From an uncultured Gemmatimonadaceae bacterium (GTDB taxonomy: Bacteria; Gemmatimonadota; Gemmatimonadetes; Gemmatimonadales; Gemmatimonadaceae): a stretch of 64,000 nucleotides of DNA. The stretch covers positions 704,001 to 768,000 of the forward strand of contig CAWBOC010000009.1 of NCBI GenBank assembly GCA_963790305.1. Direction: 5' to 3'. Shown piece after piece: positions 1 to 64,000 of the stretch (position 1 is the stretch's first letter; every line of letters begins with the position of its first letter). Position numbers and translations under genes: made by a program. Under the pieces are notes generated by a model. The model was not told the DNA's origin, did not search any database, and was given only the letters and a program-made list of their open reading frames with translations.

Positions 1-111
1 TTGGTTTCCTGCTTGTGGCCGCCATTATTGGCCGCACGTGAGCTCAATCCCGGTGGTCTCGCGGGCAAGGGTCGCGCGCAAGACACCCGCCGTAAGAATC
101 GTCCAGCGCCC

Positions 112-247
112 GCATAACTAGCGCTTGCAACCGGCAGGCGCGACGGTTAAGGAAGCCATCGCAGTTCGGTGCCTTCAAGTGCAACAGCAGGCGCGCGTCC
201 GCGCGCCTTTGAGTTGACCGCCTACAGTTGAATGGCGGGCGTTATGC
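112..247 (+). repeat. attC site, subfamily A
   Basis: GCATAAC-TAGCG-CTTGCAAC...CAGTTGAAT-GGCGGGC-GTTATGC. Confidence 0.9.
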
Positions 248-274
248 GGATGCCAAGCTTGTGCGCATGGTTAG

Positions 275-815
<541 letters not shown>

Positions 816-821
<6 letters not shown>

Positions 822-950
822 CTAGCTGTTGCACCTGGCAGGCGCGATGTTCAGGGGAAGCCATCACGTTCGAACCCTTCAAGTGCAACTGCGCAGGCGG
901 GCGTTGCGCGCCTTCTGGAAGATCGCCTGCAGGTGAACGCAGCGTTCTGC
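816..950 (+). repeat. attC site, subfamily A
   Basis: GCATAAC-TAGCT-GTTGCACCTGGCAGGCG...CGCCTGCAGGTGAAC-GCAGC-GTTCTGC. Confidence 0.92.
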
Positions 951-1110
951 GGACCGCGAGCATCGTTCGTAGGACGACGCTTCCGAATGTCCGGGATTCG
1001 ATCACGGACCACCTCGTACTAGAACACTCCACAGCGCTCAGCCGTTATCCGAATCGTTAATCGGTCGCTCACCGACCGGGTGCGTTTCTTCAAGCTTGCG
1101 GAGGCATGAT

Positions 1111-1578
1111 ATGACCACTCGAACTATTGCTACACTGCTGCTGCTGACCTGCGTTACAACCCACGCAAGCGCTCAGGCTGCGCGGCGGGACACCCTCGCA
1201 GAAGCACGCATCCGTGCCCTCGACAATGAAGAGCGCCTCGCGGCCCTCAACCAGGACTACACGGCGTTGGAGAGGCTTTGGTCCGAGCATTTTCTCGTCA
1301 ACGCGCCGTCCAACCGCATCTTGCCAAACCGGAACGCCGTTCTGGACTGGTTTCGCAAGGGAATGACGACGCGTTCATCCTACGACCGGAGGATCGAGCA
1401 CATCCGCGTTGATGGTGACATAGCAATTGTAATGGGCGAGGAGACAGTAACGCCGACCGCGAACGCGCCGCATGCGGGACAGGTGGTGCGTCGCCGGTTC
1501 ACCAACATTTGGAAGAAGGAAGGCGATACCTGGCGCCTATGGGCGCGCCACGCCAATGTGATCGCGGCACCGAATTAA
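1111..1578 (+). CDS. Secreted NTF2-like / DUF4440 protein
   Basis: Signal peptide; IRVDGDIAIVMGEE...RRFTNIWKKEGDTWRL. Confidence 0.8.
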   Translation: MTTRTIATLLLLTCVTTHASAQAARRDTLAEARIRALDNEERLAALNQDYTALERLWSEHFLVNAPSNRILPNRNAVLDWFRKGMTTRSSYDRRIEHIRVDGDIAIVMGEETVTPTANAPHAGQVVRRRFTNIWKKEGDTWRLWARHANVIAAPN

Positions 1579-1788
1579 CGAAGGAAAGGTCGCTCGGGGC
1601 ATGCCGAGGACGTCGAAGTCTATCCCGGTAACTCTCTACTTCTCGAGTTCATAGTGGGCCTTGAGCGGCTATGCGACTGGGTGGATAAGCGAGTCTCTAG
1701 TAACCCGCGCGAGAATCTTTAGGCGCGCTTCTCCGCGAGGTGCCTCACGCCCATCCCGTGCCGGAATAATCAGCATCGTTATGCCGCC

Positions 1789-1924
1789 GCATAACTACCC
1801 ACTGCACCTGACGAGCGCGATGTCCAAGGACGCCATCACATTTACGGCCTGTCGCGCTCGGCGCGACCGCGAGCACCCGTCTCCTGCGGAGCCGGACGCT
1901 CGCAGGTGAATGGGAGCGTTCTGC
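1789..1924 (+). repeat. attC site, subfamily B
   Basis: GCATAAC...GCACCTGACGAGCG...CGCTCGCAGGTGAA...GTTCTGC. Confidence 0.88.
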
Positions 1925-2340
1925 GGAACCGGGCCACACGGTTACCTTTATTGTCCATGCGACGCTTGACGGTAGGCGCAACACTCGCCCTCACTGCGTG
2001 CGCCACCCCCTTGCCCCCGAGCCACGCGGACACCAACCCCGTGGAGACGCGCCTCGCCCGACCGGCTCCTATCCAGCGCGCTCAGCTCACCTCCCGCAAC
2101 CGCAGCTCAACCCTACGGGCAGCCCTTTTTTGCTTGTCGTTCGCCCCTGCTGGACGCCCCTGCAACTCCAGTTGACCGACAATAGGCCTGATGACGTTAG
2201 GCTCTTCGTCGTTCGGCTCGCACCAACCGCGATCACTCCTTCTCATCATGGGCCGCTCACGCGATCGAACATGAAAAACTCTGAAAGCGTATCTCGTTTC
2301 GGGCGTCGCTGTGGGATGAGCGTCGTCGCCATCTCTATGC

Positions 2341-2691
2341 TTGGCGGCTATCTCATGCGGCCCTGGCCCACCTTCTCCTACGCTCTGTTCATTCCCGATG
2401 CACGTACGGACCACGCCGGGAACGGAACCGAAGTTCGATTGGGATGCGTGCGAAATGACCGTGCTTTTCGTCACCGTGGAAGGTTCCTCACCCCGTGAGT
2501 TTATGTGGTGGATCGAGACGACAGAAGGCGCTGAGCTGAGGTCGGGCGTCGTGTACGGGCATCCGCCCGAAGGGGCTGTGGAAGTGATCGCGCCTCGCAG
2601 CCTCGTTCGCGGCGAGACGTACGCTGTGCACGTCATGCATCAACCCGGCAGCGGGCGACAGGAGATTGGCGGCGGGGTATTCGGTTACTGA
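2341..2691 (+). CDS. Hypothetical (lipoprotein-like) cassette protein; start uncertain
   Basis: Protein-like composition in the C-terminal part; N-terminus may be frameshifted. Confidence 0.45.
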   Translation: MAAISCGPGPPSPTLCSFPMHVRTTPGTEPKFDWDACEMTVLFVTVEGSSPREFMWWIETTEGAELRSGVVYGHPPEGAVEVIAPRSLVRGETYAVHVMHQPGSGRQEIGGGVFGY

Positions 2692-3093
2692 CCGCGGCAT
2701 TGAGAGCGCAGCACCAGTTCTCTCTGCGTTAATACGCGGGGCGTGGGTTCGAGTCCCATCTTGGGAGTCATTGCACCGGAGTCTCCGACCCGCCGACGAG
2801 CACGCGCTCGAGGACCTTCTCGCGAGCAGCCGCGAGCACGAACATCACTAGCGCGTCCCCAGCACCGCGAACAACCTGATCGGACTCGTGTGGTTGGGTT
2901 CGGGTCGAATTGAGCGGGCGGAATGGAATGCTACTTTTTTTGTTATTCCATCGCTGTACGCAGCGTTAGCCGGCGCAATACTTTGGTACGCGGCACATAC
3001 ATCATTGGTGCATTGCCGCTTACGGTGGGGTGTTCCATAGTGAGGACAGCGGCCTACGCTTCGTGTGCCGCGAAAACTTGCTGCAGAATAGGC

Positions 3094-3721
3094 GTTATGC
3101 GGCTACAGGCTATGACTCAAGTCGAACCGGGGCCTACTCAGCTGAGAATACGCATTGCGGGCGTGGAGTGCGCGTGACCTCCTATGTGTGCGAATCGTTT
3201 CTCAATACCGTATGACACACCGTTGCTCTACGGCCGCACGCTTCCTCTTAGCGACGCTGTTGAATGCGGGCCTCCTTCTGGTTCGGAGGCTGGCTGAGTG
3301 CCCGTGGGCGCCCTGGCAACAATGGGTCTTCGGCCTGCCCTATTTCCTCGCATGCTGTTCCTCCTGCCGATCCTGCTCCTCGCGCCTCGGGGTCCGCGCA
3401 CTGCCCGACCCCGTGAGTATCGTCACAGCCAGTGCGCTCTCCTACCTTCTTGCTGGTGCCGTTGACTGTCTACCTGGCGTACGTACTTCTTCGCCAGGGC
3501 CGCCAAGGGTAGCATTCACCGTGGGCGGTCGTAGATGCTGCTTTTGCTTGCCGGCGCACTATCTCTGGGCTGGATTGGCTTCATGTTGTATCACGCCTTC
3601 CTCTCGTTCGCCCGCAAGAAACGTCGCAGCGCTAAGTTAACCTCACCGCACCCTTCGGTGCCTGGAAAGCAGATGCCATGGCGATCACTTGCGGGACAAT
3701 TCACGAAGGCGCCTGCATAAC
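3094..3721 (+). pseudogene. Degraded cassette, probably a fragmented membrane protein gene
   Basis: Orphan R' GTTATGCGGC at 3094 nearly complements GCCTGCATAAC at 3711-3721; hydrophobic ORF pieces in different frames (e.g. 3535-3720). Confidence 0.45.
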
Positions 3722-3850
3722 TAGCATGTTGCACCTGACGAGCGCGATGTTTAAGGTAGCCATCACATTTCACCGCCGTCGCGCTCCGCGCGACAGCGAG
3801 CACCCGTCTCCTTCGGAGACGGACGCTCGCAGGTGAACGCAGCGTTATAC
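3715..3850 (+). repeat. attC site, subfamily B
   Basis: GCATAAC...GCACCTGACGAGCG...CGCTCGCAGGTGAAC-GCAGC-GTTATAC. Confidence 0.9.
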
Positions 3851-4161
3851 AGACGGCCAGGCATTCAACCGCCAGGAACAGCACGACGACTTAATTGTTG
3901 GCTCCTCGCGCTCTCGTAAGTGCGACGCACCAAGCGCCGCTCGTGGAGCGCGGTGCGAGTTCGCGCACCACGAGGTGTCATTGATTTCGACCGCGATAGC
4001 TCCGCCGGACACGCTGCTGGCGGCACAAGCGGTCGGCCGTTCGGAATTCTGTGCGGCCACGGTGGGACAACTCGTCATGCACGCTCTTGCAGTGCACCGC
4101 CCTGCCGCACATTGTGGAGTCCGCGCTCAGCGCACGTAGCGCCGGTGATTCGGAGTGGGCT
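3845..4161. other. Gene-less cassette
   Basis: Ends GTTATACAG / CTGTATAAC are complementary; no convincing ORF; hairpin at 3940-3974. Confidence 0.7.
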
Positions 4162-4296
4162 GTATAACTAGCTGTTGCAACTGGCAGGCGCGACGTCCAA
4201 GGAAGCCATCACAGTTCGTGTGCTTCAAGCGCAGCAGGAAAGCGCGCTATCGCGCGCTTTTGAGCAAGCCGCCTGCAGTTGAACGCAGCGTTCTGC
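4162..4296 (+). repeat. attC site, subfamily A
   Basis: GTATAAC-TAGCT-GTTGCAACTGGCAGGCG...CGCCTGCAGTTGAAC-GCAGC-GTTCTGC. Confidence 0.92.
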
Positions 4297-4389
4297 CGAC
4301 GCGCGGTCGTCAGTTCCACGCGCTTCTCGCGACCGGCGTTGATGCAGGCCAAGACTCCCCTAACCATTTGGCGTACTCGCGCTCCGGCA

Positions 4390-5000
4390 ATGCCACAATG
4401 TCGTGAGACAGTAAGAAGCCAGCACGTTAGCGCGTCCACCCTGATTCGGGTGGGTCTCACACTGCTGATCGCACTTGCCGTCGCCGGCTGCGAGCAGCGG
4501 CAGGACGCCAGTCGAGCAGCGTCCAGCGGGGATAGTCAACGAACGACGGCCACTCTCCGACTCCCTACCCATTCGACGACTCGAGCCATCGATTGCAGGG
4601 ATCTACCGTTTCAATAGCGGTATTCCCGACAGCACGTTTACCACCGTACGCGACGTAGTTCGTCTGGGAGGACATGTGGCGTCGATTGAGCGCACAACAC
4701 AGGCCGGTTCGGTCGCCTCCGCCTGTCGACTTCCAAAAGGAGATGGCAGTGGTCGCGACCCTGGGCGAGAGACGCACCACCGGCTACGTGATCACTATCG
4801 AGGCCGTGAGCGACCGCGGTGCATACCTCGAGGCTCACATATGGCGTCGCGCGCCCGGACGGGATTGCGGCGTAGGCGGAATGGTCACCGCGCCTGCAGA
4901 CGTTGCCATTGTTCCGCGACGCGAGGTGGAGGTCCGCGTGCTCACGCATGATCGTGTAACGGACTGTAGTAGGCGTCGTGAGCCCGACCTCCGTAACTGA
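4390..5000 (+). pseudogene. PrcB C-terminal-like lipoprotein, split by two frameshifts; start uncertain
   Basis: Lipobox LAVAGC in frame 4279; YRFNSGIPDS in frame 4475; PPPVDFQKEMAVVATLGERRTTGYVITI in frame 4674. Confidence 0.65.
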
Positions 5001-5059
5001 GCGGTCGCCCGCGTGGCGAGTTGATGGCGCGGGTCGGCGACGTGGCCTGGAAGGGCGCG

Positions 5060-5198
5060 GCAGAACTAACCGTAGCACCTGACGAGCGCGAGTGTTAAGG
5101 TAGCCATTGCATTTAACCGCATGTCGCGCTCCGCTCGACACGAGCGCCCGCACGCTTCGCGCGAAGATCGCTCGCAGGTGAACGGTATAGCGTTCTGC
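5060..5198 (+). repeat. attC site, subfamily B
   Basis: GCAGAAC-TAACCGTAGCACCTGACGAGCG...CGCTCGCAGGTGAACGGTATAGC-GTTCTGC. Confidence 0.92.
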
Positions 5199-5451
5199 AG
5201 ACGCGCGGCCGTCTGTTCCACGCGCTTCGCGCAAGCGGCTGATCGAAAGGGCGAGTGGCTTTCTTAATCATTGAGGACTGAAAGCGCCGATCGCCACGAA
5301 GGACGCGTCTTGAGTCCCTTCCTTAGCAAAACGATCGCGATCACGCCGCGGCGGGTGGATGGTCCGAGGACTCGTCCCAGAAAAACACCGGCGAGCAAAC
5401 GCGGCGAACGAGTTGGTGGCGCGGGCCGACGGCGTGGCCAAGAAAGGCGCG
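5193..5451. other. Gene-less cassette, family X copy 1
   Basis: No credible ORF; shares end blocks and an internal motif with 7518-7754. Confidence 0.75.
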
Positions 5452-5591
5452 GCAGAACTGACCGTAGCACCTGACGAGCGCGAGTGTTAAGGTAGCCATC
5501 ACGTTTGAACCCCTTCTCGCGCTGCGCGCGAGGCTGAGCGCCCCGCCCCTTCGGGGCAGACCGCTCGCAGGTGAACGGTATGGCGTTCTGC
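5452..5591 (+). repeat. attC site, subfamily B
   Basis: Near-identical to 7755-7894. Confidence 0.92.
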
Positions 5592-5611
5592 AGCTTCACT
5601 AGCTTTGTCGC

Positions 5612-6043
5612 ATGGACGTTTCGGCCACACTCCAACTAGGCGTCGAGATTCTCACGCCGGTACTCGCGCCCCACGGCTTTCACTTCGAGTTCCGAGAATC
5701 CGACAAGGGGAGCGGGGGGCATTTCGCCTGGGGCCAGTTCGTCCGCGGTGATCGCCGCCTCGAGCTGCACTTCCGGCACGCCCTCGGCTTAGTCACGTAT
5801 CACCTGGGCGACGTCGTTCTCACCCATGAAGACTTTATGCGGGTGGCGCTTGGTGGCGCGCGGGAGAATGCCTATCCCGGATTCTCGAATGACCCGCTCG
5901 ACGGGTTTCGTCACCTCCGACACGATCTCGAGCGCTTTGCTGCCGCCTTCCTCGCAGGCACCGACGCTCAATTCAAGGCGATCGTGGACCAGGCGCGCTT
6001 GCATCCACCCGCGCGCGGCTTGCGGGCGATAGATCGCGCATAA
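5612..6043 (+). CDS. Hypothetical cassette protein
   Basis: Single ORF filling a cassette bounded by 12-bp complementary ends GTTCTGCAGCTT / AAGCTGCAGAAC. Confidence 0.8.
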   Translation: MDVSATLQLGVEILTPVLAPHGFHFEFRESDKGSGGHFAWGQFVRGDRRLELHFRHALGLVTYHLGDVVLTHEDFMRVALGGARENAYPGFSNDPLDGFRHLRHDLERFAAAFLAGTDAQFKAIVDQARLHPPARGLRAIDRA

Positions 6044-6047
6044 AGCT

Positions 6048-6184
6048 GCAGAACTAACGGTTGCAACCGTCAGGCGCGACGGCCAGGGTAGCCATCGCAG
6101 TTCGTGTGCTTGAAGTGCTACGGCAAAGCGCACTATCGTGCGCTTTCAAGAGCGCCGCCTGCAGTTGAACCGCGCGCGTTCTGC
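6048..6184 (+). repeat. attC site, subfamily A
   Basis: GCAGAAC...GTTCTGC; near-identical to 6767-6903. Confidence 0.92.
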
Positions 6185-6265
6185 GGATGCTAGAGTCCGT
6201 CCCGACTTTGAGGTGGCTGGCCGTCGCGCTCCGTGGCATATTCCAGCTTCTCCCGACCCCGTCTC

Positions 6266-6457
6266 ATGGATATCAAGGCCGAAGCACGACGCCTCATCGA
6301 TCAGCTCCCCGACGACGCCACATGGGATGATCTCATGTATGAGATCTACGTCCGCCAGGCCATCAATGCCGGGCTCGCCGACGTCGAGGCCGGCCGCGTC
6401 ATCCCGCACGAGGAAGTCCGCTCCCGCCTCGGCCTCGGGAAGAAGCGCTCGGCGTAG
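6266..6457 (+). CDS. Antitoxin of RelE/ParE-type TA pair
   Basis: IDQLPDDATWDDLMYEIYVRQAINAGLADVEAGRVIPHEEV; abuts the toxin. Confidence 0.85.
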   Translation: MDIKAEARRLIDQLPDDATWDDLMYEIYVRQAINAGLADVEAGRVIPHEEVRSRLGLGKKRSA

Positions 6458-6744
6458 TGCGTGTCCTTTGGTCGGAAGGGGCGCTCCAACACCTCGCGGC
6501 CATCTATCAGTACATCGCGCAAACGTCGCCCGTCTACGCCGAAGGCGTTGTCGACCGCATTTGGCACCGGAGTGGACAACTCGGAGAGTTCCCTGACTCC
6601 GGCCGCGAGGTCCCTGAGTACAAGCGACCAGACATTCGCGAGATCATCCAGGGGTCCTATCGCGTGATCTACCGACGAGGCAGCGACGCGATTCAGGTTC
6701 TCGCCGTCATCCACGGCGCGCGCCGCTTGCCTCCGCTCCGTTGA
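6457..6744 (+). CDS. RelE/ParE family toxin
   Basis: VLWSEGALQHLAAIYQYIA...FPDSGREVPE...IREII-GSYRVIYR...IQVLAVIHGAR. Confidence 0.9.
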   Translation: MRVLWSEGALQHLAAIYQYIAQTSPVYAEGVVDRIWHRSGQLGEFPDSGREVPEYKRPDIREIIQGSYRVIYRRGSDAIQVLAVIHGARRLPPLR

Positions 6745-6766
6745 TGTCGACATCGCCAACGGCACC

Positions 6767-6903
6767 GCAGAACTAACGGTTGCAACTGTCAGGCGCGACT
6801 GTTAGGGTAGCCATCGCAGTTCGTGTGCTTCAAGTGCAACGGCCAAGCGCACTGTCGTGCGCTTTCAAGAGCGCCGCCTGCAGTTGAACCGTGGGCGTTC
6901 TGC
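6767..6903 (+). repeat. attC site, subfamily A
   Basis: GCAGAAC...CGCCTGCAGTTGAAC...GTTCTGC. Confidence 0.92.
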
Positions 6904-6973
6904 GTACACCGAGCCCCGTTCGAAATTGTAGCTTCGTAGCCTCGCGGTTCGTACCCACTGACGCGCTTCGCTT

Positions 6974-7360
6974 ATGCCTCAGGATCGCAAGACCGGTGCA
7001 GCCGGCAATCAGTTCGGCCACGAGAACGCACCGAAGATCGCCGAGGCAATTGGTGCTACTCTCACGCGCGACGGTACTAACGAGGCCATGTGGGAAGGCA
7101 AGCGCGCAGTAATCAAATCCGCTCGAAAAAACACCTCGAGCGTCGGTGTCACCTATTCCATGCTCGACACTCTAGACGTCGTCATCGCGGCCTTTCAGCA
7201 CAGAACCGGCCCTTATGATGTCTACGTTCTTCCCGCTGCCCGATTTGCCGAGCTGGCTGTCGATAGCCGCAGCAGCGGTGCCGCTGGTGGCGTCGGTATC
7301 GTGTCGCGAAAGGCATTTATGGAGGAAGGAAAACGCATTAAGGTAGTGCGAGCCTCCTAG
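6974..7360 (+). CDS. Hypothetical cassette protein
   Basis: Single ORF; cassette ends GTTCTGCGT / ACGCAGAAC are complementary. Confidence 0.75.
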   Translation: MPQDRKTGAAGNQFGHENAPKIAEAIGATLTRDGTNEAMWEGKRAVIKSARKNTSSVGVTYSMLDTLDVVIAAFQHRTGPYDVYVLPAARFAELAVDSRSSGAAGGVGIVSRKAFMEEGKRIKVVRAS

Positions 7361-7388
7361 CTCGACGTTAGGGCTCACCGCGCCTGAC

Positions 7389-7523
7389 GCAGAACTAGCT
7401 GTTGCACCTGTCCGGCGCGATGTTCAAGGAAACCATCACGTTTGATCGCCTTCAAGAGCAACTGCAAAGGCGGGCGTTCGCCCGCCTTTGCAAAGCCGCC
7501 TGCAGGTGAACGCGGCGTTATGC
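7389..7523 (+). repeat. attC site, subfamily A
   Basis: GCAGAAC-TAGCT-GTTGCACCTG...CAGGTGAAC-GCGGC-GTTATGC. Confidence 0.92.
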
Positions 7524-7754
7524 CGACGCGCAGCAGTCACGTCCACGCGCTTCTCGCGGCCGGCATTCGTGAAAAGAACGGCACTTTCTTTTGAACGTCA
7601 CGCTGCTTGAGCTCCGCGCACGACGGCCACGTAGGCTTCGCCATCACGCCGCAGCGGGTGGACTCTTGCAGCTCCCAGCGCGGCAAGACGGTGCAGTTCG
7701 CGTTAGCTAGTCAGCTTGGTGGCGCGCTTCGGCTGCGTGGCCAACAAAGGCGCG
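7518..7754. other. Gene-less cassette, family X copy 2
   Basis: Ends GTTATGCCG / CGGCATAAC; homologous blocks to 5193-5451. Confidence 0.75.
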
Positions 7755-7894
7755 GCATAACCAACCGTAGCACCTGACGAGCGCGAGTGTTAAGGTAGCC
7801 ATCGCGTTTGAACCCCTTCTCGCGCTGTCGCGCGAGACAAGCGCCCTGCCCCTTCGGGGCAGACCGCTCGCAGGTGAACGGTATAGCGTTATGC
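7755..7894 (+). repeat. attC site, subfamily B
   Basis: GCATAAC-CAACCGTAGCACCTGACGAGCG...GTTATGC. Confidence 0.92.
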
Positions 7895-8027
7895 AGCGAC
7901 CGAGGTCATCGTGTCGACCGGCTCGTCGCCCCGCATGATACAAGCTGGAGACAGGCTTAGTGATCGCGATTTCCTGGAGTCAAACCGGCGAGACGGAAGA
8001 CGCGGAGGTGGTTCCGTTACCACGCAA

Positions 8028-8510
8028 TCACGAGCTTTTTCGTGTCAACTGTACCACCTGCGTACTCGGGCGCCCCGCTGCCGTAGCGCGGTAGATCAGA
8101 TCGACCCGGTCGTCACTCAAGAAGACCAGTTCCAGGTTCGTCGTATGATAAGCCTGCGGATGCGAAAGGTTCGTAATGTCGTACATCGTGAACGTGATCT
8201 TGCTGTCGCTCAGCGTCTCCAGACGCATGCGCGGCTGGTTGCCGCGCGCGCAATAGTGTGTGAGCGTAAGCTTGTCGCCGTCCAGTTTGAAGATCGTGAG
8301 TTGCCCGGCTTCGTCCTGGATGAGCGTCTTGCCGCCGTCCGTCACCCGGTACGTCGTGACACCCCGTGATCCGCCACCACTCATGCTCCAGCTGCCGGTA
8401 AGCCCTTTGAGGCGGTCGAAGCCCGTGCGGCCGTCAAGCTGCTGGCTTTGGGCTGTTGCCGCTTGCGATAACGTCACGAGTGCCGCCAGACAAATCGTCT
8501 TCGCCAGCAT
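8028..8510 (-). CDS. Secreted hypothetical protein, inverted within its cassette
   Basis: GGAGG RBS, signal peptide MLAKTICLAALV, THYCARGNQPRMR motif. Confidence 0.75.
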   Translation of the reverse strand: MLAKTICLAALVTLSQAATAQSQQLDGRTGFDRLKGLTGSWSMSGGGSRGVTTYRVTDGGKTLIQDEAGQLTIFKLDGDKLTLTHYCARGNQPRMRLETLSDSKITFTMYDITNLSHPQAYHTTNLELVFLSDDRVDLIYRATAAGRPSTQVVQLTRKSS

Positions 8511-8673
8511 GCTGGTGCCTCCGATTTGGTAGTTACATGCCACTGCCTCATTGAATCCGACACCTTCGGGAACGGAGAGGTTGCCCTTTGACAACGAACA
8601 GGTATCCGCTACCAAGTCGCTGAAGGGTGCGATGGGTCTCTCACACTACGTAGGGAGTGGGTACCGCCGGGCT

Positions 8674-8806
8674 GCATAACTAGCTGCTGCAACTGTCAGG
8701 CGCGATGTTCAATGAGGCCATTGCGGTTGGTCGCCTTTAAGTTCAACTGCACGGCGCGCGTAGCCCGCCTTCGAAGAGCCGCCTGCAGTTGAGCGCGGCG
8801 TTATGC
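8674..8806 (+). repeat. attC site, subfamily A
   Basis: GCATAAC...CGCCTGCAGTTGAGC-GCGGC-GTTATGC. Confidence 0.9.
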
Positions 8807-8940
8807 GCGACACCAAGCTCCTTTTTTGCGTCGAGTCTTTCGTGACGTCGAGTACTTCGTCGAATACGCTCTTCACGAAGGAACCGCCTGGGGGCGTCAG
8901 CATTCTTCTTTCAGGCAACTATCGAGGCGGAGGTTCGGAC

Positions 8941-9411
8941 GTGTATCTGGCAATGAAGACTCTGCATGTCCTCGCGGTCGTTCTCTTCCTGGGGAACATC
9001 ATCACCGGCATCTTTTGGAAGGTCCACGGCGACCGGACCGCCGACCCGCGGATTATCGCGCACACTCTTGAAGGCATTATCCGCAGTGACCGGTGGTTCA
9101 CCATTCCCGGGGTGGTACTCATCCTCGGGTTCGGGGTGGGGGCCGCCGTCATCGGTGGGCTTCCGATCTTGGGCACCGGTTGGATTTGGCAGTCGATCGC
9201 CCTCTTTGCGGTCTCGGGACTGGCCTTCATGCTGCAGGTGGCGCCCCTACAGCGCCGCCTCCAAGCGTTGGCCTCGGTTGGAGTGGGCGGCGGGCCCTGG
9301 GACCAGGTGGCGTACCGCCGACTCTCGCGCCGGTGGGAACTCTGGGGAGTCGTGGCCCTTGTGACGCCTCTGGCGGCCTTGGTCTTGATGGTCTACAAGC
9401 CTAGCCCGTGA
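8941..9411 (+). CDS. DUF2269 family membrane protein
   Basis: KTLHVLAVVLFLGNIITGIFWK...DRWFTIPG...LMVYKP; GGAGG before GTG start. Confidence 0.85.
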   Translation: MYLAMKTLHVLAVVLFLGNIITGIFWKVHGDRTADPRIIAHTLEGIIRSDRWFTIPGVVLILGFGVGAAVIGGLPILGTGWIWQSIALFAVSGLAFMLQVAPLQRRLQALASVGVGGGPWDQVAYRRLSRRWELWGVVALVTPLAALVLMVYKPSP

Positions 9412-9420
9412 GCGCGCGAT

Positions 9421-9441
9421 GCATAATGAGCAGCGTTATGC
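9421..9441 (+). repeat. Collapsed attC remnant
   Basis: GCATAAT-GAGCAGC-GTTATGC; only the R boxes remain. Confidence 0.65.
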
Positions 9442-9498
9442 GACTACCAATGTCTCGTCAGCCAGACCCGACGAATCCTCCGACCAAGGAGTTGAGGA

Positions 9499-10035
9499 AT
9501 GGTGGCTTTAGGGGCACGGGAAGAGGCGGTCATTCGGAAGCACAGAGCGTCGGCGAAGAAAGCGGCGAGTACGCGGACGCGTCGCGCGGCTGGCAGAAAG
9601 GCAGCCACAGCCAGCAGCACACCATCCGTCATTCCGATGATCTCTTACGAGGATGGGATCGCGGCTTTGGAATGGCTTGCCAAGGCCTTCGGGTTTCGGG
9701 AGACGTCACGTGTCACAGGGCCGGACGGGAGGCTGTCGCACGGCGAGATGGAAGCAGGCGACGGATTGATCATGCTAGCGTCTCCCACACCTGACTACCG
9801 TAGTCCGAAACGCCATCGGGAGATTTGCGAGCAGGCGCGTATCTGGTCGGCGGTGCCATGGATTATCGACGGTGTGCTCGTTTACGTAGACGACCTCGAT
9901 CGACACTTCAAACGAGCAAAAGCAGCAGGTGCGACGATCCTTTCTGATATTCAGGAGGGGCCGCCTGGCCGGCGATATCGGGCGGAAGATCTCGAAGGGC
10001 ATCGTTGGTTCTTTTTCGACAGCGACGAAAAATGA
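9499..10035 (+). CDS. VOC / glyoxalase (PhnB-like) protein
   Basis: IPMISYED--AALEWLAKAFG...HGEM...YVDDLDRHFKRAKAAGA...YRAEDLEGHRW. Confidence 0.85.
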   Translation: MVALGAREEAVIRKHRASAKKAASTRTRRAAGRKAATASSTPSVIPMISYEDGIAALEWLAKAFGFRETSRVTGPDGRLSHGEMEAGDGLIMLASPTPDYRSPKRHREICEQARIWSAVPWIIDGVLVYVDDLDRHFKRAKAAGATILSDIQEGPPGRRYRAEDLEGHRWFFFDSDEK

Positions 10036-10045
10036 AGCCTTGGCT

Positions 10046-10140
10046 GGCTAACGAGCCGCTGCAGCCGACGAGCGGCGTGAGGAGGTCGGCTGAATCGAGA
10101 CAGTCCCGTGCCGCTCGCGGCTGAGCGGCAAGCATTAAGC
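10046..10140 (+). repeat. Foreign-type short attC with mutated R' (ATT instead of GTT)
   Basis: GGCTAAC-GAGCC-GCTGCAGCCGACGAGCGGC...GCCGCTCGCGGCTGAGCGGC-AAGC-ATTAAGC. Confidence 0.8.
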
Positions 10141-10151
10141 GGAGCATCCCG

Positions 10152-10736
10152 ATGGTGAGTGCCACGCGCATGTGTGCGATTCCGCTTATGCTGCTCGGCG
10201 TAGGATCTGCCCCCGCGCAAGTATCGATTTCGCAGGGAAAGAGCGGTCGGGTTGTGGTACTTCCCGATTCGGCAATGCCTCATGTGCTTACGCGATGCTC
10301 GCGCGGCGGACCAACCGGGGTGTCCGGATTCTGGCGCCCTACTCCCGCTGACGTCGCCACGGCCGAGGAGGCCGTCGATCGCGCTCTTGCCCGCGCTCTC
10401 GATAGCGCTATCGCGCGCGACTCCGCCGGCCACAGGGAGTGGCTCGGCCGTCCGCGAACGAGTTGGCCGGATGAGTATTACCGTCAATATGCTGGGCTCA
10501 CGTATCGCGATGGCCGTCGCACCATTTACGTCAACGGATTGGCGGCAGGATGGCCCAGAGAGCTAAGCGAACGCGTCGGACAGTCTGAGGCCGCGGGCTC
10601 CGATCCGTTCGCCAAACCCGACTGGTGGCGGTTTAACGCCGCGCACGTCTGTGACGGCGGCGTGTTCTTTTTCGGCGCCGAGTATGACCCATTGAGCAAA
10701 CGGGTGCTTGCATTTCAGTTCAACACTCGCGCTTGA
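10152..10736 (+). CDS. Secreted hypothetical protein
   Basis: Signal peptide; YYRQYAG...IYVNG...VCDGG--FFGAEYD. Confidence 0.75.
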   Translation: MVSATRMCAIPLMLLGVGSAPAQVSISQGKSGRVVVLPDSAMPHVLTRCSRGGPTGVSGFWRPTPADVATAEEAVDRALARALDSAIARDSAGHREWLGRPRTSWPDEYYRQYAGLTYRDGRRTIYVNGLAAGWPRELSERVGQSEAAGSDPFAKPDWWRFNAAHVCDGGVFFFGAEYDPLSKRVLAFQFNTRA

Positions 10737-10766
10737 GTCAGCGTCAGCCCACTATCACGACCAGTC

Positions 10767-10901
10767 GCATAACTAGCGCTTGCAACTGTCAGGCGCGACG
10801 TTTAAGGAAGCCATCGCAGTTCGACCCATATGAAGTGCAACGGCAAAGCGCGCGTTCGCGCGCTTTTGAGCGCCGCCTGCAGTTGAAACGCGGCGTTATG
10901 C
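10767..10901 (+). repeat. attC site, subfamily A
   Basis: GCATAAC...CGCCTGCAGTTGAAAC-GCGGC-GTTATGC. Confidence 0.9.
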
Positions 10902-10912
10902 GGACACCAGAC

Positions 10913-11146
10913 ATGACTCGCAATCTTACTCGATTCGCCCTTTGGATCGCGCTGACTGTTGTGGGCTCCACTCTGCTCGTCGTGCTCGCCTACTTCGTGA
11001 CCGGTTCCCTTGAGCAATTCCCCACAGAGGAGCAGCAAAACAACGTTCGAGTCGTAACAGGTGTCCTTGCGACCATACTGGTCGCCATCGAGATCGGGCT
11101 GTGGACCCTTCTTCGCCATACGAAGTCAAACGGACCCTCCCGGTGA
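10913..11146 (+). CDS. Small two-TM membrane protein
   Basis: Two hydrophobic helices around GSLEQFPTEEQQ. Confidence 0.75.
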   Translation: MTRNLTRFALWIALTVVGSTLLVVLAYFVTGSLEQFPTEEQQNNVRVVTGVLATILVAIEIGLWTLLRHTKSNGPSR

Positions 11147-11176
11147 GCGCGCTCCCAGAGCATCGCCGCGCCTGCC

Positions 11177-11324
11177 GCAGAACTAGCTGTTGCAACTGGC
11201 AGACGCGACGTCTATGGTAGCCATCGCGACTGAACCCCTTGAAGATTCGGGAGCGGTTCACCGACGTCCAAGGTGTCGACGAAGTGCCGCAGAACTAACT
11301 GCTACACCTGTCAGGCGCGATGTC
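11177..11324 (+). repeat. Two tandem attC left halves (11177-~11244 and 11289-~11324)
   Basis: GCAGAAC-TAGCTGTTGCAACTGGCAGACGCG and GCAGAAC-TAACTGCTACACCTGTCAGGCGCGATG, neither with a right arm. Confidence 0.75.
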
Positions 11325-11350
11325 GTCGAAATTCAATCTCGGACCCTCAT

Positions 11351-12422
11351 ATGAAGCAGTGGTTGCTGGCCAGCGCGATCGCACTTCTCGCAGGGGCATG
11401 CTCCCCCTCAACGGGTCCCGATGCGGGTCCCCCGGCGAAGACGCTCGCAGAATTCGGATCGCAGCTTGACCGCCTTCGCGCGCAACTCGCGATTCCGGGC
11501 ATGTCCGCAATCGTCATGGCGTACGATACGGTGGTGTGGGAAGGCTCGCTCGGCGTCGCCGACATCCCGTCGCAGAGGCCCGTGACGCCGACGACGCAGT
11601 TCCATCTGGCGTCGCTCACGAAGACCTTCGCATCGACCATTGTGTTGCAACTCGTCGAGGACGGACTGGTACACCTTGACGATCCGATTAGCGACTATGG
11701 ACTGAGCCTGGCGAGCCCCGGCGTCATTCGCGTGCGCCACCTATTGTCGCACACGTCCGAGGGCGTTCCCGGCGATGCGTTTCGCTACAACGGCGACCGC
11801 TTCGCTCTGCTTGACCAAGTAATTCAGCGAGCGACGGGCGAGTCGTTTGCGAGGCGTCTCATGGAGCGCATTGTCACGCCGCTCGCGCTCCTCCACACGG
11901 CTCCTAATCCGCTCAACGCGGTAGCATTTGCGGCATCGGAACGCGACGCCGCGAGGTATATCGCCGAGAATGGCGACAGGCTACGGGATCGACTATCGCA
12001 TGCGCCCGGTACCAGTCGCGTATCCCGCCTCGTTCAGCAGCGCCGCCGGCCTAGTGTCGACCGCGAGTGACGTCGCGCGCTATTCGACGGCGCTCGACGC
12101 GGGACAATTCGTCGGCGCCGCGACCCGCACGCTCGCATACACACCCTCGAGGGGCGGCGACAATCGGATTCTCCCCCACGGCCTCGGCTGGTTCATCAGT
12201 ACGGTTGGTGGGCACACTCTGATATGGCATTACGGCTACTGGACAGGCAATTCGTCGCTCATCATCAAGGAACCCAGCCGGGGCCTTACCTTCGTCGCGC
12301 TGACGAACAGTGACCAGCTGAGTGCCCGGTTTAGACTCGGCACCGGCGATCTGATGAGTTCCACCGTCGCGCAGGCGTTCGTGAACGCGTTCGTAACCGG
12401 ATCTCTCGGAATTGGACCGTGA
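11351..12422 (+). pseudogene. Serine hydrolase (beta-lactamase/PBP-like) lipoprotein, one frameshift at ~11969
   Basis: FHLASLTK (SxxK), HLLSHTS, FRYNG; continues in +1 frame to HGLGW...WHYG. Confidence 0.85.
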
Positions 12423-12524
12423 CACTTTTCGATTGTGACGCCACGGCGAACTGACAAGCAGGTGTGATGCGGCGCTCCACATCGGTGTAGTCTCTTTACG
12501 CGTTCGGCATAGGCGAAGCACGCC

Positions 12525-12660
12525 GCAGAACTAGCTGCTGCAACTGTCACACGCGCATGTTACGGTATTCATCGCAGTCCGCCTCCTTGAAGTGCAGCTG
12601 CAAAGCCGCGCTGTCGCGCCCCTTCAAGTCAACCGCGTCCAGTTGAGCGCGGCGTTATGC
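12525..12660 (+). repeat. attC site, subfamily A (diverged)
   Basis: GCAGAAC-TAGCTGCTGCAACTG...CAGTTGAGC-GCGGC-GTTATGC. Confidence 0.85.
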
Positions 12661-12704
12661 ACCACCTTGGGTTTTCCTATCATTTGTGATCTCACGGAGG
12701 CACC

Positions 12705-12986
12705 ATGGTCCAACGATTGAGCCGCTTCTCGGTTGGCCAAACGGCGAAAGTCCTCGGCCTGCTATATGGCCTCATGGGACTCATTCTCCTGCCCTTCTTC
12801 CTCATTGGTGCAATGTTCTCTACCGGCGATGATGGTTTTGGGGTCGGCTTTGCTCTGGCCGTCCCCGTCCTCTACGGCGTGTTTGGGTTCATATTCACCG
12901 CGATCGGATGTGCCCTGTACAACTGGGTCGCACGTAAGGTAGGCGGGATTGAACTCAGCCTGGACACGGAGGTCCGTACGGTGTGA
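12705..12986 (+). CDS. Small membrane protein (DUF3566-like)
   Basis: GGAGG RBS; QTAKVLGLLY...CALYNWVARKVGGIE. Confidence 0.75.
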   Translation: MVQRLSRFSVGQTAKVLGLLYGLMGLILLPFFLIGAMFSTGDDGFGVGFALAVPVLYGVFGFIFTAIGCALYNWVARKVGGIELSLDTEVRTV

Positions 12987-13062
12987 GGCTTCGCAGGCTC
13001 GGGCGCGGCGACTCCCGGGTGGGCGGGAGAGGCGGCGAGGCGGAGTGATGGCGCGCCGTGCT

Positions 13063-13094
13063 GCATAACTAGCGGTTGCACCGGTAGGCGCGAT
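13063..13094 (+). repeat. attC left half
   Basis: GCATAAC-TAGCGGTTGCACCGGTAGGCGCGATA then unrelated sequence. Confidence 0.75.
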
Positions 13095-13142
13095 ACGGAC
13101 GCCAGGCATAACGGTAAGGCCATCCCCCGAAGACCCGATCCT

Positions 13143-13575
13143 ATGAAAGCCGTCTCGGCCGTGCTCATTGTCGCCCTAGCCGCAGCGTGCGAAACGACCG
13201 CGCGCGACCCTGGTAGCGACTCGGCGGCCGATACTCGCGTGCACACGGCCTCAGGGCTGATCTACGAGACCACGAACCCCGGAACAGGTCGGGCCGCGCG
13301 CCGCGGCGATACCGTGCGCATCCACGAGACGCTGTCGCTCGCCGATGGCCGGGTGATCTTTAACAGTCGCGAGAAGGGGGCACCCGTCACCTTCGTCCTC
13401 GGTGCCAATCAAGTGATCCCCGGCGTTGAAGAGGGAGTGACCGGGATGCGCGTCGGCGAGCGGCGCTCCCTCGTCGTGCCACCGTCGCTCGAATGGGCGC
13501 ACCTACGACCCGGCATTCATCCCGGCGGGGTCTACCTTGTACTACGACATCGAGCTCGTCACCATCGTCAAGTGA
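13143..13575 (+). pseudogene. FKBP-type peptidyl-prolyl isomerase lipoprotein, frameshift at ~13492
   Basis: TASGLIY...FVLGANQVIPGVEEGVTGMRVGERRSLVVPPSL; +1 frame gives IPAGSTLYYDIELVTIVK-stop. Confidence 0.85.
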
Positions 13576-13628
13576 GTTTCGATCCCCGACTGGGCCCGCG
13601 ATACCCGCATGGCTCGTATGTGATGCGG

Positions 13629-13653
13629 CTGCAGCTGAATGGCGGCGTTAGGC
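13629..13653 (+). repeat. attC right half
   Basis: CTGCAGCTGAAT-GGCGGC-GTTAGGC. Confidence 0.7.
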
Positions 13654-13723
13654 GGCGGGGACGTTAATGCCCGCAGGCTCGAGAGAGAAGGCTGACGTCC
13701 GCAACCGAGGCTCGGTGCAGCCT

Positions 13724-14656
13724 TTACCGGTGATGCCGCGCAATGTCTTCGGCAGTGAGTCCGAGGAACTTCGCGGCGTTGTCGTAGAAGATGTCCTGCT
13801 TTTCCTCCACCGTCAGGAAATCGAGGCGATTGACGCGATCAATGGCCAGCGCGATTGCCTCAGGCCAGCGCATTTGGTCGCTGCCGAACATCACGCGGTC
13901 TAACATCCGCCTTCGCTTCGCCTCTTTGAGGAAGGGTTCAAGCATATCACCCGCGATCGGGGTCCAGCTCAACGCACCGATATCCACGTAGATATGCGGG
14001 TACATGGTCATGAGCATCAGTGCGTTTTGCGGAAAGAAGCCGCCGGCATGCATCACGTACACTTTCAGTTTCGGATATTTGACCAGCAGGTCCTCGAGGA
14101 GAAGCGGATCACCGAGTTGCAGGCGAAACTTGGGACAACAGGTATACGGTGTCCTGGGCGGACCGCCGCCGGTGTGGATTCCAACTGGTACGCGATGCTT
14201 CTCCGCAATCATCCAATAAGGATCGAACGCCGGATCCGACGGAGAGTAGCCTGCGTACTGCGCTGCGATCTCTCCGAACGCATCCAATCTCTTTTCCTGG
14301 AACAGTCGATCCAGGTCCTCCGGCTTCATGAATGTGGTGGGGTCATCGACGCCGATCGCCTTCAGGATGCGGTCTGGTGCAGCGGCGTCCCAGGGCTCGA
14401 CAGCAGCGACTGACGATCCTGAGACAATGCCGAGGACGACGTTCCTTTCCCTCATAATCTCGAGCGACCGCGTCATGTGTTCTTCAGCGGTCCTCGGCGA
14501 CATCTGGCCGGTCGCTGGATTCGGCGCCGGCTGCTCAAGACTCTCGCGCGTGTGGGCGTGCAGGTGCACATCGATTATCGGTCCGAGGTACTGCGCGGTG
14601 CTTTGAGCGTGCCCAACTGCCGGAATGAACGCGAGTGCGACGAGAAGCGTCTTCAT
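13724..14656 (-). CDS. Amidohydrolase family protein (secreted), inverted in cassette
   Basis: IIDVHLH, GEI, VGIHTG, MHAG, MFGSD motifs; bounded by GTTAGGC (13647) and GCCTAAC (14706). Confidence 0.9.
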   Translation of the reverse strand: MKTLLVALAFIPAVGHAQSTAQYLGPIIDVHLHAHTRESLEQPAPNPATGQMSPRTAEEHMTRSLEIMRERNVVLGIVSGSSVAAVEPWDAAAPDRILKAIGVDDPTTFMKPEDLDRLFQEKRLDAFGEIAAQYAGYSPSDPAFDPYWMIAEKHRVPVGIHTGGGPPRTPYTCCPKFRLQLGDPLLLEDLLVKYPKLKVYVMHAGGFFPQNALMLMTMYPHIYVDIGALSWTPIAGDMLEPFLKEAKRRRMLDRVMFGSDQMRWPEAIALAIDRVNRLDFLTVEEKQDIFYDNAAKFLGLTAEDIARHHR

Positions 14657-15049
14657 GATTGATCCTGGGAGAATACGGATTCTCTTCGACGTCTCCACGA
14701 ACGCAGCCTAACGCAACTGAACTCAACTTGGGCCTGGCAAGGCGCGATCGCTATAATGTGCTGGCCGCTGAACCAAGGCGTCAATCGTCGGACAGCGTCC
14801 TGGATTTGCGGCGCTTGTATTGCAGCGTGTTCTCCGCGACGCCTCACCGTTTTTCATCACAGCTGCGAGGGTCCATGCGCCCTGTCCCGTTTTTCCTCCG
14901 CCGGATCGTCGCATGGCCTGCCGCGTTCGTGCTCCTCACGCTCGCCCCCGCCGAGACCCTCGCGCAAGCGAAATTGGCGTGGTCCCTCACGGGCAGTGCC
15001 GGCGATTAAGCGGTGCCGCGGCCCCAGGACTCCAGCTGGAGGCTCGTTC

Positions 15050-15283
15050 ATGCGACGCAAACGCCGAGAGCGTACGCACAGCGTACGCGCGACAGTCAAG
15101 ATCGGGGAGTTGATGAAAACCGGTAGCTCGTTGCATCTCAATGTCTACGCGCGCGGCGCGAAGATCGGGACGCTCGAGCTCGGGCGGGGGTCGTTGTTTT
15201 GGCAGGGTGGCCGACGAAAGCGTCGGAAGCGCCTCCGGTGGTCACGGTTCGCCGAACATATGGACAAGCTTGCCTACACCTGA
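15050..15283 (+). CDS. Small basic hypothetical protein
   Basis: GGAGG RBS; KIGTLELGRGSLFWQGG...WSRFAEHMD. Confidence 0.65.
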   Translation: MRRKRRERTHSVRATVKIGELMKTGSSLHLNVYARGAKIGTLELGRGSLFWQGGRRKRRKRLRWSRFAEHMDKLAYT

Positions 15284-15400
15284 CCGCGCGAGCTCGCGGA
15301 TCTCGATCAGCCGTACACCTGGCTGCTGCAACTCACGCGCAATGTCCAACGTAGGCATCGCAGTTACCAATAGGTGCACGCAACCCATCCGGAGCACCCA

Positions 15401-15784
15401 ATGAAGCGCAACGTTACGCTGACCGTCCTGTCATTGCTCACGCTTCTCTTGTTGACGCTTCACCTAACGCACGACACTATCCGTCAGGCCGAGGGATCGG
15501 TCAAATATCCAATTCCCGTCGTCGTCTTCTCCCTGTGGCTCTACGCAACCCTGATGGCTTCCGATCGGGTCTGGGGGTACGTCGTCATGCTGCTCGGGGG
15601 ACTGTTCGGAGCGGCCATGATCGTCGTTCACGCGAAGGGACTCGTCGTCGGCAAGTCCGGGGGCTTCTTCTTCGTCTGGACAATGTTCGCGCTCAGCGCA
15701 ACGGGATGGGTCACGTTGATCCTCTCGGCCCGCGGATTGTGGATGGCGTTTCGCGCCAGGCGTTCCAGAGTGTCAGCCAGCTGA
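15401..15784 (+). CDS. Four-TM membrane protein
   Basis: GGAG RBS; hydrophobic helices. Confidence 0.75.
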   Translation: MKRNVTLTVLSLLTLLLLTLHLTHDTIRQAEGSVKYPIPVVVFSLWLYATLMASDRVWGYVVMLLGGLFGAAMIVVHAKGLVVGKSGGFFFVWTMFALSATGWVTLILSARGLWMAFRARRSRVSAS

Positions 15785-15911
15785 CCACGCGGCCGCGCCG
15801 AGGGCTTGCATTGAACGATCGCTGACCGATCTCAACATCGTTCTGCTCACACGTTCCACCAATGCGACCTGGGAGAAGGCCTTTTCCCGAACGCCGGAGT
15901 AGGGCGCCACT

Positions 15912-15946
15912 ACGAAGGCCGTCTGCAGTTGAGCGCGGCGTTATGC
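15912..15946 (+). repeat. attC right half
   Basis: CGTCTGCAGTTGAGC-GCGGC-GTTATGC. Confidence 0.75.
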
Positions 15947-15968
15947 GGCGACGACTATCCTTGCTGTC

Positions 15969-16433
15969 ATGGCACGACGAGCCCGCATTCTCGCAGTCAC
16001 GCTTGGCCTAACCCTGACAGGCGCCGTCTTCGGCGGCCTCGCCGGGGTGGTGGCCTTCGCCCTTGCCGTACTGGTCACCGAAGGATTCATCGGCGCGGTC
16101 AATGTCCAGATCCTGCCCTTCGCCGGGTACTTCGGGGCCGCAATAGGCGCCGTCGCTGCGCCAGCGGCAGGGTGGCTCCTGCTTCGCCACGTTCCGCTCG
16201 GCCGCGCCGTTCTCTCGACTGTCGCTGGTGCCGTGGCTGGCGGGGTTACCGGCTGGACTCTTGGCGAGCAATTCGCCACCACCGTTGACGGAGGTTCGGC
16301 ACTCGGAGACCCCTTCGTGAGTGCAGTTCTCGGAGCGGTAGCGGGGTTTCTCATCGCGGCCTTCATACTGCGGCGTCGGGCTTCAATGCACGAGAAGCAG
16401 TCGGTAAGGCTCGAGAAACCGCCGCATAACTAG
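15969..16433 (+). CDS. Gly/Ala-rich membrane protein (cassette)
   Basis: Cassette ends GTTATGCGGCG / CGCCGCATAAC; stop lies within attC. Confidence 0.8.
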   Translation: MARRARILAVTLGLTLTGAVFGGLAGVVAFALAVLVTEGFIGAVNVQILPFAGYFGAAIGAVAAPAAGWLLLRHVPLGRAVLSTVAGAVAGGVTGWTLGEQFATTVDGGSALGDPFVSAVLGAVAGFLIAAFILRRRASMHEKQSVRLEKPPHN

Positions 16434-16458
16434 CTGTTGCACCTGGCGAGCGCGATGT
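16424..16458 (+). repeat. attC left half
   Basis: GCATAAC-TAGCTGTTGCACCTGGCGAGCGCGATG then unrelated sequence. Confidence 0.8.
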
Positions 16459-16495
16459 GAAGTGGATCGCGGGGTCGCACAGCGCCTCCCGCATG

Positions 16496-17482
16496 TTACG
16501 ATTTGCGCGCCTTGGCAAGCTCGCGCCACGTGATCAGCTGAAAGCCCTGCTGCTTCAGCCAGTCGCGGAACTCGGCGTTGCGAACGAGATCGAAATCCCA
16601 CTGCCGCCACGCCGCTCCCCAATCGGGATGATCGAACGTCGCGCCGCGCATCTCGTCGTCGTCGTAGCCGAGGTGCAGAATGAGCTCATAAACCCCAGGT
16701 CCAAGCGGCGCCAGCATCGTCTTGTACGTGTCGACCCACTGCTCCCTCGATACACCGGGCCCCATCTGGAGCACGCGGTCCACGAGCGCGAGGCTCCGCG
16801 CGCGCTCGGCCCACGGCGGCGGTGGGTCGGCGCCGGGCACGATGGTGCGTTCGAGAAGCACGGGGAGTCCGTATGACTCTCCAAGCCCGAGGTAGACGTT
16901 GAACGGCGCTTCGGCGCGGAAGAGCGCGCCCATGTGCGAATCGAGGTGTGTGATGTTCACTCCGGCCCGTCGCGCGAGGTCGATCTGGGCTCGCAGCTCG
17001 CGCTCCACTTCGCGCGGATTCGTCCTCTCGACCCCGTCCGTCACCAGCGGCAGATAGCCGTCAGGCGCGAGCAGCGTCGGCACCTCACTGCGGCCGCTGA
17101 TCGGGCCCCAGCGCAGTGTCGTCCACTCGCTGTTGAGCGCGAGATGGATGCCGAGGTCCGCATCGGGATGCGCTCTGGCCCACGTCGCCACTTCGGCGAA
17201 CCAGGGCGACGGAACGAGAATGCTCGCCGAGGTGATCCAGCCTTTCTCCAGCGCCTCCAGCGATGCGCGATTCACCGAGTGCGACATGCCGACATCGTCG
17301 GCGTGCAGAATGAGAAGCTTGGCCGTCGCCGGATAGCCGAGGCGTTCCTGTATCGTGCGTGTGTCGCTCGGCGCTGGGGATTCGACGGTGAGAGCGCGAG
17401 AGCACGCCGTCGCGAGTGTGGCCATCGCGAACAGGGCCGACCGTGCGGTGAGTCGGGAGCTGCGTGCGGAAATTCGGGTCAT
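16496..17482 (-). CDS. ChbG/HpnK (YdjC) family deacetylase lipoprotein
   Basis: LILHADDVGM, GIHLALNSEW, THLDSHMG. Confidence 0.88.
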   Translation of the reverse strand: MTRISARSSRLTARSALFAMATLATACSRALTVESPAPSDTRTIQERLGYPATAKLLILHADDVGMSHSVNRASLEALEKGWITSASILVPSPWFAEVATWARAHPDADLGIHLALNSEWTTLRWGPISGRSEVPTLLAPDGYLPLVTDGVERTNPREVERELRAQIDLARRAGVNITHLDSHMGALFRAEAPFNVYLGLGESYGLPVLLERTIVPGADPPPPWAERARSLALVDRVLQMGPGVSREQWVDTYKTMLAPLGPGVYELILHLGYDDDEMRGATFDHPDWGAAWRQWDFDLVRNAEFRDWLKQQGFQLITWRELAKARKS

Positions 17483-17775
17483 ATAGCCGAAACCTCTTGA
17501 GGAAGCGGGCGCCAACGTAAGACATTGGCGGCCGACGCGCGAGGCAGACGCCACGCGACTTTCACCATGGCCAGTACTTGAGCGAGCTTGGGCCTCCGCC
17601 GTTGAGCTCGAGCCTGGACAACGTTCGAGAGGAGCGCACACCATTACGCCTTGAAAGGAAGACTCGCCGGAGTTGAGTGCGGCGTCATACGGACGACGCT
17701 CTCATCGATAAGGAGGCTTCGCAGAGTCGTGATTCTTCGCACCGGGTGCGACCGCGTTGTGCGGACAACCAAGCA

Positions 17776-18171
17776 ATGACTCTCAGGCAAATCGCGTGGT
17801 TCCTTGCCGCATATGTTGCGCTCGTAGCCATCGCGATATGGTTCAATCTCGCAGTCCTGTGCCAGGGTGATGTCAAGTTCGACGGTGGCTGCGGCGGCTT
17901 CGGTCTCTATATCCCTCTGTGGGAAGTCTTTCTCGCACCCCTCCCCATCGCTGCCATCCTTCTCGAGCGGTGGAAAAGGTCAGAACCGCCCGCCACTTGG
18001 CGCGTTCTCGGCTATCTCGCCGGAGTTCTAGTCGTTGCAGAAGTGGGTTTTCTTCTCATTGAGAGATTTCCAGTCTTGCTCGCTCTCGAGGCAATAGCGA
18101 TCGCACTTGCCAGCCTCATGCGCTGGAAGAGGATCCAACGTGCCGACGCTTCGCGGGCGGTCCGAAGTTAG
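17776..18171 (+). CDS. Membrane protein
   Basis: Four hydrophobic segments; CQGDVKFDGGCGG. Confidence 0.7.
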   Translation: MTLRQIAWFLAAYVALVAIAIWFNLAVLCQGDVKFDGGCGGFGLYIPLWEVFLAPLPIAAILLERWKRSEPPATWRVLGYLAGVLVVAEVGFLLIERFPVLLALEAIAIALASLMRWKRIQRADASRAVRS

Positions 18172-18285
18172 GCGGAGCGCGGTCGAGTCTCTGACGGGGA
18201 ACGGGCCCAGATCGCCCATCGGAATGCCGAGCGGATCGTCGGTATCACGCCATGATCGTGGAGTGCCAACACCATAGCCGCGCTT

Positions 18286-18333
18286 ACGCGCGCCTTTGAG
18301 AAGACCGCCCGCAGTTGAACGGTGGCGTTCTGT
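18286..18333 (+). repeat. attC right half
   Basis: CGCGCGCCTTTGAG...CCGCCCGCAGTTGAAC-GGTGGC-GTTCTGT. Confidence 0.75.
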
Positions 18334-18602
18334 GGACGCCGGGGTTACTTAGTTAGGCGGACAACGAGATGTCGTGGAGGCACCTGTTCTCTTCATTGCC
18401 ATTGCGACTACCAGCGCGCATGGACTCGTCACATCGTCGAATGCCCGGCCGGCCGGCAACGCAAGCGATCGACCGCGCGCTGGCGAATGACAATCGTCTC
18501 GCAGCAGGGCGCATCGAGAATGAACCTGTGCCTCACCGAGACGTTCCACGCGAGTGCAGCGCTCGTGAACGCCCCGCGGCCGTGCTTGTGCGGTCGAGGC
18601 TG

Positions 18603-19169
18603 ATGGTACATCTCGCAGGCGGCTGCCTCGCGCTCGTTGGACTGATACTCTCCTCCTGCAACCAGTCCCCGCGGGAGGCATCGCGACGACCGGCTACGCA
18701 GATAGTCCCTCCTCCGACGCCGTCGCAAATAGCCGCACGACTCGGAGTCACCAAGGCGGAATCCGATTCGGCCATCGCCGCCGTGCTCCGAAGCGCGGTC
18801 CCCCCAGATACCGCAGTCGGCTATCGCGTCGTTCGATGGGATTTCCGCGACCGGACCCGATACTTGATCCTCGCCTACCTTCCCCGGGACACTGCTGGTC
18901 ACTACCGCCCCGCGCTCTTCGCGATCGAGGACGGCCGCGTATCGGCTCCCTACGCCTTCAAGGACAACGAGCGCGTGGCGGTCAGGCGCATCGCCGATTT
19001 TGATCATGATGCTTTGCCTGACGTCGCGATTTGTGCGTCCCTCGAGGGGCGGGAAGACGTGGTTGTGGCGCGCGTCATGGGTTTTCGCAACCAGACGTGG
19101 TATCTCATTCCAGCGGCGAGCAGCGCGATCCCTCTTTGTACCTCGGCTGCTCTCTCATGGAGTCCCTAA
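18603..19169 (+). CDS. Hypothetical lipoprotein
   Basis: Lipobox-like ILSSC; ADFDHDALPDVA motif. Confidence 0.6.
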   Translation: MVHLAGGCLALVGLILSSCNQSPREASRRPATQIVPPPTPSQIAARLGVTKAESDSAIAAVLRSAVPPDTAVGYRVVRWDFRDRTRYLILAYLPRDTAGHYRPALFAIEDGRVSAPYAFKDNERVAVRRIADFDHDALPDVAICASLEGREDVVVARVMGFRNQTWYLIPAASSAIPLCTSAALSWSP

Positions 19170-19237
19170 GCGAGTTCATTCACATTCTACTTCCATCGCC
19201 GCGCACGGGCATTTGTCGTTAAGCAGCACCAAGCCTG

Positions 19238-19843
19238 ATGAACCGCATTTTCAGATCGGCAGACGGAGACACACGGCCGAACGCAACGGTCTATGATCTC
19301 AAGCAACTCGCGTTCGCCGTTTTCCTCTTCGAGCTCGTCATCGCGGCCCTCACCATCGCGACGCGTGCCTTCTTCGGCATCCGAACCGCGATATGGGTCG
19401 GCCTGGCGATCGGGGTCGTCGTCCTCGTTGCGTTTATCCTTATCACGCTCTTTGGTATTTTCACCCAGGCCGTCGCGGGGTTCTTCGCGCGCCGAGAGAC
19501 ACGCGCCCCACTCCAGGAGAGTCACATGGGTACCTCATCCACGGCTTCCGCCCCCCCGGCCACGGGCCGGTTGCTGCGCTGGGGCGGCTGGCTGCTCCTC
19601 ACGGTTGGCCTGCTCGGCCACCTGTACGCCGCCTACGCCATGGGAGGGAGCCGGATTGCCTACCTGCACCACGTCGGGGGGTTCGCACTGATCCTCCTCG
19701 TCACGGGTGGCCTCATCGCGGCCTTGGGCTATTGGTTGTGGCGGTCACGCCCGGCGCTCACTTTCTTCGCGATCGGGCTCGTGCAGGCGCTCATCGGCCT
19801 GTGGGTCGCGCTGGAGCCGTTCCGCGCCGCTACGGGTCGGTAA
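19238..19843 (+). CDS. Membrane protein, possibly two fused cassette genes
   Basis: Internal AGGAGAG plus in-frame ATG at 19526. Confidence 0.6.
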   Translation: MNRIFRSADGDTRPNATVYDLKQLAFAVFLFELVIAALTIATRAFFGIRTAIWVGLAIGVVVLVAFILITLFGIFTQAVAGFFARRETRAPLQESHMGTSSTASAPPATGRLLRWGGWLLLTVGLLGHLYAAYAMGGSRIAYLHHVGGFALILLVTGGLIAALGYWLWRSRPALTFFAIGLVQALIGLWVALEPFRAATGR

Positions 19844-19949
19844 GCCACCGCGCGCGGTGCTTCAAGTGAAACTGAAAACCGCGGCGTGCGCTCGACCTCC
19901 TGATCGGCGGAGCGCAGAAAGAGCGCGAGCAGGCATCACATCCACGGCC

Positions 19950-20008
19950 GCATAACTAGCCGTCGCAACTGGCGAGCGCGATATTGCAGTTGAACGGCGG
20001 CGTTATGC
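19950..20008 (+). repeat. 59-bp mini-attC (subfamily A with central deletion)
   Basis: GCATAAC-TAGCC-GTCGCAACTGGCGAGCGCGATA / TTGCAGTTGAAC-GGCGGC-GTTATGC. Confidence 0.8.
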
Positions 20009-20033
20009 GACACCCGATCCTCGCGAGGCTGAA

Positions 20034-20534
20034 TTGACATTCGCCCTTGTCGCTACGGTCTGCGCCGGGATTTTCGCGGGGGCCGCGATCTACATCACGT
20101 TCGTCGAGCACCCGGCCCGACTCTCCTGCGGAAACGCGCTCGCCCTCCGCGAATTCGCGCCGAGCTACCGCCGAGCCACGATCATGCAGGCTGTCCTGGC
20201 CATTGTCGGCCTTCTCACCGCCCTCGAGGCGTGGTCGCGGACCCTGGCCCCGGAGCTCCTGATTGGTGGGCTCGCGCTGGGCATCGTCGTGCCCTTCACC
20301 CTCGTGGTTATCGCGCCCACCAATCGGCGACTCCTCGCCGCGGAGCTGAATCCCGAATCCGCGGAGGCCGCCCAGTTGCTTCAACGTTGGGGTCGCCTCC
20401 ATGCGGTGCGTAGCGTGCTCAGCGGCGTGGCGTTCCTCATCCTGCTCCTGTACGTGATGCGAGCCGGGTCGCGACCGTTAGGTGGCGTCATGCCGCAACC
20501 GAATCACCGTTCAGTAGCAGTCTCACGCACTTGA
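20034..20534 (+). CDS. DUF1772 family membrane protein
   Basis: GIFAGAAIYITFVEHPAR...PFTLVVIAPTNRRLL...RWGRLHAVR. Confidence 0.85.
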   Translation: MTFALVATVCAGIFAGAAIYITFVEHPARLSCGNALALREFAPSYRRATIMQAVLAIVGLLTALEAWSRTLAPELLIGGLALGIVVPFTLVVIAPTNRRLLAAELNPESAEAAQLLQRWGRLHAVRSVLSGVAFLILLLYVMRAGSRPLGGVMPQPNHRSVAVSRT

Positions 20535-20543
20535 CTCCCCTCA

Positions 20544-20933
20544 GTGGCTTCTATCATTGATCGTCTGGCCGCCAACATTCCGGCGATTCGTGAGGAATGG
20601 AGAAAGTACCGCGAAGAGGATGAGCTGGGTCGCGGCGATCCCCTTGCACTACAGGCCGAAGAGCTCGCCCAACATGTCTGCGATCTCGTGCGCGACGGGG
20701 GCAGCGCTCAACTCGCCGCTTTCTTTGGTGCGCTCGAGGGCGTCTATCAAGGGTCCCTCAACGACCAGGACTCGAACGCTATGTACGAGGGCTTCATGGA
20801 AGCCTTGATCTACCGGGTCGCGCGGAGTGGAGTGTCGCCAGCACAGATATACGCGGAACTGTCGCCGGTATCGCGCGTCGTGTGGAAGCAGCATTGGCGC
20901 TACATCCACGGTACGGCCTGGGGCAATACCTAA
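20544..20933 (+). CDS. Hypothetical cassette protein
   Basis: Bounded by GTTAGGT (20477) and ACCTAAC (20928), which contains the stop. Confidence 0.7.
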   Translation: MASIIDRLAANIPAIREEWRKYREEDELGRGDPLALQAEELAQHVCDLVRDGGSAQLAAFFGALEGVYQGSLNDQDSNAMYEGFMEALIYRVARSGVSPAQIYAELSPVSRVVWKQHWRYIHGTAWGNT

Positions 20934-20970
20934 CGAGGCGCTGGCGCATTACTTTGACTCGAATTGATCG

Positions 20971-21228
20971 ATGAAGGCATTCTGGCAATACGTCGCATTG
21001 GCCGTCGCGGGGGCAGCACTGATCGCATCGATCTACTATGGACTCGCCGCGAGCCGATTTGTTGCCCCCACCGGCAGAAGGTTTGGCAGATCGACAGCGG
21101 TGTTCTTTACTCGCAAGGCGCCGCACGATTTCACCGGAATCGGCTACCGGCTTTACACCCGTCATGTCGCGGCCCTCGCCATTGCGGTTTCCGCGATGCT
21201 TGTGGGTGCGATCATCGGCCGCGTGTGA
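20971..21228 (+). CDS. Small membrane protein
   Basis: Two TM helices. Confidence 0.6.
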   Translation: MKAFWQYVALAVAGAALIASIYYGLAASRFVAPTGRRFGRSTAVFFTRKAPHDFTGIGYRLYTRHVAALAIAVSAMLVGAIIGRV

Positions 21229-21232
21229 TCGG

Positions 21233-21535
21233 ATGCCGACCTATCGCGTGTTCGTCGAAGGAACAAACCTCCTCATGCGTGACGAGGATCGCGCGGAACC
21301 CCAACGGTTTGGGTTCTACGTGACCCGCTTCATCGACGCCGAGGACTCCGAGCGCGCCGCCGAGAAAGCCCTGACGCTGGTGCGCAACGAGCCCAAGCTC
21401 ATCATGGCCGCGCTCAACTCGGCATACGATCCGCCCGCGTTCCGCGTCGACGAGGTCGAGTGCCTGGCGCCCGACGAGCACGCGCCCGCGATTCCTCCAG
21501 GCTTCGCGTTCTTTCTGGTCTCTCCCGACGGGTAG
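21233..21535 (+). CDS. Hypothetical protein
   Basis: MPTYRVFVEGTN...GFYVTRFIDA...PPGFAFF. Confidence 0.7.
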   Translation: MPTYRVFVEGTNLLMRDEDRAEPQRFGFYVTRFIDAEDSERAAEKALTLVRNEPKLIMAALNSAYDPPAFRVDEVECLAPDEHAPAIPPGFAFFLVSPDG

Positions 21536-21648
21536 ATCGAGAAAGGCGCGATGTTCAAGCCTTCAGACGCCGCCCGGCGGGCACGGTAAGCATCGCACTT
21601 GCGCGAGCTCGAGGAGCGTAATCGTCAGGCACCACGCCTAGAAAAGAC

Positions 21649-22035
21649 ATGGATAGAGAGACTCACTGGCACGTCTCCGTTTTCCACGGCGCACACGCGC
21701 GCTTTTCGCCGGGCCTCGTTCTGCTCCTCATGCCCGATGCGACCTGGGAAGTTTGCGACGAGGCCGGAGAGATCGGGCCCGCGGGCGCCGCGTATGGAAC
21801 CTGGCCGTCAGAGCGGGCCGCATGTCAGGAGGCGCTGCGCCTGCTGCGGTCGCGCTTCGGAGAAGGGACGCTTCCCTGTTGGGGCGCTGGCGCACCTGAC
21901 CGTGCCCTCGCCGAACTCGGGTATAACCGGGGTCGCGTGCGCTGGCGCTGGTGGCCGCCCGGCCTTACGAATACGGGGCAGCTGCCGGTGGGACCGGATG
22001 GGACACCCGCACCGTCTGCACCGCGGAGAGCCTAA
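21649..22035 (+). CDS. Hypothetical protein
   Basis: Stop within GCCTAAC (R''-like). Confidence 0.55.
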   Translation: MDRETHWHVSVFHGAHARFSPGLVLLLMPDATWEVCDEAGEIGPAGAAYGTWPSERAACQEALRLLRSRFGEGTLPCWGAGAPDRALAELGYNRGRVRWRWWPPGLTNTGQLPVGPDGTPAPSAPRRA

Positions 22036-22043
22036 CGCACACT

Positions 22044-22466
22044 ATGCGAGATATAGCTCGGTCCGCCTGGGTGCTCCTCGCAGGGGCCATTGCCGCGTGC
22101 ACTACAGAACCAGGCTGCGATATCTGCACCACGTCCGCCGTCGTCTACGGCACCGTGACGACCGACCTCGGATCTCCCATCCATGGAGCGCGCGTTCACG
22201 TCGAAGCGTTCCCCAATACCTGTGGCGGGGCGTTCGTGGCCGGGGGGTCAACGGTGCCTGTGCTCACCGCCGCTGACGGGTCCTACCGCGATCGCCCGTC
22301 TGCGATCGTTGCACCCTTCCACGCCTGCCTGCGTGTGATCGTCACGCCCCCGCCTGCCTCCGGACTGAGCCCGCGAACGGTCGACGGTGCCGAGGTAGAG
22401 TTCCTGAGTGACTACAGAGGACGAGACCGCGATAGCGTACGCGTCGATGTCTCGCTGTCACTCTAA
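22044..22466 (+). CDS. Lipoprotein with carboxypeptidase-regulatory-like beta domain
   Basis: AIAAC lipobox; VVYGTVT...PIHGARV...TAADGSY. Confidence 0.65.
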   Translation: MRDIARSAWVLLAGAIAACTTEPGCDICTTSAVVYGTVTTDLGSPIHGARVHVEAFPNTCGGAFVAGGSTVPVLTAADGSYRDRPSAIVAPFHACLRVIVTPPPASGLSPRTVDGAEVEFLSDYRGRDRDSVRVDVSLSL

Positions 22467-22837
22467 CGCGGCACCTTTGCCAGGGTCGCCGCGACGACCG
22501 CCAGGAAATCCTTGTAGTCGAGCGGCTTCGCGACGTATCCGTCGCAGCCGGCGGCGAGAATGCGCTGCTCGTCACCTTTCATCGCCAACGCGGTGAGCGC
22601 AATGATGGGAATGTCGCTCGTCGCCTCGTCGGCTTTCAGCAAGGCCGTCGCCTGAAGTCCATCCATCCCGGGAAGCTGGATATCCATCAGGATCAGGTCG
22701 GGATGCTGCTCGCGGGCAAGCGTCAATCCTGTTTCCGCATTCGTCGCCGCCACCACCGTATAGTCGGCCGACTCGAGCAGGAACGTCGACAGCTTCATGT
22801 TCGTCGCGTTGTCCTCGACGATCAGGATCGTGGCCAT
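22463..22837 (-). CDS. Single-domain response regulator (DivK-like)
   Basis: ILIVEDN, PDLILMDIQLPGMDG, ALTALAMKGD, YVAKP. Confidence 0.92.
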   Translation of the reverse strand: MATILIVEDNATNMKLSTFLLESADYTVVAATNAETGLTLAREQHPDLILMDIQLPGMDGLQATALLKADEATSDIPIIALTALAMKGDEQRILAAGCDGYVAKPLDYKDFLAVVAATLAKVPR

Positions 22838-22838
22838 G

Positions 22839-25748
22839 TCAGGCAGCCACCGCGCAGCTGGCCATCGCGCGCCGGACCTCGCCCATGAAGCGCTTTCCGT
22901 CGAAGCCCGCCTTGTCCATGATCGCGGATACGAAGCCATTCAGCCGCGCGCGGTCGGCCTCCGAGATCGCTGAGGCCGTGACCACGACGATGGGAATGAG
23001 CGCGGTGGCAAGATTTTCGTGTAACGCCTCGACCACCTCGAAGCCGTTCACTTCCGGCATCAGCAGATCGAGCACGATCAGGTCCGGCACCTCGCGCTGG
23101 GCCATGTCAATGGCCTCACGCCCGCCGTACGCGCGAAGAACTGTGTTCGCGAATCCCGCAATGCGAACCGCGATCAGCTCCACCGCCTTGGGATCGTCGT
23201 CCACGATGAGCACTTTGACCGACCGGTCCCCAGAATTGAGCGACAGGCCAAGCCCGACCAGACAGTCCGACAACTCCTGGCGCGACACCGGCGACTGCAT
23301 AACCGCGGCGGCGCCGAGGGCGAAGCCCTTCGTCGGGTCGGCGAGTATGGAGATGATCACGACCGGGACGAGCCGCATCGCGGGAATGTCCTTGAGACGC
23401 TGGAGGAACGTCCAGCCATCCATGCCGGACATCATGATGTCGAGCGTGATGAGGGCCAGAGGCTCCCGCTCGGCGATCGCTAGCGCTGCGTCCTGATTTT
23501 CGGCGTGCAGCACCTTGAAGCCCTCGGCCTCCAGCTGAACGCGAATCAGCTCGGCGGATTTGTAGTTGCTTTCCACCACCAGTGCCGACCGCGATCCACC
23601 GAGTCTCTCGACCGTTGGGGGGGCCGTCGTCTCCAGTTGGGGCCTCTCCGCGATCAGCGGCTCACGCATCGGAATCCACACGGTAAAACAGGAGCCCTTA
23701 CTGACGGCGCTCTCTACCGCCACTGCTCCGCCGTGCAGGTCCACCAGCAGCTTCACCATGGCCAATCCCAGACCCGTTCCCTCGAACTTCCGGGCCAGCC
23801 CGCTGTCGACCTGGCTGAAGGGCTTGAAGAGATGTTCGAGCCCTTCTGGGGAAATTCCGATGCCGTTGTCGCAGACGCTGACTTTGAGGAATTCCGAGAA
23901 GTCGCTCTCGACGAGTGGGAACGTCAGGCCGGGCCAGAGGCCGGGAAGGACACCGACATCGGCGCGCGACACCTTGTCGGCCGTCAGGATGACGTCGCCA
24001 CCTTCGGCGGTGAATTTGACCGCGTTGGAGAGCAGGTTGTAGACGATCTGCTTGATCTTGCGCGCATCGGCATTCATGAAGCCGAGTCGATCGGGGCCGC
24101 GCATGTCCAGTCGAACATGTCGTGCCGCCGCCTGTCCCTTGACGATCGACAGGCTGTTCCTCAGCAGCGAGGAGAGGTCCACCGGGTCGAGATCGAGCAG
24201 CATCTTCCCTGCTTCGACCTTCGACAGGTCGAGGATGTCGTTGATGAGCGAGAGCAGATGCTTGCCACTCTTGAAGATGTCGCCGATGAACCTGCGCTGC
24301 TTGTCCGTCATGTCGCCCAGCAGCCCATCGCTGAGTACTTCTGAGAACCCGATGATCGCGTTCAACGGAGTCCGAAGCTCGTGCGACATGTTGGCGAGGA
24401 ACTCCGACTTCATGCGGCTGGCGTCTTCCAGCTCGACGTTCTTCTGCTGAAGCGCTTGCTCGATGCGCTTCAGCTCCGTGACATCGCGCGCAGCAGCGAA
24501 CACGCCTTGCAGGCGGCGATCGCGATCGTGGAAGGTGGTGGCGTTGTAGGACACCACCGTCAGCGTGCCGTCCCTGGCCCGCGCGGTCAGCTCGTAGTTG
24601 GTGACTTTTCCTTCATTGAGTACACGATTGATGCCCGCTTCGGCGCGCGCGGCATCGGTGAAGTAGTTCTTGAATGGCGCGCCGATCAGCTCGTCGCGCG
24701 TGCACCCGGTCAACGCTTCCATCTGCTTGTTGACATCGGTGATGATCCCCCGCGGGTCGGTGGTCATCAGCGCATCGATGTTGCTCTCGAGCAGCGAGCG
24801 CGTGTAGAAGTGCTGATCGCGCAACCGCTGGTCGAGCTTCATGCGCTCGTCTTCGATTTGCTTGCGCGCCGTGTTGTCCGTGCCGATGAGCAGATATCCG
24901 ATGATGGCGTCGTCCACATCGCGAAGGGCCGTCACCGAGACCACGGCGGGGAACCGGCTTCCGTCCTTGCGAATGTAGGTGAGCTCGTAGATGTCTTCGA
25001 TACCGCGAGACGCCTTGAACACCAGCGCTTCGAAGCCCGGTGTGATCTCCGTTCCGAGCTCGACACTCAACGCCTTCGCGCGCGCGATGACTTCCTGTGG
25101 ATCGGAGATGTCCGCCGGGGTGATCTTGTTCATCACGTCAGCGGCGGCATATCCGAGCATACGTTCCGCGCCCACGTTGAAGATCTGGATCACGCCCGCA
25201 GCATCGGTGGCGATACTCGAGAAGTTGGCACTGTTGAAGATCGCGCTCTGGAGTGCGCCGGCCTTGAGGAGTGCCGCTTCGGCCTGCTTGCGCGCCGTGT
25301 TGTCGGTGCCGATGAGGAGGTACCCGATGATGACATCCTCCGCATCGCGCAGCGCCGTCACGGACAGGACCGCCGGGAAGCGGCTTCCGTCCTTGCGAAT
25401 GAGCGTCAGCTCATAGATGTCTTCGATGCCGCGGGATGCCTTGAAAACGAGCGCCTCGAAGCCCGGTGTGATCGTCGTTCCCAACTCGGCACTCAGCGCT
25501 TTGGCGCGCGCGATGACCTCTTGCGGATCGGAGATGTCCGCGGGCGTGATCGTATTCATCACTTCAGCGGCGGTGTAGCCGAGCATACGCTCGGCGCCGA
25601 CGTTGAAGATCTGAATGACGCCCCTGGCGTCGGTGGCGATGCTGGAGAAGTTGGCGCTATTGAAAATGGCGCTCTGTAGCGCGCCGGTCGGCAGGAGCGC
25701 TTCAGTGGGCCGAACGTCGAGACGAGTCGGGCGCTGGGCAGCGAGCAT
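22839..25748 (-). CDS. Hybrid sensor histidine kinase (3 PAS, HisKA, HATPase, 2 REC)
   Basis: FLANMSHELRTPLNAIIGF, NLLSNAVKFT, GTGLGL, two receiver domains. Confidence 0.93.
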   Translation of the reverse strand: MLAAQRPTRLDVRPTEALLPTGALQSAIFNSANFSSIATDARGVIQIFNVGAERMLGYTAAEVMNTITPADISDPQEVIARAKALSAELGTTITPGFEALVFKASRGIEDIYELTLIRKDGSRFPAVLSVTALRDAEDVIIGYLLIGTDNTARKQAEAALLKAGALQSAIFNSANFSSIATDAAGVIQIFNVGAERMLGYAAADVMNKITPADISDPQEVIARAKALSVELGTEITPGFEALVFKASRGIEDIYELTYIRKDGSRFPAVVSVTALRDVDDAIIGYLLIGTDNTARKQIEDERMKLDQRLRDQHFYTRSLLESNIDALMTTDPRGIITDVNKQMEALTGCTRDELIGAPFKNYFTDAARAEAGINRVLNEGKVTNYELTARARDGTLTVVSYNATTFHDRDRRLQGVFAAARDVTELKRIEQALQQKNVELEDASRMKSEFLANMSHELRTPLNAIIGFSEVLSDGLLGDMTDKQRRFIGDIFKSGKHLLSLINDILDLSKVEAGKMLLDLDPVDLSSLLRNSLSIVKGQAAARHVRLDMRGPDRLGFMNADARKIKQIVYNLLSNAVKFTAEGGDVILTADKVSRADVGVLPGLWPGLTFPLVESDFSEFLKVSVCDNGIGISPEGLEHLFKPFSQVDSGLARKFEGTGLGLAMVKLLVDLHGGAVAVESAVSKGSCFTVWIPMREPLIAERPQLETTAPPTVERLGGSRSALVVESNYKSAELIRVQLEAEGFKVLHAENQDAALAIAEREPLALITLDIMMSGMDGWTFLQRLKDIPAMRLVPVVIISILADPTKGFALGAAAVMQSPVSRQELSDCLVGLGLSLNSGDRSVKVLIVDDDPKAVELIAVRIAGFANTVLRAYGGREAIDMAQREVPDLIVLDLLMPEVNGFEVVEALHENLATALIPIVVVTASAISEADRARLNGFVSAIMDKAGFDGKRFMGEVRRAMASCAVAA

Positions 25749-25967
25749 AGTGTCCTCGGTTCACCGTTCCCGTACTTAGCGGCTCCGACACGGGCCGCCG
25801 CGAGAATCACTCGAGGGGAAAGGCTCGGAAAGCGTGGTCAGCGGCGATGGTGCGCTGACAATAAGGCAGGGTTTCTACGGTGAAACCCTGCAAGGACTCG
25901 GCCGTGACCGGCTGCCGCCCTCGTGTTACAGTAGTCATCCCGTTCGACTTCCTGACAGGGACCGCCG

Positions 25968-26240
25968 ATGATTGCGCTACGGAATGTCAGCAAGCAATTC
26001 GCGACGGTCTGCGCCGTAGATGGGGCCTCATTCGAGGTCCGGCGAAACGAGATCTTTGCGCTGCTCGGCCCCAACGGAGCGGGAAAGACGACGCTGCTGC
26101 GGATGCTTCTCGGGCTGATTCACCCTGACGGCGGCCGCATTGAGTTCTCCGGCGACGGCGGGCGACCACCCGCTCCCCGCGAGACGGGATACGCGGCGGT
26201 GGATGGCAGAACGAGCGCGGTAGCCATGCGCCGCTGCTGA
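25968..26240 (+). pseudogene. Truncated ABC transporter ATPase
   Basis: Walker A GPNGAGKTT, then ends at 90 aa with no signature or Walker B. Confidence 0.75.
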
Positions 26241-26247
26241 GGAACTC

Positions 26248-26778
26248 GTGGCACTCGTGGTTCTGCTGAGAGGGGTCAACGTCGGAGGGCACAGAACCTT
26301 CCGACCCACAACGCTCGTGCAGCAACTGAAGCACCTCGACGCCGTCAACATCGGCGCCGCGGGCACCTTCGTGATCCGCCGGCGGGTGACCCGAGCACAA
26401 CTCCGTGACGAGTTGGCGCGCAGGCTTCCGTTCGATGCCGAGATCATGATCTGCAAGGGCCGGGAGATCGTCAGGCTGATCTCCGCCAATCACTTCGCCG
26501 ACGAGCCGGTAGGGCCGGACATCGTCCGTTTCGTAAGTGTCCTGTCCAAGCGCCCGCGCTCGGCGCCGCCTATGCCGGTGAGGTTTCCTTCCAGCGGCAA
26601 GTGGCTGCTGAAGATACTGGCGATGGAAGGCCGGTTCGTCCTCGGCCTGTATCGGCGCCACATGAAAGTCATCGGCTACCTCGGCACGCTCGACCGGCTC
26701 TTCGGAGTTCCGGCCACGACGCGCAACTGGAATACCATCACCGCGATCGCTAAAGTGTTAGGCAAGGCTTCGACCTGA
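26248..26778 (+). CDS. DUF1697 family protein
   Basis: VVLLRGVNVGGH...TTRNWNTI. Confidence 0.88.
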   Translation: MALVVLLRGVNVGGHRTFRPTTLVQQLKHLDAVNIGAAGTFVIRRRVTRAQLRDELARRLPFDAEIMICKGREIVRLISANHFADEPVGPDIVRFVSVLSKRPRSAPPMPVRFPSSGKWLLKILAMEGRFVLGLYRRHMKVIGYLGTLDRLFGVPATTRNWNTITAIAKVLGKAST

Positions 26779-26810
26779 TGCAGCGCGTACCTTTCAGGAG
26801 GAATTGACCG

Positions 26811-27326
26811 ATGCCCCTCGCCCGTTCACGCCTCCACGCTCGCCGCAGCGAGCTCACACGCGCGCACGGCCCGCTCAACCTGGTGCCGCTGGTCGACATT
26901 CTCACGGCGATCGTCTTCTTCAGCCTGCTGAGCGCCGTCTCCCTTCGGAGCGCGCTCGCCAGCTTCGACCTGGTCGCGCCGCCCGCGGCAACAGACCTCG
27001 CAGGCGGGACCGACGCGACGACCCTGAGCGCGGACCTCGTCGTGCGCGTCGATCATGAGCAACTCGTCGTGCGACATGGCGACCTGGAGACAGTGATCAC
27101 TCGAGCGAACGAACGCGACGAGACGGCGTTCGCCCGCCTGCGGCAGAGCCTCACAACCCTCACCCAAACTCTTGGCCGGCGCGCGGTCGTTTCCGTCGTG
27201 CCCTCGGACGACGTGTCGTACGACGACGTCGTCCGCGTGCTCGAGCAGGTACAGCACGTGGAGCCCAGGGCCGTGGCGCTCGGAGCACGCGCACGGGTGC
27301 CAGTCAGTGGGGCGTTTGCTCACTAG
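26811..27326 (+). CDS. ExbD/TolR family protein
   Basis: LNLVPLVDILTAIVFF...SYDDVVRVLE. Confidence 0.8.
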   Translation: MPLARSRLHARRSELTRAHGPLNLVPLVDILTAIVFFSLLSAVSLRSALASFDLVAPPAATDLAGGTDATTLSADLVVRVDHEQLVVRHGDLETVITRANERDETAFARLRQSLTTLTQTLGRRAVVSVVPSDDVSYDDVVRVLEQVQHVEPRAVALGARARVPVSGAFAH

Positions 27327-27330
27327 CCAA

Positions 27331-27561
27331 ATGTCCATTCGCGACCGAGAGATGCCGACGCCGATGTATTGGAGCGTGACCGTCCTCGGATTCATATCCC
27401 TAGGCCTCGCAATCGCGACCACGGTTGCGCTCGTCCAGGACGGCGGGGGTTGGCGAATGGCCTTGCTGGCCGCCGGGCTGTACGCGGCCTCGGTTGACTT
27501 CCTTTACGCCGCCTTTGGTCCTACCGGCCACTGGCCCATCGTCCTCTGGTTCTGGCCGTAA
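27331..27561 (+). CDS. Small membrane protein
   Basis: Hydrophobic ORF following exbD-like gene. Confidence 0.5.
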   Translation: MSIRDREMPTPMYWSVTVLGFISLGLAIATTVALVQDGGGWRMALLAAGLYAASVDFLYAAFGPTGHWPIVLWFWP

Positions 27562-27761
27562 CGGGGCTCCCGACGCCGCTTATAGGGGCAGTCAGGTAGC
27601 TGTACTCGGCCGGATCGGGGCACCCCCGAGCGCGGATTGGGCTCTCCAACACGCGATTTCTGGCTTGATTGATCGCGATACCGACTAGAATTCGTGACGT
27701 AGGTGACAGCGGGAGCGCCCAGCCGCTGATATCGATCCGGACCCCAAACAGGATGTTTGTC

Positions 27762-28265
27762 ATGGCAATCTGGAAAGAGCCCACCAGCCCCAACAAGGAA
27801 TCCACGATGACGAGCCCCGAGCCCTCGGTGAAGAGAGAGCCCGATTACCCCGCAGACGTTGCTCCCTCGACGGCTCGGCGAACGGCTCCGCGTGAGGCCA
27901 GGGAGTCGATCATCTCGTCCGAGATCACCATCACCGGCAAGATCGACGGCACCGGCTCGGTTCGACTCATTGGCCGATTCGAGGGCGATGTGCACATTCA
28001 GGGCGATCTGACCGTGGACGCCGGCGCCAAGCTCACCGGCAGCGTTCGCGCCGCTTCCGTGGCGATCGGTGGAGAGATCGAGGGCAACATCGAGAGCGCC
28101 GAAAGTGTGGAGATTCTCTCCACGGGAGTCCTCAACGGCGATCTCAAGGCCGGAACACTGACGGTCGCCTCCGGCTCGCGCATGCGGGGACGCGTGGAGT
28201 TCGGCTGGGGTGACGAAGCAACCTCGAAGTCCTCGCTGACGCTGGCGAATCGTCACGCGTCGTGA
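27762..28265 (+). CDS. Bactofilin (polymer-forming cytoskeletal protein)
   Basis: SIISSEITITGKIDG-GSVRLIGRFEGDV...G-IEGNI...GVLNGDL. Confidence 0.9.
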   Translation: MAIWKEPTSPNKESTMTSPEPSVKREPDYPADVAPSTARRTAPREARESIISSEITITGKIDGTGSVRLIGRFEGDVHIQGDLTVDAGAKLTGSVRAASVAIGGEIEGNIESAESVEILSTGVLNGDLKAGTLTVASGSRMRGRVEFGWGDEATSKSSLTLANRHAS

Positions 28266-28642
28266 GCACCGTTCGGAGGACTCCGGCGGGTGCGACTCGC
28301 ACCTGCCCTCACTGCCGAGCAGTGATCCTGCAAAGCACGAGCGTGTGTCCTTCGTGCCGGAAGCACCTTCGATTCGCGGCTGCGGGTGGGGACGCCGTCG
28401 TCCCCACCTTCTCCCCCCTTCGTGTGGAAGGCTCGATTCGCCATCCGAATGCGGGGGAGGCGTGGGAATACGCGGTGATGGTGTCGATTACGAATGACCG
28501 CGGCGTCGAGGTGACGCGCCAGATCGTGGGCGTCGGGGCGATCAAGCCGGGAGAGATTCGCAACTTCACGTTCGCCGTCGAGGTGTTCGCGCCAGAAGGA
28601 GCGGCGGTGGCCGAGCCGGAGAAGAGCGCGACGCATTGGTGA
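28262..28642 (+). CDS. Zinc-ribbon hypothetical protein
   Basis: CPHC...CPSC; coupled to the bactofilin gene. Confidence 0.75.
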   Translation: MSTVRRTPAGATRTCPHCRAVILQSTSVCPSCRKHLRFAAAGGDAVVPTFSPLRVEGSIRHPNAGEAWEYAVMVSITNDRGVEVTRQIVGVGAIKPGEIRNFTFAVEVFAPEGAAVAEPEKSATHW

Positions 28643-29199
28643 CTCGCGCGACGCTCCTCGAGTCGCTTTCCTCTGAAGAACGAGATGTCGCGGAGTTCTT
28701 CCGCTCGCTGTCGCGAGAGGAATTCGTGCTTCGCGTCGCCGACGCCTGGACGCCGGCCGAGCATCTTCAGCACCTGAACATTGCGGTGAGCGCGGTGGCG
28801 CGAGGGCTTTCGATCTGGCCCTGGATCCTCCGCCTCCGGTTTGGACGAGCCCGCCGACCCTCGCGCTCGTTTGCCGAGCTGCGCGATGATTACCGCGACC
28901 GGCTCGCACGCGGAGGCCGAGCGAGCGGCCGGTTTGTCCCGCCACGAGAGGAGCTCACGCCGGAACAGATCGCCAGCCGTCAAGCGCAGCTCCTGGCTCG
29001 GTGGCAGCGGGTGAACGCGAGGCTCGTCGCGTCGCTCGAGCGCTGGACCGATCGTAACCTCGACCGCATCCGGCTTCCTCACCCCATTCTTGGGAAGATC
29101 ACGGCGCAGGAAATGGTGTTCTTCACCATTTACCATGGCCACCACCACATTGCTGCGGCAAAGGGCCGACTACCGCGTTTCAGTCAGGCAGGAGCCTAA
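28636..29199 (+). CDS. DinB family protein
   Basis: WTPAEHLQHL...LPHPILGKIT--EMVFFTIYHGHHH. Confidence 0.85.
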   Translation: MVTRATLLESLSSEERDVAEFFRSLSREEFVLRVADAWTPAEHLQHLNIAVSAVARGLSIWPWILRLRFGRARRPSRSFAELRDDYRDRLARGGRASGRFVPPREELTPEQIASRQAQLLARWQRVNARLVASLERWTDRNLDRIRLPHPILGKITAQEMVFFTIYHGHHHIAAAKGRLPRFSQAGA

Positions 29200-29759
29200 C
29201 GGTCACGCTTCAGCTCGACGGCCAGCCACGCGCGCGCCGCACGAAGCTCTCGTTTGACGGTGGCGAGCGAGACGTTCAGCGCTTCAGCCGTCTCCTCGAG
29301 CGACAGCCCGCCGAAGTACCGCTGCTCGAGGATCTTGCTGCGTCGCTCGTCGAGGGCGGCAAGCCGTTGAAGCGCCTGATCCAGCTCCATGATTGGCTCG
29401 ACGGCAACATCCGGAATCCAGGTGGCTTCGTCGAGCGGTAGCGTCGCCCCGCCGAGCCCTCGTTTCGCTGCCGTACGAGTGCGTGCGTGGTCGACCAGCA
29501 GGTGCCGCATCACGCGCGAGGCGAGGCCGAGGAAATGGCCGCGGTTCTGCACGCGCATACCCGGCGAGTCGATCAGCTTCAGATAGGCCTCGTGCACGAG
29601 CCCGGTCGTGTTGAGCGATGCGTCGGGCTCGCTGCGCAGCCGCTGTCGGGCGAGCTGCCGGAGCCGCTCATACATGAGTGGCATCAACTGATCGAGCGCG
29701 CCGGCATCGCCCTCCTCCCAGCGGCGGAGCAGCAGCGTGATGTCGGCCGGGTCGGCCAC
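29196..29759 (-). CDS. ECF sigma factor, TIGR02999 type
   Basis: ITLLLRRWEEGD...LNTTGLVHEAYLKL...YFGGLS-EETAEAL-VSLATVKR. Confidence 0.92.
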   Translation of the reverse strand: MADPADITLLLRRWEEGDAGALDQLMPLMYERLRQLARQRLRSEPDASLNTTGLVHEAYLKLIDSPGMRVQNRGHFLGLASRVMRHLLVDHARTRTAAKRGLGGATLPLDEATWIPDVAVEPIMELDQALQRLAALDERRSKILEQRYFGGLSLEETAEALNVSLATVKRELRAARAWLAVELKRDR

Positions 29760-29765
29760 GAGCTC

Positions 29766-32642
29766 TCAGTTCCTGGAGAAGCGGCCGAGCAGCGCTTCGA
29801 ATCGCGGGTCGCTGCGAAGGGGATCGAAGGTAGGATCCAGGCGCAGGAGCGGAACCGAGACTTCCCTACCCGCGGGCATCGCAAGCAGGATCTCGATCAG
29901 CTCGAGCGCCGCATCGACCTCGCCGAGCTGCGCGAAGATCTCGACCGCGCCGCCCATGTACGCCGTCGCGCCAGGGCTGTTGTCCGACACGGGGACGAGC
30001 TCCGTTGCCATGCGGGCTTCGCGCATCGCGTCGGCACGGCGGTGCAGTCCGGCGTACGCGAGGCCAAGCGCCACGCGGATTCCTGCGGCGCGCGGCTGGG
30101 CCGCGACACTGTCCTCGAGGAGCGCCCTCGCCTCTTCGTAGGCCGAGCGGGCTCGCGTGGTGTCACCCATTCGTTCGAGCGTCTGCGCTCGCAACAGGGA
30201 CACTGGGCGGTAGACGAGATTATCCCCAAGGATGGCCAAGTCGACGCTATCGAGGGATGCCAGCGCTTCGGCGTAGCGGCGCCTGATGTGATGCACGGTG
30301 TAGTGTCCGTATGGCGTCTGTCGCCCGGGATTGGGCCCGAGCGGAATCCGGCGTATGGCTGCCTCGAGCGAGTCGACATCACCTCGCCTGAGATAGTTGA
30401 AGCCCCGAATCATTTGAGGGAACTCATTGGCCGGATCGATGGCGATCACATGATCCCAGTGCGCGATCGACTCGTCGTACCGCCGCAGCCGTGCGTATGT
30501 GAGCGCGGCCTGAGCGTGGCCGCTCATGTCGCGCGGGTCGAGCCGGCTGGCGCGTTCGAACGCGCTCACCGCCTCTTCCCAGCGGCCGATCTGGCGCAGG
30601 CTGAGGCCGAGGAGGCGAAACAGGTGCGGGGCGTTCGGGCGACCCGTCACGGCGCGCTCCAGCTCACTGACCGCCTGCAGCTCATCGCCGCGGAGTGACC
30701 AATAGGTGGCGAGCGCCTCGTGGGCTTCCGGCATGCCAGGTTCCAGTCGGAGAGCGGCCTCCGCCTCGAGGCGTGCCTGGTCGCGCCGCGCGGTAGTCCG
30801 GTCGAATCGGGCGAGTGTGAGATGTGACATGGCGAGGCCCGCGCGCGGAGCGGCAAACTCGGGGTCGCTCTCCCGTGCTCGCGCGTGATACGACTGCGCG
30901 TGTTGAAGGCTTTCCACCTGTGGCCGAGTGAGATTCCGCGGCATACTGACATTGCCGGACCCGGTGCCGATCTGAGCGGCCCTCCCGCGCAGGTAAAGGT
31001 CGTACGCGTCCGCACTTGTCGTGGGAACGTGCATCAACACGGCGCGTTCGCTGCGCGTCAGGTCGAGGTCGAGGGCCGCGACGATCCCGTCCGTCGCGCT
31101 CCGCTGCAACGCGAGCACGGTGTTGACGGGGCCGCGATACTCGCGCGTCCAGACACGGCGGTTCTCACCCGCGTCGAACAGCTCGACCTGGAGCCGCACC
31201 TCGTCGCCCGTCCGCCTAACGCTACCGACGACGACCGCACCGGCGCCGAGCTCGTTGGCGATGTCCATGGTCCGCTTGCCAGAGGCGCGGTACTCCACTG
31301 CGGCCCACTGCGCGGGCACGGCGACCGCGCTCAGCCGTGACAGCCGGGTCGCGATCTCATCGGCGAGCGCTACGCCGAGGTAACGGGTGTCGTCGCTCGC
31401 GCCGGGGGTTTCGAACGGCAGCACCGCCACAATGCGAGGCTCGCCCGCTCCCGTTGCCGCTTCTGCCCCGAGCCGCCACGCCGCGATGATGCCAGCCGTC
31501 ACGACCAACGCGACCACCGAGGCCCACACACGTGGGCGCCGCGCGACTCCGGTGAGCGCGGAACGCCACCGACGCACGTTAGCCGGCGGCGACCGCGATT
31601 CCAGCCCGGTCAATTCGGCCGCAACGGCTTCTGCCGGCGCGCGGCGGTCGCGTGGGTGTCTTGCCAGCAGTCCCAGCACCAGGGCGTCCAGCGCGGGCGA
31701 GATGTCGGGCCGGAGCACCGACGGTCGAACGGGATCGTCGTGCACGATCGCGTGGGCGATCGCGATCTCGTGCTCGCCTTCGAATGGACGGCGGCCCGTC
31801 AACATCTCGTAGAGCAGCACACCCAGGGCCCAGAGGTCGGCGCGGCCGTCGACCTTCTCACCGCGAACCTGCTCAGGCGCCATGTAGGACACCGTACCCA
31901 CGGTGGCGTGTGACTTGGTCAGCGTCACATCTCCCACCCTCGCCACACCGAAATCGAGGATCTTCAGGCCGCCGTCAGAAAGGATGATCGCGTTCGCCGG
32001 CTTGAGATCACGGTGCACGATGCCGGCGCGATGGGCGGCGTGCAGGCCCCGCGCGATCTGTACCGCGATGGCGAGTGCATCGGCGATCGGCAGCGGGCCC
32101 AGGCGCGCAATGCGCGCCTTCAGCGTCTCACCCTCGTACAGCGGCATGGCGAGGAAGAGCTGCCCGTCAGCCGTCTCGCCCGCCTCGTAGATGCTACAGA
32201 TGTTCGAGTGATCGAGTGCGGCCGCCGCGCGGGCCTCGCGCAGGAACCGCTCGCGCACCTGCGGGTCGAGCTGTTGCCCTGGGAGCGGAAACTTGAGCGC
32301 GACGGGGCGCCCGAGCTGGGTGTCGGTCGCTCGATAGACCACGCCCATGCCCCCGGCCGCCAGCGGCTCGACGATGCGGAAGTGGGCAATCGTTAGGCCG
32401 ACGAGCTTCAGCACGTCGCCGCGCGCCGGAGGAACGGTCCCGAATATCGCGTCGAGTGGTCTGAGGCTGCAGTCGGAGCTCCCGTCCGCTTCGAGTAGCG
32501 CTTCGAGTGCGCGCCGGGCAGCCGGGTCGGCGGCGCCGATGGCCGCAAGTCTTTCGGCTCGTGCGCCGGTATCCAGCTCCACGAGCGCATCGAACGCGGC
32601 GCACAGCTCCGCCCACTGCACTGGATCGGAGGCCTGGGTCAT
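29766..32642 (-). CDS. Ser/Thr protein kinase with TolB-like and TPR domains
   Basis: GGMGVVY, VALK, HRDLKPAN, DFG, YMAPE, TM, VAVLPFE, TPRs, DPTFDPLRSDPRF. Confidence 0.92.
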   Translation of the reverse strand: MTQASDPVQWAELCAAFDALVELDTGARAERLAAIGAADPAARRALEALLEADGSSDCSLRPLDAIFGTVPPARGDVLKLVGLTIAHFRIVEPLAAGGMGVVYRATDTQLGRPVALKFPLPGQQLDPQVRERFLREARAAAALDHSNICSIYEAGETADGQLFLAMPLYEGETLKARIARLGPLPIADALAIAVQIARGLHAAHRAGIVHRDLKPANAIILSDGGLKILDFGVARVGDVTLTKSHATVGTVSYMAPEQVRGEKVDGRADLWALGVLLYEMLTGRRPFEGEHEIAIAHAIVHDDPVRPSVLRPDISPALDALVLGLLARHPRDRRAPAEAVAAELTGLESRSPPANVRRWRSALTGVARRPRVWASVVALVVTAGIIAAWRLGAEAATGAGEPRIVAVLPFETPGASDDTRYLGVALADEIATRLSRLSAVAVPAQWAAVEYRASGKRTMDIANELGAGAVVVGSVRRTGDEVRLQVELFDAGENRRVWTREYRGPVNTVLALQRSATDGIVAALDLDLTRSERAVLMHVPTTSADAYDLYLRGRAAQIGTGSGNVSMPRNLTRPQVESLQHAQSYHARARESDPEFAAPRAGLAMSHLTLARFDRTTARRDQARLEAEAALRLEPGMPEAHEALATYWSLRGDELQAVSELERAVTGRPNAPHLFRLLGLSLRQIGRWEEAVSAFERASRLDPRDMSGHAQAALTYARLRRYDESIAHWDHVIAIDPANEFPQMIRGFNYLRRGDVDSLEAAIRRIPLGPNPGRQTPYGHYTVHHIRRRYAEALASLDSVDLAILGDNLVYRPVSLLRAQTLERMGDTTRARSAYEEARALLEDSVAAQPRAAGIRVALGLAYAGLHRRADAMREARMATELVPVSDNSPGATAYMGGAVEIFAQLGEVDAALELIEILLAMPAGREVSVPLLRLDPTFDPLRSDPRFEALLGRFSRN

Positions 32643-32798
32643 TCCGCGAAGCGGAGGAAGGTCAGGATCCCGCTGAAAGAGATAGTAAGGCGGACGGTCG
32701 ACCTGCGCCAATACGAATGTCCGCCTGCATCTCGTGAGCCGATTTGCCCGTGGATTCCGCTACACAGGCAGACCGCTCTCACCATTGGAGGCGACACC

Positions 32799-33833
32799 AT
32801 GCTCACCGGACCTCACGCCACTCGTCGAACCATGATCCGGCTCGTTATCCTGTCCTTCTGTGCAGCCGTGCTTCCCGCGGCGTGCGACGCCGGACGAGAC
32901 CCGACCGCACCGGCTCCGGCCCTGAGGGCCAGCGTCACCGGTTCCGCCACTGGCGATCCGATCATCGGAGACGTGTTCGAGTTCGCCGAATTCGCCCTGT
33001 ACGTGCCGGCGAGTCCCACCATCGTCCGTGGAGTCCTCATCGCGTTAGGCGGGCCGGACACGAGAGCATTCGCGACCGGGAAACGGTTTGGCGCACCGAT
33101 GCCGGCGGTCGAGGCGTCGCTGCAGCTGCTCGGCCAGGGGTTCCGGACCATGGCGTCCAGCCACGGACTCGCGGTCCTCGGGACCTCGCGGGCCGCGATG
33201 GCGAATGGTCCCGCCAGTGATCAGCTTCTCCGCGCCGCCGTTGAGACAGCGGCGGTGAGGAGCGGCCGCCCCGAGCTTCCATTCACTCCCATGCTCATGT
33301 ACGGCTTATCGGGTGGGGCGCCCCAGGCCTCCGGCTTCACTGCCAGAAATCCCGAATCAGTCGCCGGTCTGTTTCTGAAAGTTCCGGCCAGCGTGTCGTC
33401 ATTGACGAGCGGTGATGCGCTGAGAGTCCCGACCTATGTCGTCCTGGCCGAGCTCGATGTCTTCGTGAACAACGCGACGCTCACGGCGGCGTTCGAGAGC
33501 AACCGGCGCGCCGGGGCGATCTGGGCGCTGGCAAAGGAGCTCGGTGTGCCTCACCACTCGCTCTCATCAGTTCAACGCGAGGTGACGCTCAACTGGATGC
33601 GCACCGTACTCGAACGTCGTCTGTTGCCCGTCCACGCGCAGGGCCCGCTCCGCAAAATGGTCGAGCCCACCGGGTGGCTCGGGGACCGAGCAACGGGCGA
33701 GGCGGCGCCGTGGGCCAAATACGCGGGAGATCGTGCGTCGGCCAGTTGGCTTCCGTCAGAGAGCGCTGCGATGGAGTGGGAAGCGCTCGTCGCACCGCCG
33801 ACAATCACCGTGAGCCAGTCGCCCACGCCGTGA
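32799..33833 (+). CDS. Alpha/beta-hydrolase-like lipoprotein
   Basis: Lipobox LPAAC; GLSGG nucleophile-elbow-like motif. Confidence 0.7.
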   Translation: MLTGPHATRRTMIRLVILSFCAAVLPAACDAGRDPTAPAPALRASVTGSATGDPIIGDVFEFAEFALYVPASPTIVRGVLIALGGPDTRAFATGKRFGAPMPAVEASLQLLGQGFRTMASSHGLAVLGTSRAAMANGPASDQLLRAAVETAAVRSGRPELPFTPMLMYGLSGGAPQASGFTARNPESVAGLFLKVPASVSSLTSGDALRVPTYVVLAELDVFVNNATLTAAFESNRRAGAIWALAKELGVPHHSLSSVQREVTLNWMRTVLERRLLPVHAQGPLRKMVEPTGWLGDRATGEAAPWAKYAGDRASASWLPSESAAMEWEALVAPPTITVSQSPTP

Positions 33834-36132
33834 TGCTGAGCCCGATCGACATCGCGCGCGGTGATCCCGATTCGTAAAAGCGGCCGACGCCCTCGTTTGC
33901 CAGGACGTTGCCGGCGTACCTGAGTCCGAAGAGATTCTCCACGCCGCCGAACAGCGTGGCCGGGCCCAGTCGCCACGCGGCGTTGATGTGCAGCAGGGCC
34001 CGCGCCGGTACGGCGCGAAAGGGCACCTGCTGCACAGCCGCGCCCGGCCGAAAGTACCAGATGCCCGCATCGGTGTTGCCACTCTCGACGTACACGATGC
34101 TCTGCCACTCGACCTGCACCCCGAAGTCCAGCGCAGGCGCCGGCCTGACGCGAGCCTCGCCGGTGAGTCGGTGCCTCGGCACCCCAGGGAGCAGCTTGCC
34201 GGAGAAATCAGTCTCCTGAAACGTTCCAGTAGAATCCGGGACAAACGAGGTATAGTCCCGCATCCGGAGATCCAGGAACGAATAGCTGGCCACAAGCTCG
34301 ACGTGGCGTGTCGCGCGCGTGGTCACGCCCAGCTCGACGCCAATGTTGCGTGAGCGGCTGGCGTTCTCCGGGTTGCTCACGTTGTCGATCGTGCGGGGAA
34401 CGAACTCTCCCCGAACATCGGCGTAGAAGACTGACCCTTCGAGCAGCGCGCGATCGCCCACAATGCGCCGCGCGCCCACCTCGTAGTTCCACAGCGATTT
34501 TGGACGCAACGACAGGGAGAGCTGGCCGGCGGGATTCTGCGAGAGCTCGCCGATGGCGGGGACCTCGAGGCCCCGCCCCACCGACGTGTAAAGCGACATC
34601 GCGGAGTCGAGTCTCCATACGGCGGACAGTTTGGGCGAGAGCTGGTCGAACGTTGTCGCTTGCTCCGCGATGGACGCATAGCTCTCGAAGCGGTACGTGA
34701 CCCGGTCGTACCGCACACCAAGGGTCACACCGGCCACGCGCGTCGCCCGCCACTCGATCTGCGAGTAGGCCCCGAGGTTCGGAACGCGGAAATATCCGTC
34801 GTCATACATCGGGCCGCGGACGCCGCTGTCGTTCACCCACCGCTGATCCCGGCCGAAGATGTTGTCGTAGTCGAGCCCGATGGTCGCGTCAACGGGCGAG
34901 CGGGCAATCCGGTCCGCCCGGAGCCGCGCCCCGCCCTGAATCCGATGGAAATTGCCGTCTACGATCCCCATCACGGTGGGAAAGCGGAGGGTGCGGCCGC
35001 CGTAGAAGAAGTGCCCGCTCGCGATCCCGTTCCCGACGACCTGTTCCACGCGGGCGCCAGCACGCCAGCGATTGTCGCCGCGCCCCAATCCGAACGTCAC
35101 GGCGGTTGGCGCCGCATCATCAGGATTGGCGTCGAACTGTGGCTGGTTCTGGGAACCCGGCAGCCGTACGTCGAGACGCGAGCCGTTGGCCTGGATGGCG
35201 ATGCGTGTCCCGGGCGAGGCGACGTAGTCGAATGCCACCTGCGCACGCACGACGTCGCCGTCGCTGTGTCCCCGGTATCCGTCCGCCGATGTGTACGAAC
35301 CCGCAGCAAATCCGCTTGCCCGGCCGCTCGCGAACACCCCGCCCGCACGGCCATCGTACTTCTGGAGCCCGAAGGCACCCCCCATGGCACGAACGGAGAT
35401 GCCGCGGCTGTCGCGCCCCGTACGCGACAGCACGTTCACCACGCCGTTCGGCGAGCCGGCGTACAGCGCGGAGACGGGGCCACGCACCACTTCGACCTGT
35501 CGTGAGGCTGCGAGCTCGATGAGGTCGAGGCGTGCCACTCCGTCGGACTCGGTGAGCGGGATGCCGTCGAGGAGCACCGCGACACCGCGCACCGCCTGTG
35601 ACGCGCGCGATGCCGACCCGCGGATGCCGATTCTCACATCCTCCATGCCGCCGTAGCGCGAGACCACCTGCACCCCTGGCATCATCCTGAGCGTTTCGTG
35701 CAACCCGACGGTCCGGGCGCGACGAATGGCCGACGTATCGGCGACGGAAACCGCTGCCGCCACCTCGCTCACGCTCCGGGCATCCCGCGTGGCCGACGTG
35801 ACGATCGGGTCCAGGATGGCGGCGACGGGCTCAAGCGGTATCTCGACCGCTGTGATCGCGTTCGCGCGCACCTGAAGCACAACCACGACCGGAGCGAACC
35901 CAACGAGACGCACCGCCACCTGCACCTGACCCGCGGGCAGATCGCGAAACTCGAAGAACCCTCCCGCGTCGGTGCGCGTCCTGGCGCCTAACGGGCGCAG
36001 CTCGAGGTGTGCATCGCCCAGCCCGACGGGCCGGTCGGTGCGAACAACATGGCCTTGTATGATGCCGCCCTGTGCGGCCAGGCGTGTGACAGCAGCCGCC
36101 AGGAGGATCGCGACAGCCGTAACCCGGATCAT
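33805..36132 (-). CDS. TonB-dependent receptor
   Basis: Carboxypeptidase-like N-domain, plug (VEVVRGPVSALY), barrel motifs NYEVG, VENLFG. Confidence 0.9.
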   Translation of the reverse strand: MIRVTAVAILLAAAVTRLAAQGGIIQGHVVRTDRPVGLGDAHLELRPLGARTRTDAGGFFEFRDLPAGQVQVAVRLVGFAPVVVVLQVRANAITAVEIPLEPVAAILDPIVTSATRDARSVSEVAAAVSVADTSAIRRARTVGLHETLRMMPGVQVVSRYGGMEDVRIGIRGSASRASQAVRGVAVLLDGIPLTESDGVARLDLIELAASRQVEVVRGPVSALYAGSPNGVVNVLSRTGRDSRGISVRAMGGAFGLQKYDGRAGGVFASGRASGFAAGSYTSADGYRGHSDGDVVRAQVAFDYVASPGTRIAIQANGSRLDVRLPGSQNQPQFDANPDDAAPTAVTFGLGRGDNRWRAGARVEQVVGNGIASGHFFYGGRTLRFPTVMGIVDGNFHRIQGGARLRADRIARSPVDATIGLDYDNIFGRDQRWVNDSGVRGPMYDDGYFRVPNLGAYSQIEWRATRVAGVTLGVRYDRVTYRFESYASIAEQATTFDQLSPKLSAVWRLDSAMSLYTSVGRGLEVPAIGELSQNPAGQLSLSLRPKSLWNYEVGARRIVGDRALLEGSVFYADVRGEFVPRTIDNVSNPENASRSRNIGVELGVTTRATRHVELVASYSFLDLRMRDYTSFVPDSTGTFQETDFSGKLLPGVPRHRLTGEARVRPAPALDFGVQVEWQSIVYVESGNTDAGIWYFRPGAAVQQVPFRAVPARALLHINAAWRLGPATLFGGVENLFGLRYAGNVLANEGVGRFYESGSPRAMSIGLSITAWATGSR

Positions 36133-36238
36133 TCTCGAGAAGCGGAGGAAGGTCAACGTGGTGCTACGGGAGACAGTATGGCGCTTGACCGGCCGGCGAA
36201 AGAAGGGAGCGAGCTGTCTAGCTGAGCAACTCGCTTCG

Positions 36239-37033
36239 TTATGCTCCGCCGGCCCCCGTCCGCTTCCGCGCGATGGCCCTCGCCGGCGCTCCTTCGTGCC
36301 CGGCAACCTTGAGAGGTAGCACGATCACATCGTAGTCACCCGCCTGCACGGCACGCAGGTCGAGTCCCTCCACGATCGGAATTTCGCGCCCGAGCAGGAT
36401 CTGGTGCGTCCGCGGTGCCGGAGCGCCGAATTGCTCCGCCGAGATGTAGTCGACGCCGACGAGCACGACGCCCGCGTCGGCGAGGAGCTGCGCAGCGTCC
36501 GGTGCGATGTACGCGAAATCCTTGTGAAACTCCCGTGAGTCCATCCAGCCGCGATGCGAGCTGCGCGTGCGGAACAGCACGCGCCTGGCGCTCCTCCAGT
36601 CGTGTCGGTTCAACTCGGCCGCGTCGATCGCCTGCACGCTGTCGGGGATCTCGATCACTCGCGCTCCGCCGATCAACCTGTCCAGCGGCACCCGGTCGAT
36701 CGGTGCGGCGTTGGCGATGAAATGCATCGGCGCGTCGATGTGCGTCCCGCTGTGCGCGCCCATCGAGAAGGCCGACAGCGTCACGAAATCGCCCGTCCGC
36801 ATGTGTCTGAGGAAATCGAACTTCATCGGCGCGTCGCCTTCGTACACCGGAGTCTTCGCCGGATCGAGCGTCGCCGAGATATCGATCCACCCCTGGCTGC
36901 TCAACTCACCCGTCGCCGTGGTATCGGTCGTGTCCTGCTTGCGGGGAGCACACGCCAACAGCCCGAGAGCCACGGCGACCACTATGCCCCGTACACCAGG
37001 GATCGCGGAGGCGCCGCGTCTCACAGCGTCCAA
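36239..37033 (-). CDS. Cyclase family (kynurenine formamidase-like) protein
   Basis: [32 protein letters not shown]. Confidence 0.88.
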
Positions 37034-38607
37034 CCCGGCCGGTATTCGCGCGTGAGATGCGCGTTCGCCGCCTCATTGTTGGTGACCTTCATGTTCTGGC
37101 CGTCGTACAGGATCTTCCGCCCCTGCCCAGCACGCAGGGCGACGATGCCGAGGAGCATGACTTCCGTCAGCGGGGCGGCATAGTCGAATGGGCAGCTCGC
37201 GGTGGTCTCGCCCTTACACGCCTGCACCCAGTTGACCTCGTGAGACACTTCGATCCGTGGAACGGTCTTCGGCACGCTCTCGGCTCGCTTCGCCAGGGCC
37301 GCCGGATATACCGTGGGATTATTGCCATACGTCTCGTACGTGAGAATCCCGCGATCCCCGATGAACACGCCGCCGCCGCCGTCGCCCGTCGGCAGCGTGA
37401 CGTCGTCAGGCAGGAACGGCGGACGCATGGGCATGAGCCCCCCATCGTACCAGTACATGGTGAGCGCGGGACGCGCCGGTGTCCGCCCCACGGCCCGCTG
37501 CGCCGGGAAGACGTACCTGGCGGTCATGGCCGCGGGGTACGAAGCCGGATCGTTAGGTGGACCGCCCCACGCGGTCGAGGTCGCCTCGACGCTGGTGGGG
37601 TACGTGAGCCCGAGCGCCCAGTACGGCTGATCGATCAGATGGGCGCCCATGTCGCCAATGGCGCTCACACCAAAATCCACCCAGCCGCGCCAGCTGAACG
37701 GGTGATATGCCGGGTGGTAGGGGACCTGTTTCGCGGGACCGAGAAAGAGGTCCCAATTCAGCCCCTCTGGCGGCGTCTGGGGATTCGCCGCCATTTCCTT
37801 GAGAATCGCGCGCTCCACGGTGCGGACGTTCCACCGCGGCGGAATGGGAACCGGCGGAGACGGTGGCGACGCGGCCGCCTGGGCTTGCGCCGCCTGCTGC
37901 GCCGCGTCCTGCCCGGGCCGCGGAATGCCCTGGGCCCAGAATCGCTGCGGACGGTCGGTCCAGATGTGCACTTCGCGAATCGGCCCCAGAATGCCAGCCC
38001 CGATCAACTCCTTGATGCGACGCGTACCTTCCATCGAGTGACCCTGATTTCCCATTTGGGTCACCACACGGGTCTCCTTGGCCGTCTGCGCCAACACACG
38101 CGCTTCATGAACCGAATACGTGAGCGGCTTCTGCACGTACACGTGCTTTCCTGCTTTCATGGCCATGTTCGCGATCACCGCGTGCGTGTGATCGGGGGTC
38201 CCGATCACGACCGCGTCGATGTCCCTCTGCTTTTCGAGCATCTCCCGGAAGTCGGCGTACTTCACCGCCTTGGTGTAAATCTCCTGGAGCTTGCGCGACT
38301 CCGTCATCCGCTCGGCTTCGCGCGCGGCATCCACCTGGGGCCCCTGCCGCGGCCGCAGCCTGCCTTCCAGCGCACGCTCTACGTAGGGGAAGTCGACATC
38401 ACAGATCGCAACGATGTTCTCGCTGAAGAGCCGCGACATGTTGCTCATCCCCATCCCGCCAGCTCCCACGATCGCGATGTTCAACGTCGCGCTGGGTGCC
38501 TGGAAGCCTCGACCACCAAGGATGTGTCTCGGGAGAATCATGGCTCCGAGTGCCACCTTGGTAGTGTCGGTGATGAAGTCGCGGCGAGTTGGGTGGTGAG
38601 GTGACAT
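37021..38607 (-). CDS. Gfo/Idh/MocA oxidoreductase (Tat-like signal)
   Basis: [31 protein letters not shown]. Confidence 0.9.
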
Positions 38608-38688
38608 GGCCAGCGTCTCCCTGAATGGTTGAGGAGTATTCGGTCGACAACGTATCACTGTGAGAGCCCGATCGGCGAGGAGGTCCTG

Positions 38689-39489
38689 ATGGACAGTCGA
38701 GAACGGATGGGCAAGAGCGTCGCCACGCTCGTCGTGCTCGCCGCGTTTGTCGTGGCGTATCGCTGCGACGCGCAGCAGCGGTCCCCTGCGCCCGCGATCG
38801 CGTGGCCGATCCACGATACGACTCGCGCGCAACCACGCGTGGTGGACCCTGGTCCGCCTGCGTTTTCAACACGGGCGCCGTCGGACGCCATCGTGCTCTT
38901 CGACGGGCGCGATGCGTCGGAGTGGCGGACCGGGGACGGCGGCCCATCACGATGGAAGGTCGAGAATGGGTACATGGAAGTCGTTGGCAAAGCGGGCGGC
39001 ATCGCGACCGTGCGCGCGTTTGGCGACTGTCAGCTGCACCTCGAGTGGGCGGCGCCTCTCCAGCCCGTGGGCTCGGGCCAGGCGCGCGGCAATAGCGGCG
39101 TGTTCCTGATGGGGAGATACGAGGTGCAGGTGCTCGACTCGTATCGAAACAGCACGTATCCGGACGGACAGGCGGCCGCGATCTACGGGCAGTATCCGCC
39201 GCTCGTCAATGTCAGTCGGGCACCCGGTGAATGGCAGGCGTATGACATCATCTTCAGGCGGCCGCGCTTCAATGCACGGGGCGAGATGGTCGAACCGGCC
39301 CGCATCACCGTGATGCACAATGGCGTGCTGGTACAGGATGCCGTCGAACTCACGGGCCCCTCGGGGCATCGAAACCGACCGCCGTACGCGGCGCACCCCG
39401 ACCGGCTTCCGATCGGGCTCCAGGATCACGACAGTCCGGTGCGGTTTCGCAATATCTGGGTGCGGGACCTCGAGGACTCGACGAAATGA
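38689..39489 (+). CDS. DUF1080 (3-keto-disaccharide hydrolase) protein
   Basis: [39 protein letters not shown]. Confidence 0.9.
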
Positions 39490-40352
39490 CGTCCCATCTC
39501 GCCCGAATTGCCGGGATAACCATGCTCCTTGGTCTGTGCATGGTCTATCCATTTCTTCCCGGGAAGTACGATGCGTTGGCGTTGCCCTTGTCGACGACCG
39601 CTCAGCTGTTCGGAGCGGCCGCCCTGCTGCTCGTCCCGATAGCAGCAGCATGGTCGGTGTATGAAGCGAGGAAGCGAGGAAGAAACAGGGCTACCGCAAC
39701 TGCAGGTCGACGATACCACTTCGCGATGGCTTCGCTGATCGCCGCCTCGATTGCCGTGCCCGCGGCATCTCTTGTCGTATCGTTAGGTATCGGCATCTCC
39801 TTTGGTCTTCTTGCATTGACCCTCTGGGTGTATGCCGTCTATCGGTTGATTCCCAGGGTGCGGCTGCTGAAACGGGCGGAGGACACGAGCGTCAATCCGA
39901 CGCCATTCTATCTCGTCTTCATCCCGATTGCCGTACTGCTCCTTCAAATAACGATTGCCGCTCCCGTGACGGAGCTCAGCCGAAATCACGCGATCACGAA
40001 GAGCGCAGCGTTGATCGACGCCATTGAGAAGCACCATGCCGTACATGGGCGCTATCCGAGCTCTCTGCTGGCCGTTTGGCCGGACTACCATCCATCGGTG
40101 GTTGGCATCCAACAATTCCATTACGCGCCGAGGGGCAACGCATACAATCTGTTTTTCGAGCAGCCGAAGCTTCTGTTCGATGACTTCGGTACCAGAGAGT
40201 TCGTGATGTACAACAAGCTCAATGAGCACGTCATGTCCAGTCACGCCGCGTGGATTCTCGCGTGGACACCGGAGGAGCTGGCCGCACGGCACACATGGTA
40301 CGCCGTCCATGACGCCCCACACCGCCACTGGAAGTACTTTTGGTTTGATTGA
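39486..40352 (+). CDS. Hypothetical membrane protein
   Basis: Several TM helices followed by a soluble domain. Confidence 0.75.
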   Translation: MTSHLARIAGITMLLGLCMVYPFLPGKYDALALPLSTTAQLFGAAALLLVPIAAAWSVYEARKRGRNRATATAGRRYHFAMASLIAASIAVPAASLVVSLGIGISFGLLALTLWVYAVYRLIPRVRLLKRAEDTSVNPTPFYLVFIPIAVLLLQITIAAPVTELSRNHAITKSAALIDAIEKHHAVHGRYPSSLLAVWPDYHPSVVGIQQFHYAPRGNAYNLFFEQPKLLFDDFGTREFVMYNKLNEHVMSSHAAWILAWTPEELAARHTWYAVHDAPHRHWKYFWFD

Positions 40353-40385
40353 CTGACATCCTGACCGACGGCAACGGCAACGGCT

Positions 40386-40451
40386 TTGAACGCAGAGGAC
40401 GCGGAGTTCGCAGAGGTTTCCCTCCGCGCCCCCCGCGTCCTCTGCGTTAAA
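40386..40451. repeat. Intergenic palindrome (REP-like; possible bidirectional terminator)
   Basis: AACGCAGAGGACGCGG...CCGCGTCCTCTGCGTT between convergent genes. Confidence 0.8.
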
Positions 40452-40480
40452 AGGCAGTTGCAGTTCTCACAGTCGGCGCG

Positions 40481-41821
40481 CTACACCACCAGACCCAGCA
40501 ACATCGTGAACGCCAGGCCCGCCACGCCAATGATCGTCTCGGCGACCGTCCACGTCTTGAGCGTCTGTGGCACGGTCATGTTGAAGAATTCCTTGATCAG
40601 CCAGAACCCCGAATCGTTCACGTGCGAGAGCACGAGCGAGCCCGCGCCGGTCGCGAGCACCAGCAGCTCGGCGCTCGTTCCGGGCGTCATCAGCGCGATG
40701 GGCGCGACAATGCCCGCGGCGGTCGTCATCGCCACCGTCGCCGAGCCGGTGGCGACGCGGATGAGCGCGGCGATGATCCATGCCAGCAGGAGGGGCGACG
40801 CGTGCGACCCTACCGCCACATCGGCAATCGCCTTCCCCACCCCGCTCTCCAGGAGCACCCGGTTGAATCCGCCGCCGGCGCCGATCACGAGGAGAATGGT
40901 GGCGGTTGGCGCCAGGCAGTCGTTGGTGAACTTGAGGATCTGATCTCGCGTGAAGTGCTGCCGGTATCCCAGCGACCAGAAGGAAAAGAGCAGCGCCACG
41001 AGCAGCGAGACGATCGGGCCTCCGATGAACTCGAGGGTCGTGCGCAGCGTGCTCGTTGACTCGAGCGTCACGGCGGCAATGCTCGCGCACAGCATCAGAA
41101 TCACTGGGAGCAGCACGGTGAACACCGAGATGCCGAACCCCGGCATCTCGCGCGGCGTGCTGCCCTCGAACTGCGCGGCCACCGGGTTGTCCGCGGGAAG
41201 GGCAATGCGCGGCGCAATCCACGAGGCGAAGATCGGGCCGGCCAGCGACGCGGTCGGCAGCCCGACGAGGATGGCATAGGCGATCGTGAGGCCCACGTCA
41301 GCCTGGTACGCGCCGACCGCGAGCATCGCCGCCGGATGCGGGGGGACCAACCCATGCACCACCGAGAGCCCCGCCACCAGCGGGATGCCGATCTTCACCA
41401 GCGACATGCCGGTGCGACGCGCAATCGTGAAGACCAGCGGAATCAGCAGGACGAAACCAACCTGAAAGAACACCGGGATGCCGACGATGAAGGCGACGAA
41501 CATGATCGCCCAGTGCACGCGTCGCTCCCCGAACTTCGCGATGAGCGTTGTCGCGATGCGCGTCGCGCCGCCGGACTCCGCCATCATCTTGCCCAGCATC
41601 GTGCCGAGGCCGACGACGATCGCGATGAAGCCGAGCACGCCGCCCACTCCGTCCTGGAACGCCTTGACGACGCTGCCTAACGGCATTCCCGCCGCGGCCC
41701 CCAGGCCGAGGGAGACCGCGATCAACACGATGAAGGGGTGGATCTTGAAGCGCGCGATCAGGACGATCAGCGCGACTACCGCACCCAGCGCGTAGAGCAG
41801 CAGCAGGGTGTTCGGGCTCAT
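40481..41821 (-). CDS. gntP: GntP family gluconate permease
   Basis: KIHPF, GKMMAESGG, HGLVPPHP, RVATGSATVA, SHVNDSGFW. Confidence 0.93.
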   Translation of the reverse strand: MSPNTLLLLYALGAVVALIVLIARFKIHPFIVLIAVSLGLGAAAGMPLGSVVKAFQDGVGGVLGFIAIVVGLGTMLGKMMAESGGATRIATTLIAKFGERRVHWAIMFVAFIVGIPVFFQVGFVLLIPLVFTIARRTGMSLVKIGIPLVAGLSVVHGLVPPHPAAMLAVGAYQADVGLTIAYAILVGLPTASLAGPIFASWIAPRIALPADNPVAAQFEGSTPREMPGFGISVFTVLLPVILMLCASIAAVTLESTSTLRTTLEFIGGPIVSLLVALLFSFWSLGYRQHFTRDQILKFTNDCLAPTATILLVIGAGGGFNRVLLESGVGKAIADVAVGSHASPLLLAWIIAALIRVATGSATVAMTTAAGIVAPIALMTPGTSAELLVLATGAGSLVLSHVNDSGFWLIKEFFNMTVPQTLKTWTVAETIIGVAGLAFTMLLGLVV

Positions 41822-42327
41822 GCCGAAGCGGTGCGCGCCACGAGACTATCGACGATGACGTCGGGCGCCGCGCTGACATCGCAGACCCAGGCGTGCTCGT
41901 CCGGCGCAGGCTCCTCGAGAATGGAGAACTGGCTGTCGAGCAGCGAGGGCGGCATGAAATGCCCGCTGCGGCGAGCCATGCGCTCCGCGACGAGACCTCG
42001 GCTCCCCGCGAGATAAACGAAGCGCACATCCGCGTCGCCGAGGGAGCGCAACACGTCACGGTAGCTGCGCTTGAGCGCTGAGCAGGAGACTACGAGGCCG
42101 ACCCCTGTGCGCTTCGCCGCGCGGAGTCGGGCCGCGATCGCGAGCAGCCAACCGCGGCGGTCGTCGTCGGTGAGCGGAATCCCGGCCGCCATGCGTCTCA
42201 CGTTCTCCGGGGGATGCAGCTCGTCACCTTCGACGAACTGGATGCCGAGCTCGCGAGCGAGATTCGCTCCGATCAGGCTCTTCCCGGAGCCGCAGACGCC
42301 CATCATCACGTAGAGCCCGGTGTGCAC
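41818..42327 (-). CDS. gntK: Gluconokinase
   Basis: MGVCGSGKS, EGDELHP, GIPLTDDDR, CSALKRSYR, HFMPPSLLDSQF. Confidence 0.93.
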   Translation of the reverse strand: MHTGLYVMMGVCGSGKSLIGANLARELGIQFVEGDELHPPENVRRMAAGIPLTDDDRRGWLLAIAARLRAAKRTGVGLVVSCSALKRSYRDVLRSLGDADVRFVYLAGSRGLVAERMARRSGHFMPPSLLDSQFSILEEPAPDEHAWVCDVSAAPDVIVDSLVARTASA

Positions 42328-42399
42328 GGGGACCTATCCTATACCACGGAGGCATTCGGGGCTATTCTGCTGGCCAAGAAACTCTCGGGAGCGGCAACG

Positions 42400-43296
42400 A
42401 TGCGACTGGCGATGATCGGGCTGGGACGGATGGGCGGCAACATGGTGCAGCGGCTGCTCCGGGGAGGACACGAGGTGGTCGTCTACGACCGAAGCGCCGA
42501 CGCGATCGAGGCGCAGGTCGCCAACGGGGCCAAGGCGGGGAAAGACCTCGCCGACGTCGCGCGGCAGCTCGCGCCTCCTCGCGTCCTCTGGGTGATGGTG
42601 CCGGCCGGCGCTGCCGTGGAGGACACGATCAAGCAGCTCGTGCCGCATCTCGACCAGGGGGACGTCATCATCGACGGTGGCAACTCGAACTTTCGCGACT
42701 CGGTGCGCCGCGCGAAGATGCTCGAGGGAGGGATCGAGTTCGTGGACGTCGGGACCAGCGGGGGGATTCACGGCCTGGCTCACGGATACTGCCTGATGAT
42801 CGGGGCGTCCCCCCGGGCGTTCCAGCACTGCGAGCCGATCTTCCGGACGCTCGCGCCGCCAGAGGGCTACGCGCATGTGGGCCCGCCCGGTGCCGGCCAC
42901 TACGTGAAGATGGTGCACAACGGGATCGAGTACGGATTGCTACAGGCGTACGCCGAGGGCTACGAGATCCTGCACGCGTCGCAGGATTTCAGCCTCGACC
43001 TGGGGCGAATCGCGAAGCTGTGGAATCACGGCAGCGTAGTCCGCTCCTGGTTGAACGAGCTGGCGGAGCGCGCGCTCTCCCGTGACGGCGAGCTCGCTGG
43101 CATCCGTGGTTACGTAGAGGACTCGGGCGAGGGACGCTGGACCGTGGAGGAGGCGATGCGACTCGACGTGCCGGCGCCTGTGATCACGTTGTCGCTGCTC
43201 GCGCGGTTTCGCTCGCGACAGGAGGAATCCTTCGGCGCCAAGGTGATCGCCGCGCTGCGCAACGAGTTTGGCGGGCATGCGGTGCGGACCAAGTGA
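42400..43296 (+). CDS. gnd: Decarboxylating 6-phosphogluconate dehydrogenase (short type)
   Basis: IGLGRMG, IDGGNS, DVGTSGG, KMVHNGIEYG, DSGEGRW, RNEFGGH. Confidence 0.93.
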   Translation: MRLAMIGLGRMGGNMVQRLLRGGHEVVVYDRSADAIEAQVANGAKAGKDLADVARQLAPPRVLWVMVPAGAAVEDTIKQLVPHLDQGDVIIDGGNSNFRDSVRRAKMLEGGIEFVDVGTSGGIHGLAHGYCLMIGASPRAFQHCEPIFRTLAPPEGYAHVGPPGAGHYVKMVHNGIEYGLLQAYAEGYEILHASQDFSLDLGRIAKLWNHGSVVRSWLNELAERALSRDGELAGIRGYVEDSGEGRWTVEEAMRLDVPAPVITLSLLARFRSRQEESFGAKVIAALRNEFGGHAVRTK

Positions 43297-43324
43297 TCGT
43301 CATCCCGCCCGGGCATCGGTAGGA

Positions 43325-43666
43325 ATGGACAACTACGATGATCGCTTTTCAGCCGAGCGCTATCGTGCGGACGAGAATGTATCCCTCATCGCGGGTGGTG
43401 TATCACGAGCCATCCCGGAACGCCTCTTCAGCCGCGCGCAGCAGATCGGGGCTGCCTACGAGCTTCACCTCCTGCCGGCGATCGAGATTCATGATTCCAC
43501 GATTCTCTCCAGGGACCAGTGTCGCGCCCTCGCCAATGAGGTCGCCTTCATCAGAGAGATCGTCTCCGACCCCCTGCTCGAACGATACCTGACGGAGATT
43601 CAGGAGCTCGCGGACGGGTGCTGGCGCTCGGCGATCGAGCGGGTGCTCGTGATCCAGGGCCCATGA
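43325..43666 (+). CDS. Hypothetical protein
   Basis: ORF with protein-like composition. Confidence 0.65.
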   Translation: MDNYDDRFSAERYRADENVSLIAGGVSRAIPERLFSRAQQIGAAYELHLLPAIEIHDSTILSRDQCRALANEVAFIREIVSDPLLERYLTEIQELADGCWRSAIERVLVIQGP

Positions 43667-43715
43667 TGGACCAGAACGAGAGCGGCGAACCCCACGCTCG
43701 ACTTAGGAGACATGT

Positions 43716-44087
43716 ATGAACCTGGGAGCTTTTTCGGTTAGTCTGGCGGTCAAGGATATCGAGGCGTCGAAGGTCTTCTATCAAAAGCTGGGTTTTCGAG
43801 TCTTCGCCGGAAATCAATCGCAGAACTGGCTCATTATGAAGAATGGCGACCATGCCATTGGGTTGTTTCAAGGCATGTTCGACAAGAACATTCTCACGTT
43901 CAATCCGGGCTGGAGTAGTGACGCTCAGCAACTCGGAGAATTCATGGACATCCGAGAGTTGCAGCGCCAGCTCAAGGACCGTGGCGTACACCTGATCATG
44001 GAAGCAGACGAGAGCTCTACCGGTCCGGCGAGCTTCATGATCGCCGACCCTGATGGAAACACCATCCTGCTCGATCAACACGTGTAA
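43716..44087 (+). CDS. VOC family protein
   Basis: LGAFSVSLAVKDI...IGLFQGMF..NILTFNPGW...DPDGN. Confidence 0.9.
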   Translation: MNLGAFSVSLAVKDIEASKVFYQKLGFRVFAGNQSQNWLIMKNGDHAIGLFQGMFDKNILTFNPGWSSDAQQLGEFMDIRELQRQLKDRGVHLIMEADESSTGPASFMIADPDGNTILLDQHV

Positions 44088-44159
44088 GCGAACGGAGACA
44101 TCACCGGCCGGGAGACCCTCGCCACGTTAGGCAGGATCGCGCGACACCGTGGAGGCTTC

Positions 44160-44405
44160 GTGGACTACGACGTAGATCAGATGACGCGTGACCAGCTGAT
44201 CGCTGAGATCAGGCGGCTGCGTGCAGGGATCAGGGAGCACCGCGATAGCACCGAGCAGGAGCTGTGCTGGCACCATCCGGCGCTGTGGTCGCTGCTCCCC
44301 GAGACAACAGACCCAGTGCCGGCGGTGCCGTCGTGGCCGGATTTTCTCCGGGGATGTGTACGGTACCGCCAGTCCCTCGACGATCAGCCTCCGAACGCCG
44401 GATAG
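44160..44405 (+). CDS. Small hypothetical protein
   Basis: GGAGG RBS; LRAGIREHRD...LCWHHPALW...FLRGCVRYRQSLD. Confidence 0.75.
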   Translation: MDYDVDQMTRDQLIAEIRRLRAGIREHRDSTEQELCWHHPALWSLLPETTDPVPAVPSWPDFLRGCVRYRQSLDDQPPNAG

Positions 44406-44470
44406 CCTTTTTTGAGACCCGGGGGCCGGCGACAGTGCGCATCAGCGAGGCGGCTTCCAGTGAGGTCGAC

Positions 44471-45034
44471 GTGAGCCTGCCGTCCAGCACCGCGCTGCTT
44501 CTCATCGACGTGCAACAGGGCCTCGATGACCCGCGCTACGGAACACGGAACAATCCCGACGCCGAGCGGCGAATCGCCGAGCTGCTGGGTGAATGGCGCG
44601 CCGCCGGCCGACCGGTCATCCACGTTCAGCACCTATCGCTGGAGCCGAGCTCGCCACTTCGCGCCGATCGGCCCGGCCACGCCTTCAAGCTCGAGGCGGC
44701 GCCCCGGGGTGACGAGCCGGTCTTTCGGAAGCACGTCAACAGCGCGTTCATGGGGACCGACCTCGAGACGTACTTGCGGGGCCGGGGTATCGATTCACTC
44801 GTGATGGTCGGGATCACCACCGATCACTGCGTCTCGAGCACAGCTCGGATGGCGGGCAATCTCGGGTTCGCGGTGACCGTCGTGGCCAATGCCACCGCGA
44901 CCTTCGAGCGTCGTGGGCCCGACGGGACGCACTATAGCGCTGACGTCATGCACGGCGTTACTCTGGCGAGCCTGCACGGCGAGTTCGCGACCGTGCGCAG
45001 CACCGGGGACGTTCTCGCCGCCATGCGTGCCTAA
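44471..45034 (+). CDS. Isochorismatase family cysteine hydrolase
   Basis: ALLLIDVQ, KHVNSAF, GITTDHCVSSTAR. Confidence 0.9.
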   Translation: MSLPSSTALLLIDVQQGLDDPRYGTRNNPDAERRIAELLGEWRAAGRPVIHVQHLSLEPSSPLRADRPGHAFKLEAAPRGDEPVFRKHVNSAFMGTDLETYLRGRGIDSLVMVGITTDHCVSSTARMAGNLGFAVTVVANATATFERRGPDGTHYSADVMHGVTLASLHGEFATVRSTGDVLAAMRA

Positions 45035-45056
45035 CGTGCCGTCATCCGAGGATCCC

Positions 45057-45881
45057 ATGCAGAAAGAGGTCGATCTCTACGACGGATACTACGGCTACCT
45101 CGCCGCCGACCCCCAGGTGGCGGTGCGCCGCGAGACCTACGACGAGGATCTTGGACAGGCAAGCTGGATCACGCTCGCCGAAGCGCGCGAATTCTTTCGC
45201 GCGCTCGCGCTCGGGCCCGGGCAAACGGCACTGGAAGTGGCGTGTGGCTCGGGAGGCGTCACCTGCCGCATGGCCGTCGAGACCCAGGCGAGCTGTATCG
45301 GCGTCGACATCAACGTCGAGGGCATCACCGCCGCTCGAGGGCGAGCGAGCGAGCAAGGCCTCGCCGCGCGCGTCTCGTTTCAGGTGGCTGATGCCGGACG
45401 GTCGCTTCCCTTCCCGGACGAATCCTTCGACGCAGTATTCTGCAACGACGCGATCAACCACTTTCCTCGGCGCGCCAATGTGCTCCGCGACTGGTACCGC
45501 GTGCTGCGGCCGGGTGGCCGACTGCTCTTCACCGATCCCATCGTGGTCACGGGTCAGCTGACCAATGAGGAGATGCGCGACCGAAGCTCGATCGGGTTCT
45601 TTCTCTTCACGCCCACCGAGTACAACGAGCCGCTCCTGGCGAACGTCGGCTACATCGTTCACGAGGTGCGCGACGTCACCGACAACGTCGCATCCATCTC
45701 GAGCAAATGGCGGGACGCGCGAGCGAAGCGCCGCGCGGAGCTCGTGAAGCTCGAGAGTGACACCGGTTTCGAAGGGCTGCAGCGATTTCTCACCGCTGTG
45801 TACACGATGTCGAGTGAACGGCGCTTGTCGCGGTTCATGTACCTGGCGTCGAAGCCCTCGTCGCACGACAGAGAGATCTAA
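45057..45881 (+). CDS. SAM-dependent methyltransferase
   Basis: LEVACGSGG, LPFPDESFD, VLRPGGRL. Confidence 0.9.
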   Translation: MQKEVDLYDGYYGYLAADPQVAVRRETYDEDLGQASWITLAEAREFFRALALGPGQTALEVACGSGGVTCRMAVETQASCIGVDINVEGITAARGRASEQGLAARVSFQVADAGRSLPFPDESFDAVFCNDAINHFPRRANVLRDWYRVLRPGGRLLFTDPIVVTGQLTNEEMRDRSSIGFFLFTPTEYNEPLLANVGYIVHEVRDVTDNVASISSKWRDARAKRRAELVKLESDTGFEGLQRFLTAVYTMSSERRLSRFMYLASKPSSHDREI

Positions 45882-45892
45882 GGGAGTCCACT

Positions 45893-46384
45893 ATGCGGTT
45901 TCTCGTCCGGGCAATCGCACTTGCATTCGGCATTGTCGCCACCGCGACGGCCCCGGCGCAGGTAACCCCCGCACCGGTGGCGGTCGGGGCACGCGTGCGC
46001 CTAACGCTTCCCGAGCCGGGCCCTCATCGCTTCGGAGTTATCGCGCGCGAGCGATCGCTCATCGGCGAGGTCGTGAGCGTCACCTCGGAGACGCTGACCG
46101 TCCGCCCACACCCGCTGCTTCCGCCGGTGGACGTTCCACGGTCGGCGGTACAGCGCCTCCATGTCAGTCGCGGCACCTCACGATGGCGCAGCGCGGCTTC
46201 AGGTGTGGTTGGTGGTGCACTGCTCGGCGCGCTCTGGGGCCAGGTCCTGCATGGGCTCGAGCTACGCAGCTCGAGCTTCGATACGGGGGCGCATGCGCGA
46301 TCGCGCGGTGCGATACTCGGAGCCGCCACGTTCGCGCTCAGCGGGGCACTCTTTCCACGCGAAAGCTGGCGTCGCGTTCGATGA
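45893..46384 (+). CDS. Secreted/membrane hypothetical protein
   Basis: Signal peptide; GARVRL; Gly-zipper-like C-terminus. Confidence 0.7.
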   Translation: MRFLVRAIALAFGIVATATAPAQVTPAPVAVGARVRLTLPEPGPHRFGVIARERSLIGEVVSVTSETLTVRPHPLLPPVDVPRSAVQRLHVSRGTSRWRSAASGVVGGALLGALWGQVLHGLELRSSSFDTGAHARSRGAILGAATFALSGALFPRESWRRVR

Positions 46385-46579
46385 TGGTGTGATCGCGCCA
46401 TTGCTGGCCTTTGGTTCCGGCCGTGGTGATATTGCGAACCAGCTGGCACCTTGCCCGGGAACGGCCGTGCGGCGCGCCTCGTGCGTCCTGAAACCGCCTG
46501 CTTCCACGGACGTATCGTTCAATCCTGACGTCGACAGCACGCCCTTGCTCCCGCCACATTTGCCATCACCCTTCGCCGC

Positions 46580-48499
<1,920 letters not shown>

Positions 48500-48541
48500 C
48501 CGCAGCGCTGAACGAGACGTTCAGCATGAGCCCGCGGAAGG

Positions 48542-48841
48542 TCAGGCGGGCGTTCCGTTCCCTTCGGTCGGCGTCGTTGCCGCGGCGGCAGGTCGTGGCT
48601 GCCCACGATTGTGCCAGCTCCGCGCAGGTTCGGCGCGGCGCGTCAGCATGTTCTGATAATAGGCCACGATGCGGTCGCGCACCGACGCCTCGGTATCACC
48701 GCGAGCGGCTTGAAACGGGGCATAACGGTGGGTATCGCCCGACACCTCGAACCACCACCAGGCCTCCGGTCGGCCAGCTAAACCCTCTATGTGGCAGGTG
48801 TACTTCCGGTCGCCATCGGCGAAACTGAACTTCTTCGTCAT
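48542..48841 (-). CDS. Hypothetical protein
   Basis: GGAG RBS; AWWWFEVSGD-HRYAPF. Confidence 0.7.
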   Translation of the reverse strand: MTKKFSFADGDRKYTCHIEGLAGRPEAWWWFEVSGDTHRYAPFQAARGDTEASVRDRIVAYYQNMLTRRAEPARSWHNRGQPRPAAAATTPTEGNGTPA

Positions 48842-49151
48842 GGGTGCTCCACTGGTTGACTCGAAATGTACCACCGTGCGCACAATAATGCCTGATTTTG
48901 CGGCCTCCGACGACGTAATTCGGCCCGTTATCCGGCGTACGATGGCCGAGTATCTCTCGCGGAACCGCTCCTCGCGCACTTAACTCGCTTTACAGGCGCT
49001 CCGCGCGCCGGGGCCGGCGAGCCTAGCCAACTGCGCCCCCCTCAGGCCAAGATATCCAACGCACATCCAGGTCTGTTCGACGTACGAACGGAGACGACGT
49101 GGACACGCCACCAACCTGTGAGATGCTGGCAGCGATGCGCGCAGCGGTCCG

Positions 49152-50357
49152 ATGAGCGCCAGGCACACCACCATCCTCTGCCTGGCCAGCTACGTAAAGG
49201 GACATGAGTTCCTGCGCGAGTGCAAACGTCTGGGCTGCCGGGTGCTCCTGCTCACGGTGGAGAAGCACAAGGACGCCGAGTGGCCGCGCGAGAGCATCGA
49301 CGAGCGCTACCTCATGCCAGCCTTGCTGGGCCGCGAGGATGTCATCCACGCGGTCAGCTATCTGGCGCGCACCGAATCGATCGATCGTATCGTCCCGCTC
49401 GATGAGTTCGATCTGGAGATGGCGTCGACGCTGCGCGAGCATCTGCGAATTCCGGGCATGGGCGAGACGACGGTCCGGTACTTTCGCGACAAGCTGGCGA
49501 TGCGCATGCGCGCGCTGGAGCGCGGCGTCCCGGTTCCCGAGTTCGTCTCGATCCTGAACTACGATCGCGTCCGGGAGTACCTCGCGACCGTCCCTGGACC
49601 GTGGGTGCTCAAGCCGCGATTCTCGGCGTCCGCCATCGGGATTCGAAAGCTCGACACGGCCGACCAGCTCTGGCCCATCCTCGATGAGCTCGGGGATCGC
49701 CAGTCGTTTCACCTTCTGGAGCGCTTCATTCCCGGTAGCGTGTACCATGTCGACTCGATCGTGACCGACGGCGACGTCCGGTTCGCCGAAGCGCATGGAT
49801 ACGTGAATCCGCCCTTCGACGTCTACCATGGCGGAGGGTTGTTCGCCACGAGCACCCTCGACGTCGGCTCACCGGAGGAACGAAGCCTCACCACGCTCAA
49901 CGACGCCGTGGCGCAGGCGTTAGGCATGGTCCGCGGAGTGCTGCATACCGAATTCATCCGAAGTGCGGCCGACGGTCGCTTTTACTTCCTCGAGACGGCG
50001 GCGCGGGTGGGTGGGGCGTTCATTGTCGAGATGGTGGAGGCAGCGACCGGCATCAACCTGTGGCGGGAGTGGGCGCGACTGGAGGTCGCGCATGCACGCG
50101 GCGAGCCGTACGAACCACCGCGGCCTCGACGTGACTACGCCGGCCTCGTCATCTCCCTCGCGAAGCAGGAATGGCCGGATACCTCGGCGTACACGGATCC
50201 GGAGATCGTCTGGCGGCTCCGCAAGCGTCACCACGTCGGAGTGATCGTGGCGTCGCCGCTGCGGGCGCGGGTGCACGAGCTGATTCCGGCGTACATGCAC
50301 CGCTTCCGCGATGAGTTCTACGCGACGCTGCCCGCGGCGGCGGAAGCGGTTGACTGA
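49152..50357 (+). CDS. ATP-grasp domain protein
   Basis: [37 protein letters not shown]. Confidence 0.88.
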
Positions 50358-50370
50358 CGGGGTGGACTCG

Positions 50371-51138
50371 ATGCCGGTCATCGCGCTGACCCGCGACATC
50401 AGCCCCGCCATCGCGGAGTGCGAGCTGACGCATCTCGAGCGTACGACCATCGATCTCGAGATCGCCCGGGCGCAGCACGACGCCTACGAGCGGTGCCTCG
50501 CGGCGGCGGGTTGTGTCGTCCAGCGACTCGAGGCGGCCGCCGACATGCCCGACTCGGTGTTCATCGAGGACATCGCGATCGTCTTCGATGAGATTGCGGT
50601 GATTACGCGGCCCGGAGCGCCGTCGCGTCGTGTCGAGACCCCGACCGTGGCGGAAGCAGTCGCCAGGCACCGCCCCGTTCGTCGTATCGAGCCACCAGGG
50701 ACGGTCGACGGCGGCGACGTGCTGCGCGTTGGTCGCACGGTGTTCGTCGGATGCTCCGGGCGCACGAACAGCGCCGGCATCGGGCAGCTGCGGTGCGCGC
50801 TGCGGCCACTCGGCTACGATGTGCGCGAGGTCGACGTCCGCGGCTGTCTTCATCTCAAGTCGGCAGTCACGGCCGCGTCGGATGAGCTGCTGCTCGTGAA
50901 CCACGCCTGGATTCCCGAAGCGGACCTCACCGGGTTCGACGTGCTCGAGGTTCACCCGGACGAGCCGTACGGAGCAAACCTGCTCCGTCTCACCGACCGC
51001 GCCATCCATGCGACGGCATTCCCGCACACGCGAAAACGGCTGGAGCAGCGTGGCGTTCGTGTCGAATCGGTCGATTTGAGCGAGCTCGCAAAGGCCGAAG
51101 GAGCGGTGACCTGTTGCAGCATTGTCATTCCGGTGTGA
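50371..51138 (+). CDS. Dimethylarginine dimethylaminohydrolase / amidinotransferase family
   Basis: QHDAY, PDSVFIED, DGGDVL, LHLKS, GAVTCCS. Confidence 0.9.
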   Translation: MPVIALTRDISPAIAECELTHLERTTIDLEIARAQHDAYERCLAAAGCVVQRLEAAADMPDSVFIEDIAIVFDEIAVITRPGAPSRRVETPTVAEAVARHRPVRRIEPPGTVDGGDVLRVGRTVFVGCSGRTNSAGIGQLRCALRPLGYDVREVDVRGCLHLKSAVTAASDELLLVNHAWIPEADLTGFDVLEVHPDEPYGANLLRLTDRAIHATAFPHTRKRLEQRGVRVESVDLSELAKAEGAVTCCSIVIPV

Positions 51139-51180
51139 CCCGCGGTTCGCAGACCCACGTCGTTCAGGAGGAGAAACGTC

Positions 51181-51915
51181 TTGCCCGACCATGAGCTCGT
51201 TCGTTCGTTGAGTCGCCGCGAGTTCCTGCTTGCCGCGACGTCGGCTGCCGCCCTGGCGTGTGCAGGGCGCCGGACCGGCGCGCCGACCGGCTCCGTCGTG
51301 GTGTTTCAGGGCGATTCGATCACTGACGGCGGACGCGACCGCAGCATTCTCGACGCGAACAACGACGCGGCGTTCGGCTCGAGCTACGCGGCGCTGCTCA
51401 TGCGCGAGATCCGCGTCGCGCGTCCGGAAGTTCCGTGGCGGTTCTACAACCGCGGCATCAGTGGCAACAAGCTTCCGGACCTGCAAGCGCGCTGGGCCGC
51501 GGACACGATCGCGCTGCGACCGGACATCCTCAGCATTCTGGCCGGGGTGAACGACTACTGGCACTCGCGCAGCTTCGGCTATGCCGGAACGGCGGCCGAT
51601 TACGAACGGCAGTACACCGCCTTGCTCAGGGAGACACGGACGGCGCTGCCTAACGCCACGATCGTGGTGCTCGAGCCGTTCGTGCTGCGGGTCGGGGCCG
51701 TGGACGCGAGCTGGTTTCCGGCGTTCGATGAGCGACGAGCGGTCGCGGCGCGCGTCGCCAGCGCGGTGGGCGCGCGGTTCGTGCCCCTTCAGGCGGCGTT
51801 CAATGCGCGCGCGGCCGAGACCGGGCCCGAGGCGTGGGCGAAGGATGGCGTGCATCCGACGCCGGCCGGTCATGCGCTGATCGCGCAGCAGTGGCGCGCG
51901 GTCGTCGGACTCTAG
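51181..51915 (+). CDS. SGNH/GDSL hydrolase (Tat signal)
   Basis: SRREFL, FQGDSITD, NRGISG, GVND, DGVHP. Confidence 0.9.
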   Translation: MPDHELVRSLSRREFLLAATSAAALACAGRRTGAPTGSVVVFQGDSITDGGRDRSILDANNDAAFGSSYAALLMREIRVARPEVPWRFYNRGISGNKLPDLQARWAADTIALRPDILSILAGVNDYWHSRSFGYAGTAADYERQYTALLRETRTALPNATIVVLEPFVLRVGAVDASWFPAFDERRAVAARVASAVGARFVPLQAAFNARAAETGPEAWAKDGVHPTPAGHALIAQQWRAVVGL

Positions 51916-51927
51916 GCAGCTACGCCC

Positions 51928-52395
51928 ATGGGCAGCAACCACGACGCCAGCGCCCCTGCACCGCAGCTTCCACCCGCGCCGACGCTGCCCATGGCCGTGC
52001 GGGTCCTGCTCGCGGTGTTCGCGCTTCCACTGGTCGTCGTCGGCGTTCTCCTGCTGATCGCCGCGGCGCGCAACATTTCGGCAGCACCGGGGGCTGTCAT
52101 CGCGATCGCGATCGTGCAGATCGTGGCCGGCGGCGCGATCGGACTTGCCGCGGCACGCGGCCACTCGCGCTTCTGGGGCGGTGAGTCGGTCTCGTCGATC
52201 CTCCTTCCGCTCATCGGCGCGCTGGCCCTCGTTACGGCATACGACCGCGGTGGAGAGGCAAGTCGAGCGCTCGGCATCTCGGAGCAAGCCGCGACCGCCC
52301 TGTTTCTCATCATCGCCGGGATCGCGATCTTCGCCGCCATGGTGTTCGCGTGGCGAAAGGGCGTCAGTGAGCGTGGCTCGCGCAATGTCAGGTGA
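51928..52395 (+). CDS. Membrane protein
   Basis: Four TM helices. Confidence 0.7.
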   Translation: MGSNHDASAPAPQLPPAPTLPMAVRVLLAVFALPLVVVGVLLLIAAARNISAAPGAVIAIAIVQIVAGGAIGLAAARGHSRFWGGESVSSILLPLIGALALVTAYDRGGEASRALGISEQAATALFLIIAGIAIFAAMVFAWRKGVSERGSRNVR

Positions 52396-52921
52396 CGATC
52401 GCGACGTGCACGAGCGTGCTCTGCTCCGACACTTCCTCGCCGCACTGGCCTATCGAACCCAGAAGGCGCTCCGCGATGCGCCCACCGATTTTGGCGACTT
52501 CAGCGCCGGCGGCGCCTGCCGCACTCCGTCGGAGCTCGTGAGGCACATGACGAGCGTGCTGGGCTATTCACGTACCTTCTTCGTCGGCGGACGCTACTGG
52601 CCTGAGGCCGAGCCCGATCTCGCCGGCGAGATTCGCCGGTTTCACGCCATGGTGCAGGACGTGGCGACGCACCTCGATCGTGGCGATGCGCTCAACGGGA
52701 CGACGCCAGCCCGTCTGCTGCAGGGACCGTTCGCCGACGCGATGACGCACGCCGGACAGCTGGCGCTGCTGCGACGGCTCGCCGGCAGTCCCGTGCCGCC
52801 GGAAAATTTCATCGTCGCGAACGTCGACCCGACCAACCTCGGCCCCGATCAACCCAGGCCGGTCAGCCCCGATCGCAGGTGGCCGGAGGCGCCGCCGGGG
52901 TGGCGGGGGTCCGACGAGTGA
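52385..52921 (+). CDS. DinB-like protein
   Basis: RHFLAALAYR...RTPSELVRHM...QGPFADAMTHAGQLALLRR. Confidence 0.8.
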   Translation: MSGDDRDVHERALLRHFLAALAYRTQKALRDAPTDFGDFSAGGACRTPSELVRHMTSVLGYSRTFFVGGRYWPEAEPDLAGEIRRFHAMVQDVATHLDRGDALNGTTPARLLQGPFADAMTHAGQLALLRRLAGSPVPPENFIVANVDPTNLGPDQPRPVSPDRRWPEAPPGWRGSDE

Positions 52922-52965
52922 CGGGTGAGGTGGCGCCGTCCAGATCCACCGGGTAGCCTCCGCTC

Positions 52966-53286
52966 ATGACCTTTCTCGATTACGGCGATATCACCCCTCG
53001 CGAGATCGCACCCGGGTTCTCCGCGCGCTTCGTGCACACGCACGGAATGACGCTCGCGCGCGTCGAGGTCCGCGCCAATGCGCGTATCCCCCAGCACGCG
53101 CACCCGCACGAGCAGGTGACGACGGTGCTGTCCGGTGAGCTCGAGCTCACCGTCGGCGGAGAAGTGAGAGTCCTTCGACCAGGAATGGTCGCGTTCATTC
53201 CCGGGGGTGTTCCGCATTCGGCACGCGCGGTCACCGCGTGCCAGGTGCTGGACGTGTTTCACCCGGTGCGCGACGATTACCGCTGA
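52966..53286 (+). CDS. Cupin domain protein
   Basis: HAHPHEQ...IPGGVPH...DVFHPVRDDY. Confidence 0.9.
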   Translation: MTFLDYGDITPREIAPGFSARFVHTHGMTLARVEVRANARIPQHAHPHEQVTTVLSGELELTVGGEVRVLRPGMVAFIPGGVPHSARAVTACQVLDVFHPVRDDYR

Positions 53287-53291
53287 GCGTC

Positions 53292-54020
53292 GTGACAGTC
53301 TGGTTTCTCGTTGCTCTCACCGTCGTTGCCGTGCTCTCCGGCGCGACGGCGGCGGTCGTGGGCTTTGGCATCGGCAGCCTGCTGACGCCGCTTCTCGCCG
53401 TGCGTGTGGGGATGCCCGCGGCGATCGCGGCCATCGCGCTTCCTCACGCCGCCGCCACCGCGCTTCGCTTCTGGCGGCTGCGTGGCGCGGTTGACTGGGC
53501 CGTCGTGCGCCGGTTCGGTGTGCTCAGTGCAGCTGGCGGACTCGCGGGGGCCCTTCTCTATGCTCGCCTCGGCGGTCGCGAGCTCACATTGGTGCTCGCT
53601 GGACTGCTCATCCTCACTGGCGTGACAGGCCTAACGGGGATCATGCGACGCGTTGATTCCGGGCCCGCTGCCGGCGTGCTGGGAGCCATCTCGGGATTTT
53701 TCGGCGGGCTTGCCGGTAATCAGGGAGGGTTGCGCTCCGCGGCACTTCTCACCTTTCACCTGCCACCCGCGGCGTTCGTCGCCACGGCGACGGCGACCGC
53801 GCTGCTCGTGGACCTGGCGCGAACGCCGGTGTACCTCTGGCGCGCCAGCGCGGACCTGCTCAGCCTATGGCTTCCGATCACGGTTGCCACGGCGGGTGTG
53901 TTAGGCGGTACGCTGCTCGGCGAACGAATCCTCCTCGGGATGACACCGGAGCGCTTCCGCCGGGCCGTCTCGCTCGCGATCTTGGCACTCGGCGCGCTGC
54001 TGCTCGTTCGCGCGTTGTAG
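53292..54020 (+). CDS. TauE/SafE family membrane protein
   Basis: GFGIGSLLTP, SGFFGGLAGNQGG. Confidence 0.85.
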   Translation: MTVWFLVALTVVAVLSGATAAVVGFGIGSLLTPLLAVRVGMPAAIAAIALPHAAATALRFWRLRGAVDWAVVRRFGVLSAAGGLAGALLYARLGGRELTLVLAGLLILTGVTGLTGIMRRVDSGPAAGVLGAISGFFGGLAGNQGGLRSAALLTFHLPPAAFVATATATALLVDLARTPVYLWRASADLLSLWLPITVATAGVLGGTLLGERILLGMTPERFRRAVSLAILALGALLLVRAL

Positions 54021-54051
54021 CCGACCGAACGTAGCTCCTGGTGCGAACCAC

Positions 54052-54507
54052 ATGCCTCTTCGATTGATCCAGATCGTCCTCGCGCTCTTCGTGGTCGGGC
54101 TCGCGACCGTGCTGATCGGTCCGGTCGCCGCCACCATGCTCACGCCCGGCTGGTTCGAGGACGCCACTGCGCGACACTGGGCGAGCATGATCCTGTTTCT
54201 CTCTGTCGCCGCCGGATTGTTGTTGGCCGCATTCCGCCTGGCGTTCGCCCGCAATCGGTCGCCGTATCGGCTGTTGGGAGCCATCGATTGGTGGGTCGTG
54301 GCGGTGCTGAGCGTCGTCGCGACGGCGTGCGCCGCCGTCGCATCGCACTGGACGATCGCGTTACCCGGGCTTCTGCCGATTGCGATCGCCGTGGCATTGG
54401 CGCGCCGGCGCGCGCGGGAGGAGCGAATGACGCTCGTGGAGCCGGGCGTCGCAGACCTTCCACCTCGCGCGACGTTCACGAGCGCGGGGCCGTCAGGAAA
54501 GAGTTAG
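54052..54507 (+). CDS. Membrane protein
   Basis: Four TM helices. Confidence 0.7.
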   Translation: MPLRLIQIVLALFVVGLATVLIGPVAATMLTPGWFEDATARHWASMILFLSVAAGLLLAAFRLAFARNRSPYRLLGAIDWWVVAVLSVVATACAAVASHWTIALPGLLPIAIAVALARRRAREERMTLVEPGVADLPPRATFTSAGPSGKS

Positions 54508-54522
54508 AAGTCTCACGCTCGC

Positions 54523-55329
54523 ATGGCGCGCTTCGCTGGCGCGCCATACCTGTGGGTCGGGCTCTCTCCAGGAGGTCGCTCCGTGCGGCTCGTCCTCGCT
54601 GTGCTCGCGATGTTCGCCGTCCCGGCTGCCCTTGCCTCACAGGTGGCCGGACGCTTTCCGCCCGACTCGCTCATCAACGTGCAAGTCTTCCCCCGCACCA
54701 CGCCGGTCGCCGAAGTAACGGCGGCCATGCGAAGCTTCGCGATGGGACTCGGGGTACGCTGCCAGTACTGCCACGTGGGCGAGGAAGGCATGCCGCTCGA
54801 GCGCTTCGACTTCGCCAGCGATGAGAAGCGCACCAAGCTCGTAGCCCGACAGATGATGCGCATGGTCCAGGAGATCAACCGGAGGCTGGACACGATTCCC
54901 GGTCGCACGGCGGCGGCTCTCGAGGTGAGCTGCGCGACCTGCCATCGGGGCGTCAGCAAGCCAATGCCGTTGTCGGCCCTCATTGCCGACGTGGCACTCA
55001 CCGCGGGCCCCGACTCGGCGGTGCGTGCGTATCGTGCGCTGCGCCAGCGCTTCCACGGACGCGACGCCTACGATTTCGGCGAGGGCTCACTCAATGCCGC
55101 CGCGCTGCGCGTTGGTCGTGCTGGAAAATACGACGACGCATTCGCGTTGCTCCGACTCAACGAAGAGGTATTTCCGAACTCGGCAGGGACGTCGGTTTTC
55201 CGGGGCAACATCAGCCTCATGAGGGGTGATACGAGCGGCGCGGAAGCCGCGTTCCGCGAAGCATTGCGACGTGATCCCTCGAGTAACGAGGCGCGCGGGC
55301 GGCTTCGCGCCATCGGGCGTCAGCCGTAG
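54523..55329 (+). CDS. Diheme c-type cytochrome with C-terminal TPR
   Basis: GLGVRCQYCH, DFASDEK, VSCATCHRG; start may lie slightly downstream. Confidence 0.85.
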   Translation: MARFAGAPYLWVGLSPGGRSVRLVLAVLAMFAVPAALASQVAGRFPPDSLINVQVFPRTTPVAEVTAAMRSFAMGLGVRCQYCHVGEEGMPLERFDFASDEKRTKLVARQMMRMVQEINRRLDTIPGRTAAALEVSCATCHRGVSKPMPLSALIADVALTAGPDSAVRAYRALRQRFHGRDAYDFGEGSLNAAALRVGRAGKYDDAFALLRLNEEVFPNSAGTSVFRGNISLMRGDTSGAEAAFREALRRDPSSNEARGRLRAIGRQP

Positions 55330-55420
55330 CGCCCTCAATGTAATCCACTCGTAATCCGGCGCTCACGACCAGTTCATGCGCGCGACGTAGCTTGGCGCTC
55401 AACAATCGTCTGGAGCGCAC

Positions 55421-55963
55421 ATGCGTCGCTTCCTGCATGATCTCACCCTGCTCGCAGCGGTGGCGGCTGCCGGCGGATACGCCCTCAGTCGCGTGGAAAG
55501 CTCCCCGGCCCAGCCCATGGCGCTCAGACGCGAGCCGGTCGTTAGCGACGCTGCGCCCCCACCGTCGGAGAAGGCGATGGACGTGCTTCGCAACGCAACG
55601 GTGTTCTCCTCCGTGTCCGTCGGATCCGCCGGCGTCGTGCCCGAGACCGTTGTCGCGTGGCTGACCATTCTGTCCCAACCCGACGCGGGAAGGATGTTTG
55701 TGGACCTGCTCCATACGGCCACACCCGCTGGGCGAGTGTACGCGCTCGCGGGACTTCGGACGATCAACCCGCCACTCTTTCGTCGCTGGGCGCACCCGTT
55801 CTTCAACAGCCCGATCCTCGTGAGGACGATGGGAGGATGCATCCTCCGCACGATGACCACCGGTGGCATCGTCGATGAGCTGCAGCGCGGAATGTGGATC
55901 GGGGATTTCGTGACGGCGTCCAGATCCCGTTACGTCGGCGATCTGCCATGGCCCCGGCATTAA
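55421..55963 (+). CDS. Hypothetical exported protein
   Basis: ATPAGRVYALAGL...GCI. Confidence 0.7.
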   Translation: MRRFLHDLTLLAAVAAAGGYALSRVESSPAQPMALRREPVVSDAAPPPSEKAMDVLRNATVFSSVSVGSAGVVPETVVAWLTILSQPDAGRMFVDLLHTATPAGRVYALAGLRTINPPLFRRWAHPFFNSPILVRTMGGCILRTMTTGGIVDELQRGMWIGDFVTASRSRYVGDLPWPRH

Positions 55964-56056
55964 AGGGGCGGGCGCAGACCGTGCATATGGATTCATCCCT
56001 CCGGAACGGGTACGTTCCGGCCAGCAAGCTCTCTCGGAAATCCCTGCGCACCATTC

Positions 56057-57325
56057 ATGGATCGGGTACTGGCGGTCATTCTCGGCGGCGGTGCGGGCAC
56101 GCGGCTCTTTCCGCTGACGCGCGATCGTGCCAAACCCGCCGTTCCGCTCGCCGGAAAGTACCGGCTGGTCGACGTGCCGATCTCGAACTGCCTCAACTCC
56201 GGCCTCGACCGAATCTTCGTCGTCACGCAGTTCAACTCCGCGAGCCTCAATAATCACGTCGCGCGCGCCTACGCGTTCGACCGGTTCAGCGGCGGGTTCG
56301 TGACGATCCTCGCCGCCGAGCAGACCCCGTCGTCGGAGAAGTGGTATCAGGGCACCGCTGACGCGGTCCGTCGCTCGATTCCCCACTTCAAGAGCCAGCT
56401 GCACGACCGCGTCCTCATCCTCTCCGGTGACCAGCTGTACACCATGGATTATCGGTTGATGCTCGAGCATCACCGGAAAACCAAGGCGGACATAACGGTG
56501 GCGGTGACACCGGTCGTGGCCGCGGAGGCGCCGGCGTTCGGGATCCTCAAGACCGACGACACGCAGCGCATCACCGAGTTCTACGAAAAGCCGAAGATCC
56601 ACGACCTCGCCGGGAAAGAGAGTCCCGTGTCGCCGGAGCTCACGACGCAGGGACGCATCTATCTCGCGTCGATGGGCATCTACGTGTTCGAGGCGCGCGT
56701 GCTGTACGAGCTCCTTGATGCCAGGCCCGATGATCACGACTTCGGCAAGGCGATCATCCCGAACGCCATCCACGAGCGGACGGTCGTCGCCTACCCGTTC
56801 ACGGGCTACTGGAACGACATCGGAACGGTTCGCTCGTTCTTCGAGACCAACATCATGCTGGCGCAGCCGCATCCGGCGTTCAACCTGTACGATCCGAACT
56901 TCCCACTGTACACCGACGCGGTGATGCTGCCACCGGCGAAGGTCAGCCGATCCCGATTGGAGAACACGCTCGTGGGGGTGGGCAGCGTCATCGTCGACAG
57001 CGACATCTCGAATTCCGTCGTCGGCCTCCGATCGTTCATCGACCGAGGTGCGCGCCTGCACCGAACGGTTTTCATGGGCGCCGACTACTTCCGGTGGGAG
57101 GAATCCGAGGCACGGAACAGCGCCCAGGGACCGGCCTATCCCGGCGTGGGCCAGGGGACGCAGATCGAGAACGCCATCGTGGACAAGAACGCGTCGATCG
57201 GCAACCGATGCACGATCACGAACGCGGCCGGCATCCAGGAGGGCGAGGGTCCCGGCTTCTACATCCGCGATGGCATCGTCGTCATCGTGAAGAATGCCGA
57301 AATCGCCGACGGCACCGTGATCTGA
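56057..57325 (+). CDS. glgC: Glucose-1-phosphate adenylyltransferase
   Basis: ILGGGAGTRLFPLT, AKPAVP, WYQGTADAVR, LSGDQLY, ASMGIY. Confidence 0.95.
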   Translation: MDRVLAVILGGGAGTRLFPLTRDRAKPAVPLAGKYRLVDVPISNCLNSGLDRIFVVTQFNSASLNNHVARAYAFDRFSGGFVTILAAEQTPSSEKWYQGTADAVRRSIPHFKSQLHDRVLILSGDQLYTMDYRLMLEHHRKTKADITVAVTPVVAAEAPAFGILKTDDTQRITEFYEKPKIHDLAGKESPVSPELTTQGRIYLASMGIYVFEARVLYELLDARPDDHDFGKAIIPNAIHERTVVAYPFTGYWNDIGTVRSFFETNIMLAQPHPAFNLYDPNFPLYTDAVMLPPAKVSRSRLENTLVGVGSVIVDSDISNSVVGLRSFIDRGARLHRTVFMGADYFRWEESEARNSAQGPAYPGVGQGTQIENAIVDKNASIGNRCTITNAAGIQEGEGPGFYIRDGIVVIVKNAEIADGTVI

Positions 57326-57334
57326 CGCCGCGTC

Positions 57335-58576
57335 GTGCGCATCGCCCTGTTCACGAACGAGTATCCGCCTAACGTCTACGGCGGGGCCGGCGTCCACGTG
57401 GAGTATCTCTCCCGCGAGCTGGCGCGCGCCGACGGCGGCGCGCATCACGTCGACGTGCTGTGCTTCGGGAAGCAGGATGAGACGATCGGCAACCTTCGCG
57501 TGCGCGGGGTCTCCCCTGCGCTGCGGTTTGCGGCCCAGGACCCTCGCCACGCCAAGCTGCTCGACGCGCTCCTGCGCGACCTGGCGATGGTCGGAGCGGT
57601 GGAGTCGCCCGACGTCGTGCACTGCCACACCTGGTACGCTCACCTCGCGGGATGTCTGGCGCGTCCGCTCACCGGCGCGCCGTTGGTGCTGACGACGCAC
57701 TCGCTCGAGCCGCACCGGCCCTGGAAGGTCGAGCAGCTGGGAAGCGCCTATCACGCGACGACGTGGATCGAGCGGACAGCATACGAGAATGCCGACGGCG
57801 TCGTGGCGGTCTCGCGGGCCATGCAGGACGACGTGCAGTCGCTGTATGGAGTGCCGTCCGAGCGCGTACGGGTCATCCACAATGGCATCGACCCCGACGA
57901 ATACCGCCCGCGCCCCGCGCCATTGACGCTGCGGAGACTCGGCGTCGATCCTGACGTGCCCATCGTGCTCTTCGTTGGCCGGATCACCCGGCAGAAGGGA
58001 ATCCTTCATTTGGTGCGAGCGATCAAATACCTCACGCCGGGATCGCAGGTCGTCCTCTGCGCGGGCGCGCCGGATACCGACGCCATAGCGGCCGAGATGA
58101 GCGAGCTCGTCGCCCAGGCGAAGGGCGAGGCGGAAACGACGATCGTCTGGATTCCCGAGATGCTGTCGAAGGACGACGTTATCGCGCTCTACACGCACGC
58201 CGAAGTCTTCGTGTGTCCGTCGGTCTACGAGCCGTTCGGCATCATCAATCTCGAGGCGATGGCGTGCGAGACGCCGGTGGTCGCCGCGGCGGTGGGCGGG
58301 ATTCCAGAGATCGTGGTGCCGGGCGAGACAGGGCTGCTCGTGCCGTTCGACGCGGAAGGGGGAGAATCGCCCGAGCCGCGGAATCCGGATCGCTTCTCGC
58401 GCGCGCTGGCGGCCGCCGTGAACGAGCTGATGATGGCCGCGCCCGAGCGTCGCGCCGCGATGGGAAAGGCTGCCCGGGCGCGCGTCCTCGAGCACTTCAG
58501 CTGGGCGCACATCGCGCGCGTGACGCTCGAGTTCTACCAGGAGCTCATCGAGCGGCGCCGGCGAGAGCGCTCGTGA
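57335..58576 (+). CDS. glgA: GT4 glycogen synthase (GlgA/GlgM actinobacterial type)
   Basis: EYPPNVYGGAGVHV, HCHTWY, HSLEP-RPWK, VGRITRQKG, YEPFGIINLEAM. Confidence 0.9.
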   Translation: MRIALFTNEYPPNVYGGAGVHVEYLSRELARADGGAHHVDVLCFGKQDETIGNLRVRGVSPALRFAAQDPRHAKLLDALLRDLAMVGAVESPDVVHCHTWYAHLAGCLARPLTGAPLVLTTHSLEPHRPWKVEQLGSAYHATTWIERTAYENADGVVAVSRAMQDDVQSLYGVPSERVRVIHNGIDPDEYRPRPAPLTLRRLGVDPDVPIVLFVGRITRQKGILHLVRAIKYLTPGSQVVLCAGAPDTDAIAAEMSELVAQAKGEAETTIVWIPEMLSKDDVIALYTHAEVFVCPSVYEPFGIINLEAMACETPVVAAAVGGIPEIVVPGETGLLVPFDAEGGESPEPRNPDRFSRALAAAVNELMMAAPERRAAMGKAARARVLEHFSWAHIARVTLEFYQELIERRRRERS

Positions 58577-59172
58577 CCGACCTTCTCACCCTGCTCGAGG
58601 AGCTCCAGAGCATCGCGCGGACGGGGCTGAATTACAGCAGCGACCCCTACGCCCGGGCGCACTATTCGCGGCTACTCGACCTGGCCGTAGCGCATTACGA
58701 GCAGGCTCTCGATCTGCCGGCGCCCGAGGTACGCGCCCGCCTTCAGGGCGAGCTTGGCTCCATTACTCCGAAGGTCGGTGCCGACGCCGCCATTTTCGAT
58801 GACGAAGGCCGCATTCTCCTCGTCGAGCGCTCGGACGACCGGTGCTGGGGTCTGCCTGCGGGATGGGTGGATCCGAACGAGGCACCCAGGGACACGGTAC
58901 GCCGGGAGGCCAGAGAAGAGCTGAGCCTGGAGGTCGAGCCGGTTCAGCTCGTGGACGTCATGTTCCGGCCGGCGAGCGCCAAGTTCGGGCCGCACGCGGT
59001 GGTCTCGATCGTCTATCTCTGTGAGGTGCGCGGTGGAGAGGTCGTGCCCTCACACGAGGTGCTCGGGGCCCGATTCTGGACGATCGAAGAGGTGCCGGTG
59101 TGGCACAAGGATCACCTCAAGTTCGCGAACGCCGCCCGCGCCGTCTGGACGACCCGGCGAGGCGCGGTGTAG
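58573..59172 (+). CDS. NUDIX hydrolase with N-terminal domain
   Basis: TPKVGAD, GLPAGWVDPNE...RREAREE. Confidence 0.88.
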   Translation: MTDLLTLLEELQSIARTGLNYSSDPYARAHYSRLLDLAVAHYEQALDLPAPEVRARLQGELGSITPKVGADAAIFDDEGRILLVERSDDRCWGLPAGWVDPNEAPRDTVRREAREELSLEVEPVQLVDVMFRPASAKFGPHAVVSIVYLCEVRGGEVVPSHEVLGARFWTIEEVPVWHKDHLKFANAARAVWTTRRGAV

Positions 59173-59211
59173 GTTGGCAGCCAGTCAGCGCGTCCCCTAT
59201 CTGAGGCACAG

Positions 59212-59391
59212 ATGGACAACAAGAAGCTGCTCGCCTTGGCGAAGAAAAACGCCGCCAAGTCAGCCGATCTCGAGAAGAAGCGAAAGAAAAAGACGTACGA
59301 CGCGACCCTCGACGTGACCCGTCCCGAGGATCCGCCCGAGGACAGCGAGGCGGATGCGATCTTTCGCGAGATGAAAAAACGAGAGTTTTGA
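59212..59391 (+). CDS. Small Lys-rich protein (59 aa, below the ORF-track cutoff)
   Basis: GAGG RBS; MDNKKLLALAKKNAAK...AIFREMKKREF-stop. Confidence 0.65.
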   Translation: MDNKKLLALAKKNAAKSADLEKKRKKKTYDATLDVTRPEDPPEDSEADAIFREMKKREF

Positions 59392-59478
59392 CCCGTTAGC
59401 CCTTCGCCGAGCGACCCGCACTGCCGCGGTAGCACATTTGCATGGCGGAGCAGTACTGAGAACGTTGCGTACGCTTCG

Positions 59479-59796
59479 ATGAACCCTGGAGAGGCGGCGA
59501 TGCGGCTGCGCCCACTCGAGAGAGGCGGCTTGGCACTCGCGACGCTGATCGCAGCGAGCACGGTGTGGGTCGCCATTGGTGACCGGCACTGGGCAGCTAC
59601 GCTCGTATTGGGCGTATTGGCGCTCGCCTGCGCCTATCCGGCGATCACCGGCCGCGACCCATTCGATGTTCGCAATCGGCGCCGAAAGCACCGCCGTCAT
59701 CGCTCCAAGCGGCATACGGCCGCGGCGACATCCAGTGCCCTCGGCGGGGATGCCCCCCAAATACTCGGTTCGCCAGACGGCGACCCTCGAGCCTAG
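59479..59796 (+). CDS. Small membrane protein
   Basis: Two TM helices and a basic tail. Confidence 0.55.
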   Translation: MNPGEAAMRLRPLERGGLALATLIAASTVWVAIGDRHWAATLVLGVLALACAYPAITGRDPFDVRNRRRKHRRHRSKRHTAAATSSALGGDAPQILGSPDGDPRA

Positions 59797-59800
59797 CACA

Positions 59801-60961
59801 TTGGCAGAAACTGGCAGCTCTGTAGCACGCGAATCCGGCCCACCTCCGTCCCCACACACGTCGGAGCTGTATCGCCTTCTCGTCGAGAGGGTGACGGACT
59901 ATGCCATCTTCGCGCTCGACGCCGGAGGGCATATCATCAGCTGGAATCCTGGCGCGCAGCGGCTCAAGGGATATCTCGCGCACGAAATCATTGGAAAGCA
60001 CTTTTCGACGTTCTATCCCGAGGTCGACAAACGAGCCGGCAAGCCGGAGTGGGAGCTCGAGGTTGCGACGGACGTCGGACGGGTCGAGGACGAAGGGTGG
60101 CGCATTAAGAAAGACGGGACTCGATTCTGGGCGAACGTCGTGATCACCGCTCTCCGAGATGAATCCGGAACCCTGGTGGGGTTCGCCAAGATCACCCGCG
60201 ACCTCACCGAACGCATGGAGGCTCAACAGCGGGCGCTCGATGACACGAGGCGCCTGGCAGAAGTCGAAGCGCTCAGTCGGGCGAAAAGTCAGTTTCTGGC
60301 CTCGATGTCGCACGAGCTTCGAACGCCGCTCAACGCCATCGGCGGCTACGCGGAATTGATCGAGATGGGCCTGGGTGGGAGCGTCACGGACCAGCAGCGC
60401 GAGTATCTCACCCGCATCCGGGGAAGCCAGCAGCACCTGCTCCGCATCATCAATGACCTGCTCAACTACAGCCGCATCGAGTCGGGGAAGCTCGCCTACG
60501 AGCAGGAGCAGGTACCGCTTTCCGCGGTGATCGAGGCCGTCACGACCATGATCGGGCCCCAGGCGGCCAACAAGCGGATCAAGCTGGACACGCCCCCGAG
60601 TCGCGACAACTCGGTGGCTCTCGCCGATCGCCTCAAGGTCGAGCAGATCGTGCTCAACCTGTTGACCAACGCGGTGAAGTTCACGCCGCCGTCGGGCCGG
60701 GTGACGGTCGCCTGCCGGACCGACGGCGAGCGGGTTCTGCTCACGGTCGCCGATACCGGTCCGGGAATTCCGGCGGAGCGATTGGATGACATCTTCGAGC
60801 CCTTCGTGCAGCTCGGGCGTTCGCTCTCCAGCGGGCACGAGGGCGCCGGCCTGGGACTCGCGATCAGCCGGGATCTCGCGCGGGCCATGCACGGGGACGT
60901 GATGGTGGAAAGCGCCGCCGGCAAGGGCGCTACCTTCACGTTGAGCCTCCCAAAGGCGTAG
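59801..60961 (+). CDS. PAS sensor histidine kinase; start uncertain
   Basis: DYAIFALD, SWNPGA, EDEGWR-KKDGTRFWANV, SHELRTPLNAI, GLGLAIS. Confidence 0.9.
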   Translation: MAETGSSVARESGPPPSPHTSELYRLLVERVTDYAIFALDAGGHIISWNPGAQRLKGYLAHEIIGKHFSTFYPEVDKRAGKPEWELEVATDVGRVEDEGWRIKKDGTRFWANVVITALRDESGTLVGFAKITRDLTERMEAQQRALDDTRRLAEVEALSRAKSQFLASMSHELRTPLNAIGGYAELIEMGLGGSVTDQQREYLTRIRGSQQHLLRIINDLLNYSRIESGKLAYEQEQVPLSAVIEAVTTMIGPQAANKRIKLDTPPSRDNSVALADRLKVEQIVLNLLTNAVKFTPPSGRVTVACRTDGERVLLTVADTGPGIPAERLDDIFEPFVQLGRSLSSGHEGAGLGLAISRDLARAMHGDVMVESAAGKGATFTLSLPKA

Positions 60962-60976
60962 CCGCTCGCCCCGCGC

Positions 60977-61750
60977 CTAACGCGGGGCCACCCAGAAGCC
61001 GGTCACCGACCGGATTCTCCCCGTAGCCCCCATCACGAAGACATTCGTGCCGCGCGCGCGTTCCTGTCCATCGCTGCTGCTCGCGATCCAGTCGACGAGC
61101 GCCGTTCCCTGGCACTGCCGCACACTCCCGCTCCGCCGCATACGCAACCCGGGCATGTGGAACTGCGCCGCGGCGATGTGAGGGAGCAGATCCTCGAGGC
61201 CGTCGGTGTTGCTGAACCGGTCCTGAAACCGCAGCCCGCCCTCGGCTACTCGACGAAGGGCCGCTTCGCGGGTCGTCACGTCAGGCTCGGCCCACGCCTC
61301 GAACCACGTGTCAACCACCGTCGCAGCATCGGCATGCAGCTCGTCAGCCACGACGTTCGAGAAGAGCGCGAGCTGGTACCGCCATCCCTGAACGAAGTCA
61401 TCGCGCACGGACTCACGGGAGAACTCGTGCGTGACGTGAAGTTGAGTGCCGAGCGCGTGAGGATCGAGCCTGATCGTCACGCGAGACCCGCCTGGCGCAA
61501 TCGGCTCTCCCTTCACGAAGCCATAGCTGAAGATCATGCGCTCAGGAGGCTCGACTTCGATGACTTCCCCCGAGACGTCGGTACCGCCGGGCAATCGAAT
61601 CAATAGGGCACCTCCGGGACGCGCATCGATGGTCGAGCCCGCTCCCCACCAGGTGGCCCATCGCGGCGTGTCGGTGAGGAAGCGAAAGACGTTCTCGCGC
61701 GGCGCCTGAATGACGACGCTGCGCTCGAGCTGGTATGGCAGGTTCGACAT
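60977..61750 (-). CDS. SRPBCC (AHA1-like) plus SnoaL-like domain protein
   Basis: IQAPRENVF, DARPGG, EVEPPERM, QGW. Confidence 0.85.
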   Translation of the reverse strand: MSNLPYQLERSVVIQAPRENVFRFLTDTPRWATWWGAGSTIDARPGGALLIRLPGGTDVSGEVIEVEPPERMIFSYGFVKGEPIAPGGSRVTIRLDPHALGTQLHVTHEFSRESVRDDFVQGWRYQLALFSNVVADELHADAATVVDTWFEAWAEPDVTTREAALRRVAEGGLRFQDRFSNTDGLEDLLPHIAAAQFHMPGLRMRRSGSVRQCQGTALVDWIASSSDGQERARGTNVFVMGATGRIRSVTGFWVAPR

Positions 61751-61755
61751 GGTGA

Positions 61756-62118
61756 TCACCCCTTTCGTGCCTTGACGGTTCGGCGCCGCGGTCGCGGGCC
61801 GCGACGCGTGTGCTCGAGCTCGGCGGCCAGCTTCAGGCGCCAGAGTGCATCGTCCCACATCTGCTCCAGCATCCTCCCCAGCGGTCCCGCCGCTTCGCGC
61901 CGAGCCCGATAAAACCGGTGCCTCCCCTCAGCGCGGGCTTCCGCCAGTCCCGATTCGGTGAGCGATCGCAGTTGCAGCGATACGGCGCCGAAGGTGACGT
62001 CCGGCATCGCTCGATGAATCGCTCCCGCGGTGAGCTCCTGCGTCCAAATGAGGCGCAGAATCTCCTGGCGGCGAGGCGAGGCGAGCGTGGCGAGGACTGC
62101 GGGACCCGGGGCGAGCAT
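61756..62118 (-). CDS. ArsR/SmtB family transcriptional regulator
   Basis: LASPRRQEILRL, TFGAVSLQL, EGRHRFY. Confidence 0.88.
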   Translation of the reverse strand: MLAPGPAVLATLASPRRQEILRLIWTQELTAGAIHRAMPDVTFGAVSLQLRSLTESGLAEARAEGRHRFYRARREAAGPLGRMLEQMWDDALWRLKLAAELEHTRRGPRPRRRTVKARKG

Positions 62119-62127
62119 GGTCTATAG

Positions 62128-62143
62128 TTTAGATATAACTAAA
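62128..62143. promoter_or_regulatory. Probable ArsR operator palindrome
   Basis: TTTAGATATAACTAAA in an AT-rich patch just upstream of the arsR-type start. Confidence 0.6.
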
Positions 62144-62242
62144 ATGATTGTCAAGGACTTTGCATTTCTCACCCTTGACGGTTCGGTGATCCTGCGCCCA
62201 CCATGAGCGGAATCGCCGTCTCCTCCGGTCAGGGGTCGCATC

Positions 62243-62581
62243 GTGGCTTTCTCGCTCCGTCGTTGGCGTCCGCGCCATCTCCTGCTCGTCTGGGTGGCGT
62301 ACTGGATCATCGCGCTTCTCGTCGCCCTTCGGTCGGGGATCGCGGCAATCTGGCGGGTGACGAGTGACCCCGATGCGCACGGCAACATCAGCGCGGGCGT
62401 GACCGACGGCGTGTTTTCGTTGACCGTGTCGGAGGCCACTCGCGTGGTCTGGCAAGGAAGCGCGTCGATGACGTCGATTCTGCTCTGGTTCGCCGGCCCC
62501 CCGCTCCTCCTGTTTCTTCTCTGGCTGGCGGCGCGGCCGCGCGCCGCGGAGCCCGTGCTGGCAGCGCCGCCTCGACGCTGA
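62243..62581 (+). CDS. Membrane protein
   Basis: RRWRPRHLLLVW...GPPLLLFLLWL. Confidence 0.75.
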   Translation: MAFSLRRWRPRHLLLVWVAYWIIALLVALRSGIAAIWRVTSDPDAHGNISAGVTDGVFSLTVSEATRVVWQGSASMTSILLWFAGPPLLLFLLWLAARPRAAEPVLAAPPRR

Positions 62582-62586
62582 CGCCC

Positions 62587-62946
62587 ATGGCGGAGACACA
62601 GGCGAAGGGCGCGGAGCTGACTCTCGCGACGGTACTCGCTCGTCGCGCGCGTCAGGCATCGGACGGGCGCCTCGTGCTCGACGCCGCCAGTGGGCTGATC
62701 GTCGGAGCGCTCGCCCTGGCTTTCCGACCGCCGGCCTGGCCCGTGGTGCTCAGTGCCGCCGCGTGCATCCTTGCCTTTGGCGCGTGGGGCATCAGCGATC
62801 GCGCGTTGCGCGAGACCGAAGCGGGTTCCCGCCCATCGCGTGCGCTGCAGGCACTGTGCGTCGCCATGGCGACACTCGGCGCCCTCGGCTTCGTGGCTCT
62901 CGCTGCCACTACGATGTTCTTCATGCTCGGCACGTGGATCAGCTGA
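62587..62946 (+). CDS. Membrane protein
   Basis: RRARQASDGRL...GTWIS. Confidence 0.75.
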   Translation: MAETQAKGAELTLATVLARRARQASDGRLVLDAASGLIVGALALAFRPPAWPVVLSAAACILAFGAWGISDRALRETEAGSRPSRALQALCVAMATLGALGFVALAATTMFFMLGTWIS

Positions 62947-62990
62947 CCCGTCGGGCGGCCGTACCTAACGGGCGCCCCTGGCGGCTGTCG

Positions 62991-63521
62991 ATGGTCATCG
63001 TCGTCACGGCGATGGCGTGCAGCGATGGCCCGACCTCCCCTGATCCGGAGCCCACGTACCTGCTCCCCTTCCCGGCCGGTGACAGCGCGCAGCTCATTCA
63101 GGGCAACAACGGAACGTTCACGCATTTTGGCCCCTCGGCGTACGCGTTCGACTTTCGTATGACGATCGGCCGTTGGGTGACGGCCATGCGCACCGGGCAG
63201 GTCATCGCGGTCGAGGAGCGCTACATCGATGGCAACCGCACACCGGGGCAAGAAAATCTCGTGTTCGTGCGACACGATGACGGGACGTTCGCGCGCTATT
63301 ACCACCTGACGACGAACGGCGCACTCGTGACGCTGGGTCAGCGCGTGGCGGCGGGAGACACGATTGGTCGCAGTGGCGACACGGGATACAGCACGACTCC
63401 GCACCTGCACGTCGATGTCACGCGCGACTGCGTCGCGTGGGGATGTCAGACGGTCTGGATCCGATTCCAGAATGCGGGGGCGGATACGCTCGTGGCCGGC
63501 AGGGTCTACCGCGCGCAATAG
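62991..63521 (+). CDS. M23 family metallopeptidase lipoprotein; start uncertain
   Basis: YLLPF, TH...AFDF, YYHL, SGDTGYSTTPHLH. Confidence 0.88.
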   Translation: MVIVVTAMACSDGPTSPDPEPTYLLPFPAGDSAQLIQGNNGTFTHFGPSAYAFDFRMTIGRWVTAMRTGQVIAVEERYIDGNRTPGQENLVFVRHDDGTFARYYHLTTNGALVTLGQRVAAGDTIGRSGDTGYSTTPHLHVDVTRDCVAWGCQTVWIRFQNAGADTLVAGRVYRAQ

Positions 63522-63548
63522 GCCGCGCTTTTGCCGCAACATCCGGCA

Positions 63549-63730
63549 GGCATCCAGGTTCAAAGTTGGGACGCGGATTACGCGGATGCAGCGGATCAGG
63601 CGGATCGCTCCAGGCGCATTGATCCCTCCTAGCGCTGGACCCAAGTTCAGAGTGCGGACGAGGATTCGCGCGGCACGATCCGGACCGCTTCATCCGCCGA
63701 ATCCGCGTCCCCACTTTGAACCTGGGTGCC
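63549..63730. repeat. 182-bp element with 31-bp terminal inverted repeats (MITE/REP-like)
   Basis: GGCATCCAGGTTCAAAGTTGGGACGCGGATT ... AATCCGCGTCCCCACTTTGAACCTGGGTGCC (2 mismatches); internal GCGGAT repeats. Confidence 0.8.
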
Positions 63731-63799
63731 AGCCCTATTGGACGCAGCGCCAATAGAGCTTACTAGCCGACGCGAGGCGCTCGCGCGACATTCCGCCCG

Positions 63800-64000
63800 A
63801 TGAAGATCGTCACTGTGGGCGGCGGGCCCGCTGGGCTGTATTTCGCGCTCCTGCTCAAGAAGCGCCGCCCCGACGCCGACATCATCGTGCTCGAGCGAAA
63901 CGCCCCCGACGACACGTTCGGATGGGGCGTCGTGTTCTCCGACCAGACGCTCGACAACGTCCGCGCCGCCGACGAGCCCACTCATCAGGCGATCAGCGAC
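63800..64000 (+). CDS. FAD-dependent monooxygenase (salicylyl-CoA 5-hydroxylase-like), 5' part only
   Basis: [16 protein letters not shown]...[15 protein letters not shown]. Confidence 0.88.

Follow-up and report, generated by a model that had tools for sequence, protein, structure and literature searches.

The origin of new integron cassettes still figures among the open questions in PMC8618304 and PMC8352920. The window analysed here, a stretch of 64,000 nucleotides from a Gemmatimonadaceae MAG (G000), raises this question in concrete form, as it holds three cassettes with common ends, two of them gene-less and one enclosing a gene. An earlier note on this DNA had suggested that the gene-less cassettes are a chassis into which genes are captured or, alternatively, what is left after gene loss. 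Here we ask which form came first, and how foreign DNA came to lie between the shared ends.

Integron setting

The window falls within the cassette array of a chromosomal integron with an integrase gene (intI), a predicted attI and 25 mapped cassettes. The intI gene (C9:694912-695919) matches TIGR02249 with 449 bits against a cut-off of 265, and is followed at C9:696126 by an attI-like site that is conserved with the intI-adjoining sites of genomes G004 and G006; the array adjoins both elements. Profile searching of G000 gave 41 attC matches, 32 of them on contig C9, where 26 full attCs with an inverse core (..AAC) and a core (GTT..) bound the 25 cassettes. At its start, each cassette is complementary to the inverse core that closes it, by which an attC is re-formed in the excised circle. 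The terminal pairs are GTTCTGCC / GGCAGAAC in cassette A and GTTATGCCG / CGGCATAAC in cassette C, and an alignment fold of the family described below contains 12 terminal pairs with one compensatory change. Four of the 25 cassettes belong to this family, namely three empty copies and cassette A. Their multiple copies at different array positions suggest that family cassettes are moved and multiplied by the integron integrase like any other cassette.

Three cassettes with common ends

All features of the window discussed here lie on the forward strand. Cassette A is preceded by an attC (4162..4296; inverse core GTATAAC at 4162, core GTTCTGC at 4290-4296), recognised by a profile match and core regular expressions. 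The attCs of cassette A (5060..5198), cassette B (5452..5591) and cassette C (7755..7894), located by profile and cores, are of one subtype, e.g. CCGTAGCACCTGACGAGCGCGAGTGTTAAGGTAGCC, and their inverse cores (GCAGAAC or GCATAAC) start at 5060, 5452 and 7755. Core sites (GTTMTRC) at 4290, 5192 and 7517 place the cassette boundaries of the earlier note correctly to within one base. Cassette B (5192..5458, 267 nt) is a full-length family member with 199.8 bits to model R1, and cassette C (7517..7761, 245 nt) has an internal deletion of ~24 nt in the family alignment. A fourth, gene-less member was found at C9:702074-702309, 1.9 kb upstream of the window.

The resemblance of the three cassettes at the 5' block, at the 3' block and in their attCs was borne out by alignment, by shuffling and by comparison with the array background. 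The three-way alignment has invariant runs in its first ~53 and last ~50 columns. Local alignment of the 5' 80 nt and 3' 60 nt, with the 7-base cores omitted, gave within-family scores of 14-33 and 21-47, respectively, against means of 8.6 and 8.0 and maxima of 15 and 18 for the remaining 294 pairs of array cassettes. Family pairs stand out from this background, but with two marginal overlaps, the lowest within-family 5' score of 14 lying below the background maximum of 15. Against 1000 dinucleotide shuffles, comparison of cassette A with each of the other members gave z = 3.7, 13.7 and 10.6 at the 5' end and z = 16.2, 9.5 and 7.8 at the 3' end; in the weakest 5' comparison, that with the copy upstream of the window, the observed score of 16 was exceeded by the top shuffle (20).

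A conserved non-coding cassette family

The family comprises 14 distinct members (11 B-type, one C-type and two D-type), which come from three species (G000, G001 and G004) and from soil metagenome loci; pattern-search loci with neither an attC nor a family match were left out (1/5, 8/14 and 11/25). Its members are alike over their whole length, with a mean column identity of 78% in a 12-row alignment and 72-76% identity for the full-length copies in G001 and G004. The "blank" cassettes of the earlier note are therefore not blank: the interior of the full-length family (~265 bp) is conserved across species, which argues against a neutral filler. Conservation is almost complete in the first ~45 bases and in the last ~50, and lower in the interior; in the excised circle, these terminal bases adjoin the attC.

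In the genus-level search with the model, six of nine genomes matched at E <= 0.01, three of them strongly and over the full length. BLAST gave no strong family match in 52 genomes of other genera, and model R1 gave only three weak matches (21-25 bits) in 100 other Gemmatimonadaceae genomes. The family thus appears lineage-restricted among the genomes searched. Weak model matches lie in G004:C81, G005:C46, G008:C187, G031, G062 and G125.

That cassettes B and C are gene-less was upheld. The 67-codon open frame of cassette B had no protein relatives, and 12 family copies including B and C showed no clear codon periodicity (variability of the three codon positions in the best conserved stretch: 0.20 / 0.17 / 0.14) and contained indels that are not multiples of three; on these grounds we rejected a small protein encoded by the family. 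An Rfam search gave no match above threshold, the two sub-threshold matches both lying in attCs, and the folding energy of cassette B equals that of shuffled sequences (z of 0.21 as DNA, 0.26 as plus-strand RNA and -0.25 as minus-strand RNA). RNAalifold predicted 41 pairs for the family, of which four have a compensatory change and most never vary, so that covariation is weak and gives no backing to the idea of a structured RNA or hairpin hot spot. A scan limited to sigma-70-like promoters found none in 4100-8000.

A family copy occupies the first position after attI in G004:C4 and G001:C112. The 5' block stands directly after attI at these two sites and in G004:C74, and after the last attC in G001:C221 and G006:C69. 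We considered the block as the native right flank of attI, and read these sites instead as truncated family members and not as the family's source, since the common length differs between them (42 vs 94 positions) and nothing further is common.

Cassette A and its PrcB_C cargo

Aligning the cassettes and mapping the breakpoints, as the earlier note had advised, showed that cassette A retains family positions 1-83 (4290..4370; nhmmer with the family profile, E 8e-16) and 217-267 (5016..5066, ending in GCAGAAC; E 7e-12), the latter part being 94% identical to the copy at C9:702256-702308. The middle 133 positions (84-216) are replaced by a cargo of 645 nt (4371..5015), in which the family profile finds only E > 6. 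The cargo holds a PrcB_C lipoprotein gene (4411..5000), traced by tblastn with the intact homologue P0004 and by Pfam PF14343. A PrcB-like lipoprotein gene in place of the cassette middle had been reported before; both the gene and the replacement were confirmed, but the gene is read in three frames through two frameshifts (pieces 4411-4545, 4544-4672 and 4665-4982, with a stop at 5000). A homologue from G005 with a single uninterrupted frame scores 34.7 bits to PF14343, and the third gene piece of cassette A scores 30.6 bits (gathering cut-off 24). Both are thus PrcB_C-domain proteins above the Pfam cut-off, the gene of cassette A being cassette-borne and frameshifted twice in G000. A lipobox, LAVAGC, was read by eye.

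Contigs from other sequencing runs bear on both the frameshifts and the cassette itself. Every covering contig of runs X2-X4 has one base fewer at 4555 (2/2 runs) and at 4663 (3/3 runs), which brings the three gene pieces into one frame; the frameshifts in G000 may be an assembly error. In run X4, a contig of 775 letters spans 4288-5063 with 42 other letters and three gaps, and contigs of X1-X3 span one or both junctions of cassette A. The loaded cassette is real and persistent, and occurs in other samples. None of the sequencing runs contained over 0.13 of the sampled words, and no RNA run was listed among those containing them.

The cargo is homologous to a gene in G005:C84, with 76% nucleotide identity over 4466-4969, and related PrcB_C genes occur in 46 of 251 Gemmatimonadaceae genomes. 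This closest intact relative sits among the attC remnants of a decayed array in a sister species. The cargo may for that reason be former cassette DNA rather than a de novo capture, and need not derive from ordinary chromosome. Pfam detected only PrcB_C in the cargo, with no transposase or reverse transcriptase. The attC profile had no match at E <= 1e-3 inside the cassette (between 4303 and 5048), a search that a remnant too decayed for the profile may escape.

The two forms could in principle be related in the opposite direction, the empty cassettes being remnants of a loaded ancestor that lost its gene. Arrays do decay, as seen in the frameshifted gene of cassette A in G000 and in the decayed cassette array on contig C8, and cassette C has lost internal sequence relative to B. 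However, the empty interior does not resemble the cargo (even with every filter disabled, best E > 6), and its conservation extends from end to end in three species and many metagenome contigs. This largely refutes gene loss, which we regard as highly improbable also in light of the second loaded form described below: its insert is flanked by almost the complete empty C-type sequence, and it differs from cassette A in both cargo and breakpoints.

Other loaded and chimeric members

The second two-sided form, L053, is a metagenome locus consisting of a 7517-type cassette with ~1.1 kb inserted. It retains C-type positions 1-~140 and ~135-245, so that its left and right breakpoints lie ~5 positions apart within the 245-nt element. 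Both flanks are 88% identical to cassette C of G000, their nearest relative, and group with it (support 0.98); cassette A is placed elsewhere in the tree. The cargo includes residues 562-722 of an 817-aa S9 peptidase, an internal gene fragment that is 91% identical in nucleotides to G000:C5:631109-631587; the BLASTP alignment is 85% identical in amino acids (160/189, including flanking non-homologous residues). Contig C5, which holds this chromosomal peptidase gene, has no attC match. On the evidence of this sequence match, part of the L053 insert is of chromosomal gene origin. Pfam found only Peptidase_S9 / BD-FAE in the insert, with no transposase or reverse transcriptase, and no attC remnant was detected inside the cassette at E <= 1e-3. 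An insertion sequence or group II intron in the cassette was rejected as explanation for either loaded form on the Pfam results for both cargoes.

One-sided chimeras were also encountered. Family positions 1-42 are joined to a tautomerase/flavodoxin gene block and positions 1-94 to other ORFs, positions 83-267 stand behind a different start, and in L065 positions 202-267 follow the end of another ORF. The flanks do not, as would have spoken against capture, enclose one gene or its remnants only: the contents (a PrcB_C gene, the S9 patchwork and the ORF end of L065) are unrelated. Only two two-sided forms were found, and cassette A is the sole one in the nine genomes searched from the genus. 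L053 and L065 each consist of one metagenome contig. No junction signature (target duplication or clear microhomology) was established for the loaded forms.

These varied forms bear on a further explanation, in which a recombination site of unusual length has the blocks as its outer arms, made common by gene conversion or site selection without shared descent of the cassette bodies. Such arms would account for the pairing of the first 13 with the last 12 bases, including the compensatory change in cassette C (GTTATGC / GCATAAC), and for the DNA folds of the circular junction, in which most of the 10 members folded show additional pairing between stretches of the 5' block and the 3' block. Against this, the 3' block has no compensating change in three members with an altered 5' block (two D-type and L061), the family body is found with different attC subtypes, and array cassettes 6, 14 and 15 have similar attCs without the blocks. 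The common length moreover varies from case to case (42, 83, 94 or ~140 positions on the left; ~135, 202 or 217 on the right), which leaves no fixed site boundary, and empty members are homologous throughout, not merely at their ends. We consider the outer-arm explanation very unlikely.

Origin of the loaded forms

From these results, we conclude that a gene-less cassette family of the chromosomal integron probably gave rise to cassette A and L053 by replacement of, or insertion into, its interior. Most likely, the empty form came first and the loaded forms descend from it; this direction is favoured over gene loss because the breakpoints differ and each loaded form belongs to a different sub-lineage of the empty family. 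We infer both the direction and the mechanism of capture. A break within the dispensable interior of a family cassette would be followed by illegitimate recombination or end-joining that introduces DNA; G000 has two Ku genes, which lends plausibility to end-joining. In cassette A, the 133 interior positions would have been replaced by the 645 nt with the tightly trimmed PrcB_C lipoprotein gene and, independently, ~1.1 kb of patchwork chromosomal DNA would have been inserted into a 7517-type member to give L053. The composite would then be mobilised through the retained attC, cassette A being still a cassette by virtue of both termini and the attC.

The main competitor is fusion, in which a gene cassette lay between two family copies and two deletions removed the intervening attCs together with the adjoining halves. 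Fused cassettes by attC loss are described in the available part of PMC4670013, family copies are frequent (4/25 cassettes) and can be neighbours (A, then B), and in L067 a 42-nt 5' remnant stands behind a family member. Since deletion-fusion does occur at family cassettes, as the one-sided chimeras indicate, a two-sided form could also result from a pair of such events. Fusion nevertheless requires two independent deletions in each of cassette A and L053. The L053 breakpoints, within ~5 positions of each other, are as expected from one insertion, whereas two deletions arising independently are unlikely to fall so close together; its two flanks are equally distant from cassette C, and its cargo is an internal gene fragment, not a cassette. 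Neither cargo contains an attC remnant detectable with the profile at E <= 1e-3, and neither loaded form shows two recognisable cassette bodies in series. We therefore judge fusion to be unlikely overall, while a two-deletion fusion of three cassettes might apply to the window's own copy, cassette A.

Under the preferred reading of interior replacement or insertion, the chassis idea is supported in that the same termini occur empty and around unrelated contents; it is not supported, or needs correction, in that the interior is conserved, the cargo of cassette A is perhaps ex-cassette DNA and only two two-sided forms are at hand. More tentatively, and with considerable doubt, the family may be a recurrent attC donor, i.e. 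a multi-copy mobile frame that takes up stray DNA in its dispensable interior. If so, whatever lands between the termini would become an integrase-mobilisable cassette at once, as termini and attC are intact; the stray DNA could be chromosomal fragments or genes from decaying arrays, and selection would later retain the few captures that prove useful, the tightly trimmed PrcB_C gene, intact in several soils, being an example. Cassette genesis in chromosomal integrons would then have a general route that requires no intron.

The occurrence of one non-coding cassette family in three states (empty, with a gene, and with a chromosomal gene piece 91% identical to the copy of the host lineage) is of interest for the origin of cassettes. 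A gene-less cassette common in soil Gemmatimonadaceae integrons is also found with foreign DNA in its middle, which points to one possible origin of new cassettes. The speculative idea that new DNA obtains its attC by landing in a cassette already present has thereby become something that can be counted in metagenomes and tested at the bench. Titles and abstract openings of the papers listed on cassette formation and on non-coding cassettes contain no description of this capture route.

Comparison with known systems

Conserved non-coding cassettes are known but unexplained, according to the portion available of PMC1382264, which describes paralogous non-coding cassettes in Vibrio chromosomal integrons; its authors proposed that they are selfish elements or have a role in the integron (promoters, RNAs). 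The Gemmatimonadaceae family is alike in several features: no ORF with relatives or protein match, several paralogues in the array, whole-length homologues in related species and none seen outside the lineage. It differs in its phylum (Gemmatimonadota), in its longer attCs (~135-140 nt) and in an intI that has the same direction as the cassettes. Foreign DNA in the interior is present in Gemmatimonadaceae members, whereas that portion of PMC1382264 makes no mention of it for Vibrio.

The fused gene cassettes in the available part of PMC4670013 are chimeras formed by deletion inside an array, with partial or total loss of an attC. The one-sided chimeras in G004:C83, L065 and G001:C221 fit this description. 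Cassette A and L053 depart from it, since family sequence flanks the cargo at either end and the interior has no attC remnant, and L053 resembles a single insertion. The group IIC-attC intron model, as given in the excerpt of PMC3001079, is likewise an attempt to account for the linkage of a gene to an attC. In contrast to that model, Pfam indicates no reverse transcriptase or intron in or beside the cargoes of cassette A and L053, and the foreign DNA lies in the cassette interior, not in the attC.

The integron and its cassette array

The Gemmatimonadaceae assembly G000 comprises 4.31 Mb in 13 contigs with 66% G+C, the window corresponding to contig C9:704001-768000. A profile made from nine of the window's attC sites gave 41 matches in the whole genome, namely 32 on C9, eight mostly partial ones on C8 and one on C7. 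This census may be missing sites, because a shorter attC type in the related genome G004 (contig C83, locus L011; ~100 nt, core GTTAGGC), located ~100 nt before a truncated member of the cassette family described below, escaped the profile. The C9 array consists of 25 cassettes bounded by 26 full attC sites (inverse core and core GTTMTRC; C9:696726-716531), with intI upstream at C9:694912-695919 (TIGR02249, 449 bits; cut-off 265) and an attI-like site downstream of intI at C9:696126. The integrase is 85% identical to that of G004. Integrase gene and cassettes share direction in G000 (C9:694912-696140, upstream of the window), as they do in G004:C4 and G006:C69, and we take the G000 arrangement to resemble the 'inverted integrase' integron group.

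The attI region (~200 nt, ending GCAGAATAGGCGTT|ATGC) has two extra copies, at 2880-3096 in the window and at G000:C7:273859-274075, with 82% mean column identity to the copy beside intI. The former sits within the array, in a 1.8-kb 'cassette' (1918-3721), the latter is followed by one single cassette and attC, and tblastn found no intI adjoining either. Cassette 6178-6773 holds two small ORFs of 74 and 95 aa (6233-6744), stop abutting start, which by eye look like a candidate antitoxin-toxin pair of the RelE/ParE kind. A second, decayed array with no intI nearby is present at G000:C8:5979-28020; its attCs are mostly partial, one being reduced to about 40 nt (C8:27985-28025).

A conserved non-coding cassette family

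The starts given in the earlier note for three cassettes (4290/4291, 5192/5193 and 7517/7518) hold, as do the 5' and 3' blocks that it described as common to them, which cover the first ~53 and last ~50 alignment columns. A fourth member, likewise without a gene, is situated at C9:702074-702309, 1.9 kb upstream of the window, and one attC subtype follows all four. With the 7-base cores excluded, alignment scores within the family were 14-33 over the 5' 80 nt and 21-47 over the 3' 60 nt, against means of 8.6 and 8.0 and maxima of 15 and 18 for the other 294 cassette pairs of the array; the weakest 5' score of 14 is marginal, lying below the background maximum of 15. Compared with 1000 dinucleotide shuffles, the similarity of cassette 4290 reached z values of 3.7-13.7 (5') and 7.8-16.2 (3'), the weakest 5' comparison being marginal here too (observed 16, best shuffle 20).

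The gene-less cassettes had been regarded as 'blank'. We conclude that they form a conserved non-coding family of ~265 bp and are not blank, because they are paralogous, lineage-restricted and conserved over their whole length, interior included, across species. Cassette 5192 as query found matches in seven of 61 related genomes, with full-length copies of 72-76% identity in two other species of the genus (two in G004, one in G001). When metagenome contigs were scanned for an exact pattern of the 3' block, 25 loci were returned, 14 of them with attCs and family sequence; the other 11 had neither and were discarded as chance matches. Fourteen distinct members are distinguished, namely 11 B-type (264-268 nt), one C-type (245 nt, cassette 7517) and two D-type (236 nt). 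In a 12-row alignment the mean column identity is 78%, with conserved islands all along, at the ends and in the interior. A sequence-only family model matched six of nine genomes of the genus at E <= 0.01, three of them strongly, and gave only three weak matches (21-25 bits) in 100 other genomes of the bacterial family. One weak match in another genus (G031:C355:11938-12180; 24.7 bits, model positions 6-250) may represent a remote relative.

No protein relative was found for the longest open frame of the family, no clear period of three bases is evident in its variability, and its indels are not multiples of three. An Rfam search gave no match above threshold, folding energies equalled those of shuffles, covariation was weak, and a scan for sigma-70-like promoters found none. 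In the excised circle the strongly conserved termini flank the attC and pair partly with each other; in three members (the two D-type and L061) the 5' block is changed without compensating change. The family cassette is the first after attI in two genomes (G004:C4, L002/L027; G001:C112, L003/L028). Truncated 5' remnants lie directly behind attI in G004:C74 (L014/L029) and behind the last attC, before ordinary genes, in G001:C221 (L010) and G006:C69 (L004); G006 apparently has a single-cassette array.

A member carrying a PrcB_C gene

Cassette 4290 matches the family profile at 4290-4370 (positions 1-83 of 267) and at 5016-5066 (positions 217-267), and the mapped breakpoints place a 645-nt cargo where 133 family positions would lie. 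The cargo has no significant similarity to the family profile and consists almost entirely of a single gene: 27 nt precede a possible ATG, and 16 nt follow the stop. This gene encodes what looks like a lipoprotein signal, with a lipobox recognised by eye, and a PrcB_C domain (PF14343; 30.6 bits, cut-off 24). Set against its intact homologue in the related genome G005 (196 aa), it runs in three frames (4411-4545, 4544-4672 and 4665-4982), the shifts being caused by a 2-nt gap and by one extra base.

Contigs from four publicly available soil runs (X1-X4, three studies) were compared with this cassette. An X4 contig of 775 letters spans 4288-5063 with 42 other letters and three gaps, and X1, X2 and X3 each have contigs that run across at least one of the two points where family sequence meets cargo. 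We therefore conclude that the chimeric cassette did not arise through misassembly and is present elsewhere, at ~94% identity. Every contig covering the sites has one base fewer at 4555 (X3, X4) and at 4663 (X2, X3, X4), which by arithmetic would bring all three gene pieces into one frame. The gene is apparently open in copies from other samples, and in G000 it either became a pseudogene recently or bears two assembly errors. Eleven contigs (seven from X4, three from X2, one from X3) matched both blocks without the cargo, as expected of other family members, with the caveat that low-likeness joints in metagenomes may stem from repeats.

Of 251 genomes of the bacterial family, 46 have homologues of the PrcB_C gene at ~30-39% identity, and among the best 20 loci attCs of the G000 type lie within 1.5 kb only at G000's own. 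The sole close relative is G005:C84:16452-17039 (76% nucleotide identity over 504 nt). No family sequence surrounds it, its start overlaps the stop of the upstream gene, and four partial attCs lie on the same strand at 4-11 kb. The G000 counterpart of that upstream gene is found in the decayed C8 array, between attC remnants. Because of these partial attCs and this counterpart, the cargo of cassette 4290 may previously have been cassette DNA already.

A member carrying a chromosomal gene fragment

A second loaded form, independent of the first, is the metagenome locus L053, a 1359-nt cassette with attC on both sides. By BLAST, its first ~135-140 nt match positions 1-140 of cassette 7517 (84%) and its last ~111 nt positions 135-245 (83%), so nearly the whole C-type sequence is present around an insert of ~1.1 kb; over the outer 83 and 51 nt the identity is 88%. 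The insert contains a 91-aa ORF with no Pfam family and, on the opposite strand, part of the interior of an S9 peptidase gene, cut at both ends. This part represents residues 562-722 of the 817-aa protein of G000:C5:630823-633273 and is 91% identical in nucleotides to C5:631109-631587; BLASTP gave 85% amino-acid identity (160/189), the mismatches being concentrated in a non-homologous stretch of ~28 residues at the start of the alignment. The attC profile had no match on C5. The peptidase fragment is chromosomal DNA of the host lineage inside a non-coding cassette. The termini do not enclose only one gene or its remnants, a case that the earlier note had considered, since they hold a PrcB_C gene in cassette 4290 and a peptidase fragment in L053. 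In a third case, L065, family positions 202-267 and a related attC come after the end of an unrelated ORF; the contig stops before reaching the 5' side.

Direction and mechanism

Origin of the empty forms by gene loss, the alternative suggested earlier, is rejected because their interior is unlike either cargo and conserved across species, because cassette 4290 and L053 keep different, nested amounts of it, and because the loaded forms fall in different branches: in a tree of the family flanks L053 groups with cassette 7517 (support 0.98) and cassette 4290 is placed elsewhere. The nearly coincident left and right breakpoints of L053 and the equal divergence of its flanks point to one insertion. 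Two deletions fusing three cassettes could also yield a two-sided form, and we retain this explanation because one-sided chimeras show such events happening at family cassettes. In these chimeras, positions 1-42 are joined to tautomerase, lumazine-binding-like and flavodoxin-like genes on the other strand (G001:C221, G006:C69, L065, L067), positions 1-94 directly follow an attI-like site and precede ORFs, with attC absent within 7 kb (G004:C74), and positions 83-267 follow a different start (G004:C83). However, the L053 breakpoints and flanks fit a single insertion, and for cassette 4290 a single replacement is a simpler explanation than a pair of deletions, so that fusion by deletion seems unlikely for the two-sided forms. 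Under insertion or replacement, the cargo would have entered by illegitimate recombination or by end-joining at a break; two Ku genes are present in G000 (PF02735; C5:495530-496069 and C2:145869-146366, 166 bits each).

Comparison with known systems

Fused cassettes are already known (PMC4670013), and the group IIC-attC intron model proposes a further way in which cassettes may form (PMC3001079). The occurrence of one non-coding cassette family empty, with a gene and with a chromosomal gene fragment is apparently new, at least to us; the titles and abstract openings returned by a full-text literature search contain no description of these three states. For integron biology the interest of the family is that one way of forming cassettes can now be counted and tested, with few cases so far. 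Non-coding cassette families as such are already known, and those of Vibrio arrays are described in PMC1382264 as paralogous, conserved across species over their whole length and lineage-restricted; the Gemmatimonadaceae family matches them in all three respects.
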